Notes: generated from the letters alone by a model not told the origin. DNA of 64,000 bases from Cyanobacteriota bacterium (GCA_046045965.1 JBJOKS010000017.1:58134-122133), one strand, 5' to 3'; positions 1 to 64,000 are shown, numbered from the stretch's first letter. Numbers and translations are program-made.

Positions 1-866
1 GGAAATCGTTTATCCCACTCCTCATCTGTGATTTGCGCTAATTCTACCAGCTTGGGTGCTAAATTTTCAGGATATGGTTGAAAATCTGTAACATCAGTTA
101 TTTGAGAAAAACGCTGATTCCAAGGACATACATCTTGACAAATATCACAACCTGCTACCCAACCTTGTAAATGGGGTTTTACTTGTTCTGGCAATGTTTC
201 TGCCCGATTTTCAATGGTATGATAGGCAATACACTTGTTAGCATCGACTACAAATGGCTGAGTAATTGCCCTTGTAGGACAAGCTTCTATACATCTTGTA
301 CAAGTACCACAATGTTGTGTAGCTGGGCGATCGGTCTCTAATTCTAGATTAGTTAATACTTCTCCCAAAAATACCCAAGAGCCATACTCCCTAGTAATTA
401 CATTACCATTTTTCGCAATCCAACCAATACCAGCTTTTTGCGCCCAAACTTTATCTTGCACTGGTCCTGTGTCTGCATAATATCTAGCTTTTATGCCTTC
501 ATCTTGTGATTCTAACCAGGTAGCTAGTTGCTTCAGCTTCTTGTGCAGTATCTTATGATAGTCTCTTCCCCAACCATAACGGGAAATTTTGGCGTATTCT
601 TCACCTTCTGGACGTTGGTGTGGTGTGTAATAATTCAGTGCCACACACACAAGCGATCGCACTTCCGGCATCACTAAACTAACATCTTGGCGTTTCGGGT
701 TTCCCATCCATTCCATATCGGCGTGATAACCCATTGCTATCCATGCTTGCAACCTTTGAGTTTCTGTAGCGTCTACCCCTTCTACAGCAACAATACCTGC
801 TTTGTGAAAGCCTAGCTCTTTAGCTTTCTCTTTGATGGCGCTGCTAGTTAAAGCACACTCATTCAT
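1..866 (-). CDS. queG: tRNA epoxyqueuosine(34) reductase QueG (3' end outside window)
   Basis: Not in ORF track. Manual translation from ATG at 866: MNECALTSSAIKEKAKELGFHKAGI...YGWGRDYHKILHKKLK...HCGTCTRCIEACPT (4Fe-4S motif). Confidence 0.9.
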   Translation of the reverse strand, partial: MNECALTSSAIKEKAKELGFHKAGIVAVEGVDATETQRLQAWIAMGYHADMEWMGNPKRQDVSLVMPEVRSLVCVALNYYTPHQRPEGEEYAKISRYGWGRDYHKILHKKLKQLATWLESQDEGIKARYYADTGPVQDKVWAQKAGIGWIAKNGNVITREYGSWVFLGEVLTNLELETDRPATQHCGTCTRCIEACPTRAITQPFVVDANKCIAYHTIENRAETLPEQVKPHLQGWVAGCDICQDVCPWNQRFSQITDVTDFQPYPENLAPKLVELAQITDEEWDKRF

Positions 867-1083
867 TTTGCTGCTCTTAAATTTTGCCAGTTGGCTGCTC
901 TGCGATTATACACGATGTCATCAATACATTCATTTGATTTTGCTACCCTAACTATATGTAAATTTTATTTGCAATTTGTTAAGAAATAATGCAGAATAGT
1001 TGACAAGAGGTCAAGCAACCCAGAGTGATGCCAGCCTCCCACTGATTAACAACCGACTTAGTTAATAAACTGTGGTGAACATA

Positions 1084-1605
1084 ATGACTTTCACTTCTGA
1101 CTCAGCTTCAACCCGCTTATCCCAAGCTTTCAACTACAGCAACCAAACAATTGATGCTGTCACTTCAACCGTTGCTGTCTTTAAAGCTCTCAGCGGGGAT
1201 GACCAACTAGCAGTATTGTGGTACGCTTACACAGAAATGGGTAAATTCATTACCCCAGCCGCTACAGGTGCAGCTAGATTGCAATTAGCAGAAGGTTTAT
1301 TGAATCAAATCAAACAAATGTCAAATGCAGAGCAGTTAGAAGCGATGCGTGACTTAGCTGCTCAAAGAAATACTCAAGTTTCTCGTGCTTACGGAATTCT
1401 CAGTGCTAACACCAAGTTAGCTTTCTGGTACGAATTAGCAGAATTAATGGCTAAGGGTTTTGTAGTACCTGTACCACCAGGTTATCAGATTTCTCGTGAT
1501 GGCGCACAAGTGTTAAAAACACTCCAAGAATTAGATTTCGGTCAACAAATAACTGTTTTCCGTAAAGTAGTCACAGATATGGGTGTTGATCCCCTAGCTG
1601 ACTAA
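1084..1605 (+). CDS. Helical carotenoid protein (HCP; OCP N-terminal-domain homolog)
   Basis: DDQLAVLWYAY, NTKLAFWYEL and DFGQQIT...DMGVDP motifs of the OCP NTD. ATG at 1084 preferred over GTG 1072. Confidence 0.9.
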   Translation: MTFTSDSASTRLSQAFNYSNQTIDAVTSTVAVFKALSGDDQLAVLWYAYTEMGKFITPAATGAARLQLAEGLLNQIKQMSNAEQLEAMRDLAAQRNTQVSRAYGILSANTKLAFWYELAELMAKGFVVPVPPGYQISRDGAQVLKTLQELDFGQQITVFRKVVTDMGVDPLAD

Positions 1606-1644
1606 TAATTGATTTTCTCCCAACCTCAATGTCTTTTTAAATTT

Positions 1645-1672
1645 TTATTCCCAGGTAATTACTTGGGAATAA
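1645..1672. terminator. Stem-loop between HCP and CTDH
   Basis: TTATTCCCAGGTAATTACTTGGGAATAA is a near-perfect palindrome. Confidence 0.45.
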
Positions 1673-1680
1673 TTTATTTA

Positions 1681-1753
<73 letters not shown>

Positions 1754-1765
1754 GCGATTAAAAAT

Positions 1766-2188
1766 ATGAATATTACTATTGAAGGAATTACAGAACCAAA
1801 TATATTGCATTATTTTACGACTTTAAACGCAGGTGATTTTACAAATACTGCGGAATTATTTGCTGAAGATGGTGTGATGTATCCACCTTTAGAGTCTGCT
1901 GTTATCGGACGAGATGCTATACTCAGCTATCTTAATCAAGAAGCGCAAGATATTAAAGCCGAACCCCAGCAAGGAATTACTGAAAATTTGGATCATAACC
2001 ATCTTCAAATTCAAATCACAGGTAAAGCACACACTTCTTGGTGTAGTGTTAACGTGATGTGGTTGTTTATTCTCAACCCACAACGGGAAATTTTAGAAGC
2101 AAAAATCAAACTTTTAGCTTCACCCCAAGATTTACTTTCTCTACGGCCACCAAACAAAGAATATACAATCATACCTTCAGAAGAATAG
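1766..2188 (+). CDS. OCP C-terminal domain homolog (CTDH, NTF2-like carotenoid carrier)
   Basis: IEGITEPNILHYFTTLNAGDF, HTSWCSVNV and KLLASPQDLL motifs; adjacent to HCP. Confidence 0.88.
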   Translation: MNITIEGITEPNILHYFTTLNAGDFTNTAELFAEDGVMYPPLESAVIGRDAILSYLNQEAQDIKAEPQQGITENLDHNHLQIQITGKAHTSWCSVNVMWLFILNPQREILEAKIKLLASPQDLLSLRPPNKEYTIIPSEE

Positions 2189-2243
2189 TGTCATATCAAT
2201 TCACAAAAATCCTGAAATTAACCACAGTAAAATTGTATGAGTC

Positions 2244-2268
2244 AGGTGGGAAATACCCACCTTTTTTT
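2244..2268 (+). terminator. Intrinsic terminator between convergent CTDH and RTX genes
   Basis: AGGTGGG-aaata-CCCACCT followed by a T-run. Confidence 0.65.
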
Positions 2269-2299
2269 GTCTCACACCCCCAAAGCAGAGACCCGGAGA

Positions 2300-5200
2300 T
2301 TAGACAACTAAAGTGAAATCACTACTACTGAGAGTGAGATCAGGATTAGCTAAATAAGCAAATTCAAACACAGAAGCTGCACCCAAACTACTACCATTTT
2401 GGTTATAGAAAATACTGCCAGTTTCTTGACTATAAACAATGCGAGCATTACTAGCATCAACTAACCCATCATTTGCGACAACAGCAAAGTCGCTTAACGC
2501 TTGTCCAGCAGCATTGGTAATAGCATTGAATGTAGCTCTACTCAGTACAATCTTATCTTGTCCAACTACAAAATCGATAATCCCATCAACACCTAAATTA
2601 GCATTAAATGCTCCACTTCCTTGGAAGAGAAATTGATCATTACCAGTTCCACCTATGAGGATATCATCACCCAGTCCTCCTAACAAGGTATCATTTCCTG
2701 CTAAACCTTGTAGTTGGTCATTTCCGTTACCACCAACCAGCAGATTATTTAAAGAATTACCTGTCAGACGGTCATTACCTGTTCCACCTGTGGCATTTTC
2801 AATGACATTATTAGCAGAAAGAACAAGTCGCAAATTACTATTAACAGTCTGTGCGGTTGTGACACGCAGATTTACTTTGACAGCACCAGTAGTACCAGTA
2901 AAATCGAGAGTATCATTACCACCTGTTACAGTTTCTGTAATTCTGTCAGTTCCTAAAGCCGAATTGGCAACAAAAGCATAAGTATCATTACCATTTAAAC
3001 CTGCAAGAGTGTTGTTACCACTATTACCGCTGAGAATATTATTGCCAGTATTACCAGTACCATTAATAGCCGATGTTCCTGTTAAAGCCAGGTTTTCCAC
3101 ACCTGCGGGTAAAGTGGTGGTGGTAGAGGAAGTTAGGGTATCGGTAATAGTAGTGGTAGCAGTCCTTCTAGTTCCTAAAACAGCATTGACGGGAGAACTC
3201 AGTGTGACTGTAAAGTTTTCATTCGCTTCATTGATGGCATCATTGAGAATAGGGATAATAATGGTTTGAGTGGTTTGTCCTGGGTTAAATGTCAAGGTTC
3301 CGCTTCTGCTGCTATAGTCTGACCCTGCTCTAGCAGTACCATTACTGGTGGTAAATTGAACAGTAATAGTTTGGGTACTGGCGCTAGAAAGAGTAACGTT
3401 ATAGGTAACATTTTGGGAGTTAGTTCTACCTTCAACTACTGTCTGGTTAGGACTGAGGTTAATAGTAATTGACGAACTATCATCATTATTAATTGTACCT
3501 TGACCTTGACCATCGGCAATAGTGGCATTTACGGCGTTACTCAGGTTAACAAAGAATGTCTCATTAGCCTCAACTATGGTATCGCCAATAATGGGTATTG
3601 TGATGGTTTTCGTAGTTTCGTTAGTCGCAAACGTCAGAGTCCCAGAAGTGCTGGTAAAGTCGCTACCTGCGGTGGCCGTACCATTAGCAGTGGTAAAGTT
3701 CACAGTGATAGGTTGACTAGCAGCACCGGAACGGGTGACAGTAAATACTAAATTCCGAGTACCACTGTTACCTTCTGTGATTGATACATCATTAATGGAA
3801 AGGGTGGGTAAAGTACCACCAATAGTAATAGCTTGATCAGAAAATTGTACTCTTTCAATGTCCAATAATGTATCTATGCCATCACGATTAGAAACTGTAT
3901 CGGTAATTGTGAAGACTCCTGCGTTATTGGTAATTTGATATTGGGAACGAGTACCAGAGAAAACAGCAGTATCATTTCCAGTACCACCATAGAGGGTGTC
4001 ATTACCAACACCACCTACTAACCTATCATCCCCCTGTTCACCAAATAAACGGTCATTTGCTCCATCACCTTGTATGGTGTCGTTACCCAAACCACCAAAT
4101 AAATCATCACTGTTGCTATCTCCTGTTAAGTTGTCATTAGCAACGGTTGTACTAAAAATAAAATCTGTTGCGTCTATTTCACTGGTATTAAAACCATTGA
4201 TTCTCAGTCTGTAAGCAAAATCTGGGTTACTTGTGTGGTTTAACCGAGCAGCAATGACAAAATTATCTTCAGCATCATTGCTGGTGAGAAAAGAGAGTGT
4301 TTGCGAGTCAGCAATCCTAATTGTTCTCAAATCAATTTTATCTTGTCCCCTGACAAAATCAGCAACTACATCTAAATCTTGGGCAAGAGTAAAATCATCG
4401 AAATATTCAAAGACAAATGTATCATTTCCAGCACCACCATAGAGGGTATCGCTACCGAGTCCTCCCAGTAACCTATCATCCCCCTGTTCACCAAATAAAC
4501 GGTCATTTCCTCCATCACCTTGTATGGTGTCGTTACCCAAACCACCAAATAAATCATCACTGTTGCTATCTCCTGTTAAGTTGTCATTAGCAACGGTTGT
4601 ACTAAAAATAAAATCTGTTGCGTCTATTTCACTGGTATTAAAACCATTGATTCTCAGTCTGTAAGCAAAATCTGGGTTACTTGTGTGGTTTAACCGAGCA
4701 GCAATGACAAAATTATCTTCAGCATCATTGCTGGTGAGAAAAGAGAGTGTTTGCGAGTCAGCAATCCTAATTGTTCTCAAATCAATTTTATCTTGTCCCC
4801 TGACAAAATCAGCAACTACATCTAAATCTTGGGCAAGAGTAAAATCATCGAAATATTCAAAGACAAATGTATCATTTCCAGCACCACCATAGAGGGTATC
4901 GCTACCGAGTCCTCCCAGTAACCTATCATCCCCCTGTTCACCAAATAATCGGTCATTTGCTCCACCACCTTGTATGGTGTCGTTACCCAAACCACCAAAT
5001 AAGTCATCACTGTTGCTAGTTCCTGTTAAATTGTCATTAGCAACGGTTGTACTGAAAATAAAATCTGTTGCGTCTATTTGAGTCGTATTAAAACCATTGA
5101 TTCTCAGTCTGTAAGCAAAATCTGGGTTACTTGTGTGGTTTAACCGAGCAGCAATGACAAAATTATCTTCAGCATCATTGCTGGTGAGAAAAGATAATGT

Positions 5201-5965
5201 TTGTGAGTCAGCAATTCTAATTGTTCTCAAATCAATTTTATCTTGTCCCCTGACAAAATCAGTAACGATATCTAAATCTTGGGCAAGAGTAAAATCATTG
5301 AAATATTCAAAGACAAATGTATCGTTTCCAGCACCACCTATGAGGCTATCAGAACCCAAACCCCCAAATAATTGATCATTTCCACCCAAACCAGACAGTG
5401 TATCATTACCGGCTAAACCTTGAATGACATCATCACCCGATGTTCCTTCAATAGAGTCACTACCTGATGTTCCCTGCTGCTCTACCTGAATAACTTGGCC
5501 ATTTACGGTAATTGTGGCTGAATCATCTTCTGCTTGTAAAGCTTGTAAGGTTGCAGCATCCAAACTGTTACCCAGTACCAACTCAGCAAAAATTGCCCCT
5601 TCATCTCCAGCACTGTCCAAGGTATTAATTTGAGCATCTACAAAATGCCCAATTTCCTCTAATAAAACTCTACTAATATCTGCTGGTGTAGCGTTAGCAA
5701 CAAAGGTATTTGACAGATATATCTTATTCGTGCTACTTGCATAAGCGCCGTTAGCAGTTCCCAGAATGCTACTATCCAGAATTTCAATTTGCGGAAGTTG
5801 ACTAAAATCACCAGTTTGCCACTGTAAACGTAGAATTTCCGCGACACTGCTGTTGTATTGCGTACCAAAAGCAGTATCTACAACCTGCCAGAAGATATTT
5901 ACACCAGAAAAGGCGCTCAGTTGGTTGTATGTCAGCGTTAGGGCATCGTTGAGTAAAGTATTCAT
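2300..5965 (-). CDS. Secreted RTX-type Ca-binding protein with two Calx-beta domains
   Basis: Many GGxGxDxL nonapeptides, Calx-beta motifs (TANGTATAGSDF...E.NETF), N-terminal LLEEIGHFVD domain and a T1SS-like C-terminus. Confidence 0.9.
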   Translation of the reverse strand: MNTLLNDALTLTYNQLSAFSGVNIFWQVVDTAFGTQYNSSVAEILRLQWQTGDFSQLPQIEILDSSILGTANGAYASSTNKIYLSNTFVANATPADISRVLLEEIGHFVDAQINTLDSAGDEGAIFAELVLGNSLDAATLQALQAEDDSATITVNGQVIQVEQQGTSGSDSIEGTSGDDVIQGLAGNDTLSGLGGNDQLFGGLGSDSLIGGAGNDTFVFEYFNDFTLAQDLDIVTDFVRGQDKIDLRTIRIADSQTLSFLTSNDAEDNFVIAARLNHTSNPDFAYRLRINGFNTTQIDATDFIFSTTVANDNLTGTSNSDDLFGGLGNDTIQGGGANDRLFGEQGDDRLLGGLGSDTLYGGAGNDTFVFEYFDDFTLAQDLDVVADFVRGQDKIDLRTIRIADSQTLSFLTSNDAEDNFVIAARLNHTSNPDFAYRLRINGFNTSEIDATDFIFSTTVANDNLTGDSNSDDLFGGLGNDTIQGDGGNDRLFGEQGDDRLLGGLGSDTLYGGAGNDTFVFEYFDDFTLAQDLDVVADFVRGQDKIDLRTIRIADSQTLSFLTSNDAEDNFVIAARLNHTSNPDFAYRLRINGFNTSEIDATDFIFSTTVANDNLTGDSNSDDLFGGLGNDTIQGDGANDRLFGEQGDDRLVGGVGNDTLYGGTGNDTAVFSGTRSQYQITNNAGVFTITDTVSNRDGIDTLLDIERVQFSDQAITIGGTLPTLSINDVSITEGNSGTRNLVFTVTRSGAASQPITVNFTTANGTATAGSDFTSTSGTLTFATNETTKTITIPIIGDTIVEANETFFVNLSNAVNATIADGQGQGTINNDDSSSITINLSPNQTVVEGRTNSQNVTYNVTLSSASTQTITVQFTTSNGTARAGSDYSSRSGTLTFNPGQTTQTIIIPILNDAINEANENFTVTLSSPVNAVLGTRRTATTTITDTLTSSTTTTLPAGVENLALTGTSAINGTGNTGNNILSGNSGNNTLAGLNGNDTYAFVANSALGTDRITETVTGGNDTLDFTGTTGAVKVNLRVTTAQTVNSNLRLVLSANNVIENATGGTGNDRLTGNSLNNLLVGGNGNDQLQGLAGNDTLLGGLGDDILIGGTGNDQFLFQGSGAFNANLGVDGIIDFVVGQDKIVLSRATFNAITNAAGQALSDFAVVANDGLVDASNARIVYSQETGSIFYNQNGSSLGAASVFEFAYLANPDLTLSSSDFTLVV
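3990..5340. repeat. Three intragenic ~450-bp tandem repeats
   Basis: Near-identical blocks recur at 4233, 4683 and 5133 (period 450). Confidence 0.92.
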
Positions 5966-6077
5966 GAAATACGTCTTGTAAAAGTTTTACACATTTTAAC
6001 AAAGTGTAATTTTTACAAGCAAGTAGTATTTTTTTAGGAAAATGGTTATATTTTTTATACCTCTTTCTACTTATATT

Positions 6078-6518
6078 TTAACTCTTACTAACCGTTGATT
6101 GAGCTAAAGAGCGCAATAACAATTTTCTACCTAATTCAATATCTGAGGGCGCACATTGCCAATCTGGGTGTGCAGTCATTAACAAACTATCTAAAGTTTC
6201 TTGATCAAAAAGATGCCACACAGGCGCATCATTAATTCTAGCTTCTAGAGCATAGCAGTTAGTAGCAATGCAGCGAATCATGCAACGGCTGGATATTCTC
6301 GCCAAACTCATCATCTCTCCAGGTTGTAGAGAGCGAAATTTGCGGATTACTTCTTTAAACTCATCAAAAGAAGATACTATCAATCCAGGTAGAGCTAATG
6401 TTACCTTTTTTTCTCCATTCACCGCAATCCAGTAATGACGACTAGGGTCGATACCTTCTAACCAAGGTGATTCATCATCAAGACGATAGCGGGGTGATAG
6501 GCAAAATAAAGGTTCCAT
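6078..6518 (-). CDS. Hypothetical protein
   Basis: ORF starting MEPLFCLSPRYRL; ATG 6518 chosen as start. Confidence 0.7.
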   Translation of the reverse strand: MEPLFCLSPRYRLDDESPWLEGIDPSRHYWIAVNGEKKVTLALPGLIVSSFDEFKEVIRKFRSLQPGEMMSLARISSRCMIRCIATNCYALEARINDAPVWHLFDQETLDSLLMTAHPDWQCAPSDIELGRKLLLRSLAQSTVSKS

Positions 6519-6707
6519 AAGCAAAATAATGAATTTAATATCAACTACAGGCTCTTCGATCACCCAAACAGGGTTCCCAATTTTGCAAAGCAGCCTTATG
6601 ACTTAAAATTATTTGATAATTCTCACTAATAAATCAAATAAATTTAGCAAAAGTTATTAATATTATTCATATTTCTTAATAAATCACCTTCTTGAGCCGG
6701 GAGCTTG

Positions 6708-7133
6708 TTAATTGACCAATTCTGGTATGGTAGTTTCTAGCTTCAGACAGTTAGCACCATTAACCTGCAACCGATACTCTACCTTGTCCATGAGACGAGT
6801 CATAATCAACCACCCATAACCACCTTCTTGTTTTTGTCCAGGATTAGGAGGAAAGTAGGTGGACATATCAAAACCATTACCATAGTCCCAGATTTCGATC
6901 GCCAATTTCCGATCTTTGAGTTCCAAACGCAATAAAATGGGTAAGCTGGGCTGATCTTTGTGAGCATGACGTACAGCATTAGAGTATGCTTCAACCAACG
7001 CCAACCGCAAACGGCTTGATTGCGCTGACCAATCCACAGATTCACCCAGATGAATTTTCAAGCATCCCAGCAACCAAGTTTCGACGATATTTACAAAACT
7101 CAAATCACTTGGTACATGAAGCTCACTTTTCAT
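6708..7133 (-). CDS. RsbW-like anti-sigma/Ser kinase (HATPase_c), probable HmpW ortholog
   Basis: LALVEAYSNAVRH, WDYGNGFD and GGYGWLIM boxes; lies directly downstream of the SpoIIE phosphatase gene. Confidence 0.85.
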   Translation of the reverse strand: MKSELHVPSDLSFVNIVETWLLGCLKIHLGESVDWSAQSSRLRLALVEAYSNAVRHAHKDQPSLPILLRLELKDRKLAIEIWDYGNGFDMSTYFPPNPGQKQEGGYGWLIMTRLMDKVEYRLQVNGANCLKLETTIPELVN

Positions 7134-7136
7134 TAG

Positions 7137-8810
7137 TTACAAAACCTCCAGGGAGAGTATAGTTTGGTCATCTTCTTGGATAGGGTTATCTGTTTGAATA
7201 CGAGTTAGTAAATGTTCAAGAGAAAAAGGTTGAGGTTGCTCTTGTATAAGTTGCCAAAGACCTTCTTGATTTAGCATAGAAGAGTTTATTGGCTGATCGC
7301 TATTAGTATTTTTTTTAGAAATATTTGAATTTATTGATACTTGCGCTTCAGTAATTCCATCACTAGCTAATAACAGCGTGTCTCCAGAAGCCAGAATCAA
7401 TCTGCCTGACTTTGACTGCCATTTGGGTAAAATACCCAAGGGAATGCTGCGGATTTTGAGGTAATGTGGTTGAGTAACTAAAGTTGCTGGTTTTGACCAC
7501 AAGAGAGGATAGATATGCCCAGCATTAGCATAGACAAGTTCTTTGGTAGCTGGGTTATAGGATGCAATAACAAGAGTTATAAAATAATTATTACTAATTA
7601 AATCATCAGCCAGCGCATAGTTGAGATTTTGCATAACAATATTCGGCTCGGCTGGTGATTGTTGAGATAATTCCCGACGCAACAGGGAAATAGCACTGGC
7701 CATGAATAGAGCTGCTGGCACACCTTTACCCGAAACATCACCGACAGCCAACCACAAGTTACCTTGAGGATGGACAAAGACTTCAAAAAAATCTCCGCCT
7801 ACTTCCCGCGCCGGATAACAGCAAGCTTGGACTTTGACACCATCAAACTCAGGTAAGATTTGACGAAGGAGGTTATTTTGAATTTGGCGAGCTACTTGCA
7901 ATTCAACACGTATTTGTTCTTGTTTTTCTTGCAGACTTTGGTAGAGTTTGGCTTGGGAGAGGGCTAAAGCTGCTTGTTCTGCCACACCTGTAATGAGTTG
8001 GATATCTTCCTGGGTCCAAGGTTGTTCACTTCCCCATTGATAGATAGTCATCACAGCGAGTAAGTGCTGCTGGTAGTTAAATGGAACAACTAGACAGTGA
8101 TAAGGATTTTGATTATATGTATCTTGAGCTAACTGATATTTTTGAGTGTGGAGAACTTCTATAATTAATGGGATCGGGTCTAAAGGTGGACTAATGGCTG
8201 GGAATTGAGGATCATGATAGGAAAACTGATCTGGTGTCAGGACATCGCCCTCTACTAGTCTCAGCACACAACTGGTAGCAGCAAATGTTTGTCCAATAGT
8301 AACGACAATATTTTGCAGGATACTGTCATAGTCCAATGATTCTCGAATTGCCGTTGTTACCGCATTAAATAAAGATTCTCGTCGCAGGGCATTACGCAGT
8401 TCTTTTGTCCGCTTTTTAACTAATTTATAAGTATCCCGTCCTTGCTCAACTAATACCTTGAGTTGTTCCGGTTTCCAGGGTTTAGTGATGTACTTGAATA
8501 CCTGTCCAGAGTTAATCGCATCTACCAAATCTTCAACATCTGTAAAACCAGTCAGTAAAATACGAATTGTATCGGGAAAACGCTCCACTGTCCGACTAAA
8601 AAATTCCGTACCGTTCATATCTGGCATTCTTTGGTCAGAGATAATCACGGCCATCTCCCCCACTTGGTCTAATATTGCCAAAGCATCATGGGCGTTAATT
8701 GCTTTATATACTTTAAAGTCTCGCCAAAAAGTGCGGTAGAGCAAGTCCAAATTATCTGGCTCATCATCTACCACCATGAGCTTGAGCTTTTCTACCTCTT
8801 TGTTAGTCAT
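7137..8810 (-). CDS. REC-GAF-SpoIIE (PP2C) phosphatase, probable HmpU ortholog
   Basis: VVDDE/ISDQRMP receiver domain, a GAF domain, and EVGGDFF, GDVSGKG, SDGITE and DDQT PP2C motifs. Confidence 0.9.
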   Translation of the reverse strand: MTNKEVEKLKLMVVDDEPDNLDLLYRTFWRDFKVYKAINAHDALAILDQVGEMAVIISDQRMPDMNGTEFFSRTVERFPDTIRILLTGFTDVEDLVDAINSGQVFKYITKPWKPEQLKVLVEQGRDTYKLVKKRTKELRNALRRESLFNAVTTAIRESLDYDSILQNIVVTIGQTFAATSCVLRLVEGDVLTPDQFSYHDPQFPAISPPLDPIPLIIEVLHTQKYQLAQDTYNQNPYHCLVVPFNYQQHLLAVMTIYQWGSEQPWTQEDIQLITGVAEQAALALSQAKLYQSLQEKQEQIRVELQVARQIQNNLLRQILPEFDGVKVQACCYPAREVGGDFFEVFVHPQGNLWLAVGDVSGKGVPAALFMASAISLLRRELSQQSPAEPNIVMQNLNYALADDLISNNYFITLVIASYNPATKELVYANAGHIYPLLWSKPATLVTQPHYLKIRSIPLGILPKWQSKSGRLILASGDTLLLASDGITEAQVSINSNISKKNTNSDQPINSSMLNQEGLWQLIQEQPQPFSLEHLLTRIQTDNPIQEDDQTILSLEVL

Positions 8811-9025
8811 ATTTGACTATTCTTTCTAGATACTTTAATGGCAGGGAATAGGGAACAGGGAGGAGAAAAAAGTGATCGTGGGTAATTACCCACACAGAAT
8901 ATCATTAACTTACCTTTGGGGGTGAAAGTCCCCTGCTTCTACAAGCAGCGGGTTTTGCGTCGGGGTAAAATCCCGTTGCCAAACGTAATTCTACATTCTA
9001 CATTCTAAATTCTTCATTCTTTTAA

Positions 9026-9757
9026 TTAGTCCACAATTCCTGAACGTAAAGCGCGTACTGCGGCTTGGGTACGGTCATCAGCAGATAGCTTGTTAAGAAT
9101 ATTGCGAACATGAGTTTTTACGGTTCCAATTGTGATGTACAATCTTTCGGCAATGACTGCATTACTACAACCTTCAACTATTAAGTGTAATACTTCTAAT
9201 TCCCTATCTGTGAGGGCGTAAGGTTCGATAGGCTGCTGATTTTCTTCTGGTTCTGAAGAAGATGCAAAAGTTCGGGTATCTGAGAATATAGATGCTAGTG
9301 GAGTCGGATTTTGCTGTGCTTTTTGCTGTGCTTGTTGTAATACAATTCTGGCGATCGCTGGATCAATCCAAGCATAGCCATTGTATGTCACCCGCACTGC
9401 TTCTAGCAAATTATCAAAGTTGATATCCTTCATACAGTAGGAGTCTGCACCCGCAGCAAAAGCTGCCAACACGGACTCCTTGTTATCTTGTAGTGTCAAA
9501 ATCAAGACTTTGGTATCTAACTTTTGAGTTTCAGCAATAGCTTTTACCTCTTTTGTTAGCTCAATACCATCCTGATCTGGTAAACCGATATCGACTATCG
9601 CAATATCTGGTTGTAGTGTTTTTAACATTTTCAACCCTTCAGCCGCAGTGGCCGCTTCCCCGACAAGTTCAATTTCTTTTTTCTGTGAGAGTGCTGTCCG
9701 AATTCCCACACGAGTGAGATCATGATCTTCAATCAGCGCGATGCGAATTTTACTCAT
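9026..9757 (-). CDS. NarL/LuxR-family response regulator
   Basis: REC domain (IEDH, VDIGLP) and LuxR HTH (LTDRELEVL...TVKTHVRNILNKL). Confidence 0.92.
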   Translation of the reverse strand: MSKIRIALIEDHDLTRVGIRTALSQKKEIELVGEAATAAEGLKMLKTLQPDIAIVDIGLPDQDGIELTKEVKAIAETQKLDTKVLILTLQDNKESVLAAFAAGADSYCMKDINFDNLLEAVRVTYNGYAWIDPAIARIVLQQAQQKAQQNPTPLASIFSDTRTFASSSEPEENQQPIEPYALTDRELEVLHLIVEGCSNAVIAERLYITIGTVKTHVRNILNKLSADDRTQAAVRALRSGIVD

Positions 9758-10329
9758 AATCAACTTATGCCTGTTAATACTCAGTTTTACACTCCTCACG
9801 CCTAAAAAGCATGAGATTATTAATTTACAATCAGTTCCACCACTTTGCCCAACTTGCCTTAAGTTACCTATTACCTAGAGAATAATTATTACTAGGAGCA
9901 TATCAATATATAAGTTTGTAAAATTAATAAGATTATAAATTGTAAACCAGTTAGATTTTGCGTTTCATAGAGATTTATAAACTTTGACAATGATTATGGC
10001 TATTTTTAGCCTAACTTTATCTGGGCGTTATCCAAAACTATATCTTATGATCGGTGAGTAGGAATCAGGTAGACGGCATAAATATTCTTTGGGAAAGAAT
10101 TACACACTGATAACTATCTTAGCTAACCCTAATTTTTCCTTGGTCTATTTTCATTCATTCAACCAAATGACAGAAGATTTAGTAATGAGTAATTTGTAAT
10201 CAGCAAAGTTTTTAGTTAGGCGAAAAATGATTTTTTACTTTTTATAGCACCCAAGGCAACCCATTATAAATTAACAATATAATAAAACAGTATTAATCTC
10301 TTTATGACTGCTGAATTTATATTTACATA

Positions 10330-10460
10330 TAAGTAAGTCGGCACGAAAAAACCAAGGTATGTAAAAAAATGTAAAATTGCTAAAAACCTCTTCCCTCCAG
10401 CATAGCTGCCTCCTGCCTCCTGCCTTGTCATAACGACAATTTTTAACGCCTACCTACTTA
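10330..10460. mobile_element. MITE-like element with TAAGTA...TACTTA termini
   Basis: Imperfect terminal inverted repeats (TAAGTAAGTCGGC / GCCTACCTACTTA) around a TGCCTCC heptamer core. Confidence 0.55.
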
Positions 10461-10557
10461 GCCTTTCCCAGTCTAATGAAGTACACACCAATTTATTCCC
10501 TGTTCCCTGGTTCCTAAAACTAAAAAATGTTGTACCTCACGAGCATGGGAACTTCTA
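10459..10557. mobile_element. MITE-like element, same family as 62641-62753 (opposite orientation)
   Basis: TAGCCTTTCCCAGTCTAATGAAGTACAC...GTACCTCACGAGCATGGGAACTTCTA aligns with the reverse complement of 62641-62753. Confidence 0.7.
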
Positions 10558-10595
10558 TATGAGGCAAATGAATTAAAACCCATTTATTAAAAAAT

Positions 10596-12728
10596 ATGGC
10601 GGAAATCTGGAATAATCTTTTTAACACAGGTTTGTTTATCCCACATGGGCATTGCTATCTTTGGCAAACCAATTTAGTGATGCTACATCTATTGTCTGAT
10701 GGACTAATTGCTCTAGCTTATTACTCAATTCCCATTTCCCTGTTTTACTTTGTTAATCAACGTAAGGATTTGCCATTTTATTGGATTTTTCTGTTGTTTA
10801 GTGCCTTTATCATAGCTTGTGGTACTACTCACCTACTAGAAATTTGGACTCTTTGGCATCCCACATATTGGTTATCAGGGTTAGTTAAAGCTGTGACTGC
10901 GATTATATCTTTATTTACAGCATTAGAACTTGTACCTTTAGTTCCACAAGCACTAGCTCTTCCGAGTCCTGCTCAACTCAAACAAATAAATCAAGAACTG
11001 CAAACAGAAATATCTGATCGGTTACGGATAGATAAAGAACTGAGAAAATATCAGAATCATTTGGAAGAATTGGTTGCTCTCCGCACGCAAGAGATTACTA
11101 ACGCCAATGAGCAATTACAACAGGAAATTGCTGAACGTCAACGTATCCTGGAAATTTTACGACAAAGTGAGGAACGTTACCGTTATTTAGTGGAAGCAAT
11201 ACCTCAACTGGTCTGGACAAGTGATGCCCAAGGACAGACTGATTATTTTAATCAAAATTGGACTGAATATACAGGATTAACATTAGAGCAATCATTGGGT
11301 TATGGTTGGTTAGCAGCATTGCATCCCGATGATGTGGAAAGGTCTTATCAAGTCTGGTTAAATGCTGTGGAAACTGGGAAAAGTTATGAAAATGAATACC
11401 GCTTCAAACGGGCTGCGGATGGTTGTTATCGCTGGCAATTGGCACGGGGATTACCACTTAAAAATGAGCAAGATTGTGTAGTCAAGTGGTTTGGTACTTG
11501 TACAGATATCCATGAACACAAAGAAATCCAACAAGAACGCGCCCGCTTATTGGAATTAGAACAAGCAGCACGGGCTAAAGCTGAAACAGCTAATCGAATT
11601 AAAGATGAATTTCTGGCTGTTCTCTCCCACGAGTTACGCACGCCTTTAAATGCAATTTTAGGCTGGTCTCAGTTATTGCAAATTCATAAATTTGATGAAA
11701 TCAAGACATCTAAAGCCCTAGCAACAATTGAACGTAATGCCAAATTACAAGTGCAACTGATTGAAGATTTACTGGATGTTTCACGAATTTTACAGGGTAA
11801 ACTAGTGCTGAATAGGGTAAAAGTCAATTTAGAATCTATAGTTTTACCAGCCATAGAAACAATACGTTTAGCAGCAGAAACTAAATCTATTCAGGTAAAC
11901 ACAATTTTTCCAGAGAAGATCCCTCAAGTCATGGGTGATCCTACTCGCTTGCAGCAAGTTGTTTGGAATTTACTTTCTAATGCTGTTAAATTTACACCCA
12001 GGGCAGGAAAAGTAGAAGTGCAAATAGGGCAGTTTGATGGCTATGCGGAAATTACAGTTAGTGATACAGGTAAAGGCATTAGTGTTGAGTTTCTGCCCTA
12101 TGTTTTTGATTACTTCCGACAGGCTGATAGCAGTTCTACTAGAAAATTTGGGGGCTTAGGTTTGGGTTTGGCAATTGTGCGGAATATAGTGGAAATACAT
12201 GGCGGTATCATCACAGCAGAAAGCCCTGGTATAGATCAAGGGGCAAAATTTACTGTTAGGCTACCGTTGATCAAAGATGATAGTTCCAGGATGATAAATG
12301 CAGAAAATCATTCTTCATCCTTAACGGTTAATTCTTTGCCACTGAATGGTCTACAGATTTTAGTTGTTGATGATGATGCGGACTCTCTGGAATTTGTGGT
12401 CTTTGTTTTAGAACAAGATGGGGCTGAGGTGATAGCGGTATCTTCAGCATTGGCAGCAATACAAGTGCTATCACAGAGGCTGGTAGATATGTTAATTAGT
12501 GATATTAGTATGCCAGATATGGATGGCTATATGCTAATGCGTCAAGTCAGAAGTTGGAGTACAGAACAAGGGGGAAAAATTCCAGCGATCGCTTTGACTG
12601 CCTATGCTGGCGAATATGACCAAAGCCAGGCTATAGCGGCAGGATTTCAGTTGCATCTTTCAAAACCGATAGCAAGAGAAGACTTAGTGCAAGCGATCGC
12701 TCAAGTAATGAATTTACCACAAAGTTAG
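10596..12728 (+). CDS. Hybrid histidine kinase: ETR1-like ethylene-binding membrane domain, PAS, HisKA, HATPase, REC
   Basis: SDGLIALAYYSIP and ACGTTHL motifs, PAS (LHPDD), SHELRTPL, NLLSNAVKF, GGLGLGL and a C-terminal REC domain. Confidence 0.9.
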   Translation: MAEIWNNLFNTGLFIPHGHCYLWQTNLVMLHLLSDGLIALAYYSIPISLFYFVNQRKDLPFYWIFLLFSAFIIACGTTHLLEIWTLWHPTYWLSGLVKAVTAIISLFTALELVPLVPQALALPSPAQLKQINQELQTEISDRLRIDKELRKYQNHLEELVALRTQEITNANEQLQQEIAERQRILEILRQSEERYRYLVEAIPQLVWTSDAQGQTDYFNQNWTEYTGLTLEQSLGYGWLAALHPDDVERSYQVWLNAVETGKSYENEYRFKRAADGCYRWQLARGLPLKNEQDCVVKWFGTCTDIHEHKEIQQERARLLELEQAARAKAETANRIKDEFLAVLSHELRTPLNAILGWSQLLQIHKFDEIKTSKALATIERNAKLQVQLIEDLLDVSRILQGKLVLNRVKVNLESIVLPAIETIRLAAETKSIQVNTIFPEKIPQVMGDPTRLQQVVWNLLSNAVKFTPRAGKVEVQIGQFDGYAEITVSDTGKGISVEFLPYVFDYFRQADSSSTRKFGGLGLGLAIVRNIVEIHGGIITAESPGIDQGAKFTVRLPLIKDDSSRMINAENHSSSLTVNSLPLNGLQILVVDDDADSLEFVVFVLEQDGAEVIAVSSALAAIQVLSQRLVDMLISDISMPDMDGYMLMRQVRSWSTEQGGKIPAIALTAYAGEYDQSQAIAAGFQLHLSKPIAREDLVQAIAQVMNLPQS

Positions 12729-12883
12729 TAGTATTTACAACCATAATTCTCTCGTCTTGAGGTAGGGGAGCGTCAACCCGACAATTAAGCAAAAACTAAC
12801 CTGAAATATACAATCCGTCTGGGAAAAAATTTGATAGACTAAGCTTCTAAATAATTTGGTGTAAGACTAATCAAGAATTTACT

Positions 12884-13648
12884 ATGTATAAATCAGATAC
12901 AAAATTTTCAGTATTGGGTTTACCAGTTCATGTGATGACAAACTATCCCACCTGGTTGATAGAATGTCTCCAACAAGGCAGAGGAATTCATGTAGTCACG
13001 CTCAATGCAGAAATGACCATGCAAGCAGAGCGCGATCACTCCCTAGCTGAAGTAATTCAAAATGCTGATCTAGTGATTCCAGATGGTGCGGGGGTTGTTT
13101 TGTATTTGCAGTATCTATTAAGACAAAAAGTGAAACGCTGTCCCGGAATTGAATTAGCAGAAACATTGTTACAAGAACTCGGTCAACAGAAAACACCCAC
13201 TAAGGTATTTTTCTATGGAGGAGCTAACGGAGTAGCCGCAACTGCCGCAGAATTTTGGCAACAGCAAGTTCCAGATTTGCATATAGTAGGTACTCACTCC
13301 GGTTATCATACCCCAGAAGAAGAACAAATATTACAGCAAACATTAACTCAATTACAGCCACAAGTCATCTTTGTTGGTTTAGGAGTGCCACGTCAAGAGT
13401 TATGGATCGCCAAAAACCGTCATTTCTGTCCTCAAGCAATTTGGATCGGAGTAGGTGGTAGTTTTGATATTTGGTCAGGGAGAAAAACTCGCGCTCCCCG
13501 TTGGTTGGCAAATCACAATTTAGAATGGCTGTATCGTTTGTATCAAGAGCCTTGGCGTTGGTACAGAATGCTGGCTTTACCTGAGTTTGTATTCAAAGCC
13601 TTTGTTTATCGTTTGACTGCCAGGAGTATAAAGAGTGCTGGGTGTTGA
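12884..13648 (+). CDS. WecB/TagA/CpsF glycosyltransferase
   Basis: VTLNAE, PDGAG, GLGVPRQE, GVGGSFD and LEWLYRLYQEPWR motifs. Confidence 0.92.
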   Translation: MYKSDTKFSVLGLPVHVMTNYPTWLIECLQQGRGIHVVTLNAEMTMQAERDHSLAEVIQNADLVIPDGAGVVLYLQYLLRQKVKRCPGIELAETLLQELGQQKTPTKVFFYGGANGVAATAAEFWQQQVPDLHIVGTHSGYHTPEEEQILQQTLTQLQPQVIFVGLGVPRQELWIAKNRHFCPQAIWIGVGGSFDIWSGRKTRAPRWLANHNLEWLYRLYQEPWRWYRMLALPEFVFKAFVYRLTARSIKSAGC

Positions 13649-13907
13649 ATGGGTGAATATTCAAGAGGCAGGAGATAGGAGGCAGGAGGCAGGAGGAACC
13701 CACGTTTTAAAACGTAAAATTGAAGCAAAGACGCTTTGTATCGCACTTCGTGCCGATTTGCTAACGCGCTATGCGTCTCGATACAATTCCTCTTTTAAAC
13801 TGGGCTTTAGACCCAGAAAAGACAGTTTTAATTCATACTTCTTCCCTCCAGCAAGACAGCCCTCTGCCTCCTGCCTTCTTTGTAATTGGGAATAGGAAAG
13901 TTTCTAG

Positions 13908-14627
13908 ATGTCAACAGTTTACATAACAGAAGACACAGATAGTCAACAGCAAGGTAGTCAAGCTGGGTCAATGGTGGAGTTACGCTCTGTCACCAAGACT
14001 TATTCCAACGGCTATCATGCCCTACTGGATGTGAGTATTAAGATTAAAAAGGGAGAATTTCTATTTATTACCGGACCGAGTGGTTCGGGAAAATCAACTT
14101 TTTTAAAGTTGCTGTATGGTCAGGAGTTACCCACCCAAGGAGAGGTAATTGTTGATGATTTGAATGTAGCAAAATTACGGGGCGATCGCCTCTCATTCTT
14201 GCGCCGTCGGATAGGAATCATTTTTCAAGACTATAAATTAATTCCCCAGCGGACAGTAGCAGAGAATGTAACTTTTGTACTGCAAGCTCAAGGCTACACT
14301 CGTAAAGAAATTCAAAGACGTTTAGAACCGACTTTAAAATTAGTAGGTTTATTATCTAAAGCTGACTCTTTTCCTGATCAACTTTCTGGGGGAGAACAGC
14401 AGCGGGTGAGTATTGCGCGAGCAATTATCGCTACCCCACCCCTACTACTCGCAGATGAACCAACGGGAAACCTTGATCCTGATAATTCCTGGCAAGTTAT
14501 CCAAATTCTCCAAAAATTAAATACTTTTGGGGCTACAGTAATTGTCACTACCCATGATGAGCAACTGGTAAGACGGTGTAATCATCCCGTGGTACAGGTA
14601 AAAAACGGTAGGTTATATCGAAAATAG
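13908..14627 (+). CDS. ftsE: Cell division ATP-binding protein FtsE
   Basis: [31 protein letters not shown] and [10 protein letters not shown] motifs. Confidence 0.88.
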
Positions 14628-14678
14628 TTATAGGGAACAGGGAACAGGTGAAAATAGCAATTAACAATTAGCAAGTAA

Positions 14679-15431
14679 CTAGCTACCAACCTCTTGCTTA
14701 ACTTTTGTCGATATAGGTACAAGAGGTTTGCTGCTGCTTGTTAGTAGCATTTGTAAACCATCCAAGGTTTGCAAACTATTCAAAGCTGCTTCCCGAATTA
14801 CGGCTTCTTCTTCCCTACTCAATAGAAGTTGTAAGCATTCAACAACATTTTGCTTGACTGAAGTGTCAGTTTGTTTGCGAGTGATGAATTTAGTTAGTTG
14901 GCGCACAGCAAGCAAGCGTTTTAAGGGATCTGTTTCTGTTAAGTTATTCAACAGTTGTTCGAGATGGTCTTCTTCTCGATTTCCCTGAAAGTTGAAAATT
15001 TGCCACACCAACAACACTAAAGTTAGCAATGTGCCGAACCCTTGCACAATAGCACCAACAGCCATCCAGGTACTAGGAGAATCAACCCAAATGGCAGCTG
15101 TCATGTAAGTCATAAAAGTAGCAACACCACCACTAAGAACCGCTAAAGCTAACCGACTGTTGGCACTGTTTAAAAACCTGCGTATTTCTAACCAACTTAT
15201 TTGCCAGTTCCATTTAGGTATTGAATAAGCCACGAGCATTACCCCAATACCAACGGTAAGTGCTAATAGCAACTTCCAGTTCCAAAACAGCATAGCAACG
15301 ATAATTGTCAAGAACCCAAGAATGGTTCCAGGTTCAGAGAAACGTTTTAATTGTCGCTGCTTTGGGCTTCCTGTCTTGATCTCTGGAAGCTGTTTGATTA
15401 ATTGCCGCCAAGAAGACGAAGCCTGTGTCAC
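14679..15431 (-). CDS. Membrane protein with C-terminal HEAT/armadillo-like repeat
   Basis: Four hydrophobic segments followed by DPLKRLLAVRQL...IREAAL. Confidence 0.7.
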   Translation of the reverse strand: MTQASSSWRQLIKQLPEIKTGSPKQRQLKRFSEPGTILGFLTIIVAMLFWNWKLLLALTVGIGVMLVAYSIPKWNWQISWLEIRRFLNSANSRLALAVLSGGVATFMTYMTAAIWVDSPSTWMAVGAIVQGFGTLLTLVLLVWQIFNFQGNREEDHLEQLLNNLTETDPLKRLLAVRQLTKFITRKQTDTSVKQNVVECLQLLLSREEEAVIREAALNSLQTLDGLQMLLTSSSKPLVPISTKVKQEVGS

Positions 15432-15700
15432 AGTTTTTACCTACCTGATATCAGATTTCTTGATTTGCGGACATAATGCCTACATCTCCAGAATTATATT
15501 TGATTTATTGAAATTTTTTTTAAACCGCGTCCTGACTTCGACCTGCTCATGAATATGTCAATCTCACGATGGTCAGAAGTTATGGTGTGCTTGATTAGTT
15601 GATAATAAGAGTGGCGAATTTGTCACCCATGCTTGAGCATTTTGGATCTACCTTGGTGCTAAAAATGCTAATTAGTCAAAAAAATAGCTAAAAAATACTT

Positions 15701-16597
15701 ATGTTGCAACCTTTAGGCTTTCAGCAAAGCTCTATAAATACATCATTAGGGCGGATGGTGTACTATACTGCTAGTGGCTCACCGTGGCAGGATCAAGGCG
15801 AAACTTCTGATAGGGAAACTTTGTTATTTCTGCATGGCTTTGGTGGTGGGTCTTCTGCTTATGAGTGGTCGAAGGTATATCCAGCTTTTGCTGTTGAATA
15901 TCGAGTTATTGCACCAGATTTAATTGGTTGGGGTCAATCTGAGCATCCGCAACGCAGTTACAAGATTGAGGACTATTTGACGACTATTCAAGAGTTTATT
16001 GAGCAGACTTGTACAGAACCAGTGATAGTTGTAGCTTCTTCTCTGACAGCTGCGTTTATAATTCGAGTAGCGATCGCACGTCCTGATTTATTTAAGTCTT
16101 TAATTCTTGTCAGTCCCGCTGGACTTTCTGATTTTGGAGAAGACTACTCCCGCAGCTTTTTTGCTCAGTTGGTGAGCGTTCCTGTTGTTGACCGTTTGTT
16201 ATATAGTACAGGAATTGCTACTGATGGCGGTATTCGCAGCTTTTTAGAGCAAAGACAATTTGCTGAATCTCATCGAGTTTATCAAGAGATTGTCGATGCT
16301 TATTTACAATCTGCCCAACAACCAAATGCTGAATATGCAGCACTCTCTTTTGTCCGTGGAGATTTATGTTTTGATTTGTCTCTTTACATTCAGCAATTGA
16401 CAACTCCTACGGCTATTATTTGGGGAAAAAAATCACAATTTACAGGTCCAGAAATTGGTCGTCGCTTTGCGGAAATGAATCCCCAAAATATTCGATTTTT
16501 TCAACCTTTAGAAAATGTAGGATTAACTCCACAATTAGAATTACCAGCGGTGACAATTGGATTAATTCGGAAATTTTTAACTTTGCTGAATGGGTAA
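15701..16597 (+). CDS. Alpha/beta hydrolase fold protein
   Basis: LFLHGFGGG and APDLIGWGQSE motifs. Confidence 0.88.
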   Translation: MLQPLGFQQSSINTSLGRMVYYTASGSPWQDQGETSDRETLLFLHGFGGGSSAYEWSKVYPAFAVEYRVIAPDLIGWGQSEHPQRSYKIEDYLTTIQEFIEQTCTEPVIVVASSLTAAFIIRVAIARPDLFKSLILVSPAGLSDFGEDYSRSFFAQLVSVPVVDRLLYSTGIATDGGIRSFLEQRQFAESHRVYQEIVDAYLQSAQQPNAEYAALSFVRGDLCFDLSLYIQQLTTPTAIIWGKKSQFTGPEIGRRFAEMNPQNIRFFQPLENVGLTPQLELPAVTIGLIRKFLTLLNG

Positions 16598-16745
16598 TTG
16601 GGGACTGGGGACTGGGGACTGGGGACTCTTAAGAAAGCAGGGGAAGCAGGGGGAGAATATTAACTTTTGCCTTTTGCCTTTTGTCTTTTGCCTTTTGCCT
16701 TTTGCCTTCTGTTCCCTGTTCCCTGTTCCCTGTTCCCTTTTTCCC
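16598..16745. repeat. Mixed STRR arrays (GGGGACT, TTTTGCC, CTGTTCC)
   Basis: Tandem heptamers between convergent genes. Confidence 0.85.
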
Positions 16746-16758
16746 AATGACCAAAATA

Positions 16759-17292
16759 CTATTTATCTTTTAAACGAATATCAATCACAGAAGCGTTGAA
16801 ATTATAGTTAAAACCTTCTAGTTCAAAAGGCATCCCAATTTTAACTTTACTATTACCTAAAACCGGACCGCTGTCGGTAACTTGTGCTTTACCTTCCAGG
16901 GTCAAAAGAAAATCTGTACTAAAGTTGTTAGCTCTGGGATCTGGTAATTCTTTAATTGAACCATCTGGTTGTGGAACAGTGACAGTTCTTTCTAGCTGTT
17001 GAATAGCTTTAATGCCAATTTGTCCGTAGGGTTGATTACGAATAATGACATTTGTTTTACCACCCTTGGTAAATCCTTGTTTAAATAACTGCTCAGGATC
17101 AAGGACGTTTAAACCACGTACTACTAAGTCTACTTCAATAGGTACTGTTTTTGTGCCGACTTGAGCTACAGAACCGGAAGTTCCGGGAAATATAAAGATG
17201 CCAATGATAACTAATAAGATTACCAGCGCAGCACCTAAATCGAGTAGGTTGATTTTGCCGAATAAGCGACCTTTAGAATCTAAAATAGGCAT
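16759..17292 (-). CDS. DUF4330-family protein
   Basis: ILDSKGRLFGKINLLD followed by a transmembrane segment. Confidence 0.8.
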   Translation of the reverse strand: MPILDSKGRLFGKINLLDLGAALVILLVIIGIFIFPGTSGSVAQVGTKTVPIEVDLVVRGLNVLDPEQLFKQGFTKGGKTNVIIRNQPYGQIGIKAIQQLERTVTVPQPDGSIKELPDPRANNFSTDFLLTLEGKAQVTDSGPVLGNSKVKIGMPFELEGFNYNFNASVIDIRLKDK

Positions 17293-17585
17293 AACAAGTT
17301 TTTTTGAGGTTAAATTGCAGATGAAGGCCAACTAATTTGCAGTTGGGAATTTCTGATTTTTAATCATAGCGTAGACTATAGGGTTTTCCGTCTTGCCATC
17401 CTGCTGTGAATATGGTTGTTTAGATCAAAGAGCCGCTGGAGCAGCATAACAAACAAACACGAAAAAATCCCATATTGGGCGAAGTTTTACCTCTGTTATA
17501 TGTATTGAGTTGGAAATGCAACTTAGTCAGTTGTAAATACGTCTGCTAATTTTAAGTTCTCACACCACTCTATTTTCATGGGATT

Positions 17586-18440
17586 ATGATTAACTGGAAT
17601 GGATTTTTGGCAAATTACCGTGTATGGCGGCGACGTTGGTTGTATCCGTTGATTTCGCTAAGTGTTGCTCTGAGTCTGTGTTTGAGTACACCTTTACCCA
17701 GCAAAGCTATAGATTTATTACCGCTTTTATTCCAAGGTGTACAAATATTTCAGTTGTCTAATTTATCTCCTCGTCAGGAAGTTGAGCTTGGTAGACAGAT
17801 GAATGATCAATTGCGTCAAGAAGTCAGAATTTCCCGTAATCAACAGCTTAATAGCTATGTGGAGCAGATTGGTAGAAGGTTAGCAGCTAATAGCGATCGC
17901 TCTAATATTCCTTATACTTTTCAGGTGGTTGAGGATGATGCTGTTAACGCTTTTGCGACTACTGGCGGTTTCGTTTATATAAATACAGGGTTGTTAAAAG
18001 CTGCGGAAAATGAAGCGGAATTAGCTGGTGTAATTGGTCATGAAATGGGTCACATTGAGGGTCAACACTTGATCAAGCAGATGCGAGAAAGAGCGATCGC
18101 TAGTGGTATTGCTAGTGCAACTGGCTTAAATCGGAATCAGGCGGTAGCCATAGGTGTTGATTTGGCACTTAACCGTCCGCGCAGTCGTAAAGATGAATAT
18201 GATGCTGATACAAGAGGATTAAGAGCTTTAACACGGTCTGGTTATTCCCCCTCAGCGATGGTTTCGTTTATGAAAAAGCTCCAGGGAAGGAGTTCAATTC
18301 CTACTTTTTTGAGTACACACCCTGGAGCGAGCGATCGCGTTAATGCTCTTCAAAAACAAATAAACAAGCTGCCAAGCAATAGCAATTATGGTTTAGACAA
18401 TGCGGCTTACCAAGCTAATATACGAGCATTTTTACGGTAA
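17586..18440 (+). CDS. M48-family zinc metallopeptidase
   Basis: NAFATTGG, GHEMGH, EYDAD and FLSTHP motifs. Confidence 0.92.
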   Translation: MINWNGFLANYRVWRRRWLYPLISLSVALSLCLSTPLPSKAIDLLPLLFQGVQIFQLSNLSPRQEVELGRQMNDQLRQEVRISRNQQLNSYVEQIGRRLAANSDRSNIPYTFQVVEDDAVNAFATTGGFVYINTGLLKAAENEAELAGVIGHEMGHIEGQHLIKQMRERAIASGIASATGLNRNQAVAIGVDLALNRPRSRKDEYDADTRGLRALTRSGYSPSAMVSFMKKLQGRSSIPTFLSTHPGASDRVNALQKQINKLPSNSNYGLDNAAYQANIRAFLR

Positions 18441-18493
18441 AAAATGCCCATCCAAAACCCAATTACGAATGAGCAATTATGAATTATGAATTG

Positions 18494-19258
18494 TTAAAAG
18501 GCGCGTTGCTTGTGACGACGACTCACTTTAATTTCCTTTGGTTCAACCTTCGTGACTGCTTTTGCTAAAGGTAAAGTACGAACGCTGCTGCTAAAAACAT
18601 TAGCTTGATAAACTAGGTTATTAGTAATATCTAGTCCAGTTAACCAACCACTGCGCGGATGATAAGCACCAGTATCAATATCTAACCAGCCTTGTCCGCT
18701 CGCCAATTGACCAGGAGCAACCCCTGGTAGAGTGAAAGTGATGGTATGTCCGACGATAATTAACTTCTCGGTAAAGTACGGAAGTTCCATGCTGTGAAAC
18801 TCATCGCGTATCCAGCAAAGTTCCTCAGAGGTTTGTTCTGATACCGACTTTTTAGGGTCAACACCTGCATGAGTTAACCAAACATCCCCCAAGTCAATGT
18901 ATGTTGGTAGGTTTGCAAACCAATCTAGATGCTCTTGAGGGATTTTGGCAGCTTGATAGCTGGTAATGGTTGCTTGTCCCCCACTATAAAGCCATGCTTG
19001 TAGTGTCTGGTGAGAGTTACAACTATTATTCATTACACTTAAAAGCATCTGCTCATGATTACCCATCAGACAAGGATAGTTATTTTCTCTCACAAAATTT
19101 ACTACCTGTGCGCTTTGGGGTCCACGATCTATTAAGTCTCCCAAAAAATAGACTTGATCTTCTGATGTGGGTGCAATTTCCTTCAGAAGTAGCATTAAAC
19201 CCTGATAGTAACCATGTACGTCCCCAATAATAATTCGGCGTGGACTAATTTCGCTCAT
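18494..19258 (-). CDS. Calcineurin-like (PPP) Ser/Thr protein phosphatase
   Basis: GDVHG, GDLIDRG and GNHE motifs. Confidence 0.92.
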   Translation of the reverse strand: MSEISPRRIIIGDVHGYYQGLMLLLKEIAPTSEDQVYFLGDLIDRGPQSAQVVNFVRENNYPCLMGNHEQMLLSVMNNSCNSHQTLQAWLYSGGQATITSYQAAKIPQEHLDWFANLPTYIDLGDVWLTHAGVDPKKSVSEQTSEELCWIRDEFHSMELPYFTEKLIIVGHTITFTLPGVAPGQLASGQGWLDIDTGAYHPRSGWLTGLDITNNLVYQANVFSSSVRTLPLAKAVTKVEPKEIKVSRRHKQRAF

Positions 19259-19484
19259 AATATCTTCACTCGTTGAATAAATTTACTGATATAGTTTTAC
19301 TACAGTTTTAGGTGTCAGATTTTCGCCTGTAAGGGCAACTAAGTATTTGATTAATTACATCATTTATTTTTAACAAAAAAAACCGTGACTTAGTGAAAAT
19401 TATATCATGAGATAAATGTCTATACTTTTGTAACTATAGCTTAGAATATAGACGATCAACTCCTAACTAACGTAACAAATCACA

Positions 19485-19769
19485 ATGTCTGATCAGTTTT
19501 CTCCAGAAATTAGCGATCGCATCTGTAAACACATGAACGAAGATCATGCAGATGCTGTAGTGATATACGCCCAGGCATTTGGTAACATCAAAAATGCCAA
19601 AACAGCCCAGATGCTATCAATTGATGGACAGGGTATGGATTTAACTGTACAAGTGGATGGAGAAACATTACCAGTTCGCATCCAGTTTGATCACACCTTA
19701 GCCGATGCTGAAGATGCTCATCAAACTTTGATTACGATGGTGAAGCAAGCGCGGGTAAGAAACCACTAA
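19485..19769 (+). CDS. DUF2470 domain protein
   Basis: RICKHMNEDHADA motif. Confidence 0.85.
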   Translation: MSDQFSPEISDRICKHMNEDHADAVVIYAQAFGNIKNAKTAQMLSIDGQGMDLTVQVDGETLPVRIQFDHTLADAEDAHQTLITMVKQARVRNH

Positions 19770-19873
19770 ATTGTTAAGTGATATTACAAACCTTGGAAAA
19801 ATATTGAGAAATTGCCCATCAGTCAAACATAGTTTTAAGGTAGAACCTATAGGATAAACTTGAGGCAAATAAG

Positions 19874-20191
19874 ATGAATAAAAATAATATTCAAAACTAT
19901 CGCTTTGTCTGCACTTTGACCTTTGGTGATATCTACGGTCAAATTATTGTTTGGTTAATTACAATTACCATTAGTTTAGCTTCGGCTTTGGCACTGATGG
20001 GCGCAAGAAGACCAGTATATGCGTTAGCTACGGTAGGACTCGTGATTTTTCTCACACTACCTTTCTTGCTGTTTGCCTTTGTGACAACATTGTTAAATCA
20101 TATAGAATTAACTGCTGTGGAACCGGGAACAAAAACTGAACCTATGCCCGGTAACGTTTCTCAGCAACAGCCTATCCAAGCAACCAGTTGA
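19874..20191 (+). CDS. Small membrane protein of unknown function
   Basis: CTLTFGDIYGQI followed by two transmembrane segments. Confidence 0.75.
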   Translation: MNKNNIQNYRFVCTLTFGDIYGQIIVWLITITISLASALALMGARRPVYALATVGLVIFLTLPFLLFAFVTTLLNHIELTAVEPGTKTEPMPGNVSQQQPIQATS

Positions 20192-20252
20192 TCAATTGGT
20201 AATTGGTAATTGGTAATGGGTAGTGGCAAGAAACTAATCAATAAGATAACAT

Positions 20253-20280
20253 CCCTGTTTACAGACAGGGTATTTTTTTT
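20253..20280 (+). terminator. Intrinsic terminator
   Basis: CCCTGT-ttacag-ACAGGG followed by a T-run. Confidence 0.6.
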
Positions 20281-20298
20281 GGAATTGAGGTATTAAAA

Positions 20299-22026
20299 AT
20301 GTTAGAACATGATGTAATTATTGTTGGTGGTGGTTTGGCTGGATGTCAGGCGGCGTTAGAAATTGCTAGAACTGACCCCAGGTTAAAGGTGGCGGTAGTT
20401 GCTAAAACTCATCCCATCCGTTCCCACTCTGTAGCTGCTCAAGGTGGGATGGCCGCATCTTTGAAAAATGTTGATCCAGAAGATAGCTGGGAAGCACACG
20501 CTTTTGATACTGTTAAGGGTTCTGATTATTTGGCGGATCAGGACGCTGTAGCTATTCTCACCCAAGAAGCGCCAAATGTAGTCATTGATTTAGAGCATTT
20601 GGGGGTTTTGTTTTCCCGTCTCCCGGATGGTAGAATTGCTCAAAGGGCTTTTGGTGGACATTCCCACAACCGCACCTGTTACGCGGCTGATAAAACTGGT
20701 CATGCAATTTTACATGAGTTAGTCAATAACTTGCGACGTTATGGTGTGCAAATTTACCAAGAGTGGTATGTAATGCGCCTGATCTTAGAAGATGGTCAGG
20801 CGAAGGGTTTGGTGATGTTTCACCTGCTGGATGGACATATTGAGGTGGTGCGGGCTAAAGCCGTGATGTTTGCAACGGGGGGATATGGTCGCGTTTATAA
20901 CACTACATCTAATGATTATGCTTCCACAGGTGATGGTTTGGCAATGACAGCGATCGCAGGTTTGCCTTTAGAAGATATGGAATTTGTGCAGTTTCACCCA
21001 ACAGGGTTGTATCCAGTGGGGGTGCTAATTTCTGAAGCAGTACGGGGAGAAGGTGCTTATTTAATCAATGCTGAAGGCGATCGCTTTATGGCTAATTATG
21101 CCCCCAGTCGTATGGAATTAGCACCTCGTGATATTACCTCAAGAGCGATCGCCTACGAAATTCGCGCAGGAAGAGGTATCAATACAGACGGAAGTGCAGG
21201 AGGTCAATTTGTTTATCTGGACTTGCGACACATGGGTAAAGAAAAAATTATGAGTCGTGTACCTTTCTGCTGGGAAGAAGCACACCGTTTAGTTGGTGTA
21301 GATGCAGTCACCCAACCCATGCCAGTACGTCCTACCATTCATTATTGCATGGGTGGTATACCAGTGAACACAGATGGACAAGTGCGCCGCAGTGCCGATG
21401 ATTTAGTAGAAGGCTTTTTTGCGGCTGGGGAAACAGCTTGTGTTTCCGTGCATGGTGCGAACCGTTTAGGTAGTAACTCGCTGTTAGAATGTGTAGTTTA
21501 TGGCAAGAGAACCGGGGCAAGTATAGCTAGATATGTGCAGAATCGCAAATTACCAGCAATAAATGAACAACATTATATAACAGAAGCAAAAAAAGAAATT
21601 CAAAGTTTATTAGCACAAAAAGGAAAATATCGCATTAATCAAATTCGGCAAGCATTTCAAGACACAATGACGCAATTTTGTGGAGTATTTAGAACATCAG
21701 AATTAATGGGTGAAGGTTTGCAGAAAATAGGAGAAATACAACAAAAATATGATGAAATTTATTTAGATGATAAAGGCAGTTGTTGGAATACAGAATTAGT
21801 AGAAGCATTAGAATTAAAAAGTTTAATGGTAGTGGGAAATACGATTTTACACTCTGCATTTAATCGTCAAGAAAGTAGAGGAGCGCATTTTCGGGAAGAC
21901 TTTCCCAATAGAGATGATAGTAATTTCTTAAAACACACAATGGCTTATTATTCACCTGCGGGAATTGATATTGAATATATGCCGGTGGTGGTGAATATGT
22001 TCGAGCCAAAAGAGAGAAAGTATTAA
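20299..22026 (+). CDS. sdhA: Succinate dehydrogenase/fumarate reductase flavoprotein
   Basis: GGGLAG, SHSVAAQGG (FAD-binding His), QFHPT and HGANRLGSNSL motifs. Confidence 0.95.
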   Translation: MLEHDVIIVGGGLAGCQAALEIARTDPRLKVAVVAKTHPIRSHSVAAQGGMAASLKNVDPEDSWEAHAFDTVKGSDYLADQDAVAILTQEAPNVVIDLEHLGVLFSRLPDGRIAQRAFGGHSHNRTCYAADKTGHAILHELVNNLRRYGVQIYQEWYVMRLILEDGQAKGLVMFHLLDGHIEVVRAKAVMFATGGYGRVYNTTSNDYASTGDGLAMTAIAGLPLEDMEFVQFHPTGLYPVGVLISEAVRGEGAYLINAEGDRFMANYAPSRMELAPRDITSRAIAYEIRAGRGINTDGSAGGQFVYLDLRHMGKEKIMSRVPFCWEEAHRLVGVDAVTQPMPVRPTIHYCMGGIPVNTDGQVRRSADDLVEGFFAAGETACVSVHGANRLGSNSLLECVVYGKRTGASIARYVQNRKLPAINEQHYITEAKKEIQSLLAQKGKYRINQIRQAFQDTMTQFCGVFRTSELMGEGLQKIGEIQQKYDEIYLDDKGSCWNTELVEALELKSLMVVGNTILHSAFNRQESRGAHFREDFPNRDDSNFLKHTMAYYSPAGIDIEYMPVVVNMFEPKERKY

Positions 22027-22043
22027 AATTAGAGGATTTTTTA

Positions 22044-22220
22044 TTTCACGCAGAGGCGCAAAGGAGCAAAGGAAGAGAAGAAGATGAAAATGCTCTTTCT
22101 CTGTGTTCTCTGTGCCTCTGTGGTTCGTTTATTCCAAGTTCTTAGGAACGAACCACGAAGGAGCGTTCGCGAAGCGTCCCGAAGGGATAGGACACGAAGG
22201 AAGAAAGGAGGGAAGAAGGA
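22044..22220. repeat. Cluster of 9-mer-period repeats (CACGCAGAG/CACGAAG families) with a 21-nt insert
   Basis: Related blocks occur at 22415-22445, 45895-46008, 55017-55117, 56875-56980 and 58000-58110. Confidence 0.7.
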
Positions 22221-22477
22221 AGATTTGTTTTTTTTGGCTAGATTATGCCAAAATATACATAAATCCTTATGTATCATCATCATGATTGGGGAAATATTAC
22301 GACGTGTTAATATTGGTGAACAAGAACGCTATATTGACAAGAAGGGAAGATTTATTTATTAGCTGGTGAATCTAAAATAGAGTGCTTAATAATTTATCCA
22401 AAAATACCTCCTCTTCCTCTCTGCGTCTCTGCGCCTCTGCGTGAGAAAATAAAAACATCTACCACCCATAAAAAACC

Positions 22478-23950
22478 ATGATACAAACTCAAGAAAAAAC
22501 CCAAATAGACTGGAAACCCATCATTAAAAAATTCGTCGCTGTCCTGGGTGAAAAAGGGGTAGTCCAACGCAAAGAAGAACTATTAACTTATGAATGTGAC
22601 GGTTTAACCAGCTATCGTCAACGTCCCGCAGTCGCAGTTTTACCCCGCACCACAGAACAAGTAGCGGAAGTTGTGAAAATATGTAATCAATATTCCGTCC
22701 CCTTCATCGCTAGAGGTTCAGGAACTGGTTTATCTGGTGGTGCTTTACCATCAGAAGATTCAGTTTTAATTGTCACATCTTTAATGCGGCAAATTCTGAA
22801 AATTGATTTAGAAAATCAACGTGCTATTGTCCAACCAGGGGTAATAAATAGTTGGGTGACACAAGCTGTTAGTGGTGCTGGTTTTTATTACGCACCAGAC
22901 CCTTCTAGTCAAATTATCTGCTCAATTGGTGGTAATATTGCTGAAAATTCTGGGGGAGTACATTGTTTAAAATACGGTGTCACAACTAATCATGTTTTGG
23001 GTTTAAAACTCGTACTTCCCGATGGTTCAATTGTGGATGTGGGTGGACAAATTCCCGAAATGCCCGGATATGATTTAACAGGTGTATTTGTGGGTTCAGA
23101 AGGAACTTTAGGAATAGCTACAGAAATAACTTTAAAAATCCTCAAAAGTGCCGAATCAATTTGTGTTTTATTAGCAGATTTTACCAGTGTTGAAGCTGCG
23201 GCTGCTAGTGTTTCTGATATTATCAGTGCTGGCATTATTCCTGGTGGCATGGAAATGATGGATAATGTTAGTATTAACGCTGTGGAAGATGTGGTTGCTA
23301 CTAATTGTTATCCCCGTGATGCGACGGCAATTTTGTTAGTAGAAATTGATGGTTTAGAAGTAGAAGTTGCCGAAAATAAACAGAGAGTAGCAGAAATTTG
23401 TTTAAAAAATGGGGCGCGGAATATTACTGCTGCTGCTGACCCAGAAACGCGGTTAAAATTATGGAAAGGTCGAAAAGCGGCCTTTGCTGCTGCGGGACAT
23501 ATCAGCCCTGATTATTATGTTCAAGATGGGGTAATTCCTCGGACTCAATTACCTTATGTTTTGAATGAAATTGAGGCTATTAGCAAAAAATATGGTTATC
23601 AAATTGCTAATGTGTTTCACGCTGGAGATGGCAATTTACATCCTTTGATTTTATTTGATAATTCTATCCCTGGAGAGTTGGAAAAAGTCGAAGAAGCGGG
23701 GGGAGAAATTCTCAAATTGTGTGTAAAAGTTGGTGGTAGCATTTCTGGTGAACACGGTATTGGTGCGGATAAAAAGTGTTATATGCCAGATATGTTTAGT
23801 GATGCGGATTTAGAAACTATGCAATGGGTAAGGCAGGTCTTTAATCCTCAAGGTTTGGCAAATCCTGGTAAAATGTTTCCCACACCGCGCACCTGTGGGG
23901 AAGCTGCAAAAGCATCACATCAGCAGTTTACTGGAGTGGAAAGGTTTTAA
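22478..23950 (+). CDS. glcD: Glycolate oxidase subunit GlcD
   Basis: RGSGTGLSGG, YAPDPSS, GGVHCLKYG, HAGDGNLHP and GEHGIG motifs. Confidence 0.92.
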   Translation: MIQTQEKTQIDWKPIIKKFVAVLGEKGVVQRKEELLTYECDGLTSYRQRPAVAVLPRTTEQVAEVVKICNQYSVPFIARGSGTGLSGGALPSEDSVLIVTSLMRQILKIDLENQRAIVQPGVINSWVTQAVSGAGFYYAPDPSSQIICSIGGNIAENSGGVHCLKYGVTTNHVLGLKLVLPDGSIVDVGGQIPEMPGYDLTGVFVGSEGTLGIATEITLKILKSAESICVLLADFTSVEAAAASVSDIISAGIIPGGMEMMDNVSINAVEDVVATNCYPRDATAILLVEIDGLEVEVAENKQRVAEICLKNGARNITAAADPETRLKLWKGRKAAFAAAGHISPDYYVQDGVIPRTQLPYVLNEIEAISKKYGYQIANVFHAGDGNLHPLILFDNSIPGELEKVEEAGGEILKLCVKVGGSISGEHGIGADKKCYMPDMFSDADLETMQWVRQVFNPQGLANPGKMFPTPRTCGEAAKASHQQFTGVERF

Positions 23951-23953
23951 TTT

Positions 23954-23985
23954 GATCCCCCCAACCCCCCTTAAAAAGGGGGACT
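23954..23985. repeat. CCCCCC-TTAAAAA-GGGGGG hairpin repeat
   Basis: A related copy lies in opposite orientation at 33597-33628; both follow gene 3' ends. Confidence 0.6.
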
Positions 23986-24106
23986 AATATCATCTGTCTT
24001 ATTTATTCCTGATTTATTCCTGATCAGAAAATCATCAGATCCTTATATAATCCTGACAAATATAACTTGATTTTGTAGTTATATATATGAAAAAATTAAT
24101 TTTATT

Positions 24107-25354
24107 TTGCAGATGAATAGGGTGATACGCCGTTGTTTTTCATTATTACTGTGTTTAGGGTTTGTATTCAGTTTAACAGTATTTCCGATTTCTTCTACTT
24201 CGGTTTCTCCTCAAAAAACAAGTTCTTTAATCACAGAAATTCGCGGTGTTTGGCTGACTAATGTTGCTAGTGGTGTGCTTTTTATGCCTTGGGGTTTGGA
24301 ACGTGCAGTAAATCAATTAGCAGCACTTAATTTTAATACAATTTATCCGGTGGCGTGGAACAGAGGTTACACTTTTTATAAAAGTCAGGTTGCTAAAGAG
24401 ATTATTGGTGAATATACCGAACCTTTTTTGAATTTAATGAATCACGGAAATGATGTTTTATCGAAGTTGCTAAGGTTGGCAAAAAATAAAAATTTAAGTG
24501 TGATTCCTTGGTTTGAATATGGGTTTATGACTCCGGTTAATTCGGACTTAGGTAAAGCACACCCAGAATGGTTAACAAGTGGACAACAAGGTATAAGTTC
24601 TGTTACAGAAAATCTGCCGGAGGAAATTAATAATAATGGTGTTTTTAATCGGCAGTTATGGTTAAATCCTCTACATCCCCAAGTGCAAGAATTTATTTTG
24701 GGGTTAATTTTGGAAGTTGTTAAAAATTACAATGTTGATGGAATTCAAGTTGATGATCATTTTGGAATGCCTGTACAATTTGGTTATGATTCCTTTACTG
24801 TTAAACTTTACCAAAAAGAACATTTAGGTAAGACTCCACCAACTGATAATTTTGATCCAGAATGGATGCGCTGGAGGGCAAATAAACTGACTGATTTTAT
24901 GGTCAGAATTAATCAAGAAGTCAAGAAAATTAAGCCACAAGCAAAAATATCTCTTTCTCCCAATTCTCAGTATTATGCCTATAAATACTATCTACAAGAT
25001 TGGGAAACTTGGGTAAATAAGGGTTTGGTAGATGAGTTGATTTTGCAGGTATATCGAGATGAGAATGAATCTTTTATTAGGGAAATTGAACAACCTGCGG
25101 TAAAATTAGCTATGACTAAAATTCCTGTGAGTATTGGTATTTCAACGGGAACTTTAGTTAGTCCTGTGGATATTGAACGCATTAAAGAGAAGGTTAAAAT
25201 TGTGCGCGATCACAAATTTTTTGGCTTTTCTTTTTTCTATTGGGAAAGTTTGTGGGGTTACATCTCTCCTGAATCACCTCAAAAGCGAAGGAAGGCTTTT
25301 TTGGAGATGTTTTCTACTCAAGCTGTTAAACCTTTAAAACTAAAAAAATTGTGA
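24107..25354 (+). CDS. GHL10/DUF187 (YddW-like) glycoside hydrolase
   Basis: EIRGVWL, PWFEYG, WLNPLHPQV, DGIQVDD and QDWETW motifs. Confidence 0.88.
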   Translation: MQMNRVIRRCFSLLLCLGFVFSLTVFPISSTSVSPQKTSSLITEIRGVWLTNVASGVLFMPWGLERAVNQLAALNFNTIYPVAWNRGYTFYKSQVAKEIIGEYTEPFLNLMNHGNDVLSKLLRLAKNKNLSVIPWFEYGFMTPVNSDLGKAHPEWLTSGQQGISSVTENLPEEINNNGVFNRQLWLNPLHPQVQEFILGLILEVVKNYNVDGIQVDDHFGMPVQFGYDSFTVKLYQKEHLGKTPPTDNFDPEWMRWRANKLTDFMVRINQEVKKIKPQAKISLSPNSQYYAYKYYLQDWETWVNKGLVDELILQVYRDENESFIREIEQPAVKLAMTKIPVSIGISTGTLVSPVDIERIKEKVKIVRDHKFFGFSFFYWESLWGYISPESPQKRRKAFLEMFSTQAVKPLKLKKL

Positions 25355-25944
25355 TGCAATTAGTGTCTGTAAAAACTAAATTCAGTGAATTGAATATTTT
25401 AACTTTTACATTACTTTGGAGTTTCACTACTTTAGGTAGTTTTGTTCTAAGTTTATTTTTGATTGAAATTGGTGAAAAGCCTGAAGTTGGAGTCCTAGAA
25501 GCTGTTATTGGTGGATTTGCGATCGCACTTCCTCAATCTTATCTCCTCAGACAAACTATTTTACCTTTAAGCTGGATCATCTCCACAATGTTAGGTTGGG
25601 TACTAATCACAGTTATGGGTGTAGGTGCTGTGGGTTGGTTTGTATTATCAACAGAGTTTTTATATTATCGCATCTTCTTTGGAATTATTTCTGGCGGTAT
25701 TGGTGGTTTAGTGATTGGACTGGCACAATGGTGGTTAGCAGTCCCCTCATCAGTCTCCTGGGGATGGTGTTGGATGTTCCTCAGTTGTGCAAATTGGGCG
25801 ATCGCTCTCAGTATTGGTTCGTTTATAGGTATATTTCTGCGCCGTTTTACACAGTTATTTTTAGGGGAAGTTGTCGGTTTAGCAATTACTTGGCTGATAG
25901 TAGGTATCTTTACAGGTATTAGTGCTTACAGATTGTTGCGGTGA
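25354..25944 (+). CDS. Multi-pass membrane protein of unknown function
   Basis: Hydrophobic ORF translationally coupled to the upstream gene; GxxIGLAQW motif. Confidence 0.7.
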   Translation: MQLVSVKTKFSELNILTFTLLWSFTTLGSFVLSLFLIEIGEKPEVGVLEAVIGGFAIALPQSYLLRQTILPLSWIISTMLGWVLITVMGVGAVGWFVLSTEFLYYRIFFGIISGGIGGLVIGLAQWWLAVPSSVSWGWCWMFLSCANWAIALSIGSFIGIFLRRFTQLFLGEVVGLAITWLIVGIFTGISAYRLLR

Positions 25945-26257
25945 TTGGTGATTAGTGATTGGGGAGGTTAATAAACCAATGACTAATGACTAGAAATATT
26001 AAGAATTGTAATAAATATGAAAATTATTTTAGTTTTTAATTCAGTATATGCCAGAATCTTAAAACATTATTGACAATAAGTTCAGTATAGTTATAAAAAA
26101 GTGATATGTATGTTTGCCTGCAACTAGCAGCGCAGGTTGAATATATCCCTATTACCTTACCGAGATTTCGGTTAAGAAGTAGAGAAAAATATAAATATCC
26201 ATAAGTAAAATCTGAATAATACTTAGCTTTAGACGCTAAGGAGGATTTGTCAGCAGA

Positions 26258-27691
26258 ATGAAAATAAATACAGTTCAATCCGTTTCAGAGTTGACTAAAT
26301 CAGCCTTTTTACAGATTTCATTCGATACAGAACTAGATGAAAAAAGTAGTAGTGAGCAATTTTTACTAAGTATTGCTGCCCAGCAAGCCGAACTACTAAA
26401 ACAGGTAAAATATCTACAAGAGCAGCTAGAATTACAAAAGCAACAGCATACATCACAGTTACAGCAAGTGCAGAATTTTCATGCACTGATACGACGAATT
26501 ACTGAACAAATCCGCGATAGTATTGATATTAACCAAGTGCTGCAAACAGCGGTTCAAGAATTAGCGCGATTATTGCAACTAGAACGATGTCAAATAGAAC
26601 TTTATAATACCAGCCAAACTACAGCTACAATTATTTGTGAGTATAATTCTACTTCTAGTGATGTTCAGGAATTAACCAAAAAAATTGCAGATTTTCCAGA
26701 AGTTTATCACCCACTATTGCAAAAACAACCATTGCAAAATTTAGAAATTCTTCCTGGATGGAATTCACAAATACAAGTAGTTTCCCAACTTGCTTTTCCC
26801 ATTTTCGATGCTCAAGGTATTTTAGGCAATATTTGGTTAATTAAACCGACAGAGGAAAAGTTTAATGAATTAGAGATATCCTTGGTGCAAGAGGTAGGTA
26901 ATGAATGTGCGATCGCTATTCGTCAATCTCAACTCCAGGAAAAAACCAAAGCACAGGTAAAAGAACTAGAAAAACGGGAACGTCACAAAAACGAATTCCT
27001 GAAAACCCTTTCTCAAGAACTCCGCACACCCGTTACCAGCATTAGTCTTGCGGCTCAAACTTTGGAAAGTTTACTTACTGCCAATGGTATTATTGATATA
27101 GACTTAGTACCGCAACTTCTACAGATTTTACATAACGAATGTGGAAGAGAAAGTAAATTAATTAACGATTTACTCACCCTTACCTATCTCAAAATTGAAC
27201 CCGAACCACCGACATTAATTGCTATTGACTTAAAAACTTGGCTAACTCCCATAGTCGAGTCTTTTCGGGATGTTACCCATTGTCAGCAACAAAACTTAAA
27301 TTTACATATTGACAGAAAAATTCCGCCTTTAGAAACTGATATTACCGATTTTGAACGCATTATCAGCGAACTGATCAACCATGCTTGTCAATGCACCCCC
27401 GCAGGTAAATCAATCACCGTTTCTGCTAAATTGGGTGCAGAAGTAATAGAATTAAACATCAGCTATTCTGGTGTAGAAATTCCCATTCATGAACTAGCAC
27501 AAGTTTTTCAGCCATTTTACCGCTTTGCTAAAAATGCTCCTTGGAAAACCAGCGATTCTGGATTAGAATTAGCTTTGGTGAAAGCAATGGTGAACCGTTT
27601 GCACGGGACAATTGATGTTACAAGTGTAGATCAGCAAATCACTTTCACTGTTAAACTTCCCCTTGATCCAGTTTTTTCACTGCACCACTAG
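26258..27691 (+). CDS. GAF-domain histidine-kinase-like protein with degenerate catalytic motifs
   Basis: GAF, HisKA (SQELRTP) and HATPase-like domains. Confidence 0.85.
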   Translation: MKINTVQSVSELTKSAFLQISFDTELDEKSSSEQFLLSIAAQQAELLKQVKYLQEQLELQKQQHTSQLQQVQNFHALIRRITEQIRDSIDINQVLQTAVQELARLLQLERCQIELYNTSQTTATIICEYNSTSSDVQELTKKIADFPEVYHPLLQKQPLQNLEILPGWNSQIQVVSQLAFPIFDAQGILGNIWLIKPTEEKFNELEISLVQEVGNECAIAIRQSQLQEKTKAQVKELEKRERHKNEFLKTLSQELRTPVTSISLAAQTLESLLTANGIIDIDLVPQLLQILHNECGRESKLINDLLTLTYLKIEPEPPTLIAIDLKTWLTPIVESFRDVTHCQQQNLNLHIDRKIPPLETDITDFERIISELINHACQCTPAGKSITVSAKLGAEVIELNISYSGVEIPIHELAQVFQPFYRFAKNAPWKTSDSGLELALVKAMVNRLHGTIDVTSVDQQITFTVKLPLDPVFSLHH

Positions 27692-27730
27692 CGCCAGCGT
27701 CAAAAGTTTGCTATTATAGTTTTTATTGAC

Positions 27731-27802
27731 GGGTGATTAGCTCAACGGCAGAGCATCGGACTCTTAATCCGCTGGTTCTGAGTTCGAATCTCAGATCACC
27801 CA
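27731..27802 (+). tRNA. tRNA-Lys(CTT)
   Basis: GGGTGAT/ATCACCC acceptor stem, anticodon loop CT-CTT-AA and T-loop TTCGAAT. Confidence 0.93.
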
Positions 27803-27842
27803 CTAACCCTTATTAAATCATTGAGAATATTGTATCATACTG

Positions 27843-27869
27843 GGTGCGTTATGGGATTGTTAACGCACC
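27843..27869. terminator. REP-like hairpin / bidirectional terminator
   Basis: GGTGCGTTA...TAACGCACC between the convergent tRNA and WD40-KAP genes. Confidence 0.55.
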
Positions 27870-27876
27870 TTAATTA

Positions 27877-30800
27877 TTATTCTAAGTGAAAACCATAGAT
27901 TTTTTTACCATCTTCAAATCTATATTCACGATTGTACATATCATCAGGGTCATAACCCACATCACCCACAAAACAGAATGATACAGCTAAATTTAATGTT
28001 CTTTTTTCAAACACAAATTTATCTTTTGGTAGCATTTTATTAAAATCACTCTTAAACTTTTTCCACTCCCTTTGGTTATGTCTATCCATAAATACATCTA
28101 AATTTTGTAAATGGTGTATCCATTTATTTTTTTCAAGTTCTACTGTAACTTTTCCTTCTTCCTCAAACTCAAAATAAATCTCTTCCAATAATTTCCGCAT
28201 TTCTCTGGGATATCTACCAGCTAACGCTAAAAATGCAATTAAAGATTGCTTGCATTCTGGTGATGGTTCAACTTTCCAAGTTGTATCATTTTTTTTATCG
28301 TTTTCTGTTGGAGTCCAGATAATTTTAATAATTTTGCAAATATTAATTAATCGCTTTGCAGTTCTCGGAGTTAAATCAACGTGCTGACAACATTCCGATA
28401 TCCATTGAAATTCTTCAGCAGTAAATTTCTGAACAGTAACTAATGGATTTGTATTTGATTCATATTTTGCTTTCTCAACCTTTTTCATATCTTGATCTTT
28501 TTTAATAGCAGCAGACTTATCAATCTGATTTTCTTTCCTTTCATGAGGTGCTGTTTCCACCTTAACCTGATTTAGTTTTTCTAAAGTTTCGGTAATTTTT
28601 GGAGTTTCGGTAATTTCTAAAGTTTCGGTAATTTTTGGAGTTTCTGCAATTTTTGGAGTTTCTATTTTAGCTTTCTCTTCAATATCTAGTAAAGATTGCA
28701 AATAACTTTCCGTCACCTCTTTACTAATAGGTCGCATCCTGTAGGGAAGTTGAATAATTTTCTCGATATAATCAACACCAGAGGGAGTACCACCACGCTT
28801 TAAAACTCCTCGATAATTGTGTTCTAAAGCACGACCAATATAACGATCATCTATTGCTAAAACAACAATAAAAATTTCCGTGTTTAACAATAGTTGTACA
28901 GCTTCTAAAACTTGTACAACCTTATCAGGAGGACAACGATCTAAATCATCTATATATAAAACTATTCTCGCAGGTCCTCTGGGGAAAAGTGGTTTTAAAA
29001 TCTTGCGTTTTTCAGGATTTGTATGTCCTGGAATATAGGTTAAATGATCAGATAAATCTTGCAAATCATCTTGGATTTGGTGCATTATCCCTAAAAGTTT
29101 TTGATAGGAATTTTCATCTAATCGCTTATTGACAAAATCCAACAAAGATGTATATTGAGCAGTTAAACCAATACGCTCTTTTTGTCTTTCGACTTGTAAT
29201 TTGAGTTTTTCTATTTCCTGTTGTTTATCAACAAGTTGTTTTTCAGCTTCTTCTCTCTTAGAATAGATTTCCTTGACTTGATTTTGCTTGTATTCTTCCT
29301 TACGTTGTTCAATTTCTTCCTTGATTTTTTCTTCCTTAGTTTTAGCTAAATTTTGTTTTTCTATCTCGACATTTTCCCTAGCAGCTTGCAAAAATCTTGC
29401 TGTTTTGACTTGCAGAACTTTAACTTTTTTAAATATTTCCACACCAACTGATATTGCTGGAATTGCAGATACACTTGTTAACCAAATTTGTAAAGATGCA
29501 GATATTTCCTTGAGAATAGGTAAAACCTTGGGGATGATATCAATTATGAGAAAATAAGTGATAAATGGTAAAGCTGTTGCACCTAAAAATAGGAATAGTG
29601 TTTTCCTGTCTCTTTTAGTAAATTCTATGATACTAACTATTTTAGTTGGTTGTTCTTGAAGAAAATGAGTAAATTTGTCAGCATTATTAACAATATTTTG
29701 AATTTTCTCATCTTTGTTTCTGACTAAATCTTCTGCTACATCTATGAGATTAGAATTAGCCAATTTATCTAATTGGAACATAGGAAATTGCTTTTCTAAA
29801 TCTTGCCTACTCTGAAAATTACATAAATGGAGAAAATCCTTTAAAATTGAATCTCCCAAATCATCTTTTAAAGTTTCTTTCAGTTGAGACAGAAAAACAA
29901 TTAATATAGATACATCTGTCATTTCTTGCTCAACATTTGATGTAATCCTATTAACTTCTTGAGTAATAAACTCTTGTTCAAGTTGCTCTAATTTCTGATT
30001 ATATTCATCTTCAATTTCTTGATTTATTTCTCTAACTTCTGCTTGTAAATCTTGTAATTTATCTTCAGTTATTTTGAGTTGTTCCTGCTCATCTTGTCTC
30101 ACTTGACGCAAAATTTCCCAAAGTTTATTCCTATCAAGAATTTGAGATTTTAACTGTGCAAATACTTCCTCACTTAATTCTGACTCTAATATGGCTTTTC
30201 TATCACTATCATTCATCTGATTGAGAACACGCCAAATCTCACCACCTGTTAGAGGATCAACTTCCCCAACCTTGATTAACTGCTGTTCTAAAGTTAATTG
30301 ACGGTCAAGTTGATCAAAAATAGTCTGCATTAAACTTGCCCACAAATCAGACTTAGCATAACTCCAAGCATTAAATTTAATTTGATAAACATGACCAACA
30401 TAAGGAGAAAGATTCGGATCATCTTGATCATCACTCCATGTTTGTTTTTCTGTCAGTTTTTGACAGCGAATTTTCGTAATTTGCTTTTCTATCAAGTGCA
30501 TTCCAAAAGATTTTCCACTACCCCAACTGCCTAAAATTGCCACTGCTAAAGGAGGTTTCAAACTCCGTAACATCAACACATCAGCTAAAGCTTGCAGTTC
30601 CTTAGCCACATCTAAAGCATCTTCACCGCTTGCTTGGTCATTGCTAAAAGCTTGGGGAACAGAACGCAGATTAAACCTTTGCCAACGCCAGACTTTAATA
30701 CCATCCTCACCAGCACTGATGATGTAATCTCCTTGGGGGTCAAAAGCAACGGAATGAACCTCCCCTTGATGTTCTCCGATGATGATTTGCCGTTTATGTT

Positions 30801-32565
30801 GGGGGTCGGAAATATCCCATAATCGCACGGTTTTATCTGCACTACCGCTAATAATGCTACTTCCGTCAGGACTAAAGGCTACTGAGTTGACCAAATATTT
30901 ATGACCCAAAAAAGGCTGACCTATTGCTGTTCCAGTTTCGACATCCCATAACCGCACTGTATTATCCAGACTGCCACTGACAATGGTATTCCCGTCGGCA
31001 CTAAAAGCTACTGAGATCACTGAATCTGTATGACCAAAGAAAGGTTGACCAATGGGTGTTCCAGTCTTCACATCCCACAACCGCACCGTTTTGTCCCAAC
31101 TACCACTGACAACGGTATTCCCTTCAGGACTAAAGGCTACTGAGGTGACAGAATTGGTATGACCCGAAAATGGTTGACCTATAGCTTCTCCTGTCTTGAC
31201 ATCCCACAACCGCACTGTGATGTCTTCGCTACCACTAACAACGGTACTGCCGTCAGGACTAAAAGCTACTGAGGTGACGGTATCTATATGACCAGAGAAT
31301 GGTTGATCTATGGTTTTTCTCTTCTTGACATCCCATAACCGCATTGTGGTGTCACTACTGCCACTGACAACGGTCTTACCATCAGGACTAAAGGCTACTG
31401 ATTTAACAATATCTCTATGACGATCTGTATGACTAGAGAAAGATTGACCTAAAGCTTTTCCAGTCTTGATATCCCACAATAGGACTCTATTATCTTCACC
31501 GCCACTAACGACGGTACTGCCGTCAGGACTAAAAGCTACTGAGTTGACGGTATCTATATGACCAGAAAAAACCTGATTTATAGGGGTTGCAGTTTCCACA
31601 TCCCACAACCGCACTGTCCTGTCTTCACTGCCACTCACAACCATACTGCCAGCACTAAAGGCTACTGAGGTGACGGAACTTATATGACCAGAGAATGGTT
31701 GACCTATCGCCTCTCCAGTCTTGACATCCCACAACAGCACTGTGCTGTCTTCACTACCACTAACAACGATACTGCCGTTAGCACTAAAGGCTACTGAGGT
31801 GACAGAATTGGTATGACCAGAGAATGGTTGACCTATGGCTTCTCCAGTTTCAATATCCCACAGCCTCACTGTATTGTCCCAACTGCCACTAACAATGGTC
31901 TTACCGTCGGGACTAAAGGCTACTGATAAGATGGGTTTTGTATGACCAGAAAAAGTTTGAGCGATCGCCTCTTCTGTGTTTAAATCCCATAACCACACTG
32001 TGTTGTCCCAACTACCACTGACAATGGTATTCCCATCGGGACTAAAAGCTACTGAGGTGACAGGTTGTGCATGACTATATAGTTGACCGATCGCTTTTCC
32101 AGTGTTAACATCCCACAACCGCACTGTCTTGTCTTTACTGCCACTAACAACAGTATTCCCATCGGGATTAAAGGCTACTGAGTTCACTGAACCTGTATGA
32201 CCAGTGATAGGTTGAGCGATCGCTTCTCCTGTCTTGGCATCCCACAACCGTACCGTGTTGTCAAGACTGCCACTCACAACCATACTGCCATCGGGACTAA
32301 AGGCTACTGAGTTCACAGAACTTGTATGACCCAGGCAACTTGCCCACTTTGTCCCAGTTAACACATCCCAAATCTCAACTGTACCATTTCCCAAACCCAC
32401 AGCAATGCGTGTCCGTCCCTGCGGTGATATGGCTACTGCATTTACTTTACTCTCAAACTGGGCAAAGGGTTTTTCTGTTTCTTGGTCTGCTTCTAGGTCA
32501 GTTTCAATTTCTGGGATGCTAAATTGTTGGCTGCTGATTTCTTGTTGACCTTGGGGTGCTTCCAT
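27877..32565 (-). CDS. WD40-repeat / KAP-family P-loop NTPase fusion
   Basis: About 14 GH..V.SVAFSPDG..SGS.D.TVRLWD repeats, Walker A GSWGSGKS, FNAWSY, two transmembrane helices, Walker B IVLYIDDLDRC and YIEKIIQLPY. Confidence 0.92.
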   Translation of the reverse strand: MEAPQGQQEISSQQFSIPEIETDLEADQETEKPFAQFESKVNAVAISPQGRTRIAVGLGNGTVEIWDVLTGTKWASCLGHTSSVNSVAFSPDGSMVVSGSLDNTVRLWDAKTGEAIAQPITGHTGSVNSVAFNPDGNTVVSGSKDKTVRLWDVNTGKAIGQLYSHAQPVTSVAFSPDGNTIVSGSWDNTVWLWDLNTEEAIAQTFSGHTKPILSVAFSPDGKTIVSGSWDNTVRLWDIETGEAIGQPFSGHTNSVTSVAFSANGSIVVSGSEDSTVLLWDVKTGEAIGQPFSGHISSVTSVAFSAGSMVVSGSEDRTVRLWDVETATPINQVFSGHIDTVNSVAFSPDGSTVVSGGEDNRVLLWDIKTGKALGQSFSSHTDRHRDIVKSVAFSPDGKTVVSGSSDTTMRLWDVKKRKTIDQPFSGHIDTVTSVAFSPDGSTVVSGSEDITVRLWDVKTGEAIGQPFSGHTNSVTSVAFSPEGNTVVSGSWDKTVRLWDVKTGTPIGQPFFGHTDSVISVAFSADGNTIVSGSLDNTVRLWDVETGTAIGQPFLGHKYLVNSVAFSPDGSSIISGSADKTVRLWDISDPQHKRQIIIGEHQGEVHSVAFDPQGDYIISAGEDGIKVWRWQRFNLRSVPQAFSNDQASGEDALDVAKELQALADVLMLRSLKPPLAVAILGSWGSGKSFGMHLIEKQITKIRCQKLTEKQTWSDDQDDPNLSPYVGHVYQIKFNAWSYAKSDLWASLMQTIFDQLDRQLTLEQQLIKVGEVDPLTGGEIWRVLNQMNDSDRKAILESELSEEVFAQLKSQILDRNKLWEILRQVRQDEQEQLKITEDKLQDLQAEVREINQEIEDEYNQKLEQLEQEFITQEVNRITSNVEQEMTDVSILIVFLSQLKETLKDDLGDSILKDFLHLCNFQSRQDLEKQFPMFQLDKLANSNLIDVAEDLVRNKDEKIQNIVNNADKFTHFLQEQPTKIVSIIEFTKRDRKTLFLFLGATALPFITYFLIIDIIPKVLPILKEISASLQIWLTSVSAIPAISVGVEIFKKVKVLQVKTARFLQAARENVEIEKQNLAKTKEEKIKEEIEQRKEEYKQNQVKEIYSKREEAEKQLVDKQQEIEKLKLQVERQKERIGLTAQYTSLLDFVNKRLDENSYQKLLGIMHQIQDDLQDLSDHLTYIPGHTNPEKRKILKPLFPRGPARIVLYIDDLDRCPPDKVVQVLEAVQLLLNTEIFIVVLAIDDRYIGRALEHNYRGVLKRGGTPSGVDYIEKIIQLPYRMRPISKEVTESYLQSLLDIEEKAKIETPKIAETPKITETLEITETPKITETLEKLNQVKVETAPHERKENQIDKSAAIKKDQDMKKVEKAKYESNTNPLVTVQKFTAEEFQWISECCQHVDLTPRTAKRLINICKIIKIIWTPTENDKKNDTTWKVEPSPECKQSLIAFLALAGRYPREMRKLLEEIYFEFEEEGKVTVELEKNKWIHHLQNLDVFMDRHNQREWKKFKSDFNKMLPKDKFVFEKRTLNLAVSFCFVGDVGYDPDDMYNREYRFEDGKKIYGFHLE

Positions 32566-32679
32566 GCCAGTAGTGTTACCAGTTAGTCGTGTGTGGGTGT
32601 TACTGGTTTTACTATGTATGTTGCTTGGTTGTAAATACTTTTATATGTTTGTTTACAAATCAGATCAGGGGATTTGAAA

Positions 32680-32795
32680 GCGACTGGAAGTCACGGCTAC
32701 ACAAACGATACCCGCCTACACGGGTTTGAAATCCTTAATTTGACCTTAGTCCGCGCAGGTGGACTTGGTTTGTATAGCTGCGATTTATAATCGCC
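32680..32795. repeat. Imperfect long inverted repeat (REP/MITE-like)
   Basis: GCGACTGGAAGTCACGGCTACACAAAC pairs imperfectly with GTTTGTATAGCTGCGATTTATAATCGC. Confidence 0.6.
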
Positions 32796-33225
32796 AGTTT
32801 AATATTACAAAATATTTCATTTTCTCATCTAAAGCTTAATCCATAACCTGCAAAATACAAATATTACTGAGGTAAAAAATTAAACTTTTTCTGTGGAAGT
32901 CTCAAAAGTCTTGCTGTTACAAGTTTACAGGATTAGCAATCTTATTTTTTTCACTAATTTATAAATGACTCGCTTATTGAGAAAACAACTAAAACTCATT
33001 TATTGAAAACGCAAACTTCACGTTATCTATGTCAGAGAATTTTTATATTATTCTCAATAACTGGCAGCAATTGGACAACATGAAAATTAGTACCTAAGTT
33101 TAATTTTCTAATTCGGAGGTAATTAAAAATAATCAAATTTACTATAGAAACAAGCAATTAGTTGAGCAATAAAAAATAAGTCCTCAACTAACGTGATTAC
33201 ACAGGTGAATTTTGGAGAAAAACAG

Positions 33226-33462
33226 ATGTTAAACACCAAAAAAGAATTATTAGCTGATCTCACTTCTGAAACTGCGGCTAATATTAACGGTGGTCAAGGT
33301 GAACAAGGTCAAGGCCAACAAGGTGGTAAAGAGGATAAAAGTAAGTTTAATTACAGCAGATATCTGAAAGCCTTGGGAATTGCTTATTTGAGTCCCCCCG
33401 AAGCTGGTAAAATCACAGATCAGGAAGCATTGTTAGCCCAATACCAAGGCTGGGAAGATTAG
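33226..33462 (+). CDS. Small protein with double-glycine-type leader (bacteriocin/RiPP precursor-like)
   Basis: GGAG RBS; MLNTKKELLADLTSETAANINGG leader then a Gly/Gln linker and a core region. Confidence 0.7.
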   Translation: MLNTKKELLADLTSETAANINGGQGEQGQGQQGGKEDKSKFNYSRYLKALGIAYLSPPEAGKITDQEALLAQYQGWED

Positions 33463-33631
33463 CAAAACTCATTTATTTATAAGCTTCTCCCATTAAGATT
33501 CAACTACTAAGAATAAATCCCGCTTTTAATCCAATTCATTTAATAAGCAACTCAACCACAAAAAAATATCCCCCATTATCCCCTTTTGACTCTATTTCCC
33601 CCCTTTCTAAGGGGGGTTAGGGGGGATCTCT

Positions 33632-34711
33632 CTACTTAAAACAGCAAGTAATAGCTAACTCTGCATGATTAACTAAAACCTCTTTTTCCAATTGATAAAC
33701 TGGATATTGAGGAGTGATATTCAATAATTTCTCAATTCTCTCTTTAGCTGTTTCTACTATCTCTTCATTTAAACTACCATTACTCAAACAGTTAACAAAA
33801 TCTTCGGCTATTTTATAGGTTCTTTCCAAAGATGAAGAATTGATATTTCGTGATACTATAAATAAATCACAACCTGCATTAAAAGACCGCGCTACTGTTC
33901 CCGAATACATAAACATCTCTGAAACAGCTTTCATATCTAAATCATCAGAAATAATCACACCCTGAAAATTTAATTCTTGGCGAAGAATTTGATTTAAAAT
34001 GGTTTTGGATAATGTTGCAGGAACTTCTGGATCAATTTGCGGGAACAAAATATGCGCTGTCATAATTAGCGGTATTTTTTCCTGAATTAATGTTTGAAAA
34101 GGTATCAACTCCCGTTTTCGCAAGTCTTCTAAACTGAGATTTAATATTGGTAACTCCAGATGAGAATCTGTGCTAGTGTCTCCATGTCCAGGAAAATGTT
34201 TAGCACAACCGAGAATTCCCCCATCTTTGAGTCCTTGGTAATATTCCCGCGCACCTTTACTAGCAGTTTCAGGAGTTGTCCCAAAAGCACGGGGTCCAAT
34301 AATAGGGTTTTGGGGGTTAGAAAAAATATCAGCGACAGGGGAAAAAGAAAGATTGATACCTAATGATTTCAATTCTAAAGCCGTAGCTTTTGCTACTTGA
34401 TATGCTTGCGATTTCACCACATAAGCATAAGGAAAACGAGTAATGGGTAATGGAGTTCTGATAACCCTTCCACCTTCATGATCAATAGTGGTAAACAGGG
34501 AAGTACGTTCAGTATATTCGCGTATTTCTTGCAGTAAATTTTTAAAGCTTTCTAACCAAACCAGATAAGGTACACCATCCAGAAAGTTTTTAGCGAAAAA
34601 AATCACACCCACCGGTTTTAACTCACTCAACGCCCGCTTATCATCATCACTAAGAGTTGTACCAGAAATACCGAGAATTAAATGATTACCGAATTTTTGT
34701 AAATCTTTCAT
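33632..34711 (-). CDS. nagZ: GH3 beta-N-acetylhexosaminidase
   Basis: DHEGGRV, KHFPGHGDTSTDSH and ISDDLDM motifs. Confidence 0.9.
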   Translation of the reverse strand: MKDLQKFGNHLILGISGTTLSDDDKRALSELKPVGVIFFAKNFLDGVPYLVWLESFKNLLQEIREYTERTSLFTTIDHEGGRVIRTPLPITRFPYAYVVKSQAYQVAKATALELKSLGINLSFSPVADIFSNPQNPIIGPRAFGTTPETASKGAREYYQGLKDGGILGCAKHFPGHGDTSTDSHLELPILNLSLEDLRKRELIPFQTLIQEKIPLIMTAHILFPQIDPEVPATLSKTILNQILRQELNFQGVIISDDLDMKAVSEMFMYSGTVARSFNAGCDLFIVSRNINSSSLERTYKIAEDFVNCLSNGSLNEEIVETAKERIEKLLNITPQYPVYQLEKEVLVNHAELAITCCFK

Positions 34712-34713
34712 TA

Positions 34714-34893
<180 letters not shown>

Positions 34894-34984
34894 TTATTTC
34901 TCAAAGCCATGCCAAATGTAACAGAATGCAAAGTATAATGAAAACGACAAAACTATTAAGAAATATTGAAAACAGTAGGTTTAA

Positions 34985-37340
<2,356 letters not shown>

Positions 37341-37341
37341 A

Positions 37342-37527
37342 AGGAGTCAGGAGTCAGGAGTCAGGAGTCAGAAGGCAGCTATGCTGGAGGCAGGAGGCAG
37401 CTATGCTGGAGGCAGGAGGCAGAAGGCAAATATTTTCCCCATCTCCCCATCTCCCCAGTCACCAGTCACCAGTCACCAGTCACCAGTCACCAGTCACCAG
37501 TCCCCTGTTCCCTGTTCCCTGTTCCCT
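37342..37527. repeat. Mixed STRR arrays
   Basis: AGGAGTC, GGAGGCA, CCAGTCA and CTGTTCC tandems. Confidence 0.88.
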
Positions 37528-37593
37528 GATAAATCCCAAAAAAACTATTGACTAACCAAAAATCCTCTGCTACTATTATTTAGTATTACCTCT

Positions 37594-37685
37594 GGAGAGG
37601 TGGCTGAGTGGTCGAAAGCGGCAGATTGCTAATCTGTTGATGGAATCGTAAGGTCCATCCGAGGGTTCGAATCCCTCCTTCTCCG
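37594..37685 (+). tRNA. tRNA-Ser(GCT)
   Basis: GGAGAGG/CTTCTCC acceptor stem, anticodon loop TT-GCT-AA, long variable arm and TTCGAAT. Confidence 0.93.
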
Positions 37686-37879
37686 TTTATATGTTTCAAA
37701 AGCTCTCAGAATTGAAAGTATTCAAGGACTTTATTTAAGCATTAGGACTTATTGCTATATTTCCAAAGGTAGATACTATTATTTAACTTTTGGAGCTTGA
37801 GTCATTTCCAGTTAGACTGAGTGGGTTAGTTTAATAATTGATTTTCAAGCTTCTCGACATGAGATGCGTGAAGGAATAT

Positions 37880-39205
37880 ATGCCAAAATTTAGTGTTTCC
37901 CTAGCTTTAAGCGTAGCAACCCTAGCCAGTGGTATTCTACTGGGTGCTTGTGAAAATACCACCACAACCAATAATACAGGAACAACCGGAACTACTGCCA
38001 CCCCAGCAGCCAACACTACCACAACAACCAGCAGTGCTAAAGGTTTGAAAATTGGTAGTTTATTACCAACAACAGGTGACTTAGCTTCCATCGGTCAACA
38101 AATGGTAGGTTCAGTTCCCCTACTGGTAGAAACCGTCAACGCTTGTGGAGGAGTCAACGGAGAACCAGTCACATTAGTAGAAGTAGACGATCAAACTGAT
38201 CCTAAAGCTGGTGCAGCAGGTATGACCAAACTAGCAACAGTAGATAAAGTTGCAGGTGTAGTTGGTTCCTTTGCTAGTAGCGTTTCTACAGCTGCTATCT
38301 CAGTTGCTACCCCCAACAAAGTTATGTTAGTTTCTCCTGGTAGCACCAGTCCCGTATTTACGGAAAAAGCGCAAAAAGGCGACTTTAAAGGATATTGGGC
38401 GCGGACTGCTCCCCCAGATACCTATCAAGCATTAGCTTTAGCCCAACTTGCTAAGAAAAAAGGTTTTAAAAGAGTTTCCACAGTCGTGATCAATAATGAC
38501 TATGGTGTAGGTTTTGAAAAAGCATTTGTCGAAACATTTGAAAAATTAGGTGGAACCGTAGTTAATAAAGATAAACCAGTTCGTTACGACCCCAAAGCCC
38601 AAACCTTTGATACTGAAGCTGCTGCTGCTTTTGCAGGTAAACCTGACGCAGTTTTAGCAGTCATGTATGCGGAAACAGGGAGTTTATTCCTCAAAGCTGC
38701 TTACCAACAAGGTCTAGCTAAGGGAGTACAGATCATGCTCACTGACGGAGTAAAATCAGATGCTTTCCCGGAACAAGTGGGTAAAGGTCCAGATGGCAAA
38801 TATCTGTTAACTGGGGCTATTGGTACTGTTCCTGGTTCTGATGGTAAAGCATTAGCAGCCTTTAAGAAATTGTGGCAAGAGAAAAAAGGCGGTTCACCAG
38901 GAGAATATGCACCTCAAGCTTGGGATGCAGCGGCTTTGTTGGTATTATCAGCCCAAGCAGCTAAGGAAAATACAGGTGTAGGTATTTCCAGTAAACTTCG
39001 GGAAGTTGCAGCTGGTGATGGTACACCAGTGAGTGATGTGTGTGAAGGACTAAAGCTACTCAAAGACGGCAAAAAAATTAATTACCAAGGTGCAAGCGGT
39101 GATGTAGATGTGGATGCTAATGGTGATGTCATCGGTGTCTACGATGTTTGGACAGTGGGAGATGATGGCAAAATCAAAGTTATAGACAAGGTTAGTCCTA
39201 AGTAG
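37880..39205 (+). CDS. Branched-chain/neutral amino acid ABC transporter substrate-binding lipoprotein (NatB-like)
   Basis: Lipobox LLGAC; KIGSLLPTTG, WARTAPPD and NNDYGVG motifs. Confidence 0.88.
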   Translation: MPKFSVSLALSVATLASGILLGACENTTTTNNTGTTGTTATPAANTTTTTSSAKGLKIGSLLPTTGDLASIGQQMVGSVPLLVETVNACGGVNGEPVTLVEVDDQTDPKAGAAGMTKLATVDKVAGVVGSFASSVSTAAISVATPNKVMLVSPGSTSPVFTEKAQKGDFKGYWARTAPPDTYQALALAQLAKKKGFKRVSTVVINNDYGVGFEKAFVETFEKLGGTVVNKDKPVRYDPKAQTFDTEAAAAFAGKPDAVLAVMYAETGSLFLKAAYQQGLAKGVQIMLTDGVKSDAFPEQVGKGPDGKYLLTGAIGTVPGSDGKALAAFKKLWQEKKGGSPGEYAPQAWDAAALLVLSAQAAKENTGVGISSKLREVAAGDGTPVSDVCEGLKLLKDGKKINYQGASGDVDVDANGDVIGVYDVWTVGDDGKIKVIDKVSPK

Positions 39206-39362
39206 AGGCAGGAGGCAGGAGGCAGCTATGCTGGAGGCAGGAGGCAGAAGGCAGCTATGCTGGAGGCAGAAGGCAAAAGTTAATATTCTCCCCCTGCTTC
39301 CCCAACTTCCCCTGCCTCCCCTGCTTTCTTTACTGTCACCTGTCACCTGTCACCTTCCCTCT

Positions 39363-40133
39363 TTAAAACCCGCTAAAGTTGTAACCAACACCAACTAATA
39401 AACCGACATCAGTTTGATCAAAAAATCCAGCATTGACAGCGGCTGTGGCAGTGAATCTATTAGTTAGAGGTATATCAACACCACCTGTTACCATGAGAGC
39501 AGTTTCCGAGTTGTCACCAGTTTTAATGGCTGCACCAACTCCCACGTAAGGAGCAATGGGTAAAGGTTCGTTAAATGGATCTCCTACCTGCTGGAAGGAG
39601 AAATCGTAGGTGAGGGGAATCAGAAATGTGGTATCATCCCCTAAAATTGCCGATGGTCTGACTGATAAAGACCTGGTAAAACCAATTTTACTGATGACTG
39701 TGAAGTTACCATCACCCAAGGCTGAAGATCCACCACTTAAACCGATATTGCCAGCAACGCCAATATAGCTGCTACCACCACGGGTAGGTCTACCAACATC
39801 AATATCTGCTTGTGCTACTTTATTTGGTTGTACTGTTTGAGTAGCAGATACTTTGGATGTAGCCTCTGTATCTTCAGAATTCAGCATTACTGATGAGGTG
39901 GCTACTGTCCCTGGAACGGGTATGATTGTTGAATTAGGGGTTTTTTCTGTAGCGATGTTGGGAAACTGTTGTACTTCAGCAACAGTGGTTGTGGTGAGTT
40001 CTGTAGTTTCTTGGTTCTCAGACATGACAGCGGTATCTGGCTGGTTTACCTGAGCAGTTGCGGAAAGGCTGCTACCTAAAATTGTCAGGACTGCTAGACT
40101 TGACAAGCAAAAAAGATTTTTACGTAGAAACAT
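39363..40133 (-). CDS. Secreted protein with probable C-terminal outer-membrane beta-barrel
   Basis: Signal peptide, low-complexity linker, SYIGVAG...PYVGVG...GVGYNF. Confidence 0.7.
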   Translation of the reverse strand: MFLRKNLFCLSSLAVLTILGSSLSATAQVNQPDTAVMSENQETTELTTTTVAEVQQFPNIATEKTPNSTIIPVPGTVATSSVMLNSEDTEATSKVSATQTVQPNKVAQADIDVGRPTRGGSSYIGVAGNIGLSGGSSALGDGNFTVISKIGFTRSLSVRPSAILGDDTTFLIPLTYDFSFQQVGDPFNEPLPIAPYVGVGAAIKTGDNSETALMVTGGVDIPLTNRFTATAAVNAGFFDQTDVGLLVGVGYNFSGF

Positions 40134-40438
40134 AGTATTCACATTCACTCCTACATGAATTATGACGACAACAGATATTTGTTGTTGTGGGTTTAATGTA
40201 ACAAATTTGAGCAATACTCAACATTTAACATCAAAAAATCCTTTTCACATCTTTAATTTGACGTATGCAATTAGGATTGAGGGTAACTGTTCCCTGTTCC
40301 CTGTTCCCTAGTTAATTGTAAATTTTTGTAAAATTGATGTCTTCAAGACTAGAAAGCTGATATTTAGATAGCTAAACTAACACAAAGTGCATCTGTACTG
40401 TTAATAATAAAAATTGTAGATATGGCGCTATAGCCTAA

Positions 40439-43400
40439 ATGATCCCAGTCCAACTGATCCTGAAAAACTTTCTTAGTTACCGTGATGCAACTTTAGATTT
40501 TGGCGGTTTGCATACGGCGTGTATTTGTGGTTCTAATGGTGCGGGTAAATCTTCTCTTCTGGAAGCTATCACTTGGGCTATTTGGGGTGAAAGCCGTGCC
40601 ACTGTTGAAGATGATGTGATCTATTCTGGCGCTAAAGAAGTCAGAGTGGATTTTACTTTCTACAATAATTTACAAAAATATCGGGTGATTCGTACCCGTG
40701 TCCGGGGTGCAACTAGCGTTTTGGAATTTCAAATTGAAACTCCGGCTGGTTTTCGTCCTCTGACTGGTAAGGGGATGCGAGCAACTCAGGATGTGATTTT
40801 ACAACATATCAAGCTCGATTATGAGACTTTTATTAATTCTGCTTATTTGCGTCAAGGTCGGGCTGATGAGTTTATGCTCAAGCGTCCCACGGAACGGAAG
40901 GAAATTTTAGCAGAGTTATTAAAACTTAATCAATATGATCAATTGGAAGAACGAGCTAAGGACAATTCTAAACAGTATAAAGGACGGGTGGAAGAGTTAG
41001 AGCGTTCTTTGGATAATATCAAATCTCAACTCCAACAACGGGAAACAACTAAAGCTGAACGAGCGGAGTTAGAAGTTCAACTAAATAATATTCAACAGCA
41101 ACAGGCTTTTGATAATATTCAATTACAAAGTTTGCAGGTTGTTCAGCATCAACGCCAAAATTTAGAAGAAAAATTCAGTTTTGTACAACAACAATATCAA
41201 AATCTCAGTCAAGATTGCGATCGCTTACATCAAGAACAATTATCTGTCAAATCCCAATTAGCAGATTTAGCATCTATTTTAAATCAATCCGCCCAAATTC
41301 AAGCTGCATACTCTCAATATCAAAGTCTGCAATCTCAAGAAGAAGCTTTTGCTGCTAAATTTGAACAACATACCCGCGCTATTAGTTTACGTCAACAACA
41401 GCAACAACAGCTTGCTAAACAAATCCAATCTCTTGAACGCCAACTGCAACAAGCCGAAGCTCAGTTAGAAGCTTTAGAACAACAGGAGCGAGAACTTCAG
41501 CAAACTCTCACCAAAGCTGCGGAAGTAGAACCTGCTTTAGCCCAATTAGCTGCGGCTCGTGAGCATCTCAATTTTTTGGATCAGTTGCAAATACAAGTAA
41601 ATCCTTTATTGCAACAACGGGCAAATTTACAAAGTCAATTAGATCGCATTCATGCTAGTTTAGTGGCGCGTTTGGAACAGTTGCAAGCTACAGAAAATCA
41701 ACTCCAAAGCCAAAATCGCCGCCAACCCCAACTGCAACAAGCTGTGATGGATCTGGGGATGCAAATTGAAGAGTTAGAGAAAAAGCGGGTTTATTTGCAA
41801 AGGGTACAGGAAAAAGGACATGAACGCCGACACTTTATAGAACGTTTACAAGCTCACCAAAGAGACTACGAAAAATTACTGGGAGAACTAGAGCAAAAAA
41901 TACAAATGCTCCAAAATCCTAATGCTTTGTGTCCCTTGTGTGAACGTCCTTTGGATGAACATCACTGGAGTCGAGTTATACAAAAAACTCAACTTGAGTA
42001 TGAAGATACTCAAGGGCAATTTTGGGTAGTGCGGGAACAAATGGCGGTTTCTGACAGAGAAATTCAGGTATTAAGGCAGGAATATCGGGAAATATCCCAG
42101 CAATTAGCGAGTTATGATGCTTTACGGGAACAAAAGGGACAATTAGCAGCCCAGTTGCAAGCAACTACAGATATTCAAGCACAGTTACAACAAGTTGCGG
42201 CAGAAAAGGAAAATTTAGAACTTTCTTTACAAGGTGAATATGCACCTGATAAACAAGCTGAACTCCAGCAGTTAGACGAATATATACAACAACTTAATTA
42301 CAATGAAAAAGATCATGCTTTAGCGAGAAGTGAAGTAGAGCGTTTGCGAAAGGTGGAAATTAAACAAGCGCAAATTAAAGATGCTAGAAAAAAGCAAGCT
42401 CAACTAACAGCGAGAAAACCAGAACTACAAGCTAGTATTGAGGAATTTAAAGCTAAAATTCAATCAGAACAAACAGATTCAGACATAGCAAGACAAATAA
42501 CGTCCTTAGAACAGGAAATTAAGGAAATTGCTTACAGTTCTGAAGCACATAATAACATCCGCCAAGGTGTAAGAGAGTTTCAATCTTGGCAGTTGCGTTA
42601 TCAGCAGTTATTATCTGCTCAACAGCAATCTCCCCAACTTCAGAACAGGTTAGAGGATTTAACAAATGCTTACAATAGCAGATTAGCAGATAAACAAAAC
42701 CTTGATAGTCAAATTGATAGTATTATGGAGCAATTAAAAGCTAGTGCTAACCCTATTGAGCAAATTAATGATTTAGAGCAGAAAATAGCCATTCGTCGCC
42801 GTGAACTTGATGAAAAAATCGCTTATTTGGGGCGTTTAGAACAACGGGTACATCAGTTAGAATTGCTGCAAAATCAGTATGAGCAAGAACAAGAACAATT
42901 AGAATATTGTAAACAGCAACAGCGGGTTTATCAGGAATTAGCGCAAGCTTTTGGTAAAAATGGTATCCAAGCTTTGATGATTGAAAATGTGTTACCGCAA
43001 CTGGAAGCTGAGACAAATCTATTACTTTCGCGGTTGAGTGCAAATCAGTTGCACGTACAATTTGTTACGCAAAAAGCGGGAAGGAGTGGTAAGTCAACTA
43101 GGAAAAATGCTAAGTTGATTGATACTTTAGATATTTTAATTGCTGATGCGCGGGGGACGCGAGCTTATGAAACTTATTCCGGTGGAGAAGCGTTTAGAAT
43201 TAATTTTGCGGTTCGGTTAGCATTGGCGAAATTATTAGCGCAGCGTGCTGGTGCTGCGTTACAATTGTTGATTATTGATGAAGGGTTTGGTACTCAGGAT
43301 ACAGAGGGATGCGATCGCTTGATTGCGGCGATTAATGCGATCGCAGCTGATTTTGCTTGTATCCTCACTGTAACTCATATCCCCCATCTTAAAGAGGCTT

Positions 43401-43462
43401 TTCAAGCTCGGATAGAAGTTAATAAAACTCAGCAAGGTTCACATTTATCTTTGTCAATTTGA
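40439..43462 (+). CDS. sbcC: SbcC (Rad50-like) exonuclease subunit
   Basis: GSNGAGKS, zinc hook CPLC, YSGGE and IIDEGFG motifs. Confidence 0.93.
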   Translation: MIPVQLILKNFLSYRDATLDFGGLHTACICGSNGAGKSSLLEAITWAIWGESRATVEDDVIYSGAKEVRVDFTFYNNLQKYRVIRTRVRGATSVLEFQIETPAGFRPLTGKGMRATQDVILQHIKLDYETFINSAYLRQGRADEFMLKRPTERKEILAELLKLNQYDQLEERAKDNSKQYKGRVEELERSLDNIKSQLQQRETTKAERAELEVQLNNIQQQQAFDNIQLQSLQVVQHQRQNLEEKFSFVQQQYQNLSQDCDRLHQEQLSVKSQLADLASILNQSAQIQAAYSQYQSLQSQEEAFAAKFEQHTRAISLRQQQQQQLAKQIQSLERQLQQAEAQLEALEQQERELQQTLTKAAEVEPALAQLAAAREHLNFLDQLQIQVNPLLQQRANLQSQLDRIHASLVARLEQLQATENQLQSQNRRQPQLQQAVMDLGMQIEELEKKRVYLQRVQEKGHERRHFIERLQAHQRDYEKLLGELEQKIQMLQNPNALCPLCERPLDEHHWSRVIQKTQLEYEDTQGQFWVVREQMAVSDREIQVLRQEYREISQQLASYDALREQKGQLAAQLQATTDIQAQLQQVAAEKENLELSLQGEYAPDKQAELQQLDEYIQQLNYNEKDHALARSEVERLRKVEIKQAQIKDARKKQAQLTARKPELQASIEEFKAKIQSEQTDSDIARQITSLEQEIKEIAYSSEAHNNIRQGVREFQSWQLRYQQLLSAQQQSPQLQNRLEDLTNAYNSRLADKQNLDSQIDSIMEQLKASANPIEQINDLEQKIAIRRRELDEKIAYLGRLEQRVHQLELLQNQYEQEQEQLEYCKQQQRVYQELAQAFGKNGIQALMIENVLPQLEAETNLLLSRLSANQLHVQFVTQKAGRSGKSTRKNAKLIDTLDILIADARGTRAYETYSGGEAFRINFAVRLALAKLLAQRAGAALQLLIIDEGFGTQDTEGCDRLIAAINAIAADFACILTVTHIPHLKEAFQARIEVNKTQQGSHLSLSI

Positions 43463-43620
43463 TACTCTTCAAATTTAACTTGAGAATAGGCAACTTTATC
43501 AGCCTCAAACCTTTAATTGATATGGGTTTTACATTTTTTCAGCATCCCCTATTTAAACATATTTGCTAATTGGGTAAAACAATTACCCAGTCACCGTCAC
43601 CAGTCACCAGTCACCAGCCC

Positions 43621-44100
43621 CTATTCTTCAACTTTTCTAGTATTACCGGCTCTTACCCAACCTTCTTGATTAGTACCGTCAACACGGATTTTTTGCCAAT
43701 TTTTATCCGGGCTTTCTTCTAAGATAATCACTGTTTGATTAGCACCAACCCCACCCACACTTTGAGCTTCCCGTGATGGGTTCTCTCGCAGACTCAAACC
43801 TTGAGGCCAACTGACAATAGCTTTGTAAGCTCCCGGTGGTAATGAATCAGGTGATTCAGTGGGAGTAGGAGTAGGGCTAGGAGTAGAATTGGGAGTAGGT
43901 TTGGGAGTGGATGTAGCTTTTACTTCAGTGACTTTGGGTTTGTCAGATTTGGGTTGGGGATTATCATTAGCATAAATGGGTTTTGCGGGGGGTATAGCAC
44001 TGCGATTGACAAAATAGAGAGCTACTGTTAATCCGCTACCTAATAAAACAGCGATCGCTAATAAAAAACCAAGTATAAGTTTAAAGAAACCAGAAAGCAT
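43621..44100 (-). CDS. Membrane-anchored SH3b-domain protein
   Basis: N-terminal transmembrane segment, PT-rich linker and GLSLRENP...EGWV. Confidence 0.82.
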   Translation of the reverse strand: MLSGFFKLILGFLLAIAVLLGSGLTVALYFVNRSAIPPAKPIYANDNPQPKSDKPKVTEVKATSTPKPTPNSTPSPTPTPTESPDSLPPGAYKAIVSWPQGLSLRENPSREAQSVGGVGANQTVIILEESPDKNWQKIRVDGTNQEGWVRAGNTRKVEE

Positions 44101-44122
44101 ATTTATATCCTTTAGTTAGTTG

Positions 44123-44300
44123 TCAGGAGTCAGGAGGCAGGAGGCAGGAGGCAGGAGGCAGGAGTCAGGAGTCAGGAGGCAGGAGGCAGGAGGCAGGAGG
44201 CAGGAGTCAGGAGGCAGGAGGCAGGAGGCAGGAGGCAGGAGGCAGGAGTCAAAAGTTAATATTCTCCCCCAGCTTTCCCAGCTTCCCCAGTCCCCAGTCC
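44123..44300. repeat. Long (GGAGGCA/GGAGTCA)n STRR array
   Basis: About 18 tandem heptamers. Confidence 0.92.
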
Positions 44301-44336
44301 TCAGCAAAATATTATTACATTTGGCGTTGAATGCGT

Positions 44337-45848
44337 TCACGTAGTGCGCCGGAGGCGATCGCTCAAAGGATTATGCTTTGAAGCCAAACGCGCCCTACCC
44401 GCAGCAGCCCATTCTTGCAGTTTTTGAATCTGCTCCACCGCAGTTCGCGCCAAAGGTATGATTTGACTAGCAGCTTCTAAAATATCATCGGTGGTGAAAT
44501 CACGATTTTGACTAAATCCGATGTGCATCGCTTCAATTAACGTTTGTTCAATTTCTGCACCGGAAAAATCAGGTGTTTCGTAGGCTAACCTATCAATTTC
44601 ATAGCTCTTCAAATTGTGGGGACGCAATCTGGATAAGTGGACGTTAAAAATGGCTTTTCTCTCTTCTTGAGTAGGTAAACCGACAAAGAAAATTTCATCA
44701 AATCGACCTTTTCGCAGCATTTCCGGGGGTAAGGCTTGAATATCGTTAGCGGTAGAAACAACAAACACAGGGGAAGTTTTTTCTGCTAACCAGGTGATAA
44801 ATGTCCCAAATACCCGGCTAGTTGTTCCCGCGTCACCTTTACTACCCAACCCCGAAAAAGCTTTATCAATTTCATCAATCCACAATACACAGGGTGCAAG
44901 GGCTTCAGCAACTTGAATCATTTGGCGAGTGCGGGATTCCGATTCACCGACTAAACCACCAAACAAACGCCCCACATCTAAGCGTAATAGGGGTAAATGC
45001 CAATGATGGGCGATCGCTTTGGCTGTTAAAGATTTACCAGTTCCTTGAATCCCCACCAACATTAAACCACGGGGGTGCGGTAATCCGTACTGTCGCGCTC
45101 GTTCTGTGAATGAACCACCCCGCCGAATTAACCAATCTTTGAGGTTATCAAGTCCGCCAATATCAGAAATTTGCTCAGTGGCGGGGTAAAAGTCCAGGAT
45201 TTGGGTTTGACGGATAGTTTGGCGTTTTTCCTCCAAAACCAGATCCACGTCCTCTGGTTGTAATTCTCCGTGGGATGCGATCGCTCTAGCTAAAACTCGG
45301 CGTATCCGTTCCATAGATAAACCTTGACAAGAACGCACCAAATCATCAAGGAATTTACCAGTTGGTGAGTTACCAGTAGCTTGTAATAACCGTTCTACCT
45401 CGGTTTTAATTTCTGGTGCTGCGGGTAAGGGAAATTCCACCACCGTCAAAACTTCGGTTAAATCGTCAGGAATAGCGATGCGTGGCGATAATAAAACAAT
45501 ATTTTTCGGTTGAGATTTCAGTAGTCTGGCTAAGTTGCGGAGTTTACGAGAAATGGCGACATCATCTAAAAAACGGTGATAATCCCTCAGAATTAAGACT
45601 GCTGGGGCGGAAGCTGGTAATTTTTCGATAAATTCCAAGGCTTGTAAGGGGTTGCGCTTTCCAAAGCCGACATCGTTGGGGTTTCCTTGATAACCATCGA
45701 CAAAATCCCAGGTATAAACGGGGCGGTTTCCTTGGTTGGTGGCTTCTTCGCGGATAGCGGCTTCTACCCGTTCTTCTTCGTAGGTGGGGATGTAAATGAG
45801 GGGGTAGCGAGCGCGGAGGAGGAGTTTAAATTCGTCGCGGAAGTTCAT
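44337..45848 (-). CDS. ycf46: Ycf46-family AAA+ ATPase
   Basis: GIQGTGKS, LWIDEIDK and RKGRFDE motifs. Confidence 0.88.
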   Translation of the reverse strand: MNFRDEFKLLLRARYPLIYIPTYEEERVEAAIREEATNQGNRPVYTWDFVDGYQGNPNDVGFGKRNPLQALEFIEKLPASAPAVLILRDYHRFLDDVAISRKLRNLARLLKSQPKNIVLLSPRIAIPDDLTEVLTVVEFPLPAAPEIKTEVERLLQATGNSPTGKFLDDLVRSCQGLSMERIRRVLARAIASHGELQPEDVDLVLEEKRQTIRQTQILDFYPATEQISDIGGLDNLKDWLIRRGGSFTERARQYGLPHPRGLMLVGIQGTGKSLTAKAIAHHWHLPLLRLDVGRLFGGLVGESESRTRQMIQVAEALAPCVLWIDEIDKAFSGLGSKGDAGTTSRVFGTFITWLAEKTSPVFVVSTANDIQALPPEMLRKGRFDEIFFVGLPTQEERKAIFNVHLSRLRPHNLKSYEIDRLAYETPDFSGAEIEQTLIEAMHIGFSQNRDFTTDDILEAASQIIPLARTAVEQIQKLQEWAAAGRARLASKHNPLSDRLRRTT

Positions 45849-46052
45849 GATCTAGGTTTTTGGTGGTTTTTGTTATTTTCCTATTTTTAAGGTAATGAAC
45901 CACGTTCGCTTAGCGTCCCGCAGGGATAGACACGAAGGAAGCGAAGGAAGAGGGGAAGAAGGAGAGTTTTGTTTCACGCAAAGGCGCTAAGGAGCAAAGG
46001 AAGAGGATAGCGATGGCTGGATATCTGGCTTTGAATCACAATCTAGACAAGA

Positions 46053-46970
46053 ATGGGAGAACTGGTTATATTAATCACTTGTATCATTCATCAAAACAAG
46101 GAAATTATTTTGACTACCTTTGCTAGTTACAAAGCAACAGCATCTCAGTGGATTACTATATTTGATTCTCCTTTCTATCCAGATTCTTTGGATGAGGCGA
46201 AAATTCTTTATGAGAATGTATTATTGCGTTTTACAGAAGTGGTAGAACAATCTCAAAGTTCTGCAAATTTACTGGAGATTATCACAGAAGAGCCTGATCC
46301 TTTACGAATTCAATTACTTAGAGTCTTTCGCAGATACGTTTCTCCAGATACATCTGTAGAAATGACTAAGAGGAAAAGCAAAATATCTGATATTATTAGA
46401 GATTTTGGTTATAGATTTCGTCCCCTAGAACAAGTTAAACAAAATTTAAATAGTCGTCCTGTACCTGATGAAACTCTCATGGCAATACTTTTAGAACAAA
46501 GTACACGAGGACAAAAAGGTTATGATTTAACAGAAAGTTTTTTCTTATGGTTTAACAAAACATTTAGCAAGGATTATTTAATTCGTGGTCCTGTGCGTGC
46601 TGGAAAAGATGTCATGCTAAATAAAGTATTAGATCATTGGCAAAATAAAACACCTGCTGATATTTTCATATCTCGTTTAGATGGTACTGCCTTAGTAGTT
46701 GGATTTGCTCGTTATGACTCCGATAGGGGAGGTTCTCAAGAAGATGATAGAACAGGTGGTAATCGAGATAAAATTACCCAAATCCTTAATTACAGTCAAA
46801 CTTATAATTTACCATTAAAAGTCTTGATGCTCAATGACGGACCTGGATTACTTCTCGGTTCTATGTGGGATGATTATGCTAACCTGGAACAATATGGACA
46901 AGGTAAAGTTATTGTTTGTACTTTAAAAATGTTAGATGATAGATTTACAAAAGATTGGTTAGAGAGTTAA
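46053..46970 (+). CDS. Type II restriction endonuclease, BstEII-like (start may be TTG 46110)
   Basis: RRYVSPDTSVEM, GFARYDSDRGGSQEDDRTGGNRDK and NDGPGLLLGSMW match my recollection of R.BstEII; convergent with a methyltransferase. Confidence 0.75.
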   Translation: MGELVILITCIIHQNKEIILTTFASYKATASQWITIFDSPFYPDSLDEAKILYENVLLRFTEVVEQSQSSANLLEIITEEPDPLRIQLLRVFRRYVSPDTSVEMTKRKSKISDIIRDFGYRFRPLEQVKQNLNSRPVPDETLMAILLEQSTRGQKGYDLTESFFLWFNKTFSKDYLIRGPVRAGKDVMLNKVLDHWQNKTPADIFISRLDGTALVVGFARYDSDRGGSQEDDRTGGNRDKITQILNYSQTYNLPLKVLMLNDGPGLLLGSMWDDYANLEQYGQGKVIVCTLKMLDDRFTKDWLES

Positions 46971-48258
46971 GTTTAGTATTCCAATCTTTGATAGTTGGTT
47001 CAGAAATTAATTCTAAATTTGGTGATTCTTCAATATAAAAATCTAAGCCTGTTTTCAAAATCCTATTGACTTCAATTAAACTAATTTGTTTATATTGATT
47101 ATTACCATTTTTACCATTAACAAAGTCACCCATTGCTTCACTACCATTAACTAAACGTTTAATGATAGTATCAATAGACAATGGAGAATTATCAATACCT
47201 ATCCATTTTCTTCCTAATTCTTCAGCTACAGCTAAAGTAGTTCCACTTCCTGCAAAAGCATCTAAAACTATATCTCCAGGATTTGAGGAAGCCATGATTA
47301 TTCGTTTCATCAAAGCTGCATTTTTTTCTGTTGGATAACCAGTAATTTTAATATTTTGATTGTGTGCATCTTTAAAATCCAGCCAAATATCTTGAATAGA
47401 AATACCTTGACTATTATCTAAATATACTTTTCTTCTGGGATTACCATTCGCAGACCAATATATATCACCTCTTGCATGCATTTCATCTAAGGTTTCTGGT
47501 GTATATTGCCAATGTTTACCAGGCGGTGGTAACATACCCCTCCAAGGTTGACCGGTTGCTCCTTTTCTTACACCGGGAGCATGAATAGGAACTTTTTTAT
47601 ATAGTCTTCCTGTTGCTTCTTCTACATATTGATACTCTTTTTTAATAGCCTCGTCTGTCCAATTTTCAAAAGGTTGATTCCAAACATAATTATCTGTTTT
47701 AGTATAGAAAAGAATATAGTCGGAAATATTGCCATATTGTTTGCGGGTGTAGTTTTTAGGATTACATTTTTTTCTAGTAATCCAATTCCGAAAATTCTTA
47801 ACTCCAAAAATTTCATCCATGATAATTTTCACAGCAAAAGCCATGTTTTCATCTAGATGTACATAAATAGAACCTGTTTCTGATAAAAGTTCTCTGATTA
47901 AAATTAGACGTTGACGCAAAAATTCTAAATATTCTGCTCCTCCCATGAGATCATGATAAGCATGATTTCTACTACGAGATTCAAAACTAGTACCTGTTGC
48001 ATAAGGTGGATCAATATAAGCTAGGTTAACTTTTCCGTTAACATTCTCATCATTTAATAATGTGATTAGGACGTTTAAGTTATCACCATATATTAATTTA
48101 TTTCTAGGTTCTCTATCAACACTAATTACATGATTTAATTTGGCTGGCTGAATTTTAAATATATCTTCTATAGGTGTTTTACCTTCATACTCAATGCGGA
48201 ATGATGTTATATTTTGTTTCTGATTACGTCCGTTTTTGGTAGGTATTCCTGTTGCCAT
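46945..48258 (-). CDS. Beta-class amino DNA methyltransferase (cognate M)
   Basis: YIDPPY precedes YPTEK and LDAFAGSGTT. Confidence 0.92.
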   Translation of the reverse strand: MATGIPTKNGRNQKQNITSFRIEYEGKTPIEDIFKIQPAKLNHVISVDREPRNKLIYGDNLNVLITLLNDENVNGKVNLAYIDPPYATGTSFESRSRNHAYHDLMGGAEYLEFLRQRLILIRELLSETGSIYVHLDENMAFAVKIIMDEIFGVKNFRNWITRKKCNPKNYTRKQYGNISDYILFYTKTDNYVWNQPFENWTDEAIKKEYQYVEEATGRLYKKVPIHAPGVRKGATGQPWRGMLPPPGKHWQYTPETLDEMHARGDIYWSANGNPRRKVYLDNSQGISIQDIWLDFKDAHNQNIKITGYPTEKNAALMKRIIMASSNPGDIVLDAFAGSGTTLAVAEELGRKWIGIDNSPLSIDTIIKRLVNGSEAMGDFVNGKNGNNQYKQISLIEVNRILKTGLDFYIEESPNLELISEPTIKDWNTKLNSLTNLL

Positions 48259-48390
48259 TTTGATTGATAAGTTTATTATGTTATAATTATACTATTATAG
48301 TATAGTGAAAGTAATAGTACAATTACAATATTTGCGTATGTTACAGAGAAGTAATAATGCTAAAATACAGAAAAACAAGGAGATAAATTA

Positions 48391-48606
48391 ATGACATCAG
48401 GACATTTAGCAATTGTTAAAGACGGGAAAATAGAATTACTCCATCCTGTATCTATCCCAGAAGGAACAAAAGTATTTATTATTCCTATTCTGCCCGAAGA
48501 CAATAATACAGAAGAAAGAGAAGATTGGGAAAATTTTTCTTTAAACAACTTAAATCAATGTTATGCAGAAAATGAACCAGAATATAGTCTAGAATCAATT
48601 AAATAA
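48391..48606 (+). CDS. Small putative antitoxin-like protein (possibly C-terminally truncated)
   Basis: AIVKDGKIELL..PEGTKV N-terminus and an acidic tail; GGAG RBS. Confidence 0.55.
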   Translation: MTSGHLAIVKDGKIELLHPVSIPEGTKVFIIPILPEDNNTEEREDWENFSLNNLNQCYAENEPEYSLESIK

Positions 48607-48718
48607 TATAAACTTTACGAAATAAGATGATTTTTTAATCAAAAGAATAATCTATAAAAAAGCGAACACATAGGGAAGAAATGAGGAATTATCCAGCATT
48701 TCAAACCCTTTAAAAATA

Positions 48719-49225
48719 CTATTCAGGAAGTTGCTTTTTCAAGCTTTGCAAAGCAGACCAACGATTATCAATAATCTCCTCAGAACTACCAGCAACTTTA
48801 TCCAAAATACCAGGACAATTGCGATCGCACAATTGACGCTGAGGAATAGCTAAACACATTTGCTCATACAGCCATTCACTAGGATAAAAATAACCATCAG
48901 GTGCAACCGTTTCCACTAAATCTTCTATAGCCACTTCCATTTCTAAAGGCAAGTGTTCCGTTTGATTAGCCTTTTCATCTAACCAAATAATTTCTTTAGT
49001 ATTAACAGCCAAACGTTGATTATATTGTTGCAAACAGCGATTACAAGTACAAGTAATAATTGTTTCTGCCTGACCGTAAACTTCTAAATAATTACCCTGA
49101 TGCTGCACGCGGATCATTCCACGTACTGGGGTTAAAGTTTCCAGACCAGGCAGAGACTCATTAACTTGAACTTCCTCTGTTCGCTCCGGGGCTTTAGTTA
49201 GCTGCGGAATAAAAATAGCGTCCAT
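48719..49225 (-). CDS. YceD/DUF177 protein
   Basis: CNRCL, LCDRNCPG and DNRWSAL motifs. Confidence 0.88.
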   Translation of the reverse strand: MDAIFIPQLTKAPERTEEVQVNESLPGLETLTPVRGMIRVQHQGNYLEVYGQAETIITCTCNRCLQQYNQRLAVNTKEIIWLDEKANQTEHLPLEMEVAIEDLVETVAPDGYFYPSEWLYEQMCLAIPQRQLCDRNCPGILDKVAGSSEEIIDNRWSALQSLKKQLPE

Positions 49226-49437
49226 AGGATTTGTGAGACATCCTCACGCAAAATTATGATTGATGATCAGCAGAATTGCTGTTAGTACATCTAGAAGAAT
49301 TCAGGAGTCAGTAGTCAGGAGTCAGGAGTAAAAATAGGTGATAAATCAGTAGATTATCAACAAGTGATTTTTGGCGTAATCGTTAAAAATCCGACTGCTG
49401 ACCGCTGATAGCTGAATGCTTATCTTTGATTTTAACT

Positions 49438-49971
49438 CTAATAGCCAGGATCTGTTGGTGGTTCAGTGGCAGGACGCACCACCAAATTCCGATGGGGTTC
49501 TTTACCACGGCTGAAGGTTTCTAAATCAGGAAAGTCCTGCAAAAAGCTGTGAACCTGACGACGTTCCGCCGAACTGAGCGATCTAATTTCCACTTCTCGT
49601 CCAGAAAAACGCACTTCTTGAGCCGCAGTTCTTGCTAAAGCACTAATTTCTGCTTGTCGTCTGACACGGTAGCCATTCAACTCAATGGTATAAGATGCCT
49701 GTTCATGTTCTGGTTGATGCACATTCAGCACGGAATTTGCTAAATACTGCATCGCATCTAGCACCGAACCACCAGCACCAATCAAAACCTTGATTTGTTC
49801 TGGCATCAAATTTGTTTCATCAATGGTCAACCAATAGCTATCAGGTTCTTGAGAGTCTGCCCCAATAGCAGGAGCAGTCCCTAAATTACCTTTAACACCA
49901 GTAGAAATCCCACTGAGTTGCAGCAATTGTGTTAACCATTCTTCACCACGCTGCATGGAAATATCACTCAT
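49438..49971 (-). CDS. jag: Jag/KhpB-like KH-R3H RNA-binding protein
   Basis: LIGAGG, ERRQVH and SRGKEPHR motifs; downstream of yidC. Confidence 0.85.
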   Translation of the reverse strand: MSDISMQRGEEWLTQLLQLSGISTGVKGNLGTAPAIGADSQEPDSYWLTIDETNLMPEQIKVLIGAGGSVLDAMQYLANSVLNVHQPEHEQASYTIELNGYRVRRQAEISALARTAAQEVRFSGREVEIRSLSSAERRQVHSFLQDFPDLETFSRGKEPHRNLVVRPATEPPTDPGY

Positions 49972-49973
49972 AA

Positions 49974-51125
49974 TCAGCCTGTAGCCTTTTTCTTAGAACT
50001 TTTTGGCTCAAAGGGCAAAGTCTTCGCTTCTGCGGTTGCTGCTTCTTTTTCCTTCTCCTGAATAGCCACCAACTTTTGCAATTCCTCTGGTAGAGGTTCG
50101 CGGGAAAGAATGTAGGTTTGCAGAGTTTGGAAAACGTTACCAATCACCATGTACATTAGTACACCAGCTGGCAGAGGGAAGAACAGAAACATCCCGGAAA
50201 AGATCACAGGGGTGATTTTATTAACTGTATCTTGCTGAGGATTACCACCACTGGAATTCTGCCCAGACAGCATTTGGCTCACATAAAGGCTAATCCCAAA
50301 GAAGACAATCATCGCCACAATATCCCAGTGGACTGTGTTATCAGGATCAATTGCCCCAACTCTACCCAAGGCATCAATAAACAAGAATCCTTTGTCTGCT
50401 GCCAGTCCGGGAATTGTACCTTGTATGGTAACATCTCCGGGTTGTAAGGCTTCTATATTGCCATCAGCATCAATTTTGACCCGTTCTTCCCCTTTGGTAA
50501 TTTTCCATTCCGGGGTTAACTTGGTTTCTGGATGTGCTGCCAATAGGGCATCAAAGGGTTTACCTTCTACTGTCTGATATTGAATCTTAGTTTTTTCTCC
50601 CACAGCCAACTTGTTACCACTGGGAAGAATAGCAGTAATTTTTGTGTGTTCCCCATCAGCAATATAAATATTTTGTGGGGGAGTGGCAAAGGCTTGGGGT
50701 TGAATTTGTTCGATTTGTTCGGAGGGGAAGACTTGCAGGTTAACGGAGTAATTAACTCCTGCAAATGGTGAACCCCGCAAAGTAGCAAACAGTGCTAGTA
50801 AAACTGGCATCTGTAATAGCAACGGCAAACATCCTGCTAAGGGGTTGCCAAATTCTTTTTGAACATTGACCATTTCCTCCTGCTGCTTTTGCGGATCGTC
50901 TTTATAACGCTCTTTAATTTCTGCCATCCGCTTTTGCATCACAGGCTGGACAACTCGCATTCTTCGCATACTGCGAATTGAGCCAGCACTCAGGGGGTAG
51001 AGCGCAAAGCGGATTATCAATGTCAAGGCAACGATCGCTAATCCATAGCTGGGAAAAAAACCATAGAAGAAGTCTATGATTGGCAGCATCACGTTGTTTG
51101 AGAGAAATCCGATACCAAAATCCAT
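49974..51125 (-). CDS. yidC: Membrane protein insertase YidC
   Basis: [23 protein letters not shown] and PAGVLMY motifs. Confidence 0.95.
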
Positions 51126-51401
51126 TATTCTGAATCCAACCCAAGGTACTGTAAACTGAACTGAATCTAATTTATCTAAATCGTGATTTATTAGCGACTA
51201 ACCTTTGCTACGGATAGCCGCACAATGGGGATTGGTGACTGGGGATTAGGGACTGGGGACTGGTAGATCAAGCAAGGTATTGGGGGAAATCAATGTTTAC
51301 CCTTATGATTCTTGTCTCTAATTCTTGTCCTGCTATCCTACAAACCCCATACATATCCTTTCCCTATTTGATTGGTCTTGATATACACAGTTTAAAAATG
51401 A

Positions 51402-51791
51402 CTACTTGGAAGTAGGAGTATATTGGGGATTTTTGGCAGCAACTTTTTCATTAATGTAGTCATAAACTTCCCGAAAGTTGGGAACTGCCCGCATTTCTAA
51501 CCGAGTGCCGTTTCTGAGAGTAACTACCATATCGCCCCATAAGCCAACACCACGGGGAATTTTGACGACTTTGACGATTTCTGAGTAAATTACGTCAGTG
51601 CGATCGCGTCCCAGCCAACCACCCATGACAGCAATTCGCCGATCTGTGATGCGGAAACGTAACCACAAAGCTCTGATGATCGCGCCAATGGTCAATGGTA
51701 AACCAACCACGGTTAGCCCAATTAATACATTGAGAATCAAATCCCCAATATGGGGGCCACCTTCATAATAAATTTCTTCACGAATACCCAT
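51402..51791 (-). CDS. Bacterial PH-domain protein
   Basis: RFRITDRRI motif; located between rnpA and yidC. Confidence 0.8.
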   Translation of the reverse strand: MGIREEIYYEGGPHIGDLILNVLIGLTVVGLPLTIGAIIRALWLRFRITDRRIAVMGGWLGRDRTDVIYSEIVKVVKIPRGVGLWGDMVVTLRNGTRLEMRAVPNFREVYDYINEKVAAKNPQYTPTSK

Positions 51792-52200
51792 TTATGACCT
51801 CAGCTTTTACCAACAACTGCTCTAATTCTTGCAGAAATTGTTGGCTTACGCACTCAGATTCTGCTGTCTTTTGCTTCACAATCACTACTAGTCGCCATCC
51901 TGGCGATAATTTAGGCAATAATTGATACATTGCATCTGTAATTCGTCTTTTTATGCGGTTGCGAACTACGGCTCTTTTACTGACTTTTGTGCTAATAGAA
52001 ACGCCAATTTTTGTGCTGGCTAAATCTTCACAGCTAGTTGATTGTATGGTCATAGCGCCATCATCCAAAGATGGTTCTTTTGGACGTGACGGTTTTAAAG
52101 CTCTCAAAATGAAATGAGAGCTATGACACCGAATTCCTTCCCGGAAAACCGCCTGGAAATCTTTGCGGGATTTTAATCTATATGCTTTGGGCAAAGCCAC
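51778..52200 (-). CDS. rnpA: Ribonuclease P protein component
   Basis: LPKAYRL and SKRAVVRNRIKR (RNR motif). Confidence 0.93.
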   Translation of the reverse strand: MALPKAYRLKSRKDFQAVFREGIRCHSSHFILRALKPSRPKEPSLDDGAMTIQSTSCEDLASTKIGVSISTKVSKRAVVRNRIKRRITDAMYQLLPKLSPGWRLVVIVKQKTAESECVSQQFLQELEQLLVKAEVINGYS

Positions 52201-52224
52201 AGCTACTCTATTTGCTGGATCTAC

Positions 52225-52359
52225 CTAAACGCTCAAACGATGACGGCCTTTTCTTCTTCTGGCGCTGATCACGTTTCTGCCATCTGGTGTCCGCATTCTG
52301 GCACGAAATCCTGATGTTCTTTTTCTCTTACGGCAAGTACCGCCCAGTGTCCTTTGCAT
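52225..52359 (-). CDS. rpmH: 50S ribosomal protein L34
   Basis: Below the ORF-track cutoff. Manual translation: [44 protein letters not shown]. Confidence 0.95.
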
Positions 52360-52453
52360 ACCGTTCTCCTCTTAGACGATTTTTATAAAAAGCCACAATC
52401 TGTTATCTTACCACTTTACAGGCAATAAGAATATATTTCTGGATAGAGTTTCT

Positions 52454-52633
52454 GGGGACCGGGGACTGGTGACTGGTGACTGGTGACTGGTGACTGGTGA
52501 CTGGTGACTGGTGACAGTCAGAAGGGAACAGGGAACAGGGAACAGGTGACAGTGAAGAAGTATTTTCCTCCCCTGCTTCCCCTGCTTCCCCTGCCTCCTG
52601 CCTCCTGCCTCCTGCCTTCTGTTCCCTGTTCCC
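52454..52633. repeat. Mixed STRR arrays
   Basis: GGTGACT, GGGAACA and CCTCCTG tandems. Confidence 0.88.
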
Positions 52634-52636
52634 TTG

Positions 52637-53143
52637 TTAAGTAATACTGATGATCCAAGAGCCGAGATAACGCAGTAGTGGCACATCTCCAGGGGAGAGA
52701 ACTTGGCAGTTGAAGTAGAAAATTCCTCCAAAGGCGGGATTCTGCACGTTAGATAGCACTAACTCAACGCTAGTACCTGCTGGTACTGGTTCTTCAGGAA
52801 ATATCTCAATTACCCGCCCTTCTTTGTCCCATTTCACTTCCGATAGGGGAACGCTTTTCCCGTTGACTTTGACTTCCATCCTTTTGGGATCAAAACTGCC
52901 TTTGTAATAATTAGGGTAAGTAATAGCAAATTGGGCAACTGCCAATTTCATTTTTTTGGCGGGTAGTCTGAGTCTATATCTATCAGTGGACTGTCTTTGC
53001 CCATCAAAATCTAATCGGAAGGGCAGCTGATTTTCTGATTTAACCCCACTAAATAGTGTAAAACCCTGTTGCGCCCAAGTTACAGCCGGAAAACTCGTCA
53101 ACAAACAACCAGTCACAGCTAAGGCAGAAAGTACACGTCGCAT
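52637..53143 (-). CDS. DUF2808 domain secreted protein
   Basis: Signal peptide; FPEEPVPAG and NPAFGGIFYF motifs. Confidence 0.8.
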   Translation of the reverse strand: MRRVLSALAVTGCLLTSFPAVTWAQQGFTLFSGVKSENQLPFRLDFDGQRQSTDRYRLRLPAKKMKLAVAQFAITYPNYYKGSFDPKRMEVKVNGKSVPLSEVKWDKEGRVIEIFPEEPVPAGTSVELVLSNVQNPAFGGIFYFNCQVLSPGDVPLLRYLGSWIISIT

Positions 53144-53846
53144 AGTTAGGGTTCCTCTGGTAAATATTATGTTTGTAATCTTAAGTAACAGTCTTGTTAG
53201 TATTATTAACTAAACTTTACTACTCTGTGCTTGACAATAGACGATCAATAAAAATAAAAGTGCCTTTTTACCCTGATAGGGTGATAATGGGGGTAAAAAT
53301 CAGGCAGGTCGTAGAAAAACCAAGATTTATCAGTGGAGTTTGGGTTTGTTTGTGTTTCAGATTATATACAAATATTGAGAAACATAACATTTTATTTATA
53401 AAAATTGAAATATAGTTTTAGCGATCGCTCGTTAATTTGCGATAAATTGGTTAGACTAAAACTTTCACTATTTTGTATTCTGAATCATTACGAAATTATG
53501 AATAATTCATCTAAAAAATCTCAAATTTGCCCATTTGAATTAATACTTCTAGATAGGAGAAAGCAGAACCAAAATTGAACAATCCCGAAAAGAATCTGAA
53601 GACATAGATATAACATCAGAAAATCAATATAAGATGTACAGCCAGTAACCTAGTTTGCAAACATTTAAAATTATCACATCTGCAAGCCGCAAAGATTCTC
53701 TTGGCAGGGAAAAAGAAGAATGATAAAGACAAAGTTCAAAGTTTAATCTACTATCAGAACTCATGGATCATGTTACCTGTATCGTGACTACAAGTGACGT
53801 ACATCCATAGTTAGCAGATATTAGGTATTTATATCTAGGAGATTTC

Positions 53847-55001
53847 ATGAAAATAGCAGTTGCTAAAGAAATAGAAGTTTGTGAACGTCGGGTGTCATTA
53901 ATTCCTGACATTGTAGCCAAATTAGTTAAACAAGGATTAGAAATTTATGTAGAAACTGGTGCGGGAGAAAAAGCATTTTTTACTGACGCTGACTATGAAG
54001 CAGTGGGAGCTAAAATTATCAGTGATACTGCTACATTATGGGGTGAAGCGGATATATTACTCAAAGTCAGTCCACCCCAAGAAAGAGAAGATGGACGTTC
54101 TGAAATAGACTTACTCAAACCTGGATCTGTTTTAATCAGCTTTCTCAACCCGTTGGGAAATCCGCAAATAGCGCAAAAATTAGCACAACGGCAAATTACA
54201 GCTTTAAGTATGGAATTGATCCCCCGTACTACCAGAGCGCAAAGCATGGATGCCTTATCTTCCCAAGCATCTCTAGCAGGGTATAAAACTGTACTTTTAG
54301 CGGCGGCAGCTTTACCAAAATATTTCCCGATGTTAACCACTGCTGCGGGTACTATTGCCCCTGCTAAAGTATTTATCATGGGTGCGGGTGTTGCGGGTTT
54401 ACAGGCGATCGCCACTGCAAGAAGACTAGGAGCAGTAGTAGAAGCATTTGATATACGTCCAGCCGTCAAAGAAGAAGTACAAAGCTTAGGAGCGAAATTC
54501 GTCGAAGTCAAACTAGAAGAAGAAACAGTAGCAGCAGGTGGTTACGCAAAAGAAATATCAGAAGACAGTAAAAAACGTACCCAAGAATTAGTTGCTACCC
54601 ACGTTAAAAACTCCGATGTAGTCATTACCACCGCCCAAGTACCAGGCAGAAAAGCACCCATCCTAGTTACAGAAGAGATGGTAAAAGCGATGAAACCCGG
54701 TTCTGTAATAGTAGACTTAGCCGCAGAACAGGGAGGAAACTGTGCTTGTACCGCACCAGGTAAGGATATCGTTTATCACGGTGTAACAATTATTGGACCA
54801 ATTAATTTACCCTCATCCATGCCTGTACACGCCAGTCAACTTTATTCTAAAAATATTACCGCATTGATGCAGTTGTTGATTAAAGATAAAGCATTACAGG
54901 TTAATTTTGCCGATGATATTGTTGATGCGGCTTGTGTTACTTATGGTGGTGAAATTAGGAATCAACGGGTAAAAGACGCTTTGCAAGCTGTTGTGGTGTA
55001 G
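53847..55001 (+). CDS. pntA: NAD(P) transhydrogenase alpha subunit, part 1
   Basis: RAQSMDALSS, GAGVAGL and DLAAEQGGNC motifs. Confidence 0.95.
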   Translation: MKIAVAKEIEVCERRVSLIPDIVAKLVKQGLEIYVETGAGEKAFFTDADYEAVGAKIISDTATLWGEADILLKVSPPQEREDGRSEIDLLKPGSVLISFLNPLGNPQIAQKLAQRQITALSMELIPRTTRAQSMDALSSQASLAGYKTVLLAAAALPKYFPMLTTAAGTIAPAKVFIMGAGVAGLQAIATARRLGAVVEAFDIRPAVKEEVQSLGAKFVEVKLEEETVAAGGYAKEISEDSKKRTQELVATHVKNSDVVITTAQVPGRKAPILVTEEMVKAMKPGSVIVDLAAEQGGNCACTAPGKDIVYHGVTIIGPINLPSSMPVHASQLYSKNITALMQLLIKDKALQVNFADDIVDAACVTYGGEIRNQRVKDALQAVVV

Positions 55002-55143
55002 TTTTGAGGTTTTTAAACGAACCACAAAGGCACGAAGAACACGAAGAGAAGAAAGTGTAAGAGAGTTTTTCCGTTTGCTCTCTAAACTCTCTCTGCGCCT
55101 CTGCGTCTCTGCGTGAGCTAACAATTTAACATCTTAAATCAAA

Positions 55144-55437
55144 ATGAATGAAACTTTACTAGCGGCTTTATTTGTGCTTGTTTTGGCTTCTTTTATCGGC
55201 TTTGAAGTCATTAACAAAGTTCCCCCGACTCTTCACACTCCTTTGATGTCGGGTTCTAATGCTATCTCTGGCATTTCGGTAATAGGTGCAATACTCGCTG
55301 CGGGGGAGAGAAACACCAATTTATCAGTAATTTTGGGTTTAATTGCGGTGATATTGGCAATGGTTAACGTTGTCGGTGGTTTTTTGGTTACAGACAGAAT
55401 GCTGCAAATGTTTAAAAAGAAGGATGTTAAAGCATGA
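55144..55437 (+). CDS. NAD(P) transhydrogenase alpha subunit, part 2
   Basis: LHTPLMSGSNAISG and VTDRMLQMF motifs. Confidence 0.93.
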   Translation: MNETLLAALFVLVLASFIGFEVINKVPPTLHTPLMSGSNAISGISVIGAILAAGERNTNLSVILGLIAVILAMVNVVGGFLVTDRMLQMFKKKDVKA

Positions 55438-56837
55438 ATACTTTTATACCAACTGGGATTCAGCTAACTTATTTATTAGCTGCATCATTATTTATCTTTG
55501 GTTTAAAAAAGCTGGGTTCTCCTGCAACTGCACGCAATGGTAATGTGATCGCTGCGGTGGGTATGTTGTTAGCTGTGGTTGCTACTTTGTTAGATCAGCA
55601 CGTATTAAATTACGAGATGATTTTAATAGGCTTAGTAATTGGTTCAGTTATTGGGGCTGTGGCAGCTTACAAAGTGCAAATGACAGAAATGCCCCAAATG
55701 GTAGGTTTACTCAATGGTTTGGGTGGTGCATCTTCCGCACTTATCGCTGTGGCTGAGTTTTGGCGGTTGTTGGGAAGTTCTCAACCTATCCCCCTCGCTG
55801 TCAACATCTCTATGTTATTGGATGTGTTGATCGGTGGTGTGACGTTAACCGGTAGTTTTCTGGCTTTTGCTAAGTTGCAAGGTTTGGTTAGTGGTACTCC
55901 TATTACCTTTCCTTTGCAGCAACCTGTTAACATCTTGCTTTTGGGTTCTTATTTAGCCGGAAGTGCTTATTTAATCATCTCACCGGATAGTTTACCGATA
56001 TTTTTAGCAGTGGTAGCGGTTTCCTTGGTGTTGGGGGTGATGTTTGTATTACCCATTGGTGGCGGTGATATGCCGGTGGTGATTTCGCTCTTAAACTCTT
56101 TATCAGGAGTTGCTGCTGCTGCTGCGGGTTTTGTGGTGATGAACAATATGTTAATCATCGCCGGTGCTTTGGTGGGTGCTTCGGGTATCATCCTTACAGA
56201 AATTATGTGTAAGGCCATGAACCGGTCGTTATTCAGTGTGTTATTTAGTGCTTTTGGTTCTGTAACTACTGCAAGTGGTGGAAGTGCTGCGGGTACAAGT
56301 AATCAAACTGTTCGCAGTATTGACGCTGAGGAAGGGGCGATGATGTTGGGTTATGCTCGTTCTGTGGTGATTGTACCAGGTTATGGGATGGCAGTTGCTC
56401 AAGCACAGCATAGCGTCCGGGAGTTGGCGGATCAGTTAGAGCGTATGGGTGTGGATGTGAAATATGCGATACATCCGGTTGCGGGGAGAATGCCGGGACA
56501 CATGAATGTATTATTGGCGGAAGCTAATGTACCTTATACACAGTTATATGATATGGAGGATATTAACCCTCAGTTTGAACAAGCTGATGTAGCGTTAGTG
56601 ATTGGTGCTAATGATGTGGTTAATCCTGCGGCGCGTAGTGATGCGAATAGTCCGATTTATGGAATGCCGATTTTAGAGGTTGATCGGGCGAAGCAAACTA
56701 TTGTGATTAAGCGCGGTATGAGTGCGGGTTTTGCTGGTGTGGATAATGAGTTGTTTTATAAGGATAAGACGACTATGTTGTTTGGTAGTGCTAAGGATAT
56801 GGTGGCTAAGTTGGTTAGTGAGGTGAAGCAACTTTAG
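55434..56837 (+). CDS. pntB: NAD(P) transhydrogenase beta subunit
   Basis: GGGDMPVVIS and HPVAGRMPGHMNVLLAEA motifs. Confidence 0.95.
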   Translation: MNTFIPTGIQLTYLLAASLFIFGLKKLGSPATARNGNVIAAVGMLLAVVATLLDQHVLNYEMILIGLVIGSVIGAVAAYKVQMTEMPQMVGLLNGLGGASSALIAVAEFWRLLGSSQPIPLAVNISMLLDVLIGGVTLTGSFLAFAKLQGLVSGTPITFPLQQPVNILLLGSYLAGSAYLIISPDSLPIFLAVVAVSLVLGVMFVLPIGGGDMPVVISLLNSLSGVAAAAAGFVVMNNMLIIAGALVGASGIILTEIMCKAMNRSLFSVLFSAFGSVTTASGGSAAGTSNQTVRSIDAEEGAMMLGYARSVVIVPGYGMAVAQAQHSVRELADQLERMGVDVKYAIHPVAGRMPGHMNVLLAEANVPYTQLYDMEDINPQFEQADVALVIGANDVVNPAARSDANSPIYGMPILEVDRAKQTIVIKRGMSAGFAGVDNELFYKDKTTMLFGSAKDMVAKLVSEVKQL

Positions 56838-56986
56838 GTTAATTTTAGGGGTGTAGTTTTTGACTATGCCCTTTTTTGTCACGCAGAGGCACAGAGACGC
56901 GGAGAGTTTTGTTTCGCGCAATCTCCGTCAGGAGATCCCGAAGGGTAGACGCTAAGGAGCAAAGGCGCAAAGAAGAAGAAGTAAGA

Positions 56987-57904
56987 TTAAATTCTTTGAA
57001 ACCATTTATTTAAAGCATGATAAAGAAAAGTATCTAAACTCTGATTTTTAGAATTTTGTTTTGCAAATTCAATATCAGTTGCAGTTATTTTACCTAGTCC
57101 TTTAGCGGCTGGTCTAACTATAGCTGCATTGTTCCAATCTGTCCAAATTCTGAATCTGTAAATGTTGTCTTGTGTACCCCATAAAAAATTACGAGGTAGC
57201 CACAAAAACAACACAAGTTCTTTTTTACTATTTAACCTTAATTCAGCACAATATTTAGTTTTGCCTTTACCGTAATAAATTCCACCATCCTGCACTATTT
57301 CTTCCATGCGATAATCAAATTTTAAAATTGTCTCTCGAAACTTGAGTAATTTATCTCTTTCTTGATGTGTACATTTTTCAATTAATTGATAAAATCGTTT
57401 ATGAGGAATAGGAATATTTCTATTTACATGATTTTCTGGCGAATAATCGAAATTTAATTTCCAGTTAAGAGTAGTATCTATATTAATTATGTTTAGACTA
57501 AATTTTTGCTCTTGACAAATAATTTTAAACTGCAAAAAATTAAATTTTAGCTGATGATATTTTCGATCAGTATAGTTATCTCTATGAAAATTTGGAGTAA
57601 CAGCAATTAAAACTACAGGAACTTGAAAATTAATATGTTCAGGAAAAGGTTTTTCATCTAAAAGAGCATCATAATAACGAGTAAGTTGTTGTACAATATA
57701 TCTATCTTCAGAGTTTTTTAATTCTATAATTACAAGTTCCTTATTTTTACCAAAAGCTAAAATATCACAATATTGTCCACTGACTTGATACTGTCGTTTT
57801 AAAGGTTTATATCCAAACAGCTTTTCTAAGTTGTTCCAAACCAAATCTTCTAAATCTTTTTCGCTTTCAAATTCCCATCCGCTTGCTACTTGTCTTAATT
57901 TCAT
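56987..57904 (-). CDS. NucS/DUF91-like PD-(D/E)XK endonuclease domain protein
   Basis: FESEKDLE...CDILA...IIELK...QLTRY. Confidence 0.75.
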   Translation of the reverse strand: MKLRQVASGWEFESEKDLEDLVWNNLEKLFGYKPLKRQYQVSGQYCDILAFGKNKELVIIELKNSEDRYIVQQLTRYYDALLDEKPFPEHINFQVPVVLIAVTPNFHRDNYTDRKYHQLKFNFLQFKIICQEQKFSLNIINIDTTLNWKLNFDYSPENHVNRNIPIPHKRFYQLIEKCTHQERDKLLKFRETILKFDYRMEEIVQDGGIYYGKGKTKYCAELRLNSKKELVLFLWLPRNFLWGTQDNIYRFRIWTDWNNAAIVRPAAKGLGKITATDIEFAKQNSKNQSLDTFLYHALNKWFQRI

Positions 57905-57989
57905 TTGTATCTATCTGTTAAACTATGAGTGTGAGTATATTTACATATTTTACCTTAACCTGTTTCATTTAATACGATACAGTAATTTA

Positions 57990-58148
57990 TGCGATCACTC
58001 TTTCTTCTCTTCTTCCTTCGTGTTCTTCGTGTCTTCGTGGTTCGTTAAAAAAGGATGCTGGGGAAAAGGAGCGATCCTTCCTCCGCGTTCTCTGCGTCTC
58101 TGCGTGAGATAAAAAAGAATGTTTGGGGAGTTGAAGGGGTGCGATCGC
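57990..58148. repeat. Inter-cassette repeat 1 (HIP1-bounded)
   Basis: ...GTTTGGGGAGTTGAAGGGGT-GCGATCGC. Confidence 0.8.
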
Positions 58149-58153
58149 AGCTT

Positions 58154-58603
58154 TTAAATTTCTCCCCATTCCCTAGCATCAATAAAAATAGAAAGATGCT
58201 TTTTATTACTCGTGGCAATAATTACCTCATGACCATAATTAGCAACTAAAATAGATTGAGCAGCTAAAATAACATCACCATCTAAAGCCTTATTATCTGC
58301 TGTAGATTTACCTTTGTTTCTCACTTCAGCCCATAATTCTGCTGCTTTTAACATCACTTCTGTGGTAATAGGAAGATAAATAATTTCTGCTTTCAGTTGA
58401 TTAAGTTTTCTAATTCCTGATAACTTATTTGCTCTTAATAATTCCCGTCTAATTTCATCATCTATAATTTCTGGTAAAATTACCTCATAACCTCTTTCAA
58501 AAAGACTATAAAACCATTCTTGACATTGCACAGCTAGAGGATTTCCTTTAGGATTAGTAATTAATCCAACTGGTGCAGAATCTAAAACAATAACCTTACT
58601 CAT
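58154..58603 (-). CDS. PIN-domain toxin (VapC-like)
   Basis: VIVLDS, EIRREL, LDGDVILAAQ and ATSNKKH motifs. Confidence 0.85.
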   Translation of the reverse strand: MSKVIVLDSAPVGLITNPKGNPLAVQCQEWFYSLFERGYEVILPEIIDDEIRRELLRANKLSGIRKLNQLKAEIIYLPITTEVMLKAAELWAEVRNKGKSTADNKALDGDVILAAQSILVANYGHEVIIATSNKKHLSIFIDAREWGEI

Positions 58604-58609
58604 TTTATT

Positions 58610-58939
58610 TTAAATTGAAATACCATTCATAGATTCAATAATTTCTAAAGTTTCTTGTTGTTCTTGTTGATCATCTGATTCATTCCATGACTCAAACAAT
58701 CTTTTAATATTAGTTTTTCTGTGTTCTTTTTTAATTGCATCACTTTCATTAATTTCATTAATGGCATTTTCCCAGTTTTTCAAAGATGTCTGTTTCATCG
58801 TTACACTTTGACGAAATAAACGGACAATTTGTAGTAATTCGGGTATATATTCTTCTGGAGTATGTTCAATTTCTAGTAATAAATCATTGCGGGGTTTTGC
58901 GGATGATTTAGCTGTAATGGATTGGTGATTGTTAATCAT
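58610..58939 (-). CDS. Putative antitoxin
   Basis: Directly upstream of the PIN gene; LLLEIEHTPEEYIPELL N-terminus and an acidic tail. Confidence 0.65.
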   Translation of the reverse strand: MINNHQSITAKSSAKPRNDLLLEIEHTPEEYIPELLQIVRLFRQSVTMKQTSLKNWENAINEINESDAIKKEHRKTNIKRLFESWNESDDQQEQQETLEIIESMNGISI

Positions 58940-59060
58940 AAAATTCTAGATTTGATTATTTTTGTATATTACCAGTATATCGGATCAGAATAAGTAATGT
59001 CTGAAATTTATAAAATGTGATAACTACGGTGATCTAAATGATTCCTGTGAAGTGCTTTTC

Positions 59061-59240
59061 TATCGCTGTTTGGGAAGTTGAGGGGGTGCGTTAGCGTTAG
59101 CTTACCGAAGGTATCGCTGTTTGGGGGAGTTGAGGGAGTGCGTTAGCGTTCGCGTAGCGTCTCGAAGAGATAGCTTACCGAAGGTATCGCTTTTGGGAAG
59201 TTGAAGGGATGTGATAGCGAAGCACTCCGTAGGAATCGCT
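59061..59240. repeat. Inter-cassette repeat 2: three units with interrupted HIP1 sites
   Basis: Three copies of ATCGC-TGTTTGGGAAGTTGAGGG..-GCG[21-22 nt]ATCGC. Confidence 0.85.
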
Positions 59241-59246
59241 TTTATC

Positions 59247-59609
59247 TTAAAATGGAATCCATTCCAACTTATCAATCCATTCTTCCGCTTCAGTAGCTTC
59301 CCAAACAAACACAAGTTCCTGTGCTATTTTTGCTATTGGTGTTCGGGGACGCAACCAAAATAAACCCCAAATATGACCACCTTCTCCCCAATGTACTTCT
59401 AAATGTCCTGGCATACTAGCACGATTATCTGTTACTAAAACTCTTTGAGATAATTGTAAATAACGCAAAATATCAGGATCTAAAGTACCTGTTGGTGGTG
59501 CATTATCTTCACCTACACGCAAAATATCTATTTCAGAATTTAATCTTAAAATAGCTAATTTCAGACGGGGTGGTAAATTTTCATCAAGTAAAAAACGCAC
59601 CTTCACCAA
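59247..59609 (-). CDS. DUF5615 PIN-like toxin
   Basis: RFLLDENL, LDPDIL and VLVTDN motifs. Confidence 0.85.
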   Translation of the reverse strand: MVKVRFLLDENLPPRLKLAILRLNSEIDILRVGEDNAPPTGTLDPDILRYLQLSQRVLVTDNRASMPGHLEVHWGEGGHIWGLFWLRPRTPIAKIAQELVFVWEATEAEEWIDKLEWIPF

Positions 59610-59935
59610 ACACTTACCTGCTGTTGAAATTTTGCACTTTTCAAATTTCTCAATCTTTGTAACAAAGGTGAAGGATGAGTAATTGATTCTTGATAACGTT
59701 GTTCTCGATATTTTTCTAAATTCGCCAAATAAGAATCTACTTGAGGACGATTATGTAAATAATAAGTAATAGTCGCGTAAATTTGCTCTAAACTCACATC
59801 AGGAAAATTAGCACCGATTTCTTCTGGTGTATATCCTTCTAAATAATAATCAAGTACATTATCAATACCAATACGGTGTCCTTTCAGTCGAATATCTTCT
59901 TCTGAGATAAAGTCAAAATAACCTTCTAATTGCAT
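59603..59935 (-). CDS. DUF433 antitoxin
   Basis: IRLKGHRIGID, GYTPEEI and LEQIYATITYY motifs; overlaps the DUF5615 gene. Confidence 0.88.
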   Translation of the reverse strand: MQLEGYFDFISEEDIRLKGHRIGIDNVLDYYLEGYTPEEIGANFPDVSLEQIYATITYYLHNRPQVDSYLANLEKYREQRYQESITHPSPLLQRLRNLKSAKFQQQVSVW

Positions 59936-59985
59936 TACTCTAACCCTACTTTTGTTGCCATATTAATTTATTATAACTCATTATA

Positions 59986-60066
59986 TGCTGTTTGGGGAAG
60001 TTGGAAGGAGTGCGTTAGCGTTCGCGCAGCGTCTCGTAGAGATAGCTTACCGAAGGTATCGCTGTT
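59986..60066. repeat. Inter-cassette repeat 3
   Basis: GCTGTTTGGGGAAGTTGGAAGGAGT-GCG[nested insert]ATCGC. Confidence 0.85.
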
Positions 60067-60068
60067 TA

Positions 60069-60470
60069 CTAAATCTCCCAATCTTCTAATTTTAAATTAT
60101 CAATTCTACTAAATTCTCTAGTATTGTGAGTAATTAAAGTTAAATTATTAGCTATAGCAATAGCAGCAATATGTAAATCATTATTTCCTATAGGAGTACC
60201 TTTAGCAGCCAATTTACTACGAATTTCACCATAAATTAAAGCACATTTATCATCAAAATGCAAAGAAACAAATCGGCCTAAAAATTCCTGCTGCTTTTGC
60301 AGAGTTTTTGCAGGATTATTAGTTCTCATTGCACCATAAAATAATTCCGCTTTCACAATAGAACAAACTACTATATCTATATCAGACAAATCTTGAAGAC
60401 GCTGAATAATTTTTTCTGATCTTTGATTAAGATATTGAATACAAACATTAGTATCTAACAAATATTTCAT
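60069..60470 (-). CDS. vapC: VapC PIN toxin
   Basis: YLLDTNVCI, AELFYG, NDLHIAAIA and THNTREF motifs. Confidence 0.92.
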   Translation of the reverse strand: MKYLLDTNVCIQYLNQRSEKIIQRLQDLSDIDIVVCSIVKAELFYGAMRTNNPAKTLQKQQEFLGRFVSLHFDDKCALIYGEIRSKLAAKGTPIGNNDLHIAAIAIANNLTLITHNTREFSRIDNLKLEDWEI

Positions 60471-60482
60471 CAGTTTGTATTC

Positions 60483-60782
60483 CTAACTATTAATTATTTC
60501 TTCTAAACTATCATCTAAGCTATCATCAATACCTAAATCATCCAGAATAATTGGATCATCAGCACAACTTCCTGATGTTTGATTAATAAATTCTTGCCAG
60601 TCTAATTTATGTTTTTCTGTAGTTATCAAAGTTGTTGGTTTATTGATCAAATTTTTACGAAATAACCGGACAATTTCCAATATTTCTGGTATATATTCTT
60701 CTGGAGTTTGGGCAATTTCTAATAATAAATCATTCCAGGGTGTAGTTGAGGATGTTTCTGTGATGAGTTGGTGATTGTTCAT
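60483..60782 (-). CDS. Putative antitoxin (N-terminus paralogous to 58610-58939)
   Basis: Upstream of vapC; LLLEIAQTPEEYIPEIL N-terminus and an acidic tail. Confidence 0.7.
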   Translation of the reverse strand: MNNHQLITETSSTTPWNDLLLEIAQTPEEYIPEILEIVRLFRKNLINKPTTLITTEKHKLDWQEFINQTSGSCADDPIILDDLGIDDSLDDSLEEIINS

Positions 60783-60906
60783 AGTTTTATTATTACTAAA
60801 TTTCAGTAGATTGATTATATTTTCTAGAATATCATAAATTGATATAAATATCGCTCTTCTCTGTATTCTCTCATCTTACCAATCAATCATACCACTTTTT
60901 TGACAT

Positions 60907-61002
60907 TGCGTGAGGTAAAAAGAGATTTTAGGAGGTTGAAGGGGTGCGTTAGCGAAGCTTACCGAAGGTATCGCTTTTGGGGAAGTTGAAGGAAGTGCGA
61001 TC
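60907..61002. repeat. Inter-cassette repeat 4
   Basis: GCG[TTAGCGAAGCTTACCGAAGGT]ATCGC-TTTTGGGGAAGTTGAAGGAAGT-GCGATC. Confidence 0.85.
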
Positions 61003-61353
61003 TCACTTTGAAAGAGAAAGACTTAAAACCACAGCTAATGCTTGAGAAATCATCTGCATTTCCGATTCAGAAAGCTGACCTAATTTCCTGATTAATCTTG
61101 TTTCCGAAACCGAACGAATTTGAAAAGTATCAACACCAGAAACTTTTGCCAAACTATTCTCAACTGATGGTTCTAATTTTACCATCCAAGGTCTAATAGA
61201 ATATCGTTCTTTCCAATCTGTAACCGGAACAATAACCTTCAAAGGTAAAATACCAATTGCATCATCATTAACTATAATACACGGACGTTTTTTACTAATT
61301 TCCGTTCCTATAGTTGGATCTAAATTAACTAACCAGACTTCACCTCTATACAT
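61003..61353 (-). CDS. MazF/PemK-family toxin
   Basis: RGEVWLVNLDPTIGTEISKKRPCIIV and QIRSVS motifs. Confidence 0.92.
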   Translation of the reverse strand: MYRGEVWLVNLDPTIGTEISKKRPCIIVNDDAIGILPLKVIVPVTDWKERYSIRPWMVKLEPSVENSLAKVSGVDTFQIRSVSETRLIRKLGQLSESEMQMISQALAVVLSLSLSK

Positions 61354-61370
61354 AACTTTAACAACTTCTT

Positions 61371-61613
61371 TTAATCTTCATCTGGATATTCATAAAAATC
61401 TTCTCCATCTAAATCAGAGAAAACAATTAATTCGCCATCACTTGCATAATCTTTAATAGCTGTAATTGCTGCTAATGCTAATTGACGTTTTTGCTGATCT
61501 TTCGTCAAAAATTCTCGTTGTTGATTAACCAATTGTAAAGCAAATTCAGCAATTTGTAACCTTTCATTGATGCTGAGGTGTGGTAAAGATTGAAGAATTG
61601 CTTGCGTTTCCAT
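61371..61613 (-). CDS. Putative antitoxin for the MazF toxin
   Basis: Upstream of the toxin; LSINERLQIAE and an acidic DLDGEDFYE tail. Confidence 0.7.
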   Translation of the reverse strand: METQAILQSLPHLSINERLQIAEFALQLVNQQREFLTKDQQKRQLALAAITAIKDYASDGELIVFSDLDGEDFYEYPDED

Positions 61614-61740
61614 ATTAATTCATCCTCTTAATCATATCAATCTTCTTCCCAAATAATTGCTTTTATTTTCATAGTCAATTTCTGGGAATAAATATAAATA
61701 TCATATCAGAAATTATAAAAAATTTCTCAGTAAATCCAAC

Positions 61741-61930
61741 TTAGCGTTAGCGAAGCTTACCGTATCCCTCACGGGACCGAAGGCATAGGTATCGCTGTTT
61801 GGGAAGTTGAGAGAGTGCGCTCCTCTGCGTTCTCTGCTTCTCTGCGTGAGATAAAAAAGGATATTGGGGAAAAAGTGCGATCGCGTATCCCTGACGGGAC
61901 TCGTAGAGATAGCTTACCAAAGGTATCACT
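61741..61930. repeat. Inter-cassette repeat 5
   Basis: Same unit family with nested inserts and a CTCTGCG 9-mer block. Confidence 0.8.
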
Positions 61931-61948
61931 TAACAACAGAAACTATGA

Positions 61949-62403
61949 TTAAACTGGAAAAAAATCAGCATCTAAAATTTCATCAGAGGAAAAAGGATTA
62001 TCTTGAGGAAAAATAGATAAAGGAAGTCCAGTTTCAATCGCTGCTTCTTGACGAGCGTGGTGATAACAATTATCCAAAACTTCTAAATAATAGCCTTTTA
62101 AACTAGGACTATCTAAAAACGCATCTTGTAATCTTTGACGATGTTCATAAATTGTATACAACCAACTATTTGACCTGTTTTGAGATTGAAACTTATATTT
62201 AAGAAAGTGCATAATTAAAACTCGTAGATTACTTTTTAAAGCATTTTTTCGCTTCTTCCCATACTTTCAATTTCTTCAATTAAATTTTCTAATTCTAATT
62301 CTGAAAACTGCTTATTCTTTAATAAAGAAACGGTTTTTTCAATCCATAAATTATAATCTTCTGCATAAAGATTATTAGTTAATATCATAGATTGATGTGT
62401 CAT
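61949..62403 (-). pseudogene. DUF29-family gene, frameshifted
   Basis: MTHQSMILTNNLYAEDYNLWIEKT...EEIESMGRSEK, then a 1-nt loss in the A-run (T6 at 62244-62249), continuing NALKSNLRVLIMHFLKY. A sequencing error is possible. Confidence 0.8.
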
Positions 62404-62454
62404 AGTTTTCTCCTTGATAAAATACCAATTCCATCACCATTAACTATATAAAAT

Positions 62455-62622
62455 TTAATCCAATTCTTGTTGACTAGCAACTTCTAACCAACCTTGAACA
62501 GCATCTTTCAACATTTCTAATAAATCTTCGTAACTTTCACCCCAGGTATGGCATCATGGTAAAGCTGGTACAGAACCACACCATACACCATCTTCTTCCC
62601 AAATAATTGCTTTTATTTTCAT
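62455..62622 (-). pseudogene. HicB-like antitoxin with in-frame stop
   Basis: MKIKAIIWEEDGVWCGSVPALP*CHTWGESYEDLLEMLKDAVQGWL; TGA at 62554-62556 replaces the Gly of the PGC motif. Confidence 0.82.
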
Positions 62623-62640
62623 AGTCAATTTCTTGGAATA

Positions 62641-62753
62641 TAGCATTTACCAAGCTAGTGAGGTACACAGTTTTTTAGTCTTAGGGAACAGGGAACTCTT
62701 AACAGGGAACAGTAAATAAGTTAGGGTGTACCTCATGAGACTGGGAAACGCTA
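62641..62753. mobile_element. 113-bp MITE with ~28-bp imperfect TIRs and TA duplication
   Basis: TAGCATTTACCAAGCTAGTGAGGTACAC versus the reverse complement TAGCGTTTCCCAGTCTCATGAGGTACAC. An empty-site paralog lies at about 61685-61700. Confidence 0.8.
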
Positions 62754-62775
62754 TAAATATAAATATCATAATAAA

Positions 62776-62890
62776 TAAGTACCCACGCAAAATTAATTGT
62801 ACATATTGATTGAAAACAAAAATGTCTGTATTCCTTCCCTATTCCCTATTCCCTCTCCTAACTATAAAATTTATTTTGCACTACTACTTA
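62776..62890. mobile_element. 115-bp MITE-like element with TAAGTA...TACTTA ends
   Basis: TIRs TAAGTACCCACGCAAAATTAATT / AATTTATTTTGCACTACTACTTA; absent from the paralogous 61690-61720 segment. Confidence 0.65.
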
Positions 62891-62913
62891 TCATATCAGA
62901 AATTATAATAAAT

Positions 62914-63008
62914 GCGATCGCTCTGGGTTCTCTGCGTCTGGAGCGTGAGATAAAAAAGATGTTGGGGTTTTGAAGGAGTGCGTTAACTTAGTTTACCAAA
63001 GATATCGC
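62914..63008. repeat. Inter-cassette repeat 6 (array boundary)
   Basis: GCGATCGC...GTTGGGGTTTTGAAGGAGT-GCG[degenerate insert]ATCGC. Confidence 0.75.
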
Positions 63009-63102
63009 TCAAAAACTTAAATTTTTGCTCAGAAAAGCGATTAACTACAAAACATTTCCCAGTTAATCGCTTGACAATGAAAGGTAAATTATCATCAAAT
63101 AC

Positions 63103-63315
63103 CTATCTTTTTTGTTCTATTTTCCGCAGTTCTTTCTCTGTCCGTTCATAAGGTTTTGTCTTAGGTTCCCAACTAGGAAACAAACCAATAAAAAAGTTAT
63201 TAACCGCTGTTCGTGTCTGTGTACTAGCTTTACCCACTTCACCTGGAAATACCTTATCTCCTCCTGCCACAAACAGCACAAACCCAATGAGTATAATAGG
63301 CATATACCGTTTCAT
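63103..63315 (-). CDS. Small membrane-anchored hypothetical protein
   Basis: RBS GAGGGG, N-terminal hydrophobic segment and KPYERTE motif. Confidence 0.65.
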   Translation of the reverse strand: MKRYMPIILIGFVLFVAGGDKVFPGEVGKASTQTRTAVNNFFIGLFPSWEPKTKPYERTEKELRKIEQKR

Positions 63316-63641
63316 ATTTAAAATCCCCTCGTAGAATACCCTCTTCTATGGCAATTAACCTGAATAATGCCTAGTATGCCCAAAGGGTTGATAAAAATAA
63401 CATCTTCGTAAAAATTCAGGAGTCAGTAGGGTTTTAACACTGCTAAACCTTTATAAGAGTCAAAAGTCAAGATTCAGAATATTTATCAAATCAACAATAT
63501 AGATGAGCGCGTATTGATAACAGTTATTAAAGGCATTTTAACAATAAAAATTCCCCTCTTTAGCGACACAATGAATACTCAACAGGCAACAAAAGCGGGG
63601 AGGTTAGGAAATAGTATTTTGTTTGTATTTTGTAGCTAAAA

Positions 63642-63947
63642 CTACTTAACAGAAACAGCATCAACATCAACAGTATTATCTTCTGTAGATACAGACTCAT
63701 TGACGCTAGGTTCCACATCACCTTTACGTGCTTTCCAACCGTCAATTACTAATCCAGAAACTTCTGAAACCAGCAAAGTTAACAAAACAAGGTCATCCAT
63801 TTGACCAACAACAGGGATAAAATCGGGAGCAATATCAATAGGGCTAACAAGATAAGCTATTGTACCAATAATTACCCACCAACGATATTTAGGATTACGC
63901 AGTACATTGCGATACCAAGTGTAAAGCGATTGAATTGAGAAGCTCAT
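63642..63947 (-). CDS. YkvA/DUF1232 protein
   Basis: YLVSPIDIAPDFIPVVGQMDD; GGAGG RBS before ATG 63947. Confidence 0.88.
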   Translation of the reverse strand: MSFSIQSLYTWYRNVLRNPKYRWWVIIGTIAYLVSPIDIAPDFIPVVGQMDDLVLLTLLVSEVSGLVIDGWKARKGDVEPSVNESVSTEDNTVDVDAVSVK

Positions 63948-64000
63948 ATTGTTAACCTCCAGTACCTGCAATTAACTTTTATTTTGGCAAATAATCTTCT

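Follow-up and report, generated by a model that had tools for sequence, protein, structure and literature searches.

Behind pntB, in a 64,000-nucleotide stretch of DNA from a Cyanobacteriota bacterium (GCA_046045965.1, JBJOKS010000017.1:58134-122133; hereafter the window, with positions counted from its first letter), six minus-strand gene modules are separated by six spacers that all share one orientation. We favour, with a probability of roughly 0.55, the reading that this locus is a fixed-site, one-directional cassette array whose repeats act as short homology joints for host recombination, probably working on DNA acquired from relatives, likely by natural transformation, with modules added, lost and rearranged in the process. 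Since the order of the gene packets differs between relatives and no integron enzyme was found, the repeats are likely to be joints for the cell's own recombination and, judging from the comparison of sequences, they would be active exchange sites.

Architecture of the pntB array

The spacers are built on a G-rich unit of ~29 nt that ends in HIP1 and is often interrupted by inserts (Table 1). These inserts, which split HIP1 at most joints of the window, are ~21-nt elements placed inside HIP1, the form that characterizes SDR5, and on this likeness we call them SDR5-like, the name being that used in the accessible parts of PMC13756078 and PMC4390886. The preliminary description of the window had reported the six modules after pntB, the six related, co-oriented spacers of G-rich unit and HIP1, and a last stop codon 0-20 nt from a HIP1-derived end in five modules; the modules and their coordinates were confirmed, the build of the spacers was borne out, and the stop-to-joint distances (5, 7, 6, 0 and about 20 nt) are as it gave them. 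It had also treated the NucS-like gene as a repeat-bounded cassette and likened the whole to a gene-attC layout, and neither view is supported: the NucS-like gene has no HIP1 joint on its pntB side and takes the first position in 8/8 arrays that possess it, while 5 of the 20 module types lie on the plus strand or are convergent and the unit on the stop side does not travel with its module.

Table 1 Features of the pntB array and of one related module elsewhere in the window.
Feature	Position	Strand	Remarks
Methyltransferase + partner module, non-array copy	46043..48295	-	Pfam N6_N4_Mtase
pntB	55434..56837	+	conserved upstream anchor of the array; Pfam PNTB, E 3.7e-189
Terminator-like hairpin behind pntB	56847..56873	+	consensus scan only
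NucS-like nuclease	56987..57904	-	variable first slot; NucS_C, E 7.7e-10
Spacer 1	57990..58148	+	pyrimidine-rich short repeats, partial unit, one full G-rich unit closing in intact HIP1 (58141-58148)
PIN toxin-like + putative antitoxin module	58154..58939	-	
PIN-domain toxin-like gene	58154-58603	-	PIN, E 8.6e-4, under the Pfam cut-off (weak)
Putative antitoxin, PIN partner	58610-58939	-	no Pfam match
Spacer 2	59062..59239	+	three G-rich units; every one closes in HIP1 with an SDR5-like split
DUF433 + DUF5615 module	59247..59935	-	Pfam
DUF5615 gene	59247-59609	-	
DUF433 gene	59603-59935	-	
Spacer 3	59985..60062	+	one unit, then HIP1 with nested SDR5-like insert
VapC + putative antitoxin module	60069..60782	-	Pfam
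VapC/PIN gene	60069-60470	-	
Putative antitoxin, VapC partner	60483-60782	-	no Pfam match
Remnant (promoter-side tail) of a lost MazF2 module	60871..60945	+	fused to its own partial unit; 89-96% identity to the right-hand flank of relatives' MazF2 antitoxin
Spacer 4	60925..61002	+	two units; terminal HIP1 half-site touches the MazF stop codon
MazF/PemK + putative antitoxin module	61003..61613	-	Pfam
PemK/MazF gene	61003-61353	-	
Putative antitoxin, MazF partner	61371-61613	-	no Pfam match
Duplicated hicB 5' end (deletion scar)	61640..61690	-	98% identity to 62590-62640
Spacer 5	61744..61929	+	HIP1 with SDR5-like split, unit, short repeats, intact HIP1 at 61877
Decayed DUF29 + HicB-like module	61949..62622	-	
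DUF29	61949-62212, 62236-62403	-	in two frames/pieces
HicB-like gene	62455-62622	-	internal stop
Spacer 6 (distal)	62914..63009	+	intact HIP1 at 62914, short repeats, degenerate unit and joint

In 33/33 array stretches that contain pntB, this gene lies upstream and on the G-rich strand, so that the G-rich strand coincides with the sense strand of the anchor gene. The cargo includes the type II toxin–antitoxin (TA) form, in which a toxin-family domain is accompanied by a small upstream partner gene; the three partners in the window are putative antitoxins by position. Among the 33 pntB arrays the VapC module recurs in 15 (the VapC copy of one relative clears the NCBIfam VapC cut-off), the PIN module in 13, the MazF/PemK module in 8 (L004 has two copies) and the DUF433 + DUF5615 module in 5. 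The methyltransferase (RM) module that lies elsewhere in the window is 87% identical over ~2250 nt to array copies in L052, L058, L060, L062 and L063; the alignment begins where the array copies have their HIP1 edge, and the edge of the non-array copy is without HIP1. A consensus scan found three terminator-like sites in the region, which is the chance expectation, a promoter scan returned 28 sites with 28 expected, and a G-quadruplex motif (one pattern tried) was absent from 6/6 window spacers.

The unit is concentrated at the array. Its core has 6 matches (<=3 mismatches) in the 5.29-Mb genome, 5 of them within the pntB array, and the same genome holds 2712 HIP1 sites; when the pattern was reversed as a control, 0 matches turned up across the 389 genomes. 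With no copies beside the housekeeping genes of the window, a dispersed repeat that may adjoin any gene was rejected. Across GTDB, 55 of 71 clusters of unit matches adjoin TA or defence genes and 16 have no recognised neighbour of this kind (NCBIfam proved too insensitive for tallying neighbours), in agreement with the earlier expectation that the repeat is not equally common next to housekeeping genes. Unitigs from run X2 cross four spacers with zero differences, and an assembly artefact is accordingly not supported; because X2 may be the source sample, this agreement supports the assembly only.

Content and order differ between relatives

Of the 389 family genomes, 40 possess the unit. No two of the 31 pntB arrays in which modules were recognised agree in both content and order (L046 and L080, which have units but no recognised module, were excluded from the order count), and the variation in cassette content after pntB that the preliminary description had set as a test was thus found, gene order not being fixed. 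Of the 70 module pairs that co-occur, 49 are found in both orders, which led us to reject the idea that a single large ancestral array was pared down by differential loss. All units within one array are co-oriented, and 0 of 306 gene copies are inverted. Some adjacent modules have no spacer between them, and the first slot varies without repeats. Metagenomic contigs whose pntB ends are 98-99% identical to that of a genome nevertheless carry different arrays (L179 and L189 versus L060; L182 versus L067).

A second array with a variant unit sits behind chlH, similar arrays occur in other cyanobacterial families, and ParDE modules within pntB arrays bear a remnant of the chlH-type unit. In a broad sample of post-pntB loci 36 of 40 are without the unit, 3 of these 36 still having a MazF module. 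Viral carriage of the unit was rejected, the exact pattern having 0 matches in IMG/VR.

Modules move and end at the joints

For most modules, identity between genomes exceeds that of pntB, and they have therefore moved horizontally: median nucleotide identities are 99.5% for ParE and 95.4% for MazF2, versus 89.8% for pntB and 85.2% for pntA, and one MazF2 pair is 100% identical where pntB reaches 88.9%. DUF29 shows no identity excess over pntB (52% of pairs). The left ends of minus-strand modules have a HIP1 joint within <=25 nt in 113 of 130 cases (null 2.6%), at a distance that is fixed and specific to each module, and near-identical modules of different genomes lose identity at or just past the joint in 71 of 73 pairs. 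Breakpoints thus coincide with the repeat, as had been proposed from the window.

The junctions themselves differ in position, falling at an intact HIP1, at a half-site or within an SDR5-like insert. The DUF488 module inside the L051 and L189 arrays includes ~25 nt from the very end of pntB, joined mid-unit, probably a single event observed twice; a search for further internal copies of the pntB end returned only L051 among the genome loci. The preliminary idea of integrase-independent exchange sites would thus keep its core, as far as comparative data can carry it, and lose the restriction of exchange to HIP1, since a shared junction falls within the unit and half-sites serve as the joint for several modules.

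How the joints may be used

If host recombination shapes the arrays, new genes would enter through illegitimate joining at a HIP1 joint or next to one, or else through the first slot adjacent to pntB. Incoming DNA would then pair on one flank over a long homologous stretch, either pntB or a shared module, and on the other flank over 30-250 nt of spacer, while slippage and unequal crossover would alter unit number and keep the unit type uniform within each array. Orientation would be set by the asymmetric unit, not by the palindromic HIP1, and TA addiction would slow loss, the scars of decay lying at the distal end. HIP1 may also focus breaks through the activity that inserts SDR5. The accessible text of PMC6382021 places the minimal segment for RecA transformation at 25-35 bp, about the size of one unit, and that of PMC13756078 describes HIP1 as raising transformation efficiency and as bounding a deletion in smtB. 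ComEC is present. For RecA, one unit by itself offers a short and diverged substrate, a point that counts against host recombination, and neither the unit excess of the first spacer nor the strand polarity is obviously explained by it.

A tentative alternative is that a putative trans-acting site-specific recombinase or nicking enzyme, perhaps the one that inserts SDR5, reads unit and HIP1 directionally, cuts modules out as circles and inserts them, by preference, at the end nearest the anchor. The arrays might then constitute a polarised system dedicated to gene capture and without relation to integrons, in which the G-rich unit and the methylatable HIP1 form a directional recombination site cut at HIP1 by a putative enzyme that also mobilises SDR5, and in which defence modules enter next to the anchor and circulate among pntB, chlH and other arrays across families; we regard this as conceivable and rather doubtful. 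An argument for such an enzyme is the abrupt break of linkage at the left HIP1. The SDR5 type at this site co-travels with the module (93/142 versus 70.3 permuted, p=0.0002), as does a partial unit on the far, promoter side, whereas the unit beside the stop codon shows no such linkage (p 0.3-0.6), not even at positions -8 to -2 (p=0.32; p-values throughout overstate, because the genomes are related). Such a sharp stop fits a site-focused crossover better than spread crossovers, unless units turn over fast. The lack of inversions, the richer first spacer (mean 5.2 versus 2.5 units, p=0.014, yet in only 16 of 26 arrays), the location of 9 of the genome's 25 SDR5-like inserts in the two arrays, the chlH-type remnant on ParDE modules, and the link of HIP1 to site-specific recombination and precise SDR5 insertion in the accessible part of PMC4390886 all point the same way. 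However, co-travel of the right unit weakens for complete units (p=0.055 and 0.80), junctions occupy several positions, mid-unit included, unit sequences are degenerate and variable in length, and no conserved recombinase gene adjoins the arrays.

On this last point, a comparison of array neighbours revealed no conserved recombinase or transposase, IS transposases being sporadic insertions only. The recombinase hits common to five complete or near-complete genomes are proteins of 430-490 aa, distant from the arrays, which we take to be heterocyst excisases. One genome (G000, 92% complete) has 4 PF00589 hits, none on either array contig, and no SDR5-like insert within 3 kb of its Y1 transposase hits, and the single-contig G384 has only two tyrosine-recombinase hits, both sub-threshold, with no strong XerC/D-like hit. 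As for excised circles in public runs, contigs of the runs X1 and X2, which come from one sample, link 61927 to 58153 through 5 additional letters at depths of 25.7 and 18.6, and a second strain with another order fits this join as well as a circle does; the gaps in depth that X1 shows over two modules do not recur in X2 and hence are not evidence. A 950-nt back-joint in X5 at the 51-nt hicB repeat (depth 4.6) may be an assembly artefact. RNA contigs (X3) cross spacers, which does not by itself establish transcription.

A purely passive nature of the repeats, as HIP1-phased minisatellites expanding within a neutral hotspot of insertion downstream of a strong gene, is in our view unlikely; exchange would then owe nothing to them, and TA modules would arrive by unrelated routes. 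The VNTR-like unit number (1 to 17 per spacer in the arrays compared), a first slot that varies without repeats, neighbours that lack a spacer and the GTDB clusters away from TA or defence genes would suit such a view, as would the general clustering of TA systems in high-turnover spots (accessible part of PMC13617665), but the module ends at joints and at fixed distances, the loss of identity there, the constant orientation and the recurrence of the architecture at chlH and in other families argue against it.

That the array is a CALIN, whose degenerate attC sites would be acted on by an integron integrase encoded at another genomic locus, is highly improbable: array form, TA-rich cargo and a GTT triplet inside the unit recall one, and CALINs without nearby intI are described in the accessible text of PMC4889954, but strict R''/R' box pairs numbered 0 in 12/12 spacer-strand tests, spacer folding was not significant (z-scores -1.5 to +0.2), IntI (TIGR02249) was not found above cut-off in 5/5 genomes, and plus-strand modules and tandem empty units do not fit. 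A relaxed AAC/GTT fold appeared once, in spacer 5, an Rfam scan (a weak test for attC) gave nothing above gathering, and the IntI profile matched a 94-aa sub-threshold fragment on contig C11 of G000 and had no hit at all in the single-contig genome. These results uphold the earlier statement that no integrase, transposase or attC fold is evident and, together with the lack of a gene-then-own-site layout, led us to reject membership among integrons or CALINs. A CRISPR array was likewise rejected, as units abut each other or whole genes with no uniform unique spacers; no cas gene matched among the neighbours scanned. Membership among pdif modules was rejected on the co-oriented units and the lack of inverted gene copies.

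Significance

The accessible parts of PMC5861425 and PMC13756078 present the function of HIP1 as open for about 30 years. The arrays are a naturally occurring substrate: their joints are defined, about 20 modules make up the pool, and independent arrangements are numerous, so that the roles of HIP1, its methylation, the G-rich unit and RecA are each testable by mutation. They show a cassette system operating without a linked integrase, and they mark sites of turnover of TA, restriction and nuclease genes in Anabaena/Dolichospermum/Aphanizomenon-type cyanobacteria, for which the unit is a compact handle to locate uncharacterised defence genes by position. Were the arrays a dedicated capture system, HIP1 would gain a direct molecular role.

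Comparison with known systems

A literature search, with most subscription papers and supplements outside its reach, found no paper describing these arrays. The dif modules of Acinetobacter (pdif) use XerC/XerD. As portrayed in the accessible part of PMC13141974, they too are accessory, often TA-encoding, and shuffled between short sites without a recombinase of their own, but they are plasmid-borne and show inversions, whereas the arrays are chromosomal and never inverted, with an asymmetric and degenerate unit. Chromosomal TA clusters and defence islands share the placing of TA genes in high-turnover spots, with pseudogenes and loss; those in the accessible parts of PMC13617665 and PMC4963859 are linked to transposases or integrases or are without defined joints, and repeat-delimited modules are not mentioned there. 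Homology-facilitated illegitimate recombination in natural transformation, in which a long homologous anchor is combined with microhomology at the opposite end, agrees with the capture junctions at pntB and HIP1, but in the portion of PMC6382021 accessible it is a general, low-frequency process, with no dedicated repeat-jointed array described. Integrons and CALINs, as outlined in the accessible text of PMC4889954, resemble the arrays in being chromosomal and TA-rich, with co-oriented repeats, and reordered or exchanged between strains. The arrays differ from them in having no attC boxes or hairpin, no IntI found, HIP1 as joint, modules of either fixed orientation, and spacers of 1-17 tandem empty units. 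HIP1 and SDR5 are reportedly the subject of Elhai et al. (2008). With the HIP1 literature (accessible parts of PMC4390886, PMC5861425 and PMC13756078), in which HIP1-bounded deletion and recombination are on record, the arrays share the 21-nt inserts within HIP1 at most joints; there the sites are dispersed and the events single, whereas here tandem G-rich units bound exchangeable modules at fixed loci.

Architecture of the array behind pntB

Re-analysis of the sequence bore out the families and coordinates of the six minus-strand modules that the preliminary description had placed after pntB, while its reading of NucS as a repeat-bounded cassette was not supported, as no HIP1 joint lies on the pntB side of this gene. 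Pfam gave no match for any of the three putative antitoxins, two of which are ~53% identical to one another. A G-rich unit of 21 nt (consensus TGTTTGGGRAGTTGARGGRRT, derived from 326 units) with HIP1 behind it is present in each of the six spacers, and the HIP1 joints are mostly split by 21-nt or nested inserts, SDR5-like in form according to the definition in passages of PMC13756078 and PMC4390886. The unit core has six matches in the genome, five of them within the window array, and HIP1 itself has 2712 sites; of the 25 SDR5-like inserts in the genome, nine fall within this array or a second one behind chlH. The window array also carries traces of decay or scarring, namely a MazF2 tail, a duplicate of the hicB 5' end and a decayed distal module. 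In contigs from three public sequencing runs (X1, X2 and X6), a haplotype of lower depth departs from the window sequence where DUF29 and hicB are broken, and connects spacer 5 to the PIN module, which suggests a co-occurring strain with another array.

Coordinates of the arrays and neighbouring features (C, contigs of the source genome; L, fetched array loci)
Feature	Location	Strand	Remarks
pntB	window 55434-56837	+	gene ahead of array
pntB 3' end	window 56808-56837		G-rich, loosely resembles unit; junction in L051 and L189
Pyrimidine-rich short tandem repeats	window 55010-55124, 56879-56975, 57990-58115, 61821-61860		within spacers and around pntAB; one type has ~90 copies genome-wide
Methyltransferase and 305-aa partner	window 46043-48295		outside array
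DUF29 and hicB breaks	window 61949-62403, 62554-62556		differ in lower-depth haplotype
MITE-like 30-nt inverted repeat around short tandem repeats	window 62639-62755		inserted immediately upstream of decayed hicB
DUF1232 gene	window 63642-63971		distal flank, common to L002, L070 and L071; flanks of other genomes unrelated
Second array	C43:11500-15400 (L081:6500-10400)		behind chlH; variant G-rich unit
Isolated HIP1-bounded units	C20:19550-19640, C11:38917	opposite	C20 unit adjoins a MazF-like pair; may be a minimal third site
Other-family arrays	L084:5400-14400, L085:1300-11600, L082:7500-18000		up to ~9-10 kb
Integron-integrase-like fragment	C11:8316-8603		short, broken, sub-threshold match
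Two 374-aa tyrosine recombinases	C30:52111-53235, C2:227684-228808		identical N-terminal 60 residues, separate contigs

Modules are shuffled and probably exchanged

Among 46 parsed stretches, pntB was present in 33, always upstream of the array and with its sense strand being the G-rich one. The modules fell into twenty recurring types, covering PIN/VapC, MazF, ParDE, Phd-RelE, HicAB, DUF433/5615, XisHI, DUF29, DUF3800, DUF488, an RM pair and NucS. Gene order, whose fixity would have spoken against a cassette system, varies: all 31 arrays with recognised modules are distinct (the other two pntB arrays had none), and 49 of the 70 module pairs seen at least three times occur in both orders. Some arrays contain duplicated modules. 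Inversions are absent from all 306 gene copies. Metagenomic contigs matching the pntB end of a genome at 98-99% identity carry different arrays (17 contigs, seven long enough to show modules past the first slot, the position next to pntB). Most module types are more similar between genomes than the anchor, the housekeeping gene upstream of the array: median identities reach 99.5% for ParE, 95.4% for MazF2, 95.3% for PIN1 and 93.8% for VapC, against 89.8% for pntB and 85.2% for pntA, DUF29 (89.5%) being an exception. The probable explanation of these identities is that modules are exchanged horizontally; that TA genes are instead kept alike by strong selection is unlikely.

HIP1 joints and the probable travelling piece

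Of the 130 minus-strand module ends on the side facing the anchor, 113 have a HIP1 joint no more than 25 nt away, compared with 2.6% of random genomic positions; for plus-strand module starts the figure is 26 of 31 at a distance of up to 90 nt, compared with 7.6%; the detector admits half-sites, and the null consists of random genomic positions, not gene ends. The distance from end to joint is module-specific. Of 73 pairs of near-identical modules, 71 lose their identity within 200 nt, mostly in or just beyond this joint. The joint type co-travels with its module (p=0.0002; because the genomes in all tests are related, p-values overstate), whereas the neighbouring unit past the joint shows no such linkage (p 0.3-0.6). 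At the distal end, the module passes into a module-specific partial unit that also co-travels (p=0.0025, related genomes), an association that largely disappears with complete units only (p=0.055 and 0.80). The travelling piece would thus start inside a HIP1 joint, take in the genes and end within the next unit; for minus-strand modules it runs opposite to the gene-attC layout proposed in the preliminary description. The first spacer tends to be the unit-richest (mean 5.2 vs 2.5 units; 16 of 26 arrays; p=0.014, related genomes). We put the probability that the repeats mark exchange joints of a shuffled array at about 0.9.

The first slot and probable traces of capture

NucS and other one-off genes occupy the first slot without a HIP1 joint on the pntB side, where only three of 33 gaps hold a joint-like match. 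The first 0.1-2.5 kb after pntB (L001-L004 and L041-L080) contain diverse genes, including GmrSD, PLD/DrmC-like, DUF488-DuOB, T5orf172, an AIG1-type GTPase pair, DUF4365, AlkB-like and several without any family; the one-off genes are candidate defence genes. The DUF488 module sits in the first slot in three genomes, but L051 and L189 have it within the array, where it brings the last ~25 nt of pntB, fused mid-unit. MazF3 has a first-slot and an internal form, the latter attached through half of a HIP1 site. An RM module found in five arrays has an 87% identical counterpart at 46043-48295 of the window, outside the array; HIP1 is missing from the edge of this counterpart that corresponds to the start of the array copies.

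Distribution of the unit

When a wide range of relatives was sampled, four of 40 loci following pntB had the unit. A pattern search across 389 genomes of the family was positive in 40, belonging to 12 of 68 genera, and a control pattern matched none of the 389. Among the matches listed, it is confined to one strand in 33 of the 40 genomes, and its places are clustered. An exact scan of 185,579 GTDB genomes returned 72 partly overlapping stretches, every one in cyanobacterial records, by record name chiefly Anabaena, Dolichospermum, Aphanizomenon, Cuspidothrix, Cronbergia and Trichormus, with a minority in Sphaerospermopsis, Richelia, Planktothrix, Prochloron, Floridaenema, Leptolyngbya and Calothrix; IMG/VR gave no match. 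In 55 of 71 match clusters a TA/defence gene is the closest ORF to one or both sides, a tally rather than an independent test, the reference set having been built partly from these neighbours. The 40 window ORFs scanned between 1 and 53 kb include no TA gene and one methyltransferase.

The chlH array contains an HTH gene, ParDE, HigBA and Uma2 between two methyltransferase genes; in all seven fetched stretches containing chlH an array lies downstream, its G-rich strand being the chlH sense strand. Large arrays of like build occur in other families (genomes G486, G452 and G057), and some of their modules share N-termini, the part compared, with Nostocaceae modules. The other-family arrays of loci L084, L085 and L082 lie behind genes for an RHS protein, a subtilase, an aconitase and a kinase.

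Possible mechanisms

Neither attC boxes nor a significant hairpin was found in the array spacers, nor an IntI above cut-off in the five genomes profile-searched, in agreement with the earlier impression that integrase and attC fold were absent. No conserved recombinase was found among the array neighbours, and the single-contig genome G384 has only two tyrosine-recombinase matches, both weak. ComEC is present. We somewhat favor homology-paired exchange, as in homology-facilitated illegitimate recombination (described in parts of PMC6382021), in which an extended homologous stretch, lying in pntB or in a module common to both partners, would pair on one side and a short stretch within a spacer on the other; it fits because junctions are heterogeneous, units degenerate and orientation strict. 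A trans-acting enzyme directed to HIP1 appears less likely, and is kept as a rival because linkage breaks sharply at HIP1, SDR5-like inserts are enriched in arrays and the arrays are polar; homology pairing and such an enzyme may also act in combination. Passive minisatellites fit poorly and are improbable, and CALIN, also a poor fit, are more improbable still.

Relation to known systems

No description of such arrays was found in the main texts, as far as covered, of literature on HIP1 and SDR5 (PMC5861425, PMC13756078, PMC4390886), integrons and CALIN (PMC4889954), dif modules (PMC13141974), TA clusters and defence islands (PMC13617665, PMC4963859) and natural transformation (PMC6382021), or in PMC4907049 and PMC12614218. 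The array architecture is real and constitutes a new form of cassette array: it functions like an integron, yet falls outside that class, and like a dif-module array, yet falls outside that one too.
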